Shown here: piece by piece, positions 1-64,000 of the stretch | Layout of the letters: each line of letters opens with the position of its first letter | Position numbering within the stretch: position 1 is the stretch's first letter | Assembly: GCF_020745735.1 (NCBI RefSeq) | Contig: NC_083409.1 | Location: forward strand, 15,099,873-15,163,872 | From: Hemiscyllium ocellatum | Lineage: Eukaryota | DNA length: 64,000 nucleotides | Direction of reading: 5' to 3' | Program-made: the position numbers and the translations under genes | Notes under the pieces: generated by a model | Told to the model about the DNA's origin: nothing | The model's database searches: none | What the model saw: the letters and a program-made list of their open reading frames with translations, nothing else

Positions 1-279
1 CCAGCCTGCTCCACTAAACCCCAGGGAATAGTGTCCCAATTGACTCCATTTGGCCTCATCAGAGAATCCCCTTATGCCAGGAATCAACTTCACGAATCTT
101 TGCTGCACTCCTTCCAGGTAGAGTCTGGGTGAGTCTATCCTTCCATCGGGAAGGAAATCAAAACTGGACCCAGTGCTGCAGGTGCGGCCTCACCAAGGTC
201 TGACATAATTGGAATAAGACTCCTTCCCTCAGACATGGACAACAGCTTGCTCCCAATAATTGGCTCCCTCTCCGTCTCT

Positions 280-372
280 ATCTCTCTCTTTCTCTCTCTC
301 TTTGCCTCTCTCTCTCTCTCTCTCCTCCTTTCCCTCTCTTTGTCTTTGCATCACCCCATCTCTCCCTCTCTC
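280..372. repeat. (CT)n-rich microsatellite
   Basis: Imperfect tctctc runs; explains the Ser/Leu-rich spurious ORFs at 235-573. Confidence 0.9.
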
Positions 373-844
373 TCAGTCTCGATGCTGGCTTCTAACTCTG
401 AAAGGGTTCTCTGGTGGTCAGTGTTTAATAGAAGGTGCTGTGTGTCAGTATATTTTCGATGCTGTAGGGTTTATGAGCATGGGGGGAGGGGATTCAGGCT
501 CCGTTCTTTGATGTCAGGCAGTGATGGCTGTCCCAGTGGGTCAGACTGTGATGCTGCTGTTTGCTGGCACTGATACTGTGATATGGATTGCAATGTCACT
601 CAGTGTGACAGGAGGTTACATGGCTTGATCAGTGGTGAGGGAGGAGCAGACTGAACAAGGAGCTGCAATCATCAGTCACTGCTGAAACCCTTCACACAGC
701 CCTCACCGTCCAGAAACTTCTTCACCAAAGATTCTTTCAGCTCCTTCATGACAGCCCTGGAGTTGAAAATGTAAACAGAGGAAGACATCTGTTCAAGATG
801 CTCCTGGACACAATGTTGCCCACTAATATGTGCAAAATCATGTC

Positions 845-2105
845 TCACAAACTTGATTGAGTGTTTTGAAGAAGTAACAAAGAGGATTGATGAGGACAGA
901 GTGTCAGATGGGATCTATGTGGATTTCAGTAAGGCATTCAACAAGGTTCCACGTGGGAGACTGGTTAGCAAGGTTATGTCTTATGGAATACAGGGAGAAC
1001 TAGCCACTTGTATCCAGAACTTTCTGAAAAGTAGAAGACAGCGGAGGTTGGTGGAGGGATGGTTTTCAGACTGGAGGCCTGTGACCAGTGGAGTGCCACA
1101 AGGGTTGGTGCTGAATCCACTACTTTTCATCATTTATATAAATGATTTGGGTGTGAACATAGGAGATATAGTTAGTAAGTTTAAAGATGACTCCAAAATT
1201 GGTGGTGTAGTGGACAGCGAAGAAGGTTTCCTCAGATAACAATGGGATCTTGATCAAAAGGTCAAATGAGCTGAAGTGTAGCAGATGGAGTCTAATTTAG
1301 ATAAATGCGACATGCTTCATTTTAGCTAAGTAACTCTTAGCAGGATGTATGTACTTAATGGTCATGTCCCAAAGAGTGTTGCTGAACAAATACACCTTGG
1401 AGTGCAGTTTCGTAGCTCCTTGAAAGTAGAGTCGCAGGTAGATAGGATAGTGAAGAAGGCATTTGGTATGTTTTCTTTATTGGTCAGAATACTGAGTACA
1501 GGAGTTGGGAGGTCATGTTGCGGCTGTACAGGACATTGGATAGACCACTTTTGGACAATTGTGCACAACTCCAGTCTCCATCATATCGGAAGAATGTTGT
1601 GAATCTTGAAAGGGTTCAGAAAATATTTACAAGAATGTTGCCAGGGTTGGCGGATTTGTGCTATAGGTAGAAGTTGAATAGGTTGGGGCTGTTTTCGCTG
1701 GACCATCAGAAGCTAAGGGGTGACCTTATAGAGGTTTATAAAAGTATGAGGGGCATGGATAGGATAAAGAGATAAGGTCTTTTCCCTGGGGTTGGGGAGT
1801 CCAAAACTAGAGGGCAAAGGTTTCGGGTGAGAGGGGAAAAATATAAAAGAGACTTGAGGGGGCCACTGTTTCACGCAGAGGGTGGTGTGTGTGTGTGAAA
1901 TGGGCTGCCAGAGGAAGTGGTGGAGGCTAGTACAATTACAACATTTAAAATGCATCTGGACAGGTACGTGAATAGGAAGGGTTTTGATGGACATGGGCCG
2001 GGTGTTGGCAGGTGTACAAGATTGGGGTGGGATATCTGGTCGGCATGGATGTGTTAGACTGAAGGGTCTGTTTCCGTAATGAACATCTCTGTGACTTAAT
2101 GACTC
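845..2105 (+). mobile_element. CR1-type LINE, 3' fragment (degenerate RT)
   Basis: Translates to [11 protein letters not shown]...[21 protein letters not shown]...[10 protein letters not shown], typical CR1 RT motifs; stops and frameshifts; CR1-like 3' tail. Confidence 0.9.
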
Positions 2106-2169
2106 CAGGAGGATGTTGTTCAGCCCCTCGATTCAGTGCTATCTGTTTACTAACCTCACTCACCACGAA

Positions 2170-2960
2170 AATCTCTGTTGAATGTCTGTTGTTGGGATTT
2201 GATTGAATCAAGTTTTAGAGACAGAATGTCTGACAAATCTAAACTGATCAGAATAAGTCAGCATGGAATTAAAAAGGTTCAGACATCTTCAACTAACCTG
2301 GTGACATACTATAAAGAGATCACTAATGTGTGTGAGATAAGGGAATGTGTTGTTTATATGAACGTCCAGATGACATTAAAGGAAGTTACGCACAAATATT
2401 ATGATGTTATAAATGAAACAAAGAGATGACAGATAAACATATTCTGGATCTTTCTGCACAAATGAATTCTCAAATATATCGTTAAAATGTTGGTGAACCC
2501 AGGGTCTTATCAGAGGAAGGAACTAAAGGAATCAGTTTTTGTAGGGAAATTGTTCTGGGAAAATTAAAGTATGTTAAATCAGAGGGACAAATAATCTGTT
2601 TTCGGGAGTACTTCAGGAAGTGGTTGTAAAACACTGACAGCTATCTGTTTGTCAGCTGTGGAATAGGTTCTAGGGAGTGGTGGGCAGCTAATTTAACACA
2701 ACTATTGAAAAAAAGAGAGAGAGGGGGGAAAATAAGGAATTTGAGACCAATTAACCGGACATTAGCAGTGGAGAAAATGCTCAAGTTCAGTATAAAATAT
2801 TTTATAGCTTAGCACTTTGAAAACAGTGACAGAATTGGACAGAGTCTGCATGGATTTTCGAAAGGGAAATCATGCTTAACAAATCACCTGGAATTGTTCA
2901 AGGATGTAGCAAGTGGATGTGATAATGTGGACCCCATGGATATGGTTTATTTGGACTTTG
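2170..2960 (+). mobile_element. Highly degraded CR1-like RT fragment
   Basis: Remnants of QHGF..GKSCLTN and VYLDF motifs near 2840-2960. Confidence 0.6.
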
Positions 2961-3455
2961 TAAGGGGAGAAGGCAGGTGGTTCTGTGGTCAAAAATGAGA
3001 CTTCTGAATAGCATGTTGCCTCCCAGGTGCACAGGTCAGGGATGTTTCAGATCAGCTGCAGGACATTCTGAAGGGGGAGGTGAACAGCGAGCTGTGATGG
3101 TGCATGTTGGCACAAATGATATCAGCAATAAATGGGATAAGGTCCTACAAGCAGAATTTAGGGTTAGGAATCATGTTAAAAAGTAGGACCTCAGAGGTGG
3201 TAATCTCAGGATTGCAACCAATGCCACATAGCAGAAATGAAACAAAAAAAAGCAGGATGAAGGCATGACTTGAGAGACGGTGCAGGAGGGAGATGCTCAG
3301 ACTTTTGGGACATTAGGACCAGTTCAGGGAGAGGTGGGACTACTACAAATCAGATGGTCTACACCTGGGCAGTTCTGGAACCAATGTCCTCTGTGGTACC
3401 TTTGCTCACTCTCTTGGGGAGGGTTCAAGATAAGGTAGCAGAGGGTTGGCAAGAT
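2960..3455 (+). mobile_element. CR1 ORF1 (SGNH esterase-like) fragment
   Basis: VMVHVGTNDI motif in ORF 2977-3186, characteristic of fish CR1 ORF1 esterase. Confidence 0.75.
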
Positions 3456-3457
3456 TA

Positions 3458-5460
3458 GGGAACCCTGGATGACAGATGAAATTGTGAGACTAGCTAAGAG
3501 GAAAAAGGATGCATAGATAAGGTCTAGGCAGCTGAAAACAGACAAAGCTTTGGAAGAATATCGGGAGACTAGTAATTTGAAATGAGGAATGAAAAGGGCT
3601 AAAAGGGGTCATAAAATATCATTAGCAAACAGGGTCAAGGAAAATCCCAAAGCCTTTTATTCATATATAAGGAGCAAGTGGGTCACTAGCAAAAGGATTG
3701 CCCCACTCAAGGACAAAGGAGGAAGGTTATGTGCGGAGTCAGAGAAAATGGCTGAGATTCTTAATGAGTGCTTTGTTTCAGTATTCACCAAGGACAGGGA
3801 AAGGATGGATGTTGAAATTGGGGATAGATGTTTGATTACTTTAGGTCAAGTCGGTTTAAGGATGGAGGAAGTGTTGAGTATACTAAAAGGCATTAAGGTG
3901 GACAAGTCCCCAGGTCGGGATGGGATCTATCCCAGGTTACCGAGGGAACCGAGAGAGGAAATAGCTGGGGCCTTAGCAGATATTTTGTTGCCGCCTTAAA
4001 AGTGGCAGAGATCCCAGAGGACTGGAGAATTGCTAATGTTGTCCCCTTGTTTAAGAAGGGCAGCAAGGATAATCCAGGTAATTATAGACCGGTGAGCCTG
4101 ACGTCAGTGGTAGGGAAGATGCTGGAGAAGATACTGAGGGATTGGACCTATTTACATTTGGAAGAAAATTGACTTATCAGTGATAGGCAGCATGATTTTG
4201 TGCAGGGAATGTCATATCTTACTAACTTAATAGAATTCTTTGAAGAAGTGACAAAGTAGATTGATGAGGAATGGGCTATAGATGTCATATACATGAGCTT
4301 CAATAAGGTGTTTTGCAAAGTTCCCCATGGTAGCCTGATGGAGAAATGAACGTTGCATGAGGTCCAGGGTGTACTAGCCAGATGGATAGAGAACAGGCTG
4401 GCCAGCAGGAGACAGAGAGTAGTAGTGGAAGGGAGTTTCCCAAAATGGAGACCTGTGACCTGTGGTGGTCCACAGGGATCCATGTTGTTTATGATATACA
4501 TAAATGATCTGGAGGAAGGTATAGGTGGTCTGATTGGCAAGTTTGCAGATGACACTAAGATTGGTGGAGTAGCAGATAGTGAAGGGGACTGTCAGAGAAT
4601 ACAGCAGAATACAGATAGATTGGAGATTTGGGTAGAGAATGGGACAGATGGAGTTCAATCCGGACAAATGCGAGCTGATGAATTTTGGAAGACCCAATTC
4701 TAGAGTGAACTATACAGTGAATGGAAAGCCCTGGAGAAAATAGATGCACAGAGAGATCTGGGTGTTCAGGTTCATTGTAACGTGAATGTTTCAACACAGG
4801 TCGATAGAGTGGTCAAGAAGGTGTATGGCATGCTTTCCTTCATTGAATGGGGAACAGAGTACAAAAGTTGGCAGGTCATGTTAGAATTGTATCGGACTTT
4901 GGTTTGGCCACATTTGGAATACTGTGTACAGTTCTGGTCGCCACATTACCAGAAGGATGTGGATGCTTTGGAGAGGGTGCAGAGGAGGTTCACCAGGATT
5001 GCCTGGTATGGAGGGCACTAGCTACGAAGAGAGGTTGAGTAGATCAGGATTATTTTCATGAGAAAGTCGAATGTTGAGGGGAGACCTGCTTGAGATCTAC
5101 AAAATCATGAGAGGGAGAGACAGAGTGGATAGCACGAAGCTTTTTCCCAGAGTCGGGGACTCAATTACTAGGGGTCATGAGTTCAAGGTAAAAGGGGAAA
5201 GTTTAAGGGAGAAATGCATGAAAAGTTCTTTACACAGAGTGTGGTTGGTGCCTGGAACGTATTGCCAGCGAAGGTGGTAGAGGCAGGCATGATCACACCA
5301 TTAAAGATGTATCTAGACAGACACATGAATGGGCAGGGAGTAAAGGGATACAGATCCTTGGAAAATTGATGGCCAGTTTAGGTAGAAGATCTGGATCGGC
5401 GCAGGCTTGGAGGGCTGAAGGGTCTGAGTATGCACTGTAATTTTCTTTGTTCTTTGAACT
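3458..5460 (+). mobile_element. CR1 LINE ORF2 3' part with 3' tail
   Basis: KENPKAFYSYI, DKSPGRDGIYPR, YINDL..GKFADDTKIGG and PHLEYCVQFWSP motifs across broken frames. Confidence 0.92.
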
Positions 5461-6730
5461 GAGGAAGCTCAGTGGGACAGATTGATCTTGGGGTACTTGC
5501 CTACTGATCTCTGAATGTGGCTAGACAGGTTAACAGAGCAGTTATGAAGGCACTTGCATTTGTCATTTCAGGTATTGGTTATATAAGCAGGAGAATATGG
5601 TCCAGTTAAGCAGAACATTGGTTAGGCCACAGCTGGAGTATTGTGTACAGTTCAGGTCAACACACTGTAGGAAGGATTTGATTGCACTTGATAGGGTGCA
5701 GAGGGGAATCACCAGGATGTTGCATGGTATGGAACCTCTCAGTGATGAAGAGAGATTGGATCAGCTAGGGTTGTTTTCTTCAGAGCAGAGAAGGTGAGGG
5801 GGGACCTGATAGAGATGTATAAGGTTATGAGGAGAATGGACAGGGTGGATAGAAAGCAGCTATTCTCCTTTGTGGGAGGGTCAATAACAAGTTGGTTCAC
5901 ATTCAATGTGAAAGATAGGAGGTTTCAAGATGCTTTGAGGAAATTGTTTTTCACCCAGAGGATGGTGTGGGTCTGGAATGCACACTGTGGGAGGATGGTT
6001 GAAGTGGGAAACCTCACGAACCTTAAATAGTGCTTGGGTGAGCAGTTAAAATATCAGAACATTAAAACTATGAGCCTTGTGTTGGAAAGTGATACTGGTG
6101 TAGGTTTAGTGTAAATTGGTTGGTACACAGTTAATGGGCCAAAGGGCCTCCTCTGTACTGTGTGATTTTATGATTCTATTGCATTCAGTTTTGGATTCAG
6201 TATCTGAGGAAGGATGTTCTGGTTGTAGGGGGAGGGCAATGAAGGTCTACCAGACTGATCCCTGGGACGACAGCACTTATATCTGTTGAGAAACTGGATC
6301 AGTTAGGACCATATTCGCTGGAAGTTAGAAGATTGAGAGGAATCACATTGAAACCTTCAAAATCCTAACAGGATAAGACCGGAAAAACACAGGAAGGATG
6401 TTCCTAATGACTGGAGAATCCAAAACCAGGAATTACAGTTTAAAGAAAAGGGAAAGGCCATTTCGGACTGAGATGAGGAGATATTTCTTTAGCCAGAGAA
6501 TGGGAAGCTGGTGGAATATTCTGTCACTGAAAGCAGTTGAGCCCAAACCATTAAATGTTTTCAAGAAGATGATGGGTACAGTTCTTGGGACTGAAGGGAT
6601 TAAAGGTTATGGGGGAAATTGGGAACAGGGGACAAAGTTGAATAATCAACCATGGTCATATTGAATGGTGGAGCTGACTCAAAGGGCTGAATGGCCTCCT
6701 CCTGCTCCAAGTTCCTTTGCTTCTATGTAT
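5460..6730 (+). mobile_element. Cluster of short 5'-truncated CR1-like 3' ends
   Basis: Repeated RPQLEYCVQF, LRGDLIEMYK and FTQR..WN motifs, each followed by a gggcc(g)aagggcct-type tail. Confidence 0.8.
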
Positions 6731-6764
6731 GAGAGATTGTTCATAAACATGGAAACAATGGAAT

Positions 6765-7575
6765 TATAGAGTCACAGAATCATCGAGTCCAACAGCACAG
6801 AGACAGGCCCTTTGGCCCAAATTGGTCCACGCTGACCGAAACATCCATCCATGCAAACCCCATTTCCCTGCACTTGGTCCATATCCTTCAAAAGTTTTCC
6901 TATCTATGTATTTGTCAAAATACATTTTAAATGTTGTTAATGTACCCGCTTCAATCATTTCCACTGCAGCTCATTCCATATGCGGACAACCCTCTCTGTA
7001 AAGATGTTGTCCCTCAGGTTCTCTTTTATTCTAACCTTAAACCGATGCCCTCTAGTCCTCGATTCCCCAACTCTGGGAAAAAGACTGAGTGCATTCACTC
7101 TATCCATGTCTCTCATGATCTTATATACTTCTGAAAGATCCCCCTCAGTCTCCTACTCTCTAAGAAATAAGTCCTAATTTTCCCAACCTCTCCCTGTAAC
7201 TCAGATCATTGAGTCCAGGCAACATCCTTGTAAATTTATTCTGTACTCTTTGTGGTTTAATAATATCCTTCCTATAACAAGGTGACCAAAACTGAACACA
7301 ATACTCCAAGTGTAATCTCACCAATGTACTGTACAACTGTAATATAACTTCCCAAATTCTATACCCGGTACCCTGACTGATGAAGGTCATGATACCGCTT
7401 CTTGTAATGTCATCTACAAACTTACTAATCATGCTTTGCAGATTCTTATCCAAATTATTGATATAGATAACAAACAATAATGGGTCCAGCACTGAGCCCT
7501 GAGGCACTCCCTAAGTTACTGGCCCCCAGTCTGACAAGCATCCTTCCACTATGACCCTCTGCTTCCTACTATTAA
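6765..7575 (-). mobile_element. CR1 LINE 3' fragment
   Basis: Minus-strand ORF 7160-7507 PQGSVLDPLLFVIYIN...LEYCVQFWSP. Confidence 0.88.
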
Positions 7576-7699
7576 GCCAATTAAAGAAAAGTATTTGTGT
7601 TTGGTGAGGAATTCGTTTGGATGTAGGAGGCCTTTGGATGTAGGAGACAGAGAAGAGGGATCATTTGTGTGCTCTCCAATAATGTGAATATTGGTGTCT

Positions 7700-8220
7700 C
7701 CAGAGATCTGCGTTGGGACCTCAGCCTTTCACGATATTTCTCAATGACTTGGTATAGATTGCTGACCACACTGAGCGAGGCAGGTTGTAGGAGGTTACAG
7801 AGATAGGGAGGGTGGAGGACAGGGAGGGATTTGAGAACAAGGATGAGAATTTGATAACCGAGGTGTTGCTGATCCAGGAGGCAATGTAGACATGGCATGC
7901 AGGGGGTTGGGGGAACAGACGTTGGTGCAAGTTTGGACATGGGCAGAAGACTTTGGGAAGAGTGGAGGGCAATGGCTGTGACGTGTGCGAGCACAACATT
8001 GGAATGGCTATGTTTGGAGTCACAACAGCATGGCTGAGATTTTCAGTTTCTGATCTTTGTGATGTGGAAGATGTGAGGCTCAGATCAGCCCCAAAGATGA
8101 GGCCAAGGTTGTAAAGAGTCTGTTTGAACAGCAGATAGTGCTTAGGGAGAGGGATGGAGTTTGTACCAGGAGCTGAAGAGGATGACTTTGATCCTCCCAA
8201 TATGTTTTCCAGTGATCCTG
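7700..8220 (-). mobile_element. L2-like LINE 3' fragment
   Basis: Minus-strand ILVLKSLPVLHPPYLCNLLQP resembles the L2 ORF2 C-terminal LKSLHGLAPPYL motif. Confidence 0.55.
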
Positions 8221-8354
8221 GCTCCTCAGTCCTGACTGCTCTTAGCTGCTGTGATTGTCACTGATTGGACACTTATTATTAGAGATTCTGACCACAGCAG
8301 AAAACCCCAGTGTAAAAAATAACTGTAAAGGCTGTCAGAGCACAAGGTTGAAAC

Positions 8355-8575
8355 TTCACCAATAGAGGAAGTGAAAGAAGGAGCTCGGACAGCTGGATGT
8401 TTGTTACTGATACGGGAGAAAACTGTGAACTGTCTGCACTGCCTGGAACCTGACAGCACAGGAGGCTGGTTCTGGGATTTTTTTTTTACAGGAACAGCAC
8501 AGTGATGGAAAAAGTGTCAGTCACTCTCTCACAAACACACACACCTGCCCTCAGAGATCAGAAACAGAAACCAGC
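8355..8575 (+). promoter_or_regulatory. Candidate lymphoid enhancer/promoter (EICE + ISRE + E-boxes)
   Basis: GAGGAAGTGAAA 8365-8376 (Ets-IRF composite), CAGCTG 8390-8395, CACCTG 8542-8547 and GAAACAGAAACC 8561-8572 in non-repetitive DNA ~4.4 kb upstream of the V leader. Confidence 0.35.
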
Positions 8576-8939
8576 AGTAGCTCTGTCTCCAAGCTGTGGA
8601 ACCTAAACAGAATTGTTCCCTCATTCAGTTTATAACTGGCAGGATAGACCAAGCAGGGAAGGCAACACAGGGGTGTGTACAGTCGGGAGGGAGTTGCCCT
8701 GAGAGTCCTCACCATTAACTATGGAATCCATGAAGTCTCATGACAGCAGGTCAAACATGGGGAAGGAAACCTCCTGCTGATTACCACATAGCACCGCCCT
8801 CCCCTCCAACCTCAACTGAGCAGTCAGTCCTCCTCCATGTTGAACAACACTTGGAGGGAGCACTGGGGACGGAAGGATGCAGGATATACCCTGAGTAAGG
8901 GACTTCAAAGTCCACCATCAAGGGCTGCTCAGAAGTATC

Positions 8940-9150
8940 ACTACTGAGCAAGCTGGTCAAGTTCCACCTGATTCAGCTGCTAGACTGGACCTGGGGCAGG
9001 TGGTGAGGGAACCAACAAGAGGGAAAAACATACTCACTATCAGCCTCACCAACCTGCCTGCTGCTGGTGTATCTGTCCATGACAGTATCAGTAAGAGTGA
9101 CCATAGCACAGTCCGTGTGGAGACACAATCCCGTCTTCACATTGTGATTA
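8940..9150 (+). mobile_element. LINE AP-endonuclease fragment
   Basis: VVREPTRGKNIL....TN.....VHDSISKSDH is the conserved C-terminal motif of LINE endonucleases. Confidence 0.7.
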
Positions 9151-9829
9151 CCTTACATTTTGTTGGGCAAGAGATATGGAATATCAGGAAGGACTTTGAT
9201 TTTAGCAGCAATTGGTAATGACTTGGAAATTAGTGCCCATTCAGGTGAGGCAGGTGAAGACACTCAGTGATTGCAATGGCAGATTGGATGGGCTCTTGAT
9301 GGAAATAAACCTGCAAGGCTCTGGGGGTCGAGTAGGGGAGGGGGTGGGACTGACTGGATTGCTCCATGAAATGACACCATTTACCTGACAGGCTGAATGT
9401 TCCCCCCGTGCTGGAAATAGATCTCACTCAATGAGGGGTTCACAATTAGAGAGTTTGGATGCAGCAAATACAGGACAAATTGTTTCTCCAGGCAGGAGGG
9501 TCAGTAACCAGAGGGCACACATTTCAGAAAGGGTCTGAAGAACAAGAGAGAAGATAGGAACATTTTTATCCAGCGAGTTCATGATGACTGTCTGCAAGGT
9601 GAGTGGAAGTGGATTCAACAGCAACTTTCAAAAGGGCATTTGAAGAAAAAGCTGAAAAGGAAACAATTGCAGGGTTATACAGGAAGGGCTGGGTAAATGC
9701 GACTCATTGGACTAATTTGACTAACAGTCACAATAGGCCCAATGACCTCTGTCTGTGCTGTATAAGAGCTCACACACACTTAGTCTCACCTTTACACAAA
9801 GACCGGGAGAAACAGGCACCCATTTTACA

Positions 9830-10540
9830 GAAGATTGTTTTCTCAAGCAAAATTTACAGTGTCCAAATGTGGCCTTACCAATGCCTTGTACAGCTGTAAC
9901 ATAATGTCCCAGCTGCTGTACTCCCTGCTTTCACCAGTGAAGGTGAGCATGTCAAATACCTTCTTCACCAACCTGTCTGGTCCCACTTCCAAAGAACTAT
10001 GTACTTGTACCATTAAGTCTCTCTGGTCCCCATGGCTCCACCATTCATTGTGTAATTCCTGCCCTGGTTTGTCTTATCAAAATGTAATTCCTTGCACTTA
10101 TCAAAATTAAACTCCATCTGGATTTGTTGACCCACTGGCCCAGTTGATCAAGATGACATTACACTCTGGATAACCTTCTTCCCGGTCCACTATGCCAACA
10201 ATTTTAATGTCAGCCACAAACTTACTGACCATTCCTGCTATTTTCTCTCCAAATTGTTCATATAAATGATGAACAACAGTGGATCCAAGATTGGTTCTTG
10301 TGGCAGACGGCTGGTCACTGGCTTCCAGTCTGAAGATCAACCCTCTCTCACCAGCCTCTGCCTCCTACCATCAGGCCAATTTTATATCCAATTGGCTAGC
10401 TCTCCCTGTATCCTCTGTGATATCATCTTACTGAGCAGTCTACCATAGGGAACCTTGTATAAGGCCTTGCTAAAGCCCATGTAGACGGTGCGCACTGCTT
10501 TACCGTGATCTATCTTCTTGATTACTTCTTCAAAAACTCA
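9830..10540 (-). mobile_element. CR1 RT fragment
   Basis: Minus-strand SKFVADIKIVG and antisense of DF.KA..KVP motifs. Confidence 0.75.
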
Positions 10541-10564
10541 GTCATCTGCTCATCTCCATTGGAA

Positions 10565-10790
10565 ACTCCAGTGAACAGTAGGCCCATGTTTACTGGTCTC
10601 TCATGGGGGATCCAGTCAGAAGGAGGCCCATGTTTACTGTTCTCCTTTGGAGAGTCCAGTGGGAAGGAGGCCAATGTTTAATGGTTTTCTAGCTTCAGTG
10701 ATAAAGAGGCCTATGTTTCTCCATTGAGCAGCCTTGTGAACTGAATTTCATGTTTACTGGACTCTGTTGGAGTATCCAGTGTGTCATGGA
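10565..10790. repeat. Degenerate ~47-bp tandem repeat
   Basis: Recurrent core aggcccatgtttactg with ccagt spacers, about 4-5 copies. Confidence 0.65.
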
Positions 10791-11239
10791 CATCATGGCT
10801 GGTGTGTGGCCGAGCTTCTTTCTGTTGTAACTGTGTGATACTCTGACCCTCATACCAGTCAAACAGCCTGACTCAAAGACTGATCATGGAAGGGGAAGGA
10901 AAGCGAAGGGATTGGAACATGTTGCGAATGCACTGGATGGGTCAGTGGGTCAGAGCCTGTCCTGTCCCTCCAGCTCACATTGAGGATCTCCTCTCTCTGC
11001 TGGGCCTTCATGAAATGAGCTTTGAGTCCAAACCAGTCCCCAGTGAACATAGGCCAACAGCACAGACTACCCTTCATTTGACAAGGATATGTCAGTCTTC
11101 CTGAGAGAGACTAAACCCTGGTCAATATGGGAAATGGGACTTTACTCCAGGAGAAGACATGCTTCTGGGGTCAAGGGTTAACATCCATTAGTGGGACAGA
11201 GCAGAGGGAGATTTATCCTGTATTCAACTGTCACCACCT

Positions 11240-11795
11240 GGGACACTGTGAGAAAGAGAGAGAAGTGAGAGAGAGAGGTAGAGGGTGGATGTATGTTTGT
11301 GTAATTGAGGGAAAGATGGGGGAGCATCTGAGACAGTGTGAGATATGTGAGGGGACCAAGACCAAGGTAGAGGGAGGTAGAAATGGTGAGGTTGAGGGAT
11401 AGAGAGAGAGAGAATCAAGATGTGACTGAGAGGGATGGAGAGAGAGAAAGAGACAGGATGGGTGTGATACCAAGAATGAAGGGAATCAAGAGAGAGAGAG
11501 TAGGGTTGAGTGTGTGTGAGAGAGAGAGATAGATGAGCATGGTTAGAGACAAAATGGCAGAGAGGGAGGAAGAGAGACTGTAGATTGGGAATGCAGACAG
11601 GGAGGGAGAGACAGAGAGAGGAATAGAGAGGGGCAATTAACATTTGGAGGTTTTCAATTGATGTGAGAGATGGAGTGAGTGACAGTGAGAGAGAAAGATG
11701 CAGAAATAGAGATTATGAGACAGAGTGAGGAAGCGTGAGTGAGTTGGAGAGAGCGGCTATGAGACAGAGTGAGAGTGAGAGAGAGAGAGAGAGGT
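11240..11795. repeat. (GA)n-rich low-complexity tract
   Basis: Interrupted gagaga runs. Confidence 0.85.
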
Positions 11796-12700
11796 CTTGG
11801 TCACCACATTCTGGGAAGGATGTGATTGTACTTGAGAGGGTGTAGAGATTTATCAGGATGCTGCCTGGGATGGAGGGTCAGCTGTGAGGAAAGCTTGGAA
11901 AGGTTGGAATTGTTTTCCTTGCAGCAGTAAAGGTTGAGAGGGGACCTGATAGAGGGCTATAAGATTACTCGGAGCAGTGATAGGGTGGGTAGGAAGGCAC
12001 TTTTTAAAAGAGTCAAGGATTCAATAACCAGGGACAGAGATTGAAGGTAACACAGACATGGCCACACAGAAACTGCTGCAGGAGTAAACCATTCGGCCCT
12101 TTGAGTCTGCTCTATCATTCAGTATGATCATGGCTGATCCTCCATCTCAAAGCCATATTCCTACCTTCTCACCAGTCCCTTTCATGCTTTGAAAATGCAA
12201 AACAATTATCTCTCTCTTTCTCTTGAATATATTCAGTTCCTTGTCCTCCATAGTTTGACTACCCTCTGAGTGAAGAAATGTTTCCTCATCTCAGTGTGTA
12301 ATGGTCTACGCTGTATCCCCCTGAGATTGTGACCCCTGGTTCCAGACTCCCCAACCAGGGGAAACCTCCTCCCTGCCCAGCCCTGTTAGAATGTCATATG
12401 TTTCAATCAGATCCCCTCTCATCCTTCTGAACTCGAGTGATATCAGGCCCAGTTGAGTTAGAGAGTGAGAGGTGAGTTGGGGAGAAATGTTTTCACCCAG
12501 AGGGTGGTGGGAGACTGGAACTCACTGCCTGAAAGGCTGGCTGAGTCACATACTCTTGTGATATTAGAGCAATGTTTAGATATTCCTTTGTGTTGCTTAG
12601 CCCCCAAGTTAATGGGTGAGGAGGTGGCAGATGGGATTAGTGTCATCAGATCTTTGCTGACCAGTTTAGACACAATGGGCCAAATGGTCTCAGTCAGTGC
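11795..12700 (+). mobile_element. Nested CR1-like 3' fragments and SINE pieces
   Basis: LRGDLIE and FTQRVVGDWNSLP motifs interrupted by an oppositely oriented fragment. Confidence 0.65.
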
Positions 12701-12831
12701 TGTTAACATGAATGACTATCTGAGACAAAGAGAGAGAATGGGAGAGAGAGAGAGAGAGAGAGAGAAAGAGACAGAGACAGAGAGAGAAGAGGAATTGTGA
12801 GGGGCTGACATGACTCTTTCTGCCTGATGCC

Positions 12832-12886
12832 ATTTACATACTGAGGAACACCCAGTCACACTCTCACAGGCTGCAGCTTTATAAAG
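12832..12886 (+). promoter_or_regulatory. Ig V promoter: octamer variant and TATA box
   Basis: ATTTACAT 12832-12839 (one mismatch to ATTTGCAT) and TTTATAAAG 12878-12886, ~110 and ~60 bp upstream of the leader ATG. Confidence 0.7.
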
Positions 12887-12945
12887 CAGAGCCCAGTGAA
12901 GGGAGAGTTTATCAGGAACCAGGCACAGGGACAGGAGCACACACC

Positions 12946-12994
12946 ATGATTTCACACATCCAGCTGATCTGGCCCCTGGCATTCTGTGTCGCAG
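12946..12994 (+). pseudogene. IGKV: Ig kappa light-chain leader exon (MISHIQLIWPLAFCVA-G) of the V pseudogene
   Basis: 49-nt phase-1 exon ending GCAG|GTACAA; intron ends gacccctcag at 13180. Confidence 0.9.
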
Positions 12995-13180
12995 GTACAA
13001 ATCTCTCTCCTTCCACCTTGAATCTTTAGCTGCTCTCCATTTCACTCCAATTCCACTGACTTGTGATTGAAGGGAAAATGCTGAAACCAGAGGAATGCTC
13101 AGTGTCTCCAACAATCTCTCATTTGACCGGCTCTTTCTGGGACACTTCTGATTTGACTGTGTTTCTCTCTGACCCCTCAG

Positions 13181-13479
13181 GTATCAGTGGGGACATCATC
13201 ATGACCCAGTCTCCCCCGGTGCTGTCAGTGGGACTGGACCAGACTGCAACCATCACCTGTATGGCCAGTCAAAGCATTAGCAACTACCTTGCTTGGTACC
13301 AGCAGTGAGAAGGTCAGAAACCCTCTCTCCTGATCTATGCTGCAACAAATCGATTCACAGGAGTCTCCGATCGATTCACCGGCAGTGGATCAGGGACCAG
13401 TTTCACCCTGACAATCAGCAACGTTCAGAATGAGGATGTCGCTGACTATTACTGTCAGCAGGGTTACAGCTGGTCTTAC
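13181..13479 (+). pseudogene. IGKV: Ig kappa (shark type III/NS4-like) V exon, pseudogene
   Basis: [98 protein letters not shown]; both Cys and the Trp are intact; TGA at 13306-13308 (probably CGA>TGA); no CACAGTG heptamer after CDR3. Confidence 0.95.
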
Positions 13480-13786
13480 GAAAACACAAATATTGAATTG
13501 TTGAAGTATTGCAGTGAATGAAATGGTTGATTGAGGAGCACTGTGTCTAACAGGGTGTCCAGCTGTATTTCTTTAGTTCCATTGGCCCCTTTAAGCAGCA
13601 AGACATAAGTCAGTAATTTTTACTCACCGTGTGGAGGAGCTCTGTCCATTTGCAGCCTGTGGTCCCATTCCTGCAGCATGGAGTGAAATCAGTGAGTAGC
13701 CTCCTGCCAGTCTCAGTGTGATGGACACGGGCAGATTTTAATGTGAGCTCTGGCTCCCTGTCCCAGTCTCTGATCTCACTGACCTC

Positions 13787-13810
13787 AGCAGCAGCAGCAG
13801 CAGCAGCAGC
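13787..13810. repeat. (CAG)n microsatellite
   Basis: About 8 CAG units. Confidence 0.9.
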
Positions 13811-13859
13811 ACAGTGAGACACTGAGCTCCCACCTCCCCCAGCTTTAACTCTGCTCAAT

Positions 13860-15300
13860 CACACAATCACAGAATTGTTACAGTGCACAAGGAGGCCATT
13901 CCGCCCATCCTTTCTGGACCAGCTCTCTGAATGAGCAGTTCACTGAGTGTCATTCTCCTGCCTTCTCCCTGTCACCCTGCACATTGTTCCTTTTCAAATA
14001 ATAGCCTCATTCCCATCGGAATGTTTAAATTGAAGCTGCCTCCACCACACTCTCAGGCAGTGCATTCCACACCTTAACCACCCACTGGCTGAACATGTTG
14101 TTCCCCATCTCACTTGTGTTACTTTTCCCAATTACCTTCAATCTGTGGTCTCTCGGTCTCAATCATTTGTCAATTGGGAACATTTTCTCCCTATTTACTG
14201 TATCCAGGCCCCTCGTGGTTTTAATTCCTTGAACAAATCTCGTCTCAGCCTTCTCCAAAGAAGTCAGCCCAAATTCTCCAAACTATCTTCATAACTGATG
14301 TTCCTCACCCCTGGAATGATCGTTGGGAATATATTTTGCCATTTCTACAAAACTTCACCTGCTCCTTGAATGATTCACATTATCTATGTCCCTCATGGTT
14401 TTATAAACCTCTGTATTGTCACTCCTCAGACTCTTACACTTCAGGTAAAAAAGTCTCATAGTCATGGAGTCATACATCGTGGAAATAGACCCTTCAATCC
14501 AACTTGCCTGTGCTAATCAGATATCTTAAACAGACCTCATCCCATTTGCCAGTATTTGGCTTACATTCCTCGAAACCTTTCCTATCCATGCACCCATCCA
14601 AATGTGTTTTAACTGCTGTAATTGTATCTGCCTCCAACACTTCCTCTGGCAGCTCGATCCAGACATACACCACCCTCTGTGTGGCAAGTAACCCCTCAGG
14701 TCCCTTTTGAAACTTTTCCTTCTCACCTTAAACCTATGCCGTCTTGTTTTGGACTCCCTTTCCCAAGGAAAAGACCTTGGATATACACCCTGTCCATGCC
14801 CCTCATGATTTTATGCACATCTATAAGGTCACCCCTTGGACTTGGATGCTGCAGGGAAAATAGGCCCAATTTCTTCAGCCTCTCCCATCAGCTCAAACCC
14901 TCCAGTTCCTGGTCACGTCCTTGTAATTCTTTTCCGCAGCTTTTTAAGTTTAGCACCATCCTTCCTTTCACAGGATGATCAGAATTGTTCACATTATTCC
15001 CAAAGCGGCCTCACCAATCTCCTATATAGCTGCAACATGATGTCCCAACTCCTATACTCAATGCAGTGACCAATAAAGAAAAGCGTACCCAACACCTTCT
15101 TCATCACTGTCTACATGCGACTCTACTGTCAAAGAATAACACACCTGCACCTTCACTTTCGGTCTCTTTGTTCAGCAACACTCCGTAGGGCCCTACCATT
15201 AACCGTATTGTCACATTTATCTGAACTAAAGTCCATCTGCCATTTCTCAGCCCACTGGCCCAGTTGGTCAAGGTCCCATTGTACTCTGAGACAGCCTTCT
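13860..15300 (-). mobile_element. Several CR1-like 3' fragments
   Basis: Antisense of CR1 3' motifs (FTQRVV..WN, LEYCVQFW) and 3' tails. Confidence 0.8.
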
Positions 15301-15469
15301 TCACTGTCCACGATGCCACCTGAAAATTCACCTGAACAGACTCTCTCAACTCTGGCCCCTCCCTGCCCATTACACTGTTATTACGCCAGTCTATATTCAG
15401 AAATTAATGAGCCCACCTCCCCATTGATAACGACCTTATCATATTTGCAGTTCTCTGTAAATTCCTTGC

Positions 15470-16620
15470 TTTGTATTCCTCTACATCCTTCCCACTGGGT
15501 GGTGACTTATTGATTGCACTGAGGATTCTGTGGTCCTTGGTATTCCTCTCTGATATTCGCCCCTGGCTCCCACAGCACTGTGAAGTTAGCTTAAACCCTC
15601 TACAACAGCACTAGTAGATCATCCCAAAGGAACTCAGTCCCAGGTCTGTTCAGGAGCAACCCCGTTTAGTCTGTGCAGGTCCCATCTCCCCCAGACCCAG
15701 TCCCAATGTCCCAAGAATCTAAAGCCCACCTTCCTGGAACCCTCTTTCCTGCAATTCAGTCACCTGTGTTATCCTCCTGTTCCTCTTCTCACTTGCATGG
15801 GGCACTGGGAATAATCCAGAGAATCCTACTTTTGAGTTCCTGTTGCTAATTCCCTCCTGAGTTCCCTAAATTCTGACTGCTGGACCATATCCCTTTTCTC
15901 CCTCTGTCAATGGGACTGATGTGGGCCACGACTGCTGCCTGTTCCCCATCTCCCCTCAGGGTGCTCTGTCACCACTCAGTGACACCCTTGACCCTGGCAC
16001 CAGGGAGACAACACACCACCCTGGATTCCCATCTGCAGCTGCAGAAACACCAATTGATAGCCCTCACTCTCGAATCTCCTCTCACTATCGCTCTTTCAGT
16101 CTTCCATGTGCCCCTCTGTACAGCCGAACCCTCCCCATGGTGCCAGGGACTTGGCTCTGGCTGCACTCCCCAGATGAACCATCATTCTCATCAGGATTCT
16201 GAACTGAATCCTGGTTGGACAGTGGGATGCACTCAGGGGATTCCTGTACTAGCTGCCTGGCCCTTTTGGACTGTCTACTGCGCCCCCATTCCCTCTCTCC
16301 CTGCATACTCTGAAGCTGCAGAGTGACCACATCTAGAAACGTGCTCTCCACGGAGCTCTCAGCCTCACACTGACACCAGCTGCTGCTCAAGCTCCAGAAC
16401 CCGGAGATCCAACTGCTGTCATTGACCACACTTCCTGTGCTCATGGTATTCCAGGAGCTGGGAAACATTTGGAAGTTCCCACATGGATGCACACTCTCTC
16501 CACTCTTTGGTTATCTCTTGGCAAAGTCCTGATAACAAACAGTTACAGCAGGGCTCACAGTCCAGCGGATTCAGTGTTCCAGGGTTTTGGGGAAACTCTC
16601 CAGAAGACTTTAAGAAACAG
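15470..16620 (-). mobile_element. CR1 5' region / ORF1 esterase remnant
   Basis: Minus ORF 15969-16166 RAIVRGDSRVRA...RVVCCLPGARVK (GDS esterase block). Confidence 0.8.
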
Positions 16621-19600
16621 GAGCAGAAATCAGCCATTCAGCCCATTGAATCTATTCTGAAATTTGACCTTGGCAGATATGCTTCTCACCCCATTTGCCT
16701 GCCTACTCCACAGGAACGTTTGATCCCCTTAATAATCACAAACCTATCTATCTCTGTCTTAAATACACTCAGTGACTTGGCCTCCACTGCCCTCTGTAAC
16801 AATGAGTTCCACAGATTCACCACCCTCTGGCTGAAGAAATCCCTCCTCATCTCAGCTCGAAAGGTTGGCCCTGCATTCTGAGGCTGTGCCTTGGTTACCG
16901 AGTCTCTCCTGTTTTTGGAAACATCTTCTCTGCATCCACTCTATCCAAGCCTATCAGTATTCTATAAATTTCAATAAGATCCTTCCTCATGCTCTAAACT
17001 CCATTCAGTACAGCCCCAGAGTCCTCAACTGCGCCTCATATGGCAAGCCATTCATCCCCAGGATCATTCTTGTAAACCCCTCCAATGCCAGCACATTGCT
17101 TCTTCGAATTTGGGTCCCAAATCTGCTCACAATATTCCAAATGCAGTCTGACTAGAGCCTTGCCCAGCCTCAGCACGACATCTCTGCTCTTGTATTCTGG
17201 CCCTACTGAAATGAATGCTATCATTTCATTTGCCTTCCCAAGCACAAACTGGACCTGCCTGTTCACCTGAAGAGGAACCTGAAAGATGTTTGTCCTTTAG
17301 ATTTCCAAAGGTTTTCCTCATTTAGCAAACAGTCTTTGTAATTCTTCTTCCTCCCAAAGTGCACACACTCACACTGTCACACATTGTATTCTATCTGCCA
17401 CTTCTTTGTCCGCTCTCCCAGCCTATCCAGGTCCTTTTTCAGTCTTCCCACTTCCTCAACACTACTTGTCCCTCCACCTATCTTATGTCGTCTGCAAATG
17501 TAGCAACAATGTCTTCACTTCCTTCATCCAGATTGTTCATGTATAACGTGAATAGTTATTGTCCCAACATTGACACATGCAGAATTCTACTAGTCACCAG
17601 CGGCCATTTTTCCTCATTCTCTGCTTTACATGCCAGTACATTGCCCCTAACACTATGGGCTCTTAATTTATGTCAAAAGCCTTCTGGAAATCCAATAGGT
17701 TACATCCTCAGACTCTCCTTTGTCTGACTGGCTCATTGTCTCCTCAAAGAATTCTCACAGATTTGCCAGGCAGTACCTCCCCTTGATGAAGCCGTGTTGA
17801 CTCAGCCCTATTTTCCCACTGCACGTTGAAGTCCTGTGTAATTTCATCCTTAAATTGAAGTCTAAAACCTTACCAACAACAGTCCAGGCTAACTGGCCTA
17901 TAATTTCTCATCTTCCAACTCCCTCCCTTCTTAAACAGGGCTGTTATGGGAACCATTTTCTATTTCCTTGTTCCCACCAAATTCCACCCCACCCCACGGT
18001 CTCACCCCGACTCCATTGATTCCTGAAAGATCATCACCAATGCCTCCACAATCTCCTCAGTGATCTCCTTCAGAACACACTGATGAAGTTTACCCAGTCT
18101 GGGTGAGTTATCCACATTCAGACCTTCCAGCTTCCCCTGTACCTCCTTAATGATGGCCACTACACGCCCCCCTGCCCCCTGACAGTCTTGAAGTACTGGT
18201 ACACTGCTGATGTTTTCCATGGTGCAGACAGATGCAAAGTATCGATTCAATTCCTTTGCTATTTCTATTATTCTTTCTCAAACCTCATTTCCCAGTGATC
18301 CAATGTCTATTTTTGCCTCCTTCTTCCTTTTTATATATCTGAAAAAACTCTGACAATCTTCTTATGTATTACTGGTGCGCTTACCCCCACATTTCACCTT
18401 TCCAATCCTTAATGCTTTTATCGTTGTCCTCTACAGGTTTTTCAAGACTTCCTAACCTTCTGGCTTCCCACTATTCTCCACCATATTGTATGCCATTTCT
18501 TTTGCTTTTATTCTGTCCTTGACCTCCGTCATCAGCCATGGTTGCCTTGTTCTCCCCTTAGTATGTTGCTTCTTTTTTGGGATGAGTTCCTGTTCTGCTT
18601 CCTGAATTACCCCCAGAAACCCTGCTGTTTGCTGCTCTACCATCTTACCTGCTCGGCTCCCCTTCCAACCAGCTCTGGCCAGCTCCTTCCTCATGTCTTT
18701 GGAGTTACCTTTACTCAATTGAAACACTGTTCCATCTGATTGCAGCTTCTCCCTCTCAAACTATAGGGGGAATTCTATCATATTATGGTCATTTATCCAC
18801 AGGGATACTTTCATCTTAAACTCACTAGTCAAGTTTGCCTCATTACCCATCACTGAATCCAGACCTGCCTGTTCCATTATGGCTCAACCACAAGCTGCTC
18901 CAAAAACCATCTCATAGACATTCCATGAAATCCTTTCCTTGAGACGCACTACCCAGACCACCTATTCATTGAAGTCTGCCCTGACATTTTGTATACGGCT
19001 TTTCTGTTTCCTGATTGATTTCCTTCCCCACACCCTGATTACTGCTTGGAGACCTGGACATACCTTGCATCAAATTCTTTATTTCTTGCGGTTCCTCAAC
19101 TCTCCCCACACAGATTCTACACCTTCTGACTCTCTATCACTTCTTGCTATTGATTGAATTTTATTTCACACTAACAAGGCAACTCTTGCCCCTCTGCCTG
19201 TCCTTTTGATAGGACATGTACCCTTGGATATTTAGTTCCCAGCCCGGATCCCCTTACAACCATGTCTCTGTGAAACCCACAACATTGTACCTGCCAGATT
19301 CAATGTTCCCATCATTGTCCCCTTATCTGCTGTGCTTTACTTTTGACTCCTGATCCTTTTCACACTCTCTGTCCTTTTACATATTCTAGAAACTTAAATA
19401 ATCTCCCCTGAGCACTCCTACACTTTAACTAGTTTAAATTCCTTGGACACTCAACTTACCTGGATTTGTGGCATCACTTTGTCTCCCTTACTCGGAATAC
19501 TTCGTGCATTGAGTTACAAACTCTTTAAGTTTGTTATATTATTGATTTTCCTGGCACTTCTTTGGTTCCCTTGATTTTAAAATTTCTGTCCCTACCTTTT

Positions 19601-19700
19601 ATTTTCTGGTAACAATCAATCCCATCACTGACCAGCAATCGTACCTTCTTCTTCACCTTCCGTTTTCTCATTTTCCATCCAACTGAACCAAATTACTTTG
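16620..19700 (-). mobile_element. Degraded CR1 ORF2 (EN-RT) with nested fragments
   Basis: Minus-strand LNRYFASV, NSPRLGKLHQCVLKE and LVRLHLEYCEQIW motifs. Confidence 0.8.
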
Positions 19701-19716
19701 TCTTTGGGTTACCTTC

Positions 19717-20200
19717 AGGCATGGTGGCTCAGTGGTTAGCACTGCTACCTCACAGCATCAAGGACCTGGGATCAATTCCCGTCCTTGGGAAGCTGTCTGT
19801 GTGGTGTTTGCACATTCTCCCTGTGTCTGTGTGGGTTTCCCCCAGGTGCTCTGGTTTACTCCCACTGTCCAAAGATGTGCAGGTCAGGTGAATTGGCTGT
19901 TATAAATTGCCGCTGAAAATGTGTTGCTGGAAAAGCGCAGCAGTTCAGGCAGCCTTCTTCCGAAACGTCGATTCTCCTGTTCCTTGGATGCTGCCTGACC
20001 TGCTGCGTTTTTCCAGCAACACATATTCAGCTCTGATCTCCAGCATCTGCAATCCTCACTTTCTCCTATTCTAAATTGCCTATGGTGTTAGGTGAAATAG
20101 TCAGGAGTAAATATAGGGAATGTTTCTGGGTGGGCTGCTGTTCGGAGGGTTGATGTGGACTTGTCAGGCTGAACTGTCTGTTTCCAGACTGGAGGGAATC
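19717..20200 (+). mobile_element. tRNA-derived V-SINE (HE1-like), interrupted by a Penelope pLTR
   Basis: A-box ggtggctcagtggttagc, B-box-like ggatcaattcc and V-domain gtttgcacattctccc..gtgggtttcc..ggtgctctggtt. Confidence 0.85.
19910..20070. mobile_element. Short inverted Penelope-type pLTR insertion
   Basis: Inverted arms aaatgtgttgctggaaaagcgcagca / tgctgcgtttttccagcaacacat; flanked by a taaattgcc duplication. Confidence 0.75.
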
Positions 20201-20204
20201 TAAT

Positions 20205-20306
20205 CAGGGCAATATTTATCATTAATCCAACATCATTATTGCTCTTTGATCTCAGTGCTTCTACTTGGATCTTGCTGTAGAAACTGGCTGCCACGTTCCT
20301 GACATT
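20205..20306 (+). mobile_element. DeuSINE remnant split by the LTR element (continues at ~29542-29620)
   Basis: ggcaatatttatc...ggatcttgctgtagaaactggctgccacgttcctgacatt joins gaaacagtg...aaatgtctttggaacaccctga across the insertion, as in the DeuSINE/SacSINE-type tail; family assignment from recall. Confidence 0.6.
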
Positions 20307-21095
20307 TGTTGAGACGGAAACCGAATGGTCTCGTCTCTACGTGTTCGTTGGAAGGAGAGATCAAACCGGCTAGGGTTTGGAGCAAAAACACCGTTTATTA
20401 CAGAATCAAAACTGGCAAACTATACAACGAATTCAAAAGCATGCAAATTCGTTGGAGAAGGCGTTCTGACTCTCCCTTCGGATCTGGTGCAGTTATACTT
20501 CGCGCTTCCTCGAGTTCCCGGTCAGGTTCCCCTTGTTCGGCTCTTTCATTGGTCGGTTCACCTGTCTGTGAAGGGATTAGTGTCTCTATTGGCTGCCCCG
20601 GGATACCTGTCCCACTCCTGCTGTGCCGAACAATGGGTAGACATCCTAGGTTCGGCAGTTTCCGATCTTGTAAATTAAAAGTTTATTGTTGGAAGGGTTT
20701 CCTCATTGCTATGCGCCTGGCTGTCTGGGCGTTCACAATAGTTCTCCATAGTTGAATATACAGATATTATCATTTAACATAGGACCCGAATGAGTTTGAC
20801 GTCAGCGGAGGCATTAGCAAGTACTTTATCAATCAAGTGTAGTATCAGTGCGATTTACACTATCCGATAGTTACCGGTTTCCTTTATTAACAATGAAAGT
20901 GTAACAGGATGATCTGAAACTGACAGACATGTTCTAATCCCCCAGGAATGTGGCCCCAGGCAGACAGTCCTGCAGTGGCTGGGTTTACTTTACATGGCTG
21001 TGTTTTAGCTGGTATCTGACAGTGTCTGCTTTAATAATGGTGCTCCCCTCCCTAGCCCCAATGTAGGTACCCCGATAGCAGATTCTCCCCAACAT
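20307..21095 (-). repeat. 3' LTR (789 bp)
   Basis: Direct repeat of 28754-29541; about 6 substitutions + 1 indel counted by eye; AATAAA (minus) at 20394-20399. Confidence 0.97.
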
Positions 21096-21106
21096 TCCCT
21101 CCCTTG
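21096..21106 (-). other. Polypurine tract
   Basis: Minus strand reads AAGGGAGGGAA immediately before TGTTG of the 3' LTR. Confidence 0.85.
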
Positions 21107-24100
21107 GCCTCGAAAGAGGCCACACCCCCTTATCCCGTAAGGAACGCAACCCCACGAGGCGACCGGTGTCCGGTGTTGTATCGACCAGACTCACCGGTTC
21201 TAAGGAGACAGTCATATGGGGATGAAGGGTGCCCTGAAAAACGCGCCGCTACACAATTAAGCAATAGATGGTCACAGCTGCATGCTAAGTTAAACTAATA
21301 GTTGAAGTAATTGAGGCAGTGTCTGCAGAAATAACGAAAAGCACAGGATTAGACATACATTGCAATAAGTCATTCAGAGCTGGCGAAATGTACGCGAGTG
21401 CGTTAGAATGAGTAAGCCATTTAGTAAACGCAAGTCTGTAGTCCAAAGAGCCGGCAAATGTAAATAGGCGTTGTAAGTTTGGAAAGGGAGTAGGAACAGC
21501 CTGGTACCAGCAGTTTAGGTACCCGCTAGAGATGTGAACCCCAGTGTGAAACTGTACTGTGCCCCGGTGGTCCCGTAGATCAGTATGGTCCAGAGAGCAG
21601 CAGTGCTGTCCAACCGTCCGACACGGATGCAAGCAGGCAGAAATCTCATCAAATGGAGATGAACGGAGGCCACCCGTTCCGATGTCAATGCGCGACTGTG
21701 CCTGTCTTAGGTTGTCCCTCGCCCGAGGGATCTTACCCGTCATTGGCTAACCAGTCGTGCTGCATTGAGTAATCGACGCCGACATCCATTTCACCACCCC
21801 AAGGACAGGCGTGGGCAGCTCAGTAGCATGGTCAGTGGCCTCCGAGGGTGGCTGAGGCCAGTCAGGAATATTAGACAGTCCGCAAGGGCCGCTTGCGAGA
21901 ACAGCAGTGTTTCAATTGCCAAGGCACACAGTACATTTCACCCACCCGCTGTTATGGAAGGATCAATTCACATATCCCCAATTTAAACGGGCAAAATAAA
22001 TAAGTGGGGGCTCTTTGGACAACCAGGCTGCATTTAGCGTACATGAAGATGAAAAGTTAGTCATGAGTACAACAGGATCAGACGAATTCGAAAGAAAGTC
22101 ATTGAGGGAGCTGACACGCACCGGTGAGATAGAATTTACTACGCCCAACCCGCGAGCTCATGGAACGGCGGTAATATACCAGTGGGGAGAAGAATTGGGA
22201 GGTGCCCACTCGCCAGCCCTTATCGCAACCAGCCGTAAGCAAGAAACCCGGTATCATGGCTCACGAGCGGACGTCGCATTACAGCATGATTTGGATGTGT
22301 CCCTGTCCGTTTGTAGGAGGTCACACACAGGCTGCCGTGTTGTCGGAGTTGGTGGCAGCGGCGTCTCCTGGTGGAGCTCAACGGATGGGGGTCCGGTTGA
22401 AAAGTAATGATACCTCATCACCTTTAAATCAGTGAGATGGGGCTGTGGGAATGCAGTAAAAAGGAGTCCCCGCATCACCAGGGTGATATATGGCGGGGTC
22501 AGTCAGGAACCATGTGACTACTATGGGAAATAAAGTGTTGCGTTGTAAGGGGTCTTTGGGGTGGCATGTCTGGGAGACCGGAATGGACGGGAGGCAGTCC
22601 CCAAAGTCTCCAGTCAGTACTCCTGAACATAAGGTCTGTGCTCATGTGGACTGTCAAATGCAACCAGGAAGAGTGTACTCAACCATTTGTGTAAGAGGAA
22701 TGGGGGCAGATATAAAGACCATGGTGAAAATAATGACGGTAGTGTGAAAGCCTTAACTATTCTTATGAGTCGCGGACCTGTATGTGGCAGTATTCCACAA
22801 AAAGGAGTCACATCAAAATAGAGAGAACTCTGTGTGAGGTAGAAGGAGTGGTTTCATGTAAGGGAAAGGGTACAACTTTACACAAAGGTAGTCAGAGGGA
22901 TTCGTGATCTCAAATCAGAGAAAAAGGCTCCCTAGCACGGGCTGCCACAAAAAGGCAGTCGAGGCAGGGGTAGCCAGATTATACTGTAGGTGTTTTAATG
23001 TTCGTCGAATTACAAAGAGGCAGAGGAAAAATGTAAAAAACGTAATCATGACACTGGTCCAGTGTCGGTGAGGTAATTGCGGGGAGCAGTCACGCAAACG
23101 GTGTCAAGTCGCAATATTCTGACAAAGTTACAATCAAGTGTGCGCATAGTGTGGAAGACAATTAGTAGGATAATCCGTGTCCATTTGAGCAGCAGCACTA
23201 CACGGGGTAGATGAAAGTCGGGACACTGATATAAATGCAAGATAGTACGAGTGACAGTTCTGACTCGGTGGGAATGTGTGCTAGCAGCTGCAGGAGCACA
23301 GGCGCCTGTATGTTTTAAAACGCAATGTTTGAAGTGTAAAAACATTCGTCCAGGAGTTGTGTCGAAAAAATAGAGTAAGTCCCTCGAGAGGGAAGTGGGA
23401 TTGGTAATAGTGAGAAGGGAACTACAATAGACTGCATAGGGGAAGGCCTACGGTACGCCTTGATACTGTGCGGTAAGGGGCGCAAGCAATCTCGATTTGC
23501 ACCCCGGGGAACTGCCCGTGCTCGGGGCGCCCAACCAACGGGGTTGTCGTAGGACAATCGTTTGATGAGTCACCCATGGAGACCGTTTAGGATAAGGGTC
23601 ATTAATGTGGAAATGATGAGGATCCCTATCAACTCTGTGGCAACAGGACAATAGAGCAGGTAAATTTCCACCATGTGTTTAGGGAAGACACAGCGCAGGA
23701 GATCCCCCTAACCTCTCAGGGCGTGCAGCGTAAGCCTCAAGGCGGCCGGGACCCCGTCTAGCAGGCAGGGCGGGGATTTTCGCCCCCGGACACTTGGGTA
23801 TGATATTGGAGCGAACGGCGACTGTGAGGCAGACAGTATTGGTAACATCGAGAAAGGCGCCTATACAATGGAGAAAGACCAATGTAGATAAAAAGGGGTT
23901 GAGTCACCAGCTAAAGGGCACAAACTTATCCTGGCGGCTATTTGCCCGCTCGAAGCGGAGTCTATGATAAACCAGGTGGACCTCCCAAGAGAAGGCCCAA
24001 TGAAGAGTTTAGACAGCAGAATAAAGTACAGAAGAGCAAAGATATCAGTGAAACAGAGCCATGTCGGTGTAGAAGGGCAGCAACCCAAACTCTACGTAGA

Positions 24101-24995
24101 AACCGTGCCAAGGTGGGGTTGCATGATCCCCTCTCTTTCTGCACCTCCCCGTCAGGTCCTGTCTCATCGAGTGACTTTAGGGATATATTAGGTTGCGCTG
24201 ACCTGGAGCAATGAGAGAAGTGGTGCATGCGGTGGCCTATGTGTTTCCAGCCAGCTCAGTATAAGATATGATGATGATGATTATGGAGAGGGGGACAATG
24301 TAAAACTCTGGGCAATTAGGAGATTTGTGGTGTGACGAAATTGGACTGTTTGCCTGAGGGGACTTGTCCCCCCAAACGAGATACAAAACGAGAGGTGCAA
24401 GTATAATCCTTGTGTATGCAAGAATCTGTGTGTGTGTAGGGCCGTGTGGCATAGACAAAAGAGAATGCGCAGGTGCTGCGGGCATATCGGACTTCATCCC
24501 TGTGTAAAGGAGAGGGAGAGGGAGAGTATCATAAAAGGATGGTCAGACAGGTCAGGACAGAAATTGTCTGTGTAGCACTTTCCTCCGTTTGACACTTGAG
24601 GATTTGATCAGTTTGAGGGAAGTAACAGCCTTTAAAAGATACCCCGGGAAAAGAATCATAAAGGAACCTGGTGACCCTGCTGTTCTCAGCGCGAACCAGC
24701 GCCTTGCAAAAGATACGAACAGATGAGTTGGAGAGGACTACTCGGAGTTGAAGAGACTGAAGGATTTGGGCAGGAGCTGAGTATTGATCCCTGTGGGAGG
24801 CGATTGTATGTATAATGCCTTCAAGCAAAAGGCGACAGCAAAGTGCTGCCGATACTGTAGGTGCGGTGGAGGATAAAAGAGAGCGTTGGCCAGGAGTGTA
24901 ACAGAGAAAAATGAAAGGCAGGCGTGAGCGCCCACAGTGCAACAGAGAGGTCAGGAACCTTTAAGTTTGCAGTGGCGGTGGCACCATTTATTATT

Positions 24996-25275
24996 TGGAG
25001 ATGACGTGAGGAATCCTGGTAGCAAACCTCAGGGAGCATGAGAGTGGGGAAAATCCTGGTAGCAAACCTCAGGGAGCGTGAGATTGGGGAAAGAAGCCAT
25101 TTAGTCTTTGGAGACGACGTGACGAACCCTGGTAGGAAACCTCAGGGAGCATAAGACTTTGGAAAGAAGATGGGGTGCAGAGCACGGCAGTGGAAGCATA
25201 GTGAGTGAAATGCCCTAATGGAGAGATGAGGCCAGAAGATGAGTTACTGTGTCCTGGTAGAAAACCTCAGGGAGC
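24996..25275. repeat. Four dispersed copies of CCTGGTAGNAAACCTCAGGGAGC
   Basis: Copies at 25015-25037, 25055-25077, 25128-25150 and 25253-25275; two are preceded by tttggaga(t/c)gacgtga. Confidence 0.9.
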
Positions 25276-26402
25276 GTAAAACCTTAAAAAGAGATGGAGC
25301 GTAGGGATCAGCGGATCCTCAATTCAATGAGAACCAGGTGAATTCAATGCAGGCTGAGTGAAGGACAAAGCTGAGATGACCTCAGATCCGGCGGTGACCA
25401 TAAAGTGTGTAGGTTTGGGAGGAGACGATGAAGGGACGTGACCATGGCGTGGGGAATGGAGAGCGGGGTGTAGGATAGGGCAGTACAATCGGCAAGAGGA
25501 GTCTGTACGAGATTTCAATGGGAAGGTTTGGTACTGACTGGCAGTTACAGGTTGCATGTTCAAAGCATTGGAGAGTGTAGCCTCAGACAGGTAGACTGGC
25601 TGGCATCTTCAACCCGTATGGTTGCCAATACCCGCTTCAGGGACTGGAAATGGCCGTGTCTGTGGCAGCAGTAGCTCAACCCTCCCTAGCCGCAAAGTTG
25701 AGGAGGGGGGACAAGTAGCAGGAGGAAATTGCTTTAAAATGAGCGTCCATAATGCTTTAGCGAATGAAAAAATCTGTGGACTTGGGAGAAAAGATAAAAA
25801 TGGGTTCGTGAGAGGGGGCAGAAAAATGTGGAGGGCATAGACGGAAGAAGGAGTAGGTGGGCCCCCCCTCGTTCTTGGCACTTTGTGAACACGAGGGGGA
25901 AAAGGGATGGCCTAAACACCCATGCCGGTGGACAAAAAGATGAGTGAGCGGCCGCGAGGAAGAGAGATGGGCCAAACACCCTGCTGTGTGCTGAGTAGCA
26001 CGTCCTAGTTGGAGGCCTGAGGCCTATGACCAGCGGGGGAAAAAGAGAGAGACAAAATAAGTGGGCTGGGGGATATTCGGGCAGTGGGACGGCCAACCAC
26101 TGGACATACAAAACGTTGTAAATGAAAACGCACAATATGGCGATACGGCAATGCGCATGTTGTTGGTCGGGACATTAGAGTTAGAAAGGTACAACCTGTC
26201 AGAGAAGATGTGGTTAGAGGCATGATTCATATCGACATCCCAGTAACTGAAGAGGACCTGTTCATCGAGCAATCCCCTGGAGTAGGGCAATGACGCTTGA
26301 GAGACCCATCGCGGTAGTGGTGGCGCGGTAGTTGGGCTAATAGGGTGGCGGAACGTCCGCAGGCGAGCAGCCCCTTCTAGACTGTGCAATCCTGCCAAGA
26401 GT

Positions 26403-26560
26403 GAGCATTCGCGCCAAAAGCGAACGGGCACCGCCCCAACTGAGCGTTCGCGCCAAAAGTCAGCTGGCCCCGCCCAACCTGAGTCTTCACGCCAAAAGCA
26501 AGAAAGCCCGCCAAGAACTAAGGTGACCCGCCCAGAGAAGGGTGACCCGCCAAAACTAGG
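26403..26560. promoter_or_regulatory. 39-bp tandem repeat of E2F site + GC box (candidate internal promoter)
   Basis: TTCGCGCCAAAA 26408-26419 and 26447-26458, TTCACGCCAAAA 26486-26497, each followed by a CCGCC(C) motif; further CCCGCC(A/C) copies to ~26555. Confidence 0.6.
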
Positions 26561-27832
26561 GTCAGCACGGGACACCCCGGGAGTTGCCGTCTTAGGATTC
26601 CACAACCGTAGTGTTATTAAAATAAAAACTCCACCATCCCTTCCTGCACCCCCTCTCTACATCCAGGTATTCCTTCCCAAGTATAAGAGTAATTAAAAGT
26701 GATAGTGGGGGAACAAGCGGTATTTAATCATAAAAATCAAGACGAGACTATGGAGAAAAACCCCAGACCATTAAGTGATCAATCCCAAAACGCTAAGTGT
26801 AGGGAACAACACTCACGTACTCCGACAGCAGTAAAACTGCTTTCGGCTGCTGGGCGGCTTCCCACGGTCCCTCTCCGTCACTCAGGCTGTCGGCGCCGGT
26901 CCACTGTACACCGAGACCTGGGATGAAACATTTGCTGCGACACCTCCGTTCGCCGCGTCTGTTAAAATCACTGCACTCACTCACTCACTCCCTCTCTCAC
27001 TGGGCCGGCCCCACACTGGTTTTCATCCACATACATGCCAACCCACGCATACTGTCGGTGTGTTCGTACTCTCGTCTCAGCCTGTCGCAGTCCCCTGTCC
27101 CCAGTTTTAGTGACATGTTTGGCAGGGGCGTCCGAAATGACTGGGGCTGTCGTGGAGGTACAGTGGCCCCCTTGCCACTGCGGGTTGAATGTGACTAACA
27201 GTTTCGTCTTCCACCCCAGGGATTTATCGGCGGTCAGTGGTGCCCAATCAGTAGGGGGTTTTCCTAGGGCTATTGTTTGCCGCACTGAATATTGCGGCGA
27301 GAGTAGGAGACCGTGTACAATTTTGTTCATTAGCGCCGTATTTGTGAGGGTCTCTTTTAGTTTGGTCAATATCAGGTCTTTCTTTGGGCGGGCGCTTGGT
27401 TAAACACTTGATCCAGTGCTGTCTTGTGCACTGTTACACTGTCCAGTAATAAAAGAGCATGCCAAGTTACGTCTGTGCCCACCGTGAGGTGCCACCAGGG
27501 CACTCCGGGGCGTAATGGTCGAAAGTGGGTCATTTTTGGTGGTCCAAAGTTCAAGTCCCCCATGACGGATCTCACCTGGTGGGTACCACTTTAAAACCAG
27601 TGCGTTTTTCAAAAGCCTGACCTTCGCGTGGCAGATTTCTGCTCTTAACAACCGGTCTAAGGCAAACGCCTGTGCAGGTAAACCCTATCCAGGAGATGAG
27701 ATCCGCCCTCTGTCCCCTTAGGATGCTCGCAGCGAGTGTGTCTATCGATAGTTGTCAGAGATAAAGTGCTTACTAAAAAGAAAGGATCCAATCAGTCAAG
27801 TGCAGTCAGCGCTGTATTAATTAATTTCAGAA

Positions 27833-28436
27833 AGCGTCCAGGTTCCGTAAGCCACGCTTTTACCTTAACTCAGAAAGCTGCGTCCAGGATCCGAAATCCA
27901 CGCATAAACTTTACTGAAAAATCCGCGTCCAGGATCCGAAATCCACGCGTAAAACTCAAACTCAAAAACTGCGTCCAGGATCCGAAATCCACGCATTAAC
28001 TTAACTCAAAAACCGCGTCCAGGATCCGAAATCCACGCGAAAACTCAAACTCAAAAACTGCGTCCAGGATCCGAAATCCACGCATTAACTTAACTCAAAA
28101 ACCGCGTCCAGGATCCGAAATCCACGCGTAAAACTCAAACTCAAAAAGCTGCGTCCAGGATCCGAAATCCACGCATTAACTTAACTCAAAAACCGCGTCC
28201 AGGATCCGAAATCCATGCGTAAAACTCAAACTCAAAAAGCTGCGTCCAGGATCCGAAATCCACGCATTAACTTAACTCAAAAACTGCGTCCAGGATCCGA
28301 AATCCACGCGTAAAACTCAAACTCAAAAAGCTGCGTCCAGGATCCGAAATCCACGCATTAACTTAACTCAAAAACCGCGTCCAGGATCCGAAATCCACGC
28401 GTAAAACTCAACTCAAAAAGCTGCGCATTAACTTAA
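27833..28436 (-). repeat. Leader tandem array: 12 full units of 44-47 bp, alternating A/B (about 91-bp dimer)
   Basis: Core GCGTCCAGGATCCGAAATCCACGC followed by ATTAACTTAACTCAAAAA or GTAAAACTCAAACTCAAAAA(G); degenerate units at both ends. Confidence 0.97.
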
Positions 28437-28732
28437 GGCTAGCCATGGATCAATTAGTCACTTCAGTACCGCGAAAACAGGCAGGTATTAGTGAAGAAGT
28501 GAGAAAATAGCTTACCAGTATGGACTCTGCAACGTTGCTGCCAAACTGATTTAAAAGTACTGTTTGTGTTGGTGAGGATCAGGGAGCAGACAAAGACTGA
28601 CTAACTAAAAAGTTTACCTACTGGAAGTCTTTGCTTTAACAGGTGCTTCCTGACCTTTTAAAAGTTCGGCCGAAAGTTTGTCTGCCCTCTGGTCCGCCAA
28701 CGTGGCCAATCTTACGGTCATCTCTTTCCCTT

Positions 28733-28751
28733 CCCACGTTCAGGCTCACCA
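28733..28751 (-). other. Primer-binding-site-like sequence
   Basis: Minus TGGTGAGCCTGAACGTGGG starts 2 nt after the 5' LTR; shares TGG and AACGTGGG with tRNA-Lys1,2 PBS but is not a clean match. Confidence 0.6.
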
Positions 28752-28753
28752 TC

Positions 28754-29541
28754 TGTTGAGACGGAAACCGAATGGTCTCGTCTCTACGTGTTCGTTGGAA
28801 GGAGAGATCAAACCGGCTAGAGTTTGGAGCAAAAACACCGTTTATTACAGAATCAAAACTGGCAAACTATACAACGAATTCAAAAGCATGCAAATTCGTT
28901 GGAGAAGGCGTTCTGACTCTCCCTTCGGATCTGGTGCAGTTATACTTCGCGCTTCCTCGAGTTCCCGGTCAGGTTCCCCTTGTTCGGCTCTTTCATTGGT
29001 CGGTTCACCTGTCTGTGAAGGGATTAGTGTCTCTATTGGCTGCCCCGAGATACCTGTCCCACTCCTGCTGTGCCGAACAATGGGTAGACATCCTAGGTTC
29101 GGCAGTTTCCGATCTTGTAAATTAAAAGTTTATTGTTGGAAGGGTTTCCTCATTGCTATGCGCCTGGCTGTCTGGGTGTTCACAATAGTTCTCCATAGTT
29201 GAATATACAGATATTATCATTTAACATAGGACCCGAATGAGTTTGACGTCAGCGGAGGCATTAGCAAGTACTTTATCAATCAAGTGTAGTATCGGTGCGA
29301 TTTACACTATCCGATAGTTACCGGTTTCCTTTATTAACAATGAAAGTGTAACAGGATGATCTGAAACTGACGGACATGTTCTAATCCCCCAGGAATGTGG
29401 CCCCAGGCAGACAGTCCTGCAGTGGCTGGGTTTACTTTACATGGCTGTGTTTTAGCTGGTATCTGACAGTGTCTGCTTTAATAATGGTGCTCCCCTCCCT
29501 AGCCCCAATGTAGGTACCCAGATAGCAGATTCTCCCCAACA
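28754..29541 (-). repeat. 5' LTR (788 bp) with retroviral-type promoter
   Basis: In minus order: CRE TGACGTCA 29244-29251, CCAAT 29035-29039 and 28995-28999, TATAA 28940-28944, AATAAA 28841-28846. Confidence 0.95.
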
Positions 29542-29619
29542 CATTGAAACAGTGTAGCTTGTCAAACAAAACTGTCTGTAAATGTCTTTGGAACACCCTG
29601 AAATGTTAAGGGCTGGATT

Positions 29620-30150
29620 GATGCCCATATCCCTCTAAACTTTTCCTATTTACATATCCATGCCTTTTAAATGTTGTAATTGTACCAGCCATCACCACCT
29701 CCTCTGGCAGCTCATTTCATACATTTAACACCCTCTGAATGAAAACGTTGTGCCTTAGGTCCCTTTTACTTTTTACCCTGTCACCTTCAACCTATGCCCT
29801 CCAGTTCTGGACTCCCCTGCTCTGGAGAAAAGATCTTTCTATTCACCCTATCTATGCCGCTCATGATTTTATAAACCTCTATACGGTCACCCATCAACCT
29901 GCAATGATCCAGGGAAAACAGCCTCAGCCTATTCAGCCTCTCCTTTTCACGCAAACCCTTGGCAACATCATTGCAAATCTTTTCTGAACCATTTTAAGAT
30001 TCAAAACATTTTTCCTACAGCAGGGAGACCAGAATTGCACACAGTATTCCAAAAGTGCCCTAACAGATGTCCTGTACAGCCGCAACAGCTCCCAACTCCA
30101 ATACCAAATGAAATGACTTTGTCACCTCCCTCCCCACCTGCAACTCCACT
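29620..30150 (-). mobile_element. CR1 3' fragment
   Basis: Antisense of HFWNTVCNSGLP/LEY-type and LRVDRIEVYK-type CR1 motifs. Confidence 0.75.
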
Positions 30151-30179
30151 TTCAGGGAACTATTCTTTTTTTGGATGAA

Positions 30180-30410
30180 CTGAGAGTCTTTCAATTGTGA
30201 AAGATGCCATTCCATGGCACTATTGGATGAAGAGCAGGCAGTTCCCTCTGGTGTCCCTGATCCATATATATCCCTCAGGCAAAATCACTAAAAGTCTGTT
30301 TCTCTGCTAATTATCATACTGTGTTTGGGATCTCGCTGTGCACATTCTGCTGGAAAGAGCCATTGGGACATCCTGAGTTGGGGACACGTGCTACACAAAT
30401 GCAAGTCTTC
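30180..30410 (+). mobile_element. DeuSINE remnant
   Basis: ccatggcactattggatgaagagcagg..ggtgtccc..atatatccctca and gggatctcgctgtgcaca...ctacacaaatgcaagtc resemble the Deu domain and tail. Confidence 0.6.
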
Positions 30411-32584
30411 CTTTAAGGTTGGGGTCTCCTGATCCAGATCCTCATCCATTGTCTGCGCACTCTCACCTTCCAGGGGTCATGTGTTCATTTGGAGCAGTAC
30501 CCCTGTCTGACCCCAGGACATTGAAACTCTTTGCAGCCTCACCCTTGACCTCAGCCCAACAGTGTGCAGCAGGGTTTGAAATGTAATCTAGAACATTCTA
30601 AACAGACACCCCAATGTGACTCCTTCCTGAAATGTTTGGATCCAAGTCTGCTCCAATGTTCTTGGATAAAGTTCGCCTGGTCTGTGGGGGTGATCGGAGG
30701 TTTGTTAAAGAGATATCGAGCAATATCCCACTTTCCAGCTCTTGCTCCAAAGCTCTGGAGGTTTCGCTGTTGAAGTGAATGTCCAAGTATTTTCTCAATG
30801 TGAGATCAGTGTTTCTGCCTCTCCCACCCTTTCAGACAGTGAGTCCCATATACCACCAACCTCTGGGTGAAAACAAATACCCTCAACTCCCCTCTAACCC
30901 TGCCCCCAACTGATTTCAATCTCTCCCCATGGTTATTGCCCTCGGTGCTGGTGGAAATCAGTCCTTCCTACCCACTCTGTCCAGGCCCCTCATCATTTTA
31001 CACACCACCGTCAAATCTCCCCTCAGCCACCTCTGTTCCAACGAAAACACTCCCAAAAAACCAATTTTTCCTCAAAGCTCAAAGTCCCCATTCCAGACAA
31101 ACTCCTCCTCTGTCCTGGTCTCTCGAGGGATCACATCCTTCCTGTAATGTGGTGACCAGAACCGTACACAGTTCCCTCACTGTGCTCTAACTGGGGTTTT
31201 ATACAGTTCCAGAATAAACAAACTTCTTGCTTTCACAGTCAACCAAAAATGAGATAAAGGAGGTGATGGTCTAATGGTGTTATTGCTGAGCTGTTAATCC
31301 AGAGATCCAGATAATGTTCTGGGGACCAGGGTTAGAATCCAGCAGATGGTGGCATTCAAATTCAATCAAAAAATGCAATTAGGAGTCTAATGACGACCTT
31401 GAAACCATTGTTGATTGTCAGGAAAATTCATCTGATTCCCTAATGTCCTTTTGGGAAAAATAAATGCCATCCTTACCATGTGACCCCAGACCCACAGCAA
31501 TGTGGTTGACTCTAAACTGCCCTCTGGGTGATTATCGATGGGCAATACATGCTGCTGATCCAGCAATGCCCTCATTCCATCAAGGGAAAATGAAGAACAG
31601 TTTATCCCATGTGTCGTCTTACCACCTTACTGACCTGTATTCATTAATCACCACGGCCACATCTTCCAACTCCAAACACATCTGACTTCCAGCTTCAAAT
31701 TGGCAAGAGACATTCCTTCATTATCTCAGAAACAGATAGAAATATCCAAACTATGAGCAGCAGTAGGCCATTCGGCCTGTCAAGCCTGCTCCACCATTCA
31801 ATATGATCATGGCTTATCATCCAACACAGTCCCCTGTTCCTGCTTTCTCCCCACATTCTTTGATCCTTTTAATCCAAAGAAATATATTTAATTCCTTATT
31901 GAATACATACTTCATCTAAATCCCTCTTGCTAGAAAAATGGGTGACAATTATTGGGTTGTTGTTTTTTGACCAGTATGGACACAATGGGCTGATGGGCCT
32001 TTTGGGTCTCTCTGACTCTTTGACTCTATTACTATATACTATGAATAACTGAGTACCAAGGACTGACACGTGTGGTACCCCAACTGGTAACTACCTGTCA
32101 TTCAGAAAAAGACTCATTCTTTCTGTCCTATCTGCCAACCAGTTCCCAATCCATGTCAGTACATGATCCCCAACCCTCTTGTTTATTTGGTCTAGATCTG
32201 GGAGTCCCACCCTTACTCATTGTGGGAACAGATTCTGAATGATCTTTGTCTCATCCTTCGAGGGCCCTCATTGTCTTGTCACTGATTTCCCATCATACCG
32301 CTGGTTATCGTCCACTTTTACCAAAGCACCACACAGTTGAGTAAAATAAAAACTTTTAACCTTGCTCCATGGTTCTCCATTTCCCTACTCTCAATCTCAC
32401 TGAGTTCTGATCACTGTCACTAAAATGCTCCCCCGTTGATAGCCCTTCCAGCTGCCCACAGTCATTTTATAAACAATGGTCCAAAACTGTCCCTTCTCTC
32501 TATGCTACTTCACCATCACCTTCTCAGGGGCAATTAGCGATGGGTAATAAATGTTGGCCCTGCCAGTGACACTCACATCCCAAG

Positions 32585-33600
32585 AAGCAATTTGAATAAT
32601 GCCTGGTCATTTATTGGGTTTATTCTGTATTGACGACAAATGTTCAAAAAGATTGTATCGACAGTGAAGGGTTGAGTTCCCTTCCAGTGGCAGGAATTAA
32701 ATTGCTTCTCTTGTCTTTCAAGCCGCGGGAACTCTCAGCCCAAGCTGACCCTGCTGCCCCCCTCCCGGAGCAGGTCAATGCCAAGGGCACTGCCACCCTG
32801 GTGTGCCTTGCCAATCACTTCTATCCCTAATGAGCTGGAGGTGCAGTGGAAGAAGGACGGTGCAGTCATTTCGATCGGGGATCAGACCAGCAACTACCTG
32901 CGAGCTTCGCACAGCACTGACAGTGTCAGCAGCCTGCTGACCTTCTCTGGGTCTGACTGGGAGTCCAACGCTCGCTTCTTCTGTGCCTTCACCCACATTA
33001 CCCTCCCCTCTCCCCTCAGCAAGAGCATCAGGAGATCAGAATGTGTGTAGAGTGTTTGAGACAGTCCACAGAGGAGCCACAACTTTAAATAGGACAGGGC
33101 TGAGCTGGCAGGACAAAGGTCATTGTCAGCACTAAATTTCATCTCTCTTCCTTCTCAGGACTGCTCAGAGACACTTCTGAGATTTGGATGTTAAAGCAGG
33201 TCATTGAGATAGTGATGAGAGAGCTTTATTCTATGTCAAACCTCATACTGTCCTTGTCCTGGGAGTGTTTGATGGGGACAGGATTGTCATGTGATGTCAG
33301 CTGTACAAAACAATGTGAACCTCAGAAGTCTCTGCTTCAGTTAACCAGATCTCCTTCCTGCTCAGCTGCCATTTCCAGTTTAAGGTTTTATCACTGATTA
33401 AAGGGACAGGATTCTCGTGTTATTGTGAAAATCTCTCCAAGTGTTTTCCTCAAGCTCCATTGTGGCTGTGAATTTGAGCAGCTTCCTCTGTCTGGGCTGT
33501 TAATTGCAGTTGTTCCTTTCTGTCAATGTTAATGTGGAAAAGGGAAGAAAGGTGAAGATTCAGTCTCTGTCTCTGTCTGCTTTGTAAATAGCTGACTTCC
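32585..33600 (+). repeat. Inverted segmental duplication arm A1 (partner 46500-47640)
   Basis: C exon plus ~130 bp upstream and ~550 bp downstream align to the reverse complement of 46500-47640. Confidence 0.9.
32722..33050 (+). pseudogene. IGKC: Ig kappa constant-region pseudogene
   Basis: About 90% similar to the intact C at 47181-47509; acceptor CAG changed to CAA (32719-32721), -1 nt near 32765 and +1 nt near 32828. Confidence 0.93.
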
Positions 33601-33899
33601 ACCTCTCAGTTGATTGGCTGTATTTCAGCAGGTCCTTGTCACAATTGGTTACTTGGCCTGTCAATCAATTACAATTATCAATCATCAGTCATTTTCAAAT
33701 GATCCCTTTGATCAGGAATTTATGTAGATTCCAAAAAGGACAGAAACTGAAAGCTGTTAGTACTCAATAAGTGCAATCTGATGCATTCCCTCTTCACTCT
33801 GTTGGTCCAGAACCAGCTGATGGGGTTGAACTGAGCAATCCCTGCTGCATGTCGGATAGCCCCTGAAACAATCTTTGGCCATTCACAGACATTGTTGGC

Positions 33900-34550
33900 T
33901 GTGTGTATCTCTGAGTGTGAGTGTTTAACTTAATACTGCCTGTCGATGTCTCTCTGAGTGTGGGTGTGTTACGAAGAGAGACACCCACAGACAGCGAGAC
34001 ACCTATCCACAGCATGGAGTGTGAGTGTGTTACACAGTGCTGCCTGTCTCACAGAGTGCATGTGTTACTTAGTGCTGCCTGGAGGTGTTTCTCTCAGTGT
34101 AAGTGTGTTACTCTGTTAAAAATCACACAACACCAGGTTATAGTCCAACAGGTTTAATTGGAAGCACACTAGCTTTGGGAGCGACACTCCTTCATCGGGT
34201 GATAGTGGAGGGCTCGATCGTAACACAGATTTTGTTACGAACTGTGTTACGATCATAATTCTGTATTACAATCGAGCCCTCCACGATCACCTGATGAAGG
34301 AGCAGCACTCTGAAAGCTAGTGTGCTTCCAATTAAACCTGTTGGACTATAACCTGGTGTTGTGCGATTTTTAACTGAGTACACCCCAGTCTAACACCGAC
34401 ATCTCCAAATCCTGTCTCTCAGAGTGCATGTGTTACTGAGTGCTGCCTGTAGGTGTCTCTCTCAGTGTGAGTGTGTTACTCTGTGCTGCCTGGAGGTGTC
34501 TCTCTCAGTGTGAGTGTGTTACTCTGTGCTGCCTGTAGGTGTCTCTCTGA
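33900..34550. repeat. ~41-bp minisatellite (ctctcagtgtgagtgtgttactctgtgctgcctggaggtgt)
   Basis: Several degenerate units, interrupted by the insertion at 34115-34409. Confidence 0.85.
34115..34409. mobile_element. Palindromic Penelope-type pLTR pair with hammerhead core
   Basis: Long inverted repeat gttaaaaatcacacaacaccaggttatagtcc... / ...ggactataacctggtgttgtgcgatttttaac; CTGATGA..GAAA core at 34291-34319. Confidence 0.8.
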
Positions 34551-35604
34551 GGTCTGTGTCTCCGAGCGATGGATTGGGAATGGGCTTTGTGCTGGGGATT
34601 GAAGATCAGGCTTTAATCTTCTCAAATCATGAATGAAAAACGGTACATCTGATTCAGTCTGAGATGGCAACTCATTCAGATGGCCAAAGTTAAAAATCAC
34701 ACAACACCAGGTTATTGTCAAACGGGGTTTATTTCAAAGTAGAAGCTTGCAGAGCACTGATCCTTCATTACATACCTGGAGGGCAGGATTATTGGACACA
34801 GAATTTACAGTGAAATTGAGAAGGTAGTGGGCACTGTGCCCCCCAATGTGTTGCTCAATTACAAGGGGATTTTCTGAATCCAGAGTCAGAGCAGTCATGA
34901 CTTCCTGCCCAGCCAATGCTGGCTCCCCATAGTCACATTTCAGAGGTTAATTAACCCAAACCTAGGTGCAGCAAAATTATCCTACAGGGAGGTGAGCTGT
35001 CTAAGTGAGGGACGGAGTTGAATTCTTGAAACCCCAACAATTCTCTCCCCCTGCCCCAGCTGCGATGACCTTCAGGTTAAAAGTGGGACTATGCTCTTCT
35101 GGGATGATGACCACATTCCTGGGTGATGGAAGGAAAGCCAACCTCTCCCAAAGGCAGCATAAGCTGGATCGAAGATGAAACAAGAGTAAGCATGGGGAGA
35201 TTGAGGGTGACAGAAGGAGGGGGTTGGTTGGCAGGTTGTTATTCAGAGTCAAGTCCCAGAGTATCAGTCCTTCCGACATGCCCCTTTTTATCTGTCATCC
35301 AGGGCTCCCTGATTGTACAAAGTTAACTGTCCCTGTCAGAGAACTCATATTTTATCAAAAAGAATAAAACATTCATTGAACCAAGGAGCACAAGAACTCA
35401 ACGACACTAGACAAAATGAATGGTTTGAAAGATTTCATACGGACATCACAAACGAGATTTGAAAAAGGGCTTAGTCACTCAGTGGGTTGTGGGAATCTGG
35501 AATGGACTGTCATAGAATCCTTACAGTGAGAAAACAGGCCCTTTGGCCCAACAAGTCCACACTGACTCTTCAAAGAGTTACCCACCCAAGTCGTCTTATC
35601 TTAT

Positions 35605-36060
35605 TACTCTGCCTCACAGCGCCAGAGACCCGGGGTTGAATTCCCACCTCAGGTGACTCTCTGTGTCGAGTTTGCACATTTTCCACGTGTCTGCATGGAT
35701 TTCCTCCAGGTGCTCCGGTTTTCTCCCACAATCCAAAAATGTGCAGTTAGATGAATTGGCCTGGCTAAATTGCCCGTAGTGTTAGGTTAATGGGTAAAGG
35801 TAGGAGAATGGGTCTGAGTGGGTGATGGGTCGGCGTGGACTTGTTGGGCTGAAGGGTCCGTTTCCACACTGTAAGTAATCTAATCTAAAATCCTTGATCA
35901 CTGTAGGCAATTTAGCATTGCCAATTCATCTAACCTGCATGTCTTTAGATTGTGGGAGGAAAACAGAATACCCAGAGGAAATCCACACCGACATGGGGAA
36001 GACATTATAACTCCACACAGACAGTTGCCTGAAGCTGGAATCGAACCTGGGTCAAAACAC
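35605..36060. mobile_element. Two V-SINE (HE1-like) copies in opposite orientations
   Basis: V-domain gagtttgcacattttcc..gtctgcatggatttcctccaggtgctccggtt on + and its reverse complement at ~35960-36050. Confidence 0.8.
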
Positions 36061-36069
36061 TTGGATCAG

Positions 36070-38160
36070 CCTTGACTTCAATCCAGCCTCTGCCTCCACT
36101 TTGCAACCAAGACTCAGACTACATTTCCCAGAGTCATCCTGAGTCCAACTGGCTATCTGCAGCCAGCCAGAACACTCACTCTCCTTCCTCACCCATCCAC
36201 CTCCACTTCTCCCTCTTCACCTCATCCCCACCTTCCCACTCCCCCACCTCACTCCACAACCCATCTCTGCCCCAATCTCTTTTCTTTCCCACGCCCTTTC
36301 CTTGTGCTCTACCACAATCAACCCTCACCCACCACATGCCATCAACCTTCCCCCTCCCCTCCTTCAGCCAACTTGGGTCCCTGCGAAAGCCTCACCCCTG
36401 AGCCTTCCCCGACATTTACTATCACACCACCCCCCCCCCCCCCGACCTCGAACTCTCTGAGGCCAAAATGTCTATCCTCAGGAAAGGGCTCACAGTCATT
36501 CCCGCCTGATCCCATCTCAACGAAACCCGCACCCACCAGGACGTGGAGCTCTTCTTCTGCCACCTCTACCTCCGTGTCTTCTTCTTTAACAAAAACTCCC
36601 AACCTCCCTCTGAGGACCTCTCCTCCCACCTCCAACCTTCCTCCTCCACTTGGTCACCCCTCCAGACGTGTACACATCCTAAACCTCTTCACTGCTGACC
36701 AGCCACCTCAATTTCTCCACCATCCCCCACCACCCCCCACCCTCTCCAACCACAGCCCCGCTGAAGGTGCAGTGCTCCACTCTCTCTGCACCAACCCCTA
36801 GTTCACCATCAAACCCGCTGACAAAGGTGGAGCGATGGTAGTCTGGAGAACGGACCTCGATGTGCCAGCGGCCAATCGCCAACTCTCCAACACCACGTCC
36901 TACCTTCTCCTTGCCCATGATCCCATCGTGACCCATCAGGCCAAAATCACTCGCACTGTAAGTGTCCTCATTACCTCCAGTGATCTCCCATCCACTGCAT
37001 CTAATCTCATAGTCCCCCAGCCCTGCAATGCCCAGTTATACCTGCTCCACAAGATCCACAAACCCAACTACCCTGGCTGACCTATCGTCCCAGCGTGGTC
37101 CTGCTCCACCGACCTCCTCTCACCCTACCTGGACTCCACCTTCTCCTCCTTGGTTCAGGCACTTCCCACCTACATCCACTACACCAACCACACCCTCCAT
37201 CTCTTCAGTAACCTTCAGTTTTCTAGCCTCGAGTGCTTCATCTTCGCGATTGATGTACAGACCTTATATATGTCTATACCTAATAAGGATGGCCTCCAGG
37301 CCCTCCACCTCTTCCTCTCCAACAGACCCATTCAGTCCACCTCCACCAATATCCTCCTCTGCCTCGCTGAACTAGTCCTCACTATCAACAACGTTCCCTT
37401 TAAGTCTTCCTTCCTCCAAATCCAGGGAGTGGCCATGGGCACCCGGATGGGCCCCAGCCATGCCTGCCTCTTTAGCAGCTATGTTGAACAGTCCCTCTTT
37501 AGTGCCTACACAGGCACAGTGCCCCAACTCTTCTGCTGTTACATTGATAACTGCATCATGGAGTGTCCTGCTTCCAGGCTGAACTGGAGCAGTTCATTGA
37601 CTTCGCTCACAACTTTCCCCCCACCCTCAAATTGACTTGGTCCATCTCGGACACCTTCCTTCCCTTTCTTGACCTCTCCATTCCCATCTCTGGTGACAGT
37701 GTTCAGACAGACATTTACACAAACCAAAAGACTCCCATTACTACCTGGACTACACCTCTGCCCACCGAGTATCCTGCAAGAAATCCATCTCATTCTCCCA
37801 ATTCCTCTGCTTCTGCCCAATCTGCTCGGATGAGGAGACATTCCAGTGATCACAGGCGTCCACCTATTTCGAACAACATGCTTTTCCTCCCTCTGTCATC
37901 CACTGCACCATCTCCATTTCCCATTCTATTGCTCTCAAACCACCCCCTCCAAACGCAATAAAGACAGAGTCCCCAGTGTCCTCACCTACCACCCCACCAA
38001 TCTCCGTATCCAACGCATCATCCTTAAACACTTCTGCTAACTCCAACTAGACCAGACCACCAAGACCATCTTTCTCTTCCCACCCCTGGCTGCCTTCCAC
38101 AAGGACTATTCCTTTTGACAATTTTTGGTTTGCGTCACTCTCCCACCAACCCTCCCGAAC
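36070..38160 (+). mobile_element. Penelope-like element, degraded RT
   Basis: IKPADKGGAMVVW, LYLLHKIHKP..PG.PIV, DVQTLYMSIP, QGVAMGTRMGPSHA and YIDNC motifs. Confidence 0.9.
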
Positions 38161-39710
38161 CCCGAAATTGGTTTGGTTTATATTTTCTCAATTGTATTTA
38201 GGTTTGATGATGTGATTCGGGAACAATGATTCCAATTCAATATTTCATGTGGCAGCAGATCTACTGAAGGCCATGCTTTCATTTGGAGGTTGCCCAGGTT
38301 TCTGTCCAGGCTGATACAGTATGGTCTACAGTGCTGCTCCTATTGGGCTAATCCATCACAAACGAGGGAATCTGACAGACACTTTCTCTTTTTTGCTGGC
38401 AAAGGGAGAGATTTGTTTACACTGTAATTGCGGCCAAAGAAATTAGTCAGTGGATGTAATTCCAGCTGAATATAATGTTCTGATGTTCATGTTGGGATTA
38501 ACCTCGACAGTTCCCACTTGCCTTTACACCAACAGTGGGGCAGGAAGTCACCACGCAGTGGTCTCCTGGCTCACACTGAGAAAACAAGTTGATGGTATAA
38601 CTGCAGAGAGCAAGGCAATGGCTTGGACTCACCGAACAACCAGAGGCTTCAGCCAACAACTGGGTCACAGGCAAATGGAGTGTTGTGTAAACTCTCAGTA
38701 TCTCAGGGAACAAACACAACTTTTGAGCTACAAAACGGTACAGAATTTTTTTTGAAAATTGGTGTTCCAAAAATAAAATCCAATCACAATAAAAACTGAG
38801 TACAATCTCATTACAAAGACGACAGCATTTTCTTTGAAAGCTGGACGATAATGAGATGAGAATTCAAACAAGTACCCACTCCACCCCACGGTGTTCTCAT
38901 CATAACACATTTGCAAGCCTCAAAAAACACGGAAGGAGAGGGAAACATTACAAACTATATGACCACGAGTGAGGATCCATTAAAAACTAGGACCATGATG
39001 TTATATGCTCCCAGTCAGAAATAACACTGATGCATTCACATCATTAGTTTGTTGAATGATGTTAAAATGTCTGCCAACCACTTTCATGAAGACGGAGTAT
39101 TTAAATCTCAAGAGGCGTTGATGACTAGTTTCCAGTATCATAGCAAGGAAGCAGCAGCAGACATGTGAACTCTAACAAACTAATGATAACAGGCACTGAA
39201 TACAGAGCTGGCTCCTGAGAGAAATAAAATCAACAGCCGAGGCGTGTCCAGTGCTGGGAGCATTTTAGACGACACAGTTTGTTGCCAGCAAGTTACTGCA
39301 GCTTGAAAGCTCCAGTAGGTTCAGAAAGAGGAAAAGGACAATGTGCAGATTGTTGAACAGGCCCCTACACCTGGACCTGAGGCAGGAGGCCAAGCTCCAA
39401 CACACTGGCCTCACTTCACACCAACCTTCACACAGTGCGGGGTCATGAACTCCGGCCATCAATCCCTCTGGGACCGGGATGGAGTGAGGGAACAGGGACA
39501 ATTGTAGAGGAGTCAATAAGGAGTAAAGCAAGATGGAGAGGGTGTATTGGAAAGGGGTTAGAGGAGGAAATATACTTTGTGTCACTTAGTTCTGACATCG
39601 TCTATGTGTATCACATAATGAACATAACAGCACACTGTGAAGACAAACAAAAGTCCCATCAAAGTACTTTTCTTATCCAGGGGACATTTTCATTGTGGTG
39701 TGATAAAAAA

Positions 39711-39920
39711 TGAGGTCTGCAGATGCTGGAGATCACAGCTGAAAATGTGTTGCTGGTTAAAGCACAGCAGGTTAGGCAGCATCCAAGGAATAGGAAATTC
39801 GAAGTTTCGGGCATAAGCCTTCATCAGGATCCTGATGAAGGGCTTATGCCCGAAACGTCGAATTTCCTATTCCTTGGATGCTGCCTAACCTGCTGTGCTT
39901 TAACCAGCAACACATTTTCC
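39711..39920. mobile_element. Palindromic Penelope-type pLTR pair with hammerhead core
   Basis: Near-perfect inverted arms centred at ~39829; CTGATGA-A-GGGC-TTAT-GCCC-GAAA-CG-TC at 39832-39859. Confidence 0.85.
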
Positions 39921-42900
39921 GCTCCAAGCAAAGTCCCAGTTTATTCTTTACTGATCAGGGACAGTGAAGCAGCTGCCCTCTAGTGGCGAGATAGAGCTTG
40001 CACGGCTGCTGAGGATTATGGGTAAAGTCCCCTTCCATTCGCGCCCACACAAACCAGCAGCTACTTCAGCTGCTTTATTGAAAACCACAAGCTTTCAAGG
40101 CCCTGTTCTTTCAACGGTGGAACTGGCCACACGATCAAATGAGTTAGGGGCAGAGGAAGGAGATTCATCCTCTTGAGCCTGCTCCCCATGGCTGACCTGA
40201 TTATTCCATATTCTTGCTTCACTCCGATAGATTCTTGATAAGCAATGGCTATCTACTTCTTCACTACAAGCATTCAGAGGTTTCATTTCTGTTTGATGAA
40301 GCGTTCCAAAGATCTATGACCTTCTGCAAGAAAACAAAACCTGCTTATCTAGGTCTTAAATGAAGAAACTTATTTTAGTTTTATATTCTCCCTGAAAAGA
40401 AAGCATTCTTTTCACATCCACACTGTATTCTATGCTCATGTTGATATGACATCTGCTTTAATCAGCTGCTCTCCCATGAGAACAGATGCTTATCCTGCCA
40501 CCTTCAGTGACTGATGCACATAAATATCCAGATCCTACTGCCCCTACACCCATCCATACTTTTACCCTTTTGTTTGTTTTGTCCTTCCAAAATGAATTAG
40601 TGACGTCTCTTTCCATTAAATTCTATCTGCGACCATCTGCTCATTCCATTAACTTACCGATACCCTTTTTGAAGTTCGACACTATCTTCTACATGAGCCA
40701 TAATAGATCCAAGTTTCATACCATCAGCAAATTTTAAAACTATGCCTTGTGCACTCAGGTTAACATAGATTTAAATATTTTTAAAAAATTTAAAATAAAC
40801 AATTTTATAAACTATTGTAAACGAAGACTCAAATTTATTGCCCATCTCTGGTTGCTCGGACTGAGTTCTGAGCCAGATCATGGGGCCGTTAAGAATGGAT
40901 CGCGTCACTGTGTGGGACTGGAGTCACAGACCGGGTGATGACTGGGTTCCCTTGTCCAAACTACATTCATGAACATGACATTGAGTTTCATGGTTTTTTT
41001 TTGTTTTGATCCCAGCACCTTCCTTCCCAGATATTACACGGCTCACCACTGCCCTCTCCAGGACAATTAGGGTAGAGCCACTTTTGTGCCCACCCATCCC
41101 AGGAGAAATCAAAATAAACAAGGTACACTTCAAATGATCAAACTGGTGAGGTTTGAATTCATCTCTTTGAAAAACTGGAGCCTAGGCTGGAAATAGAGCC
41201 ATGACATGGGTGACCCTGGTTTGTCAGACTGAAAGGTGGAGTGTCCTTCGGATTGACACTGGGATCAGACACAAAATGAATTACACTCAAAGACCGAACA
41301 CACGGCTATCAAAGCGGGTCACCAAACTGCAAAGAGCAGCAATTTATCTGGGAGACCTCAACAGGCATCAGTGGGTGTAAGAGCATTAGGCAGGCAAGTG
41401 TCAGATATTGATGAACACACCAGAAGCACAGTCACGCAGAAAGGGAAGCTATTGGGATAGAGCAGGGAAATGGGGCAAACTGAATTTCTCCACTGAGAGC
41501 TGGAAGGGGTTTTCCCGGTTGTAACTCCTCTGAGAACGATAAAGGTTGAAGGGCTGCTTATATTATAGACAACACTGCAGCGTGCAAGAAAGGATGCTGA
41601 GTGACATATCTCCTTTAAATTGGAAACGATATCAGAAACATAAAGGTTAATGTGATTTTGGATTGAATATTGAGGAGTGAGGAGATGGAGGGGAGAGTGA
41701 CCATGGCAGCTGTCCTGAAGAATGGTTCGGTCATGTCCAGAATGTGGTGTACAGTTAGGGGCTGCTTTGAGGGACAATACATAATGGGACAGGGACAGGA
41801 GATCTCGGGTCACAAGGTTTTATTTTGAGATATAGAATTCTTTACACAGAAGGTGGTAAGAACTTGCAATTTCCTGCACAGCCTGTTAAAACAAAACCTA
41901 TCCATGTTTTATTCTCTGGTGGGACATGAGCACTGCTGGCTGGCCAGCATTTCCTGCCTGTCCCTCATTTTCTTTGAATGTGTGAGGAGCTGCCTTCCTG
42001 AACCAGCTGCAACCATGTGCTGTTGGTAGACCCAGAATGCCCTGAGGGAGAGAATTCACTGATAATAACCCAGTGACAGTGAAGGAACAGGGATATATTT
42101 CTTAGTCAGGATGATGAACTGTTTGGGGAAAACCCTGCAGGTGATGTGTGTACTATTTTATGTGTGTGCTATTTTCCCATGTGTGTACTATTTTAAAAGG
42201 GATTTAATAACCTGAAAAAGAGGAATAATAAAGGGAAATTAATGTGAGAAAGCATTCAACTAGATGATGATGGATTAATTATTGCAGTGACTTTTTGGGC
42301 AGAGTTGGCTGTTCTTGTCCAGCAGCAACATTCTCCATGGTAACGCCTCATTGCATTCCAAAAGAACACGCTTAAACCTCAAAGGTCTGACCTTACACAA
42401 AGACAGTGCTAATTATTGACAGATTTTATGACTTTTTAAAATATCAGCCTTGGCTAAGTTGGTAGAACTCCTTCCATGGAGTCAGAAAGGTTTGGCTTCA
42501 GTCCACTCTAAGGTGGGTCAACAACGATCTCACCCATCAGTGACAGGACTGCTGGGGAGCTGTTTCTGGTTCCTGGGGAGGTCCCCAGTTGGAAGCGAGC
42601 AGAGCAATGCTTGTTGGAGTCAGGGCTCTCACTGGAGACCTTGGCTTATTATGGAATCCCAGATCAAATGCAACTAAAGGCAGGTGTGGGTCATGGGAGA
42701 GGTGGCAGTTTAACATGAGGACATCATCTGAACTTCGGTCCCTTGATTGGACACATTGTGGAAGGTCAAGCCGATTTAATCCCTGAGCTGCCATTAAATC
42801 AGGATAGATTCAGGAATTTAGGTGTCAATTGGTTCCTCAGTCTACTTTACATCGTCTGATGGTGGCTAGGAATTCCAGTTCACTCCTTCTATCCTGATAT

Positions 42901-43039
42901 TCATTGGGAGAATTTGCTGCCACTGGGGGAATTGAAATGGGCCACTTGAATGATTAAGTTTGCCTAGAGTCATGCTTCAACTGTGTTACATCTAGGCCAA
43001 AGTGTAAAAATCAAAACTGATGCTTCATTTACAAAACTG

Positions 43040-43230
43040 TGAGAAAATGTGCAGGTTAGGTGGATTGGCCGTGCCAAGTTACTCATTATGCCCAAGAGAT
43101 GTGCAGGTTAGCAAATGGAAAATGCAGCGTTACGAGGATAGGGTAGGGGAGGTAAGAATATAGGTGGGATGGTCTTCAAAGGGTCGGTATGAGCTTGCTG
43201 GGCTGTGTGGCCTGCTTCCACTCTGTAGGA
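43040..43230 (+). mobile_element. V-SINE 3' fragment
   Basis: gatgtgcaggttaggtggattggcc...gggctgtgtggcctgcttcc tail. Confidence 0.65.
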
Positions 43231-44099
43231 ATCCTTCGATTCTATCATTCTATGAGGGCCAGAACAGGATCTCGACAGTGGAGGGAGGGTATTCTGATGT
43301 TCAAAAATTCTTAAACAAAGAAACACTGTAAATATAGATTTACTCTCAGTGCAGACAAACTGAAAGGCAAAATGACATATTCTCCAGTCATATACCAGGT
43401 ACAGAAAAGAGATCAGGAAAAATATTTTGATGCTTTGATGCTATTTTGGAACTTAATGATGAACAATGATAAACTGAGTGCTCCATACAAAAAAAGACAG
43501 AATTACTTTTTAAAATTTCAACAGGCCTGAAGCAAAAGAGGAAATCAGGATCAAATAGTCATTTGAGAATATAGTACTTGAGTGAGACAAAACCCTTCTT
43601 GTGAAAACATTTCATTTGGCCTTGCTTTCTCTCCATGGATGCTGCCTGACCCGCTGGGATCTCCATTCTTTTGCTGTGCTATTTCTTACAAAATGTCTTG
43701 TTGTGTGCAAGACAAAAGCTTTGGCAAAATGTCTTTTTTTTTTCAGCAACACTTGAATTTGGATCAGTTTGGAGAGAAAGCAGGGCCATGGAATCATCTT
43801 TCCCTGCAGGGAGGGAGGGAGTGTGTGTGGAATCTCCCATGGGCAGGGTTCTCCTGGCTGCCACCACATTAGGAAGGCTGGAGCTTGATGATCGAGCTGA
43901 ATGGACAGGGCTCACTCTCACAGTCCTCAGGGCCATGGAGCCTCTTGTGATGGGAGCATCTGCTTGGTGTCAGGGCAAACAATGACATTGCAGTGGGATT
44001 GGAAATGGGACAACTCGACAATGGATGCTGTACAATGGCTGCACTGACTCTTCCTCTCTGCCTGATCCTTCCCCACACACAGGTGAAGCTGCATTAGGA

Positions 44100-44860
44100 A
44101 CCTGTTCTAAAGGGCTACAACCCACTGCAGCACTCCCGACCTGCAAAAAGAAGAACACTTCTACAAAGACTTTGCCAAGAGCAGATATTCCCGTAAATTC
44201 ATCCACAGATGCCTAACAGACAAACAACATGATGGGGACATGCCACGACCTAACTCACTAGCCATGCTACCTTATATAAAAACATCACAGAACTGAAAGC
44301 TAGACTTCACCAACCATTCATAAACTGCCCAGAAACTAACAGCCATATTCAGACAACTCACAAGAACAAAAGGCCCAATACCATGTGGAAGACAGATGTA
44401 ACTTACAAGAATCCATGCAACGTTTGCACGAAACACCTCGGACAAACAGGCAGACAACTAGCCATCCGCATCCATGAACACCAAAGAGCCACTAAACCCC
44501 ATGAGCAGCTGTCCCGAGTAGCTATACACACAGATGACAAGGACCACAAATTCGATTGGGCCAACACTATGATCATAGTGCGAGCTCAACAGAGGGCAGC
44601 CAGAGAATTTATGGAGGCATGACACTTATCCATGGGCTCCATCAATAAACACATTGACCTAGACCCACTATACCGACCACTGCAATGAACATCAGGAACC
44701 AGTAACTGGAAACAGCAAGAATGGAACCAAATAAATTCCAGAAGACACAGCACAACAGCACTTCACAGGAAGCTCCAAAGCTCTGAAGATGTCACCGAGA
44801 CAGGGGACAAAATGTCTACAAATCAACTTCCCAGCTTGGTGAGCATACCCACAACTACAG
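44100..44860 (+). mobile_element. Penelope-like element, GIY-YIG endonuclease end
   Basis: YKNPCNVC.KHLGQTGRQLAIRIHEH motif (ORF 44383-44622); degenerate hammerhead-bearing tail at ~44785-44820. Confidence 0.85.
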
Positions 44861-47180
44861 CAAGAGTGAGGGGTTTTCCTGTCCTATTGTGCTCTCCAAA
44901 TCCTTACCTGCCCTCCTCATTGTCATACCCTCCTGCCCCTTCCGACACATGGAATTGGACTGCCTGTTCCTGAGACTTATAAAATCTTTCTGGAACAAAG
45001 TCTCCAGGTATCTCTGCACCTCCCTGATGTGTCACCAATACTTTCAACTCAGCCTCCAGTCCAAACACCCTGTGTGGGGGTTGTTGTAGATTTATGCATT
45101 CACTACAGATGTATTTAACCTGAGTCACTTTAACTCAATAAAGAAATGTTGATCCCATTTACAAATGGAAGATACCCATCCCTCTATGAAACCAGTAATC
45201 GTCTTCAGTATCTGAATTAAAGTTTTCATGCTTTCCATTTATTGACCTTCCCAAATGGGGGTATTCCGAAGCCCGAAGCAATACGAGATGACATGAGGAT
45301 ATAGACGGGCTGGAGGGTCAGATGGGCTGATCAGTAACAAGTGTAATTCATTCAGATAAATGTGAGTCAGTGGACTGAGCTCTCCCTGACCATGTGAGTG
45401 AGGTGAGGGCAGAGTGACAGCACTTGACACCAAGGCCTCTTTGATGGTGTGTGGCATCAAGGAGCCCGAGCAATGCAGCAGCTTTTCACCTACTATTCCA
45501 GGAAAGGGATCAACATCTGGATCCCTCTGAGCAACTCCTGGGAATTCTGTCATCCCAAAGGGACACATCCTCCTCCTCAGTTCACACAAACAGCAGCAAG
45601 TCAGCCACACACTGTCCAAACTGTTTGGGGGAGCTGACCTGAACTCTCACAGCCCTGTGCCATGCTCTGCTGGAAGATGGAGGGACTATTGGGGAGCCCT
45701 TGGCACAGACAGCTCCATCAATATTGTTGGTCTTTAAACATGAAGGTGAACTTTTCCTGGTCATAAGTCCTCCCTGCCCCGATATGGACCAGAACATGTT
45801 CAAAATGACCAACTGTGTAATGACCCACTGCTAGTCCGACAGCAATGAGCCATTCTGCTCTGAACACTCCCTGAGTGAGCTCACTCCATTATGTTCAGAC
45901 ACATTGCCATTGAGTGCCCAGAAAGCCCACCCTTACACTCCAGAGTTTTGGTAGCCCTCCCATCACAGAGTTCCCCTGTGAACCCCTTCAGTTCGTTCTC
46001 CACTGGAGAGGGCTGGTCCAAGTGGGTTTGATGGACGAATGAGATATAACGGGGTCTACTCGATATGTTCCCTGTTCCCCATCCACACACATACGGACAC
46101 AGGCTCTTCCCCATTCACTGTACACAATCAGGCATAGGTATTCAGGATGGGTACTGCCCCTTCAGAGCACCAATATGGTGGATGGAGGGTTATGGAGTGA
46201 AAGGTTCCCTCCCCACTCTGGGTTTGGACCTTCCCCATCTACACTCTGAGTTCAGCTTACTCTCAGCATCATTCTTCAATCTTTCTGAACTCCAACACAC
46301 CTTCCTTCTTTCCTCCATTTATTGGGGATGATTTTCTCAGGGCCCTGCATTCCTGCTGAAAGTGCCCCTTCTGTCCCTAACTGTAGTATTGCCCTCCTGC
46401 TCCCGGGACCCCATTGCCCTCTCTATTCTCCCCCTCGTGTTCTGTGCCTTGAGGGTGGAGGGTTTCAATTCACACACCCTTTCCCTGAGGCTTCAGCTCA
46501 GGCCATTTCCAAAGCACACAGAGACAGAGACTGAATCTTCTTCATCTTTATTCCCTTTTCCAGATTGACATTGACAGAAAACAGACTGCAATTAACAGCC
46601 CAGACAGAGGAAGCTGCACAAATTCACAGCCACAATGGAGCTTGAGGAAAACACTTGTATGGATTTTCTCAATAACATGATAATCTTGCCCTTTAAACTG
46701 TGACAAAACCTTAAGGTGGAACTGGTGGCTGAGCAGGAAGATCTGGTTTACTGAAGCAGAGACTTCTGAGGTTCACATTGTTTTATACAGCTGACAGTCT
46801 TCAATATCTTTGAAAGGTTATGCTTGGTATTACAAGTCAGCACCATCCCCATCAAACAGTCTCCTGGACAGGGACAGAATAGGGTTAGATGCAGAGTATT
46901 GCCCTTTCCATATGGTTCCCATGAAAGACACCCATGACAGGGACAGGATAAGATACAGAATAAAGCTGTCTCCACACAGTCCTCTTCAAAAACTCCCAGG
47001 ACAGGGACAGCACTTGGTTGGGTACAGAGTGAAGCTCTCTCTACAGTGTCACAGTAACCTGCCTTAACTCCTGAACCTCAGAAGTGTCCCTGAGGCCAGT
47101 TCTGGCAATGATCTTTGCCCTGCCAGCTCAGCCCTGTCCTATTTAAAGTTGTGTCTCCTCTGTGGACTGTCTCAAACACG

Positions 47181-47509
47181 CTACACACACTCTGATCTCC
47201 TGATGCTCTTGCTGAGGGGAGAGGAGAGGGTCACGTGGGTGAGGGCACAGGAGAAGCGAGCGTTGGACTCCCAGTCAGACCCAGAGAGGGTCAGCAGGCT
47301 GCTGACACTGTAGGTGCTGTCCGAAGCTCGCAGGTAGTTGCTGGTCTGAACCCCGTCCGAAATGACTGCACCGTCCTTCTTCCACTGCACCTCCAGCTCA
47401 CCGGGATAGAAGTGGTTGGCAAGGCACACCAGGGTGGCAGTGCCCTTGGCATTGACCTGCTCCGGGGAGGGAGGCAGCAGGGTCAGCTTGGGCTGAGAGT
47501 TCTCACGGC
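47181..47509 (-). CDS. IGKC: Ig kappa light-chain constant exon, apparently intact (its V and J are not in the window)
   Basis: Acceptor cctttcag at 47511-47510; RENSQPKLTLLPPSPEQVNAKGTATLVCLANHFYPGELEVQWKKDG...FSCALTHVTLSSPLSKSIRRSECV*; C1-set Cys/Trp and penultimate Cys present. Confidence 0.96.
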
Positions 47510-47779
47510 CTGAAAGGCAAGAGAAACAATTTTAATCCCTGCCATTTGAAGGGATTTCAGCTCTTCAGACATTAACTGGCAAAAGCATCATTTTGAACTT
47601 TTGTATCCAATACCTAGCAAACCCAACAAAAGGATGGACATTTATTAAAATTATTTTTTAATGGTGGACATTGAAGCCCCCCACCCAGAGTACATTCTGT
47701 GCCCTCACCACCCTCAGAGCTTCCTCCAAGTGCTGTTCAACATGGAGGAGAGACTGACTCATCAGCCGAGGGAGGACAG

Positions 47780-48400
47780 TACGTGGTCATCAGCCAGAGG
47801 TTTCACAGAATCAGAGAATCATACAGTGTAGAAGAGGTCCCTCATCTGATCATGTCTGTCCCACCAAGGCAAAACTAAATCTACTCTCCATCCACTTTCC
47901 AGAACTGGGCCCAAAGCATTGAATGTTCGGATATTTCAGGTGCTCATCCAGGTATTTTTTAAACGGTTGTGAGGTTTCCCACCTCAACTACCCTCCCAGG
48001 CAATACATTCCAGACTCCCACATTCTCGGGGAAAAAGGTTTTCCTCAACTCTTCTCTAAAGCTCCTGTCTTTCACATTGAATGTGACCCAACTCATTATT
48101 GACCCTCCAACTAAGGGGAGCAGCTGCTTTCCATTCCCCCTGTCCATCTCCCACCTAACCTTATACACCTCTGTCAGAGCCCCACTCAACCTTCTCTGTT
48201 ACAAAGAAAACAACCTGAGCCCCTCTTCACATTTGAGATGGTCCATCCCAGGAACTTCCTCTGCACCCCGTCCGGTGTAATCACATCCTTCCTATAGTGT
48301 GGTGACTGGAACTGCACACACTACTGCAGCTGTGGACTAACCAGTTTTGCCCAGCTCCAACATATCGTCCATGATCTTACAATCCGTGCCTGAAATGATA
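47780..48400 (-). mobile_element. CR1-like 3' fragment
   Basis: Minus ORF 47959-48189 closely resembles the fragment at 5794-6030. Confidence 0.8.
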
Positions 48401-49079
48401 AAGACTGCACCACCATCACCACCTCTGCTGGGTCTGTCCTGCTGATATGCCCAGGGCATATCCAGGGATGGTGATGGTGGTGTCCAGGACATTGTCTGTA
48501 AGGTATGGTTCTGTGAGTGTGACTGTGACAGGCTGTTGCTTGACTAGTCTCTGAGACAGCTCTCCTGAATTTGGCACCAGCCCCCAGATGTTAGTAAGGA
48601 GGGTGAAACAGGGTAGACAGGGCTGTGCTTGATGTTGTTTCTGATGCCAAGATCGATGCCAGGTGGCCCATCAGGTTTCATTCTGTTTCTGAGACTTCCC
48701 AGCGATTGTTAGAATGGAGGGCCTTGCTCGGCCATTACAGAAGGTGGGTCACAGTTAACCTCATTGCTGTGGGTCTGGAGTCACGTGTAGGCCAGAAAAT
48801 GTAAGGACGGCTGATTTTCTTCCCTAAAGGACATCAGTCCTTTATCTCAATATCTCTTTAAAAAACCCCCAATCACTCACAGATCGGGAGAACTTCATCC
48901 GATTGGAGCAGACTGGGATCAACACACTCCAGGAAGGAGTCACGTTGAGTGTCCATGTAGAAGGTTCCATAGGGCTGAGGTCAAGGGTGGGGCTGCTTCT
49001 CATGACCCCATGACCCTTGGAAAATGGCAGTGCTCTGACAATGGGCAATGGTCAGGATCTGTAGACTGCAATCTCAAAG

Positions 49080-49720
49080 AAGGACTTGCATTTGTGTAGC
49101 ACCTGTTGCAACCTTAGGATGACTCATGCCCCTCACTTCTGATTGTACATAGCACGATCCCAGCATGCAGTCTGATAATGAGTGGAGAATCAGGTTTTCA
49201 CTGATGTTAATTGGGAGATAAATATTGACCAGGACACCATGGGGATCTGCCCTGCTCTTCTAATATGCAGTGGCATCTTCCACTGCCCTCGAGAGGGCAG
49301 ACATCAGAACATCCCATCTGAAGACGGTCCCTCAGTGCTGAACCTCTTACAATGCTACACTTCCTCAGTATTGACACACCAACAGTGCAACACCCCCTCA
49401 GTATGAACTGTCTGCTAGTACAGCACTCCCTTAGTACTCAACCTCTAATAGTCCTGCACTCCCTCAGTGCTGAGACTCAGATTGTGCTGTACTCCCTCAG
49501 TACTGACCCCTTGATAGTGCTGCACTCCCTCAGTACTGAGCCCCTGACATTGCGGCAGTCTCTCAGTACTTACCCTCTGACAGTGCAGCAGTCTCTCAGC
49601 TCTGACCCTCTGTCAATGTTGCACTCCCTCAGTGCTGACTTTCTGACAGTGCTGCACTCCCTCAGCACTGACCCCCTGACAGTGCTGCACTCCCTCAGCA
49701 CTGCACTGCACTCACAGCCT
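49080..49720 (-). repeat. DeuSINE remnant with internal ~33-bp minisatellite (49340-49710)
   Basis: Unit gtgctgcactccctcagtactgaccccctgaca, about 10 copies (VLHSLSTDPLT repeats in ORF 49352-49726), next to gagagggcagac..catctgaagacgg Deu-like sequence. Confidence 0.75.
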
Positions 49721-50083
49721 GGATAATTTGCTTCAGTGATAGAATCATGTAATGATGGAATCTGAACAATGTCGTAGCAGGCCATTCACCCCAATAAGTT
49801 CACACCAATACTGCGACAAGCATCCCACCCAGATCCAAACCATGACTCTATCAATGTAACCTTCCTTTCGCAATGGCTCATCCACCCAGTCGTCTACATT
49901 GTGAGTGGGAGGGGAGATTGCTCCCCACTGAGACCAGGCTGACACCTACCAGTCCAATAGCCTGCCTTGCTTCCCCATCCCAGCCCACACTTGGAGGAAC
50001 ATGACCACCTGGGGAGGTTGGAGCTGTTTCCCAACCAGAGATACTGCATTCAGGAGAGAGATGGTGAACAGATGATGATTATA

Positions 50084-50108
50084 TGTGTGTGTGTGTGTGT
50101 GTGTGTGT
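50084..50108. repeat. (GT)n microsatellite
   Basis: About 12 GT units. Confidence 0.9.
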
Positions 50109-53100
50109 ATTGGGGATGGGAGTGGATTGAGGGCCCTTTCCGCAGAAGAGTTTGTAAGTCGATGGGTGAAAGTGGGAGGGGCACTAGTGTAACATCTTTG
50201 TTGCTGCTGAAACTCTTGCTGCCTGCTCAGTCACGTCTGAGAGACACACAGATACATCAGACACACAGGAGGCAGCTTTCTGTGGATGTTCTCCTGGAGC
50301 AGGTCTCATCAATCATGGAGCTATGGTCAGTAACAGTGTAAGCTGTGCTGCCAAGAGGTGGGCACTGTGGAGTATGGAGTGTTTTATTTCCCCCCCGACT
50401 CTATTTTGATTCACTCCCTGCCGGCCCCCCCCCCCACTTCACTGTTTGACCACGTAACATTGGCCTTTGATGTGAAGGACACTGCTTGTCACTGGCCACT
50501 CGGGTATTTCCTTTCCTCCTGGAGGTGGAAAATGAATAAAGACTTCTGCACTTGTCATTTTTCACTGCGTCTCACACTTGCACACTCACAATGTGGGTGC
50601 TGGGGAAACATTATGCATCACCATTGTTAGGCAGCTGTGTGGGGTTATAGAAAAGAAAACAAAATAAAAACTGTGCTGCCCTGAAAGCCTGAGTCTGCAT
50701 CTCAGCTCGGAAGGATATCAGCTAATTCATCAAAATTGGTCCTGCCCCTCCACAGCCTAGTCAGGCTGCCTCTGCCTTTCCATCACTCCCAGGTTATCTC
50801 TTGTGCCACAGCTCATTCTCCTGAGAGTTGGCTATACTCAGGCCCAGCACATGATCTTGTCCCACTGTCAGATCCTCTTCGAGAAACTCATGGCTCACCA
50901 CTGCCATCTCCTGGGCAATTGGAGAAGGGTAATAAATAGCTGACAGGTCAATACATTTCCCATCCCAAGAGAAATCAAAATAAAGGATGTAGAATTCAAA
51001 TGATCAAACTGGTGGAAGATGGAGTGGATCAACTCCGTGATTAAATTTCACCTGATAATTGCTGTATTAAGTTCAAGGTGAACTTAAGATGGTCTCTGCT
51101 GAATTCAGGTCAATTTTCATGGTTAACTTTCTCTCCAAACTGATTCTAATTTGAGTGTTGCTGAAAAACAAAACATTTTGTTGGAGCTTTTTGTCTTGCA
51201 TGCATCAGGACAATTTGCAAGAAATGCCACAGCAAAGGGAAACAATATTTAAACTGGTGTGTTCATCGTGACAACACTTCAATCTGTCAGACTTTCCTCT
51301 CATGCAATATAAACGTTGTTTTTTTTCTCTTTTGATTGGATTTTTGCAATTGCCCTGATGAGGGAAAAACGAAAGCTTCCACAATATTCTCAAATAATTA
51401 TTTGATCATAATTTACTCTTTTGCTTCAGACCTGTTCAATTTCCAAGGAGTAATTCTGTCCCATTTTGAATGGAGGTCTCAGTTCATCAGCACTCACTAA
51501 ATTCCAATCTCTGCATCAAAATATTTTTCCTGATCTCCTTCCTGTACCTGGTGTTTGACCACAGAGTGTGTCATTTTGCCTTTCAGTTTGCCATCATTGA
51601 CAGAAAATCTACATTTACTGTGTTGATTTCATTAAGGAATTTTGAATATCAGAATTCCCTCCCTCCCTCCTCGAGATCCTGTTCTGGTGTTTCCTTGTAA
51701 CCTGGATCTCCTATCCCTGGACTATTCTGCATTGCACCTCATAGAAGCCCCTAACTGTCCACCATATTCCAGATGTGACCTAACCATTCTTCAGTACAGC
51801 TGTCCTGGCGAATCTCCCCTCCATCTCCTCACTCTCAATATTCATTCCAAAATCCCAGTGGAATTTCCCATGTCTTATTCTGAAAATTTTCCCAATTTTA
51901 AGCATTTATGTCACTGGCCATCCTTTCTTACCCGCTGCAGTACATTGTTTACAATATGAGCTGCACTTCAGCATTTATTGTTCTGAGTCATTTCAAGCAG
52001 GAAAGCTTCTTGCCAACTCTCAGGAGAGAAACTCAGTTAATCCCATTGCCCTGCTCTATCCCAATCGCTTTAATTGTATTTCTGGTGTATTCAACAACAT
52101 CTGCATTACAGTCTTACACCCACTAATGGCTTTCTGTCATCTCTTGCGTTCTTCCTGATTATCTTTTTTTGCAGTTTAGTGACATTGTCTTTGTACCCGT
52201 TTGTTAGACCTTTGCAATTCATATTGTGCCTGATCCCAGTGCCAGTCGTTGGGGCACTCCACCTTGTAATCTGAAAAAGCAGGCTCCAGTCTTTCAAAGA
52301 GATTGATTCAAGCCTCCCCCAGGTTATTATTTGAATTGTCCCTCATTTATTTTGATTTCTCCTGGGATGGGGCAAGCGTTGATGTGTCTGCTATTGGTTG
52401 TCCTTCCCTAATTGTCCTGGAGAGGGCGGTGGTGAGCAATTTAATATCTGGGAAGGACGGGGCTGGGATGTGTCCAAGTAAAAACCATGAAACTCAATGT
52501 CATTTTATGTATGTTCTTTAGGCAAAGGGAATCCAGTCATCACCCAGACTGTGACTCCAGTCCCACAGTGACATGATTCATTCTTCACGGCCCCATGATC
52601 TGGCTCAGCAAAGAACTCAGTCTGAACTGCTGGAGATGGGCAATAAATATGAGGCTTGCCAATGACATTAACACCCTGAGAAGGAATAATGCTGCTCTTT
52701 GCTATCTGCCTTTTAGCCTCTGAGCCACCACACTCTCGCTGGTAAGGGTCTCTAATCCTCTCACATTAATATATTAAATGATGGCAATATGTGAAGAGCT
52801 TTTATTTTGAATTGTCAGTTCTCTTTTCCCATGCCTCTCTCCTCTTCAGGGGGGAGGGAGGAAAAACAGCTTTTGTACTAGGATACTTATCACAGCCCAA
52901 TGAAAATGTCTCCTGTGATATGATTATCTTCACAGTGTGCTGTTTTGTTCATTCTGTGATACACGTAGACAATATCAGTATTGAGAGGGACAAAGTATAT
53001 GTCCTTCTCTAACCCCTTTCCAACACACCCTCTCCATCTTGCTTTACTCCTTATTGACTCTTCTACAATTGTCCCTGTTCCCTCACTCTGTCCCAGTCCC

Positions 53101-53324
53101 AGAGGGATTGATGGCCGGAGTTCATGACCCCGCACTGTGTGAAGGTTGGTGTGAAGTGAGGCCAGTGTGTTGGAGGTTGGGCTCCTCCCTCAGGCCCAGG
53201 TGTAGGGGCCTGTTCAACAATCTGCATATTGTCCTTTTTCTCTTTCTGAATGAACTGAATCAAGTTGCAGTAAGGATCTGGCAACAAGGTGTCTTGTCTA
53301 AAATGTTCCCAGCATTGGATACAG

Positions 53325-54400
53325 AATTGGCTGTGTTGGAGGAGACAGAGGGCAGTGATGGGGGGATGGTTTTCAGAATGGAGGTCTAGTGGTGTTTTAC
53401 AGGGTTCAGTGGTGGGAACTCTGCTGTTCATGGTCTGCATAAATGATTTGGAGGAAGGTGTAGCTGGTCTAATTAAAAAGTTAACAGTTGATACAAAGAT
53501 TGGTAGAGTTACAGATAATGAGAAGGATTGTCAGAGGATACAGCAGGATAGAGATCAGTTGAATGCATGGACAGAAAAATGGCAGATGTAGTTTAATCCA
53601 GACAAATGTGAGGCGATGCATTTTGAAAGGTGCTGTACAGGTGGGAATTATACAGTGAATGGCAGAATCCTTTGGAGTATTGATATGCAGAGGGATCTGG
53701 GTGTGTATGTTCACAGATCACTGAAGGTGGCAGCACAGCGAGGTAAGGTTGTGAAAAAGGCTTATGGCCTGCTTGCCTTCATTGGAAGGGGCATTGAGTA
53801 TAAGGACAGACAAGTTATGCTGCAGCTTTATAGAACTTTAGTTTGGCCACACTTGGAATAGTGCACACAGTTCTGGTCACCACACTATCAGAAGGATGTG
53901 GATGTTTTGAAGACGGTGCAGAAAATGTTTACCAGGATATTGTCTGGTATGGGGGGGATTTTAGTTCTGAAGAAAGGTTGGAGAGACTGGGTTTGTTTTC
54001 ACCAGAATGAGGGAAAATGAGGTGTGACCTGATAGAAGTTTATTAAGTTTTGAATGGCATAGGTAGAGTGGAAAATATGAGGCTTTTTCCCAGGATGGAG
54101 GGGTCACTTACTCGGGGACAGAGGTTCAAGGTGCGGGGGGAAGGAGGAATTTAAAAGAGATGTGCGAGGCAAGTATTTCACACAAATGAAGTTGAGTACC
54201 TGGAACACACTGCCAGAGGAGGGGGTGGAAGCAGACACAATAGAAGTATTCAAGAAATACCTGCACTAATGCATGAATAGAAAGGGAATAGAGGGATATG
54301 AATCCTGTAGGTGAATACAGTTTCAGTGAGGAAGGGCAAAATGTGTCAGCAGAGGCTGGGCGGGCCGAAGGGCCTGTTTCTCTGCTGTATTGTGCCTTGT
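53325..54400 (+). mobile_element. CR1 3' fragment
   Basis: QGSVVGTLLFMVCINDL and VYVHRSLKVA...RTLVWPHLE motifs. Confidence 0.9.
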
Positions 54401-54539
54401 TCTTTGATCCCTGCTGTTGAATTGGATTCTCGGGAGCCAGCTCCGTATGAAGAGCCTGTTCTCAGTCTTTTGTTGGAGTTCATGGGGCAGCTGCTGCTTC
54501 CTTGCTACGTCACTGATCAAACCAACAATATGGAAAGCC

Positions 54540-55345
54540 TCTTGATTTTCAAAGCTTGGGAGAAGATTTGTAGCTCGGGTGCTCGTTGTTGTGGTTCTGT
54601 TTGCTGAGCTGGGATTTTGTGTTGCAGACGTTTCGTCCCCTGTCTAGGTGTCATCCTCAGTGCTTGGGAGCCTCCTGTGAAGCGCTTCTGTGATGTTTCC
54701 TCCAGCATTTATTGTGGTTTGAATCTGCTGCTTCCGGTTGTCAGTTCCAGCTGTCCGTTGCAGTGGTTGGTATATTGGGTCCAGGTCGATGAGCTTCTGG
54801 GTTGAATCTGTGGATGAGTGCCATGCCTCAAGGAATTCCCTGGCTGTTCTCTATTTGGCTTGTCCTATAATAGTAGTGTTGTCCCAGTCGAAATAATGTT
54901 GCTTGTCATCTGCGTGTGTGGCTCCTAAGGATAGCTGGTCCTACTACATAGGACAAACAGGAAGACAGCTAACGATCCGCATCCATGAACACCAACTAGC
55001 CACGAAACGACACGACCAGCTATCCTTAGTAGCCACACATGCAGATGACAAGCAACATGAATTCGACGGGGACAACATTACTATTATAGGACAAGCCAAA
55101 CAGAGAACAGCTAGGGAATTCCTAGAGGCATGGCACTCATCCACAGATTCAATCAATAAGCACATCGACCTGGACCCAATATACCGACAACTGCAGTGGA
55201 CAGCTGGAACTGACAACCGGAAGCGGCAGATTCAAACTACTACAAATGCCAGAGGAAACATCACAGAAGCGCTTCACAGGAGGCTCCCAAGCACTGAGGA
55301 TGTCACCTAGATAGGGGACGAAACGTCTGCAACACAAATTCCCAG
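54540..55345. mobile_element. Penelope-like element: GIY-YIG 3' end with inverted partial copy
   Basis: YYIGQTGRQLTIRIHEH (ORF 54903-55310); 54610-54940 is the reverse complement of ~55010-55345. Confidence 0.9.
55291..55330 (+). ncRNA. Minimal type I hammerhead ribozyme in a Penelope pLTR
   Basis: GCA-CUGAGGA-U-GUC(acctagataggg)GAC-GAAA-CG-UC^UGC: stem I GCA/UGC, stem II GUC/GAC extended by CCUA/UAGG, palindromic ACGU stem III, GUC cleavage triplet ending 55327. Confidence 0.75.
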
Positions 55346-55970
55346 AACAGAATCGGCGAACAGAAGCACAACAGCCTCTTGATATTTTAAATACACTGTC
55401 TGCAAGAAAATGCTTGGCAGAGGTTTTAACATTGTTTAATAAGACAAAGATGTAAATACACCAGTTTGTTTACAGCTATGAGCGTTTAACATCATGGTCC
55501 TTGTTTTAATGTACCCTCCCTCATGGCAATACATTTTACAATGTTTCTCTCCCCTTACATGTTGTGAAGGGGTTTGCAAACGTGTTTTGATGAGGACAGT
55601 GAATCTTCAACACCGTTTGGTGGAGTGGGTGTCTGTTTGAATTCTCACTTGTGATAATACAGTTTTAAATGTGTCAGGGTTACTTTCCCCGCTGTCTGGG
55701 GGTGTCGCTGTCACTAACCCCACTCCACCCTTCCCTCTTGGGGTAATACTATTTTTCACATCATTTTGGACACATTTGGAGGGGAGCGACTTACCAGGGC
55801 CATTCAGTGGGGTGCAGGTCTCTGGCACAGTGTCTGACCCTGTTACACAGAAGGAAAGGAGACAGAGGAGGAGAGCGTTAGTCATTGGGGACTCAATAGT
55901 TCGAAGGTCAGATAGAATGTTTGTTGGGGATGAATGAGACTCATGTTTGGCGTGTTGGACCCAGGTGCCA

Positions 55971-57391
55971 AGGCTGAAAATGTGTTGCTGGAAAAGCGCA
56001 GCAGGTCAGGCAGCATTCAAGGAGCAGGAGAATCGCTGTTTCGGGCAAGAGCCCCACTTCGGGAATGAGGAAAGTGTGTCCAGCAGGCTAAGATAAAAGG
56101 TAAGGAGGGACTTTGGGGAGGGGTGTTTGGAAACGCGATAGGTGGAAGGAGGTTAAGGTGAGGGTGATAGGCCAGAGTAGGGGTGAGGGCGGAGAGGTCA
56201 GGAAGAAGATTGCAGGATAGGAAGGCGGTGCTGAGTTCGAGGGTTGGGACTGAGACAAGGTGGGGGGAGGGGAAATGAGGAAACTGGAGAAGGAGGCCAT
56301 CTGGATTGTACGGTATTCCTTCTTCAAAGACCGCAATTTCCTGCCAGACGTGATCGACGATGTTCTCCACTGGATGTCCTCCACTTCCCGCTCCTCCGTC
56401 CTTGAGCCCCGCCCCTCCAATCGCACAGGACAGAACCCCACTGGTCCTCACCTACCACCCCACCAACCTCCGTATACAGCGTATCATCCGCCGTCATTTC
56501 CGCCACCTCCAAATGGACCCCACTACCAGGGATACATTTCCCTCCCCTCCTCTCCCCTTCAGCATTCCAAAAAGACCCCTCCCTCCGTGACTCCCTCGTC
56601 AGGTTCACACCCCCACCAACCCAACCGCCACTCCCGGCACCTTCCCCTGCAATCACAAGAAATGCAAAACTTGCGCCCACACCTCCCCCCTTACTTCCCT
56701 CCAAGACCCCAAGGGATCCTTCCATATCCTCCACAAATTCACCTGCACCTCCACACACATCATTTACTGTATCCGCTGCACCCGATGTGGCCTCCTCTAT
56801 ATTGGGGAGACAGGCCACCTACTTGAGGAACGTTTCAGAGAACACCTCTGGGACACCCAGACCAACCAACCCAACCGCCCCGTGGCTCAACACTTCAACT
56901 CCCCCTCCCACTCCACCAAGGACATCTAGGTCCTTGGACTCGTCCATCGCCAGACCATAGCAACACGACGGCTGGAGGAAGAGTACCTCATCCTCTGCCT
57001 AGGAACCCTCCAACCACAAGGGATGAACTCAGATTTCTCCAGTTTCCTCATTTCCCCTGCCCCCACCTTGTCTCAGCCCCAACCCTCGAACTCAGCACCA
57101 CCTTCCTAACCTGCAATCTTCTTCCTGACCTCTCTGCCCCCACCCCTACTCTGGCCTATCATCCTCACCTTAACCTCCTTCCACCTATCGCGTTTCCAAT
57201 GCCCCTCCCCCAAGTCCCTCCTCCCTACCTTTTATCTTAGCCTGCTTGGCACACTTTCCTCATTCCTGAAGAAGGGCTTATGCCTGAAATGTCGATTCTC
57301 CTGCTCCGTGGATGCTGCCTGACCTGCTGCGCTTTTCCAGCAACACATTTTCAGCTCTGATCTCCAGCATCTGCAGTCCTCACTTTCTCCT
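55971..57391 (+). mobile_element. Penelope-like insertion with inverted 5' pLTR and 10-bp TSD
   Basis: TSD CCAGGTGCCA at 55961-55970 and 57392-57401; IYCIRCTRCGLLYIGETG...RFREH; hammerhead-like core at 57266-57293. Confidence 0.9.
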
Positions 57392-59015
57392 CCAGGTGCC
57401 AGGGTCCATGATGTTTTGGATCTTGTCTTTGGGGTCCTGAAGGGAGAGCGTGACCAGACTCAAGTCGTGATCCAACCACATAGGTAGAAAGAGGGATTGG
57501 GATGTAAAGCATGATTTCAGGGAGCTAGGGTGGAAGCTGAGAGCTATACAAAAGAGTTGTTATCTCTGGTTTGTTACCTGTGCCACGTTATAGCAAGGCA
57601 AGGAATAGGGAGAGAGGTCAGCGGAATGTGTGGCTGCAGGGATGGTGCAGGAGAGAGGGTTTCAGGTGTATGAATAATTGGGGCACATTCTGGGGAAGGT
57701 AGGACCTCTACAAACAGGATGGTCTTCACTTGAACCAGAAGGGTACTAATATCTTGGGTGGGAAATTTGCTGGTACTATTCTGGTGGGTTTAAACTACCA
57801 CAGCAGGTGGATGGGAACCTGAGGTGTCATTCCAGTGCACGGGAGAATGAGAGAAGTGAGGGCATGGACAGGATTTCACGGTCACAGGAATGTGCTGGCA
57901 GACAACGAAGTGATTTGAAATGTGTCTACTTCAACGCTAGAAGTATCTGAAATAAGGTAGGTGAGCTTGCAGCATGGATAGGTACCTGGGACTTCAAGGT
58001 TGTGGCCATTTCGGAGACATGGATAGAGCAGAGTCAGGAATGGATGTTGCAGGTTCCAGGTTTTTGATCTTTCATTAAGAACAGGGAAAAAAGTAAAAGA
58101 GGGGAAGATGTGACCTTGTTAGTCAAGGACGGTATAACGTTGGCTGAAAGAATTTTTGACAAGGACTCATCTACTGAGGTGGTATGGGCTGAGGTAAGAA
58201 ACAGGATGAGAAGGCACACTGCTGGGAGTTCTTTACAGGCCTCCACAGAGTTCCAGCGATGTGGAGGAGAGAATCGACAAAATAATTCTGGGTAAGAGCA
58301 AAAGGAACAGAGTGCTCATTATGGGGGACTTTAATGTCCCCAACATTGACTGGAAATGCTAGAACTCTAATATATCAGATGGATCAGTTTCTGTCCAAAT
58401 TGTACAGGAGGGTTTCCTGACACAGTATGTCGAAGGGCCGACAAAAAGAGAGGCCACAGTGGGTCTGGTGCTTGATAATGAACCAGGCCTGGTGTTTGAT
58501 TTAGTGGTAGGAAGACACTTTGGTGAGAGTGACCATAATTCAGTTCCATTTAGTTTAGTGATGGAAACGGATAGGTACATGCCACAGGGCAACAGTTATA
58601 GATGGGGGAAGGGTAATTATAATCCGATTAAGCAAGACTTAGGCTACATAGAATGGGGTAGCAAGATGCAGGGGATGGGGACAATCAAAATGTGGAGCTA
58701 GTTTAAGGAATAGATATTGCGTGTCCTTGATAGGTATGTCCCTGTGTGGCAGGGGGAACTGATAAGGTAAGGGATCCGTGATTTACTAAAGACATTGCAT
58801 CTCTTGTTAAGTGGAAGAAGGAGGCTTCTGTGACAATGAGATGAGATGATTCAGATGAGGCGATGGAGAGTTACAGATTAGCTAGGAATGAGTTAAAGAG
58901 AGAGTTAAGAAGAGCAAAGAAAGGACATGAACAGTCTTTAGTAGGTAGAATAAAGGAGAACCCTAAAGCTTTCTATAGACATGTGAAGAATAAAAGGATG
59001 ACTAGGGTAGGAATA

Positions 59016-59235
59016 CGCAAAAGTGAGGAGTGCAGATGCTGGAAACCAGAGTTTAGATCAGAGTGGTACTGGAAAAGCACAGCAGGTCAGGCAGCATCCG
59101 AGGAGCAGGAAAATCGATGTTTCGGGCAAAAGCCCTTCATCAGGAATAGATGAAGGGCTTTTGCCCGAAACGGCGCTTTCCTTGCTCCTCGATGCAGCCT
59201 GACCTGCTGTGCCTTCCAGGACCACTCAGACCTAA
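59016..59235. mobile_element. Palindromic Penelope-type pLTR pair with 15-bp TSD
   Basis: TSD ACTAGGGTAGGAATA at 59001-59015 and 59236-59250; minus-strand core ATTC-CTGATGA-A-GGGC-TTTT-GCCC-GAAA-CA-TC. Confidence 0.85.
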
Positions 59236-61099
59236 ACTAGGGTAGGAATAGGGCCAATCAAAGACAGCAGTGGGAAGTTGTGTGTGCACCCTGTGGAGAT
59301 CGGAGAGGTGCTAAATGAATATTCCTCATCTGTTTTCACTCAAGAAAAGGAGAATATTGTCGAAGAGAAGAATGAGATATTAGACTAGAAAGGATTGAGG
59401 TTAGTAAAGAAGAGATGTTATCAATTCTGATAGGAGTAAAAGTAGACAAGTTCCCTGGGCTAGATGGGATAAATTTTTGGATTCCCTGGGAGCCTTTGGC
59501 TTTGATCTTTGAGTTGTCATTGTCTGCAGGTTTAGTACCAGAGGACTGGAGGATTGCAAATGATATGCCCTTGTTCAAGAATGGCAGTAGAAATGACCCA
59601 AGTAATTATAGACCAGATAGCCTTACAACTATTGGAGGAAAAGTTTTGAAAAGGATTATAAGAGATAAGATTTATAATCATCCCGCAAGCAACAATTTGA
59701 TTGCAGATAGTCAACATCGTTTCGTCAAGGGCAGGTCTTGTCTCACAAACCTCGCTGACATTTTTGAGAAGGTGACCAAGCATGTGGATGAGAGTAGGGC
59801 AGTTCACGTAGCGTACATGGACTTCAGTAAAGCCTTTGATAAGGTTCCACGAGGTAGGCTGTTGGAGAAAATGCAAGGCATGGGATTGAGGGTGATTCAG
59901 CAGTTTGGAGTAGTAACTTGCTTTCTGTAAAAAGGTAGCGAGTGGTGGTTGATGGAGAATATTCAGCCTGAAGTTCGGTGACTAGTGGTGTTCCATAAGG
60001 ATCTGTTTTGGGACCTGTTTGTCATTCTTATAAATGACTTGGATGCAGGCAGTGGTCGATTTGTTAGTAATATTGCAGATGACACTGAAGTCAGCGGAGT
60101 AGTGGATAGTGTGGAAGAATGTTGCAGGTTGCAAGGGGACTTGGATAATTGGGCTGAAAGGTGGAAAATGGAATTCAATGCAGATAAATGTGAGGTGATT
60201 CACTTTCGGAAGAATAACAGGAAAGCAGAATACTGGGTCAATGGAAAGATTCTTGGTAGTGTGGATGTGCAGAGGAATCTTGGAGTGCATGTACATAGAT
60301 CCCTGAAAGTTACCACCCAGGTTGATAGTTCTGTTAGGAAGGCACAAGGTGCGTTAGGTTTTATTGGTAGAGGGATTGAGTTCCAGAGCCATGATGTCAT
60401 GCTGCCACTGTACAAAATGCTAGTGTGACCTCACTTGGAATATTGTGTACAGTTCTGATCGCCCCATTACAGGAAGGATGTGGAAGCATTGGAAAAGGTG
60501 TAGAGGAGATTTACCAGAATGTGCCTGGTCTGGAGGGAAGGTCTTAGGAGGAAAGGCTGAGGGACTTGGGTCCATTCTCATTGGAGAGAAGAAAGCTAAG
60601 AAGGATTTAACAGAGACATACAAGATGATCAAGGTAGGGTGGACAATTAGAGTCTTTTTCTAACCATGATAATGTTGGCTTGTACAAGCGGGCGTAGCTG
60701 CAAATTGAGGGGTGATAGATTTAACACAGATGTCTGAGGCAGGTTCTTTACTCATAGAGTGGTAAAGGCGTGGAATGCCCTACCTGCCAATGTAGTTAAC
60801 TCAGCCACATTAGGGGCATTTAAACAGTCCTTTAGTAAGCATATGGATGCTGTTGGTATAGTGTAGGGGGATGAGCTTAGATTAGTTCACTGGTTGGCAT
60901 AACATCATGGGACGAAGGGCCTGTTCTTCGCTGTACTGTTCAGTGTTCTGTGTTCTGCAAGTGTGGCTAATTTTGGTAAAGTACAGTTTTGCACACTTTG
61001 CTCAGTTCAGCTCTTTTGACCAATGTTCAGTATTGCAGGGTCACACTGTCTAGAGTGTTCCTGCATTCTGTTGTGTACTATTGTGTTCTGGGAGTCATG

Positions 61100-64000
61100 C
61101 TAGGGAAAGTATGTGAACACATTGGAGAGAGTCCAGAAGTGATTTACATGAATATTCCAGGGATGAGGTACTTCAATTGGGAAGAAAGATGGAAGATGTT
61201 GAGACTGTTTTCCTTGGAGAGTTGAAGGCTGAGAGGAGATTTGATTGAAGCTTTCAAAATCATGGAGGGTCTGGACAGAGTGACTAGGGAGAAAGTGTTA
61301 CAGTTCCTAAAAGGATAAAGCATGAGCGGGCACAGACTCAAGGTTATTCACAAAGAAACAAAATTAACACAAGAAGAAAATCTTCTCACACAGCAAGCAA
61401 TTAGCATCTGTAATGCACAGCCTGGAGCTGTGGTGGAAACAGGTTCACGTGGAGTACTGGACGGTTGGTTAAACAGAAACAATGTCTGGGGTCATTGGGA
61501 AGAGGCAGGAAATTGGCAGAGTCATAACACTCATTCAGAGAGCTAGTACATGCTCGATGGACCAAAGGACATCTCCTACACCGTCACAACTTCATGATTC
61601 TGTTGTTAATTTCACTTTTAACCCTTTAGTGCTATCCAATGTTATTTCCAATTATGTCACAGAATACAGGGTGGTCAGGACCAAAGTATGAAAATTGACA
61701 ATAGTGACATTGCCAATGAAAAGTAAGAAAGGTGAGCACAGTGACTAAGGAATTACACTGGATCATTATCTACTGAGGAGGAAGATGCCAGCTGGCTGTT
61801 CCATGGATATTAATGTTGGCTCAGTGATGGGCACTCTTCAAAATTAACAACAGCAACGTAGTATATAATGTTACTAAATGATGACAAACCCTCAGGATTA
61901 GGTGGTTTCTATCATCAAATTTTGAAGGAAGCTGGTCAGAACATTTCTGATGCTCTGACTTTATAATCTTCAAAAGTTCTCTCCATTTTTTAGCATTCAT
62001 TTAAATGGGAAAATTGTTCATGTCATTCCACTGTTTAAGAAAAGTGAGAGATTACAACGAAGGAATTATAGACCTGTTAGCACAACATCTGTTGCTAGAG
62101 AATTACTACAGTGGTTAAGTAAGGTTAAGGCGACTGTAAACCTTGAAAATGTTCAGCTAATCAGAGACAGGCAGTACAGATTTGTCAATTATAGGTCATG
62201 CCTGATGGAACTTGCCTGATTCTTTTTGAAGGGATTACTAAAGTAGTGGAGGAGGGAATTGAGCTTAAACATCTCAGTCCAAGGACATCACTGCAGGAGT
62301 TCCTCAGGGTAGTGAGTCAGGATCAACCACCAAGAAACTTTTCTGATTCGGTATGTGGATGTACCAAATAGAGAGGGTGATCTACGCTTGGGAAATAAGG
62401 CAGGACAAGTGACTGAGGTGTCAGTGGGGGAGCACTTTGGGGCCAGCAATCATAATTCCATTAGTGTTAAAATAATGATGGAAAAGGATAGACCAGATCT
62501 AAAAGTTGAAGTTTTAAATTGAAGGAAGGCTAACTTTGACAGTATTAGGCTAGAAAGGTAAAGGACAGTTGGGAAAGGGAAGCCAGAGACAGTGCATTCC
62601 TGTTCGGGTGAAAGGTAAGGCTGAAAGGTGTAGGGAATGTTGGATAACTCAAGAAATTGAGGCTTTGGTTAAGAAAAAGTAGGAAGCTGGTATAGACAGC
62701 AGAGATCGAGAGAATCCTTTCAAAAGTATAAGGCAATAGGAGTATATTTAAGAGGGAAATCAGGAGTGCGAAAAGGGGACATGAGATAGCTCTGTCAAAT
62801 AGGATTGAGAAGAATCCAAAGAGTTTCTTTTATAAATACATTAAGGACAAAAGGATGAGAACTGGGGAGAGAATAGGGCCCCTCAAAGATCAGCAAGGCA
62901 GCCTATGTGTAGAACCACAGGAGATGGGGGAGATAGTAAATGAGTACTTTGCATCAGTGTACTGTGGAGAAGGAAATGGAAGAATGTGGGGAAACAGATG
63001 GTGACATCTTGGAAAATGTTCATATTTCAGAGGAGGAAGTGCTGAAAGTCTCGAAATACATAAATGTGGATAAATCCTAAGGTCCTGATTAGGTGTACCC
63101 TAGAATTCTGTGGGAGGCTAGGCAAGTGATTGCTGGGCCCTTTGCTAAGATATTTGAATGATCGATAGTCACAGGTGAGGTACCAGAAGCCTGGAGGTTG
63201 GCTAATGTGATGCCCCTGTTTAAGAAAAGGGGTAAGGAAAAGCCATGGAACTATAGACTAGAGAGCCCAATGTCGGTGGTGGGCAAGTTATTGGAGGGAA
63301 TCCAGAGGGACAGGATTTACAAGCATTTGGAAAGGCAAGGACTGATTAGGGATAGTCTGTATGGTTTTGTCCATGGAAATCATGCCTCACGAACTTGATT
63401 GGGGTTTTTGAAGAAGTCACAAAGAAAATTGATGAGGACAAAACAGTGCAAGTGATCCAAATGGACTTCAGTAAGGTGTTCGACAAGGTTCCTCATGGGA
63501 GATTGGTTAGCAAGGTTAGATCTCACAGAATACAGGGAGAACTGGATATTTGGATATAGAACTGGCTCAAAGGTAGAAGACAGACACTGGTGGTGGAGGG
63601 TTGTTTTTCAGACTGGAGGCCTGTGACCAGTAGAGTGCCACAAGGATCGGTGCTGGGTCCACTACTTTTCATAATTTATATAAATGATTTGGATGTGAAC
63701 GTAAGAGATATAGTTAATAAGTTTGCAGATGACACCAAAATTGGAAGCATGGTGGACAGCGAAGAAGGTTACAACAGAGTACAATGGGATCTTGATCAGA
63801 TAGCCAATGGGCTGAGGAGTTGCAGATGGAGTTTAATTTAGATAAATGTGTGGTGCTGCATTTTGGAAAAGCAAATCAGAGCAAGACTTGTACACTTAAC
63901 GGTAAGGTCCTACAGAGAGCTGCTGAATAAAGAGGCCTTGGAGTGCAGGTTCATAGTTTCTTGAAAGTAGAGTTGCAGGTAGATAGGATAGTGAAGGAGG
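61100..64000 (+). mobile_element. Further CR1-like fragments; the last runs off the window end
   Basis: LRGDLIEAFK (61230), NYRPVS (62065), [28 protein letters not shown] (63640-63750). Confidence 0.85.

What the first reader, a model, noticed from the sequence alone, without database searches (positions are those of the whole stretch)
20307..29541. Recently inserted 9.2-kb retrovirus-type element with intact cis-signals but no gag/pol/env and unexplained cargo
Seen: TG...CA LTRs ~99% identical, CATT TSD, PPT, PBS-like site and a classical CRE-CCAAT-CCAAT-TATA-polyA LTR. The ~7.6-kb interior has no ORF over 193 aa, and I found no RT (YXDD), protease (DTG), CCHC or integrase DDE motif. Established: near-identical LTRs imply recent integration, and a pol-less element must be mobilised in trans. 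Inference: this is a non-autonomous satellite of a shark retrovirus. Its interior is not simply eroded gag-pol, because it carries organised repeats, a promoter-like array and splice sites. It may be an undescribed ERV-derived family.
Basis: partly seen in the sequence, partly recalled or inferred. Interest (0 to 1): 0.85.

Follow-up and report, generated by a model that had tools for sequence, protein, structure and literature searches.

The report
Young non-coding LTR retroelement, minus strand
This is a real, fairly young 9.2-kb insertion with all the end signals of a retrovirus-like element but no recognisable gene, so other elements must have copied it; mouse, zebrafish and plants have elements of this kind, so it is a new example, not a new category.

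Summary
Two 788-bp LTRs (20307-21094 and 28754-29541) differ at 6 sites with no indel. They begin TG and end CA, and a CATT duplication flanks them. The element reads on the minus strand: an 11-nt purine tract abuts the LTR at 21094, and a TGG-initiated primer-site candidate starts 2 nt inside the LTR at 28754. CCAAT, TATAA and AATAAA lie in promoter-to-polyA order only on that strand.

The 7,659-bp interior shows no coding signal. None of 86 stop-free pieces hit Pfam, while two old RT fragments elsewhere in the window did. ORF lengths match shuffles, there is no 3-base periodicity, and three large protein searches found no homologues. With this little LTR divergence the interior was already non-coding when it inserted, so it was copied in trans.

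The interior is not host DNA. Its CpG o/e is 0.72 against 0.22 outside, and dispersed window repeats cover 0.3% of it against 39% outside.

Untested: copy number, a helper, retrovirus versus other LTR superfamily, the tRNA primer and the host species. "Recent" means about 2-17 My, depending on the rate assumed.

Verdict: a new member of a known kind (like ETn, VL30 or LARD). Interest is modest.

The parts
20303..20306 (.). Target-site duplication CATT, copy at the element's 3' side (element sense = minus strand)
   Evidence: Read directly. It matches 29542-29545.
20307..21094 (-). 3' LTR (788 bp), TG...CA ends
   Evidence: 782/788 identical to the other LTR, no indel.
21095..21105 (-). Polypurine tract (11 purines on the minus strand) abutting the 3' LTR
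   Evidence: The corresponding place for a plus-strand element (upstream of 28754) is pyrimidine-rich.
21106..26401 (-). Non-coding interior zone, pyrimidine-rich on the element's sense strand (56-64% purine on +), CpG o/e 0.4-0.9
   Evidence: Pfam negatives.
24984..25292 (.). Loose array of 40-bp units (4-5 copies, 83-95% alike)
   Evidence: (D3, D4).
26402..26562 (.).
   Evidence: sequence. Function not tested.
26563..27833 (-). Interior zone with balanced composition, GC 0.51-0.58; holds the most protein-like open stretches, none with a homologue
27834..28425 (.). Tandem array: 44-bp unit in two alternating forms (91-bp super-unit, 6.5 copies, 95% match); CpG o/e 1.1-1.8
   Evidence: (D1). 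Fold not unusual (z -1.65).
28426..28733 (-). Leader between the primer site and the array; contains two GT donor-like sites (motif level only)
   Evidence: Fold z +0.56, no unusual structure.
28734..28751 (-). Primer-binding-site candidate: 18 nt starting TGG, 2 nt after the LTR end
   Evidence: The tRNA partner was not identified.
28754..29541 (-). 5' LTR (788 bp). On the minus strand: CCAAT at 29039-29035 and 28999-28995, TATAA at 28944-28940, AATAAA at 28846-28841. Inferred U3 about 625 nt, R about 90 nt, U5 about 70 nt
   Evidence: On the plus strand there is no AATAAA and no TATAA.
29542..29545 (.). Target-site duplication CATT, copy at the element's 5' side

Best explanation
A non-autonomous LTR retroelement, 9,235 bp long and oriented on the minus strand. 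Its LTRs, primer site, purine tract and integrase-type ends are all in place, but its 7.7-kb interior encodes nothing recognisable. Shown: the LTR pair, the TG...CA ends, the 4-bp duplication, the purine tract at the 3' LTR, a TGG-initiated site 2 nt after the 5' LTR, promoter and polyA motifs in the right order, absence of coding signal, and a composition foreign to the host. Inferred: RNA starts in the 5' LTR (near 28915) and ends after the AATAAA of the 3' LTR. A coding-competent relative (an endogenous or exogenous retrovirus, or another LTR retrotransposon) packages that RNA. Reverse transcription is primed from a host tRNA at 28751-28734 and from the purine tract, and the helper's integrase inserts the copy, duplicating CATT. 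The interior was already non-coding at insertion, because the LTR divergence allows only about 0.4% change per copy since then. The tandem arrays may act as binding or packaging modules, but nothing tested here shows that.
For: LTR identity and ends. Orientation. No protein-domain hit in 86 stop-free pieces (best E 0.012, all far below the curated cut-offs). Positive control in the same window: RVT_1 at E 4e-13 and 3e-8. ORF spectrum equals shuffles (a 210-aa maximum is reached in 12% of shuffles). No period-3 signal (maximum z 2.4 over 24 windows). No homologues for three ORFs among 5.8 billion clusters, and only a chance-level repeat hit among 1.84 billion representatives. Nothing in PDB. 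CpG o/e 0.72 against 0.22. Dispersed-repeat cover 0.3% against 39%. Four of the 6 LTR differences are at CpG, which fits methylated germline residence after insertion. Precedents: ETn/MusD and VL30 (PMC6466679); non-autonomous class in zebrafish (PMC8672886).
Against: Only one copy is visible and no helper is in the window. The family, the partner and the packaging are therefore all inferred. The primer site could not be matched to any tRNA. Pieces shorter than 40 aa were not scanned, and pieces of 40-54 aa were scanned only on the minus strand (20 of 24). A very heavily fragmented gene remnant could escape, although the ORF and periodicity statistics argue against one. At 7.7 kb, the interior is large for a non-coding passenger. 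Its origin and its strand-asymmetric composition are unexplained.
Confidence: 0.7

Rival explanations
1. A one-off defective provirus: a single dead-on-arrival copy made when a replicating virus co-packaged or recombined with non-coding RNA. It would not be a member of a propagating satellite family.
For: Only one copy in 64 kb. No relatives in any searchable collection.
Against: None of the searchable collections holds the host genome, so absence of relatives says little. The cis signals are all intact and the internal arrays are homogeneous.
Confidence: 0.15
2. An ordinary endogenous retrovirus whose gag-pol-env has eroded in place.
For: The interior length (7.7 kb) is that of a simple retrovirus.
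Against: The LTRs differ by 0.76% with no indel, so decay in place is slight. No domain hit in 86 pieces, although older RT debris in the same window is detected. ORF lengths and periodicity are at chance level. CpG is not decayed.
Confidence: 0.03
3. Two independent solo LTRs of one family that happen to bracket host DNA.
For: None beyond the bare possibility.
Against: The outer 4-bp duplications match. The purine tract and primer site sit exactly at the inner LTR edges. Interior CpG o/e is three times that of the host. The interior carries none of the dispersed repeats that cover 39% of the rest of the window.
Confidence: 0.01
4. The interior encodes novel proteins, as a complex retrovirus with unrecognisable genes.
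For: A few open stretches of 130-210 aa on the sense strand.
Against: Composition alone predicts those lengths. There is no periodicity and no homologue anywhere.
Confidence: 0.03

Closest known systems
Mouse ETn elements (helper: MusD, class II ERV)
   Same: LTR-bounded, several kb long, no coding capacity, an interior largely unrelated to retroviral genes, young insertions, dependent on a coding relative (PMC6466679).
   Different: No helper or shared-LTR partner has been identified here. The host, the LTR and the interior sequences are unrelated. This element is larger (9.2 kb), has a 4-bp duplication and three internal tandem arrays.
Mouse/rat VL30 (co-packaged with MLV, class I)
   Same: A non-coding LTR element with retroviral cis signals, moved by another virus's proteins (PMC6466679).
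   Different: VL30 is about 5 kb. Packaging by an infectious virus is demonstrated for VL30 and only conjectured here.
LARD (large retrotransposon derivatives) class of TE classification
   Same: Meets the operational definition: LTR-bounded, over 4 kb, non-coding interior. The class has been annotated in vertebrate genomes as well (PMC8498967, listed).
   Different: LARD is a descriptive bin defined in plants with Gypsy-type helpers. It says nothing about this element's ancestry.
Non-autonomous ERV class reported in zebrafish (DrERVs)
   Same: [quoted passage not shown]
   Different: No sequence comparison was possible, and any relationship is unknown.
Elephant-shark CmiERVs
   Same: LTR-bounded proviruses of 9-10 kb in a cartilaginous fish (PMC4422223).
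   Different: Those carry pol and env and have LTR divergence of 2.4-3.3%. This element has no genes and 0.76% divergence.

Membership tests
LTR retroelement (provirus-type insertion) | Two direct long terminal repeats, near-identical | tested here: met
   788 bp, 782 identical, no indel.
LTR retroelement (provirus-type insertion) | LTRs begin TG and end CA; short target-site duplication | tested here: met
   TG/CA ends; CATT on both sides (a 1 in 256 chance match).
LTR retroelement (provirus-type insertion) | Polypurine tract abutting the 3' LTR | tested here: met
   11 purines at 21105-21095 on the minus strand. Absent for the plus orientation.
LTR retroelement (provirus-type insertion) | Primer-binding site complementary to the 3' end of a host tRNA | tested here: inconclusive
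   A TGG-initiated 18-mer lies 2 nt after the LTR. No tRNA was found to match it. The host tRNA set was not available.
Retroviridae / endogenous retrovirus | gag, pro, pol (RT, RNase H, integrase) and env homologues | tested here: not met
   86 stop-free pieces against Pfam gave no retroviral family. The control RT fragments were detected.
Retroviridae / endogenous retrovirus | RT phylogeny places it within retroviruses | not testable with these tools
   There is no RT in the element, and ancestry could only come from a partner that shares the LTR.
Non-autonomous LTR elements (ETn / VL30 / LARD type) | Cis signals kept, coding capacity absent, and already absent at insertion | tested here: met
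   and the Pfam scans. LTR divergence of 0.76% limits decay since insertion.
Non-autonomous LTR elements (ETn / VL30 / LARD type) | Multiple dispersed copies forming a family | not testable with these tools
   One copy in the window. No collection available here holds the host genome.
Non-autonomous LTR elements (ETn / VL30 / LARD type) | A coding-competent partner sharing the LTR, primer site or leader | not testable with these tools
   None in the window. The RT fragments at 59-64 kb share no DNA with the element.
TRIM (terminal-repeat retrotransposon in miniature) | Whole element under about 1.5 kb | tested here: not met
   The element is 9,235 bp.

The most novel reading that the evidence does not exclude
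The element belongs to a still-propagating family of large non-coding 'satellite' genomes carried by a retrovirus of a cartilaginous fish. Its CpG-rich, repeat-free interior would have evolved outside the methylated germline, and its tandem arrays would be functional RNA or DNA modules rather than debris. That would make it a VL30-like system in an early-branching vertebrate lineage.
Probability: 0.15. Interest if true: 0.55.

Novelty: new member of a known kind. Interest (0 to 1): 0.3.

Why it matters
If a genome census confirms it, this would be a clean, young example of a non-coding LTR passenger in a lineage where published ERV surveys start from pol homology (PMC4422223) and so cannot see such elements. 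Its LTR could serve as a sequence tag for finding a still-intact helper, and its insertion as a presence/absence marker. The mismatch between the element's CpG content and the host's is a useful dating and origin clue. It does not open a new category: the principle is established in mouse, zebrafish and plants.

Tried and rejected
- Plus-strand orientation: rejected. It has no purine tract before 28754, no AATAAA or TATAA on that strand, and its TGG lies 10 nt from the LTR.
- Protein homology: Pfam on 86 pieces, three word-indexed searches of 5.8 billion clusters, one exhaustive HMMER search and two PDB searches. The only hit, P0001, is a TSP1-repeat protein. It matched through 9 repeats at E 5.6e-4, and the query itself has no TSP1 signal, so I judged it chance.
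- Rfam at gathering level on the whole window and at E up to 5 on the element: nothing meaningful.
- RNA folds of the leader and the array: not more stable than shuffles.
- tRNA identity of the primer site: ARAGORN on the window found none. A 15-mer scan of metagenome contigs gave 120 chance hits, none in a tRNA. The 18-mer in viral contigs hit two phage coding regions. A full-text search found PCR primers only.
- Array unit in viral contigs: no match.
- Nested insertions: no further LTR pair and no meaningful inverted repeat inside.
- Whether the flanks are halves of one repeat: the immediate junction lies in no repeat seen elsewhere in the window.
- Host identification from a dispersed-repeat string in the literature: no match.
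None was entered in a tool, a note or this report, and no conclusion rests on them.
Full report
**Observation.** The repeat search and a gapped alignment show two direct repeats of 788 bp, at 20307-21094 and 28754-29541, with 6 mismatches and no indel. Each begins TG and ends CA. CATT lies immediately outside both, at 20303-20306 and 29542-29545. Five of the six differences are transitions and four sit at CpG. The element is 9,235 bp and the interior 7,659 bp. No other copy of the LTR or interior occurs in the 64-kb window.

**Orientation.** On the minus strand an 11-nt purine run (21105-21095) abuts the LTR. On that strand the other LTR is followed, after 2 nt, by an 18-mer starting TGG (28751-28734). 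Within the minus-strand LTR the order is CCAAT (twice), TATAA, then AATAAA about 100 nt later and about 90 nt before the LTR end. On the plus strand the LTR has no AATAAA and no TATAA, and the sequence before 28754 is pyrimidine-rich. The element therefore reads right to left in window coordinates. The split into U3, R and U5 is inferred from motifs only.

**Interior: no coding signal.**
- I cut the interior at every stop codon and scanned each piece separately against Pfam. This covered all 66 pieces of 55 aa or more on both strands, and 20 of the 24 minus-strand pieces of 40-54 aa.
- The best E-values were 0.012 and 0.016, to unrelated families at about half or less of their curated cut-offs. 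No retroviral family appeared.
- The same procedure on other parts of the window found reverse-transcriptase fragments at 59376-59927 (E 4e-13) and 63560-63838 (E 3e-8), so it works on decayed debris.
- The ORF-length spectrum is what first-order Markov shuffles give: the 210-aa maximum is reached in 12% of shuffles.
- No 600-nt window shows 3-base periodicity (maximum z 2.4 of 24 windows).
- Three ORFs, including the longest and one in the LTR, have no homologue among 5.8 billion protein clusters.
- The most protein-like piece gave one borderline, repeat-inflated hit among 1.84 billion representatives, which I regard as chance. It gave nothing in PDB.
- Rfam found nothing.
- Because no gene is recognisable, there are no gene breaks to count.

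**Non-coding at the time of insertion.** The LTRs have diverged by 0.76% without indels, so each copy has changed by roughly 0.4% since integration. An interior that was coding at insertion would still show reading frames of hundreds of codons, and it does not. The element therefore inserted as a non-coding unit and needed proteins from elsewhere. This step is an inference, but a tight one.

**Not host DNA.** CpG observed/expected is 0.72 in the element, LTRs and interior alike, and 0.22 in the rest of the window. Dispersed intra-window repeats cover 39% of the sequence outside the element and 0.3% of the interior. Together with the matching duplication and the inner-edge signals, this excludes two solo LTRs bracketing host sequence. 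It also argues against a recent capture of host sequence.

**Anatomy on the minus strand.** The order is as follows:
- 5' LTR;
- primer-site candidate;
- a leader of about 310 nt with two GT donor-like sites;
- a 592-bp array of 44-bp units (91-bp super-unit, 95% match, CpG o/e above 1);
- a pyrimidine tract plus AG near 27773;
- a 1.3-kb zone of balanced composition;
- short GC-rich arrays at 26562-26402;
- a 5.3-kb zone that is pyrimidine-rich on the sense strand, with a loose 40-bp array at 25292-24984;
- the purine tract and the 3' LTR.

Folding of the leader and of the array is unremarkable. The splice and promoter readings of the internal motifs remain untested.

**Age.** K2P distance is 0.0077. 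With t = d/2u this gives 1.7 My at 2.2e-9 per site per year, and 17 My at the 2.2e-10 assumed for elephant shark in PMC4422223. Using only the two non-CpG differences gives 0.6-6 My. This is far younger than the 54-75 My elephant-shark proviruses in that paper, but 'recent' depends on the rate.

**Comparison with known elements.** Elements with LTRs, a primer site and packaging signals but no genes are well known. Examples are mouse ETn (moved by MusD) and VL30 (co-packaged with MLV) (PMC6466679), the LARD class of the TE classification, and a non-autonomous ERV class reported in zebrafish (PMC8672886). This element fits the operational definition. Whether it descends from a retrovirus or from another LTR superfamily cannot be decided without a partner's RT. 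A 4-bp duplication and TG...CA ends fit both.

**Limits.**
- No tool here reaches the host genome, Dfam or Repbase, so copy number, partner and prior description are open.
- The host species was not verified.
- The tRNA primer is unidentified.
- Pieces shorter than 40 aa were not scanned.

**Verdict.** It is a new member of a known kind, of modest interest.

Noticed in passing
window 20283-20306 versus 28730-28753: The host flank just outside the LTR at 20307 resembles the primer-site region just inside the other LTR. They share an 8-mer (20291-20298 / 28734-28741) plus scattered matches. The local score is reached by only 0.7% of random 24-mers from the window; on the other side of the element the figure is 40%. 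This could be chance, or a trace of target choice or of an aberrant end.
   Followed up: partly
window 59376-59927 and 63560-63838 (+): Two reverse-transcriptase (RVT_1) fragments lie in a purine-rich stretch whose surroundings are CpG-poor. They are old retroelement debris with no DNA similarity to the LTR element, and served as the positive control.
   Followed up: partly
window 36000-38000 (+): A strongly C-over-G skewed stretch (GC skew -0.50, GC 0.535). It holds a 241-aa stop-free run at 36076-36798 that has no Pfam hit. It looks like decayed repeat or retroelement sequence.
   Followed up: partly
window 49328-49703; 34415-34548; 10553-10685: Other tandem arrays in the host sequence, with units of 33/66/99 bp, 43 bp and 44 bp. 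None is related to the element's arrays.
   Followed up: no
window 21200-26400: The interior is 56-64% purine on the plus strand over 5 kb, so it is pyrimidine-rich on the strand the LTRs mark as sense. No explanation was found.
   Followed up: partly
whole window outside 20307-29541: The host background has CpG o/e 0.22, and 39% of it is covered by dispersed repeats shared within the window, which is typical of a methylated, repeat-rich vertebrate genome. The species was not identified.
   Followed up: partly
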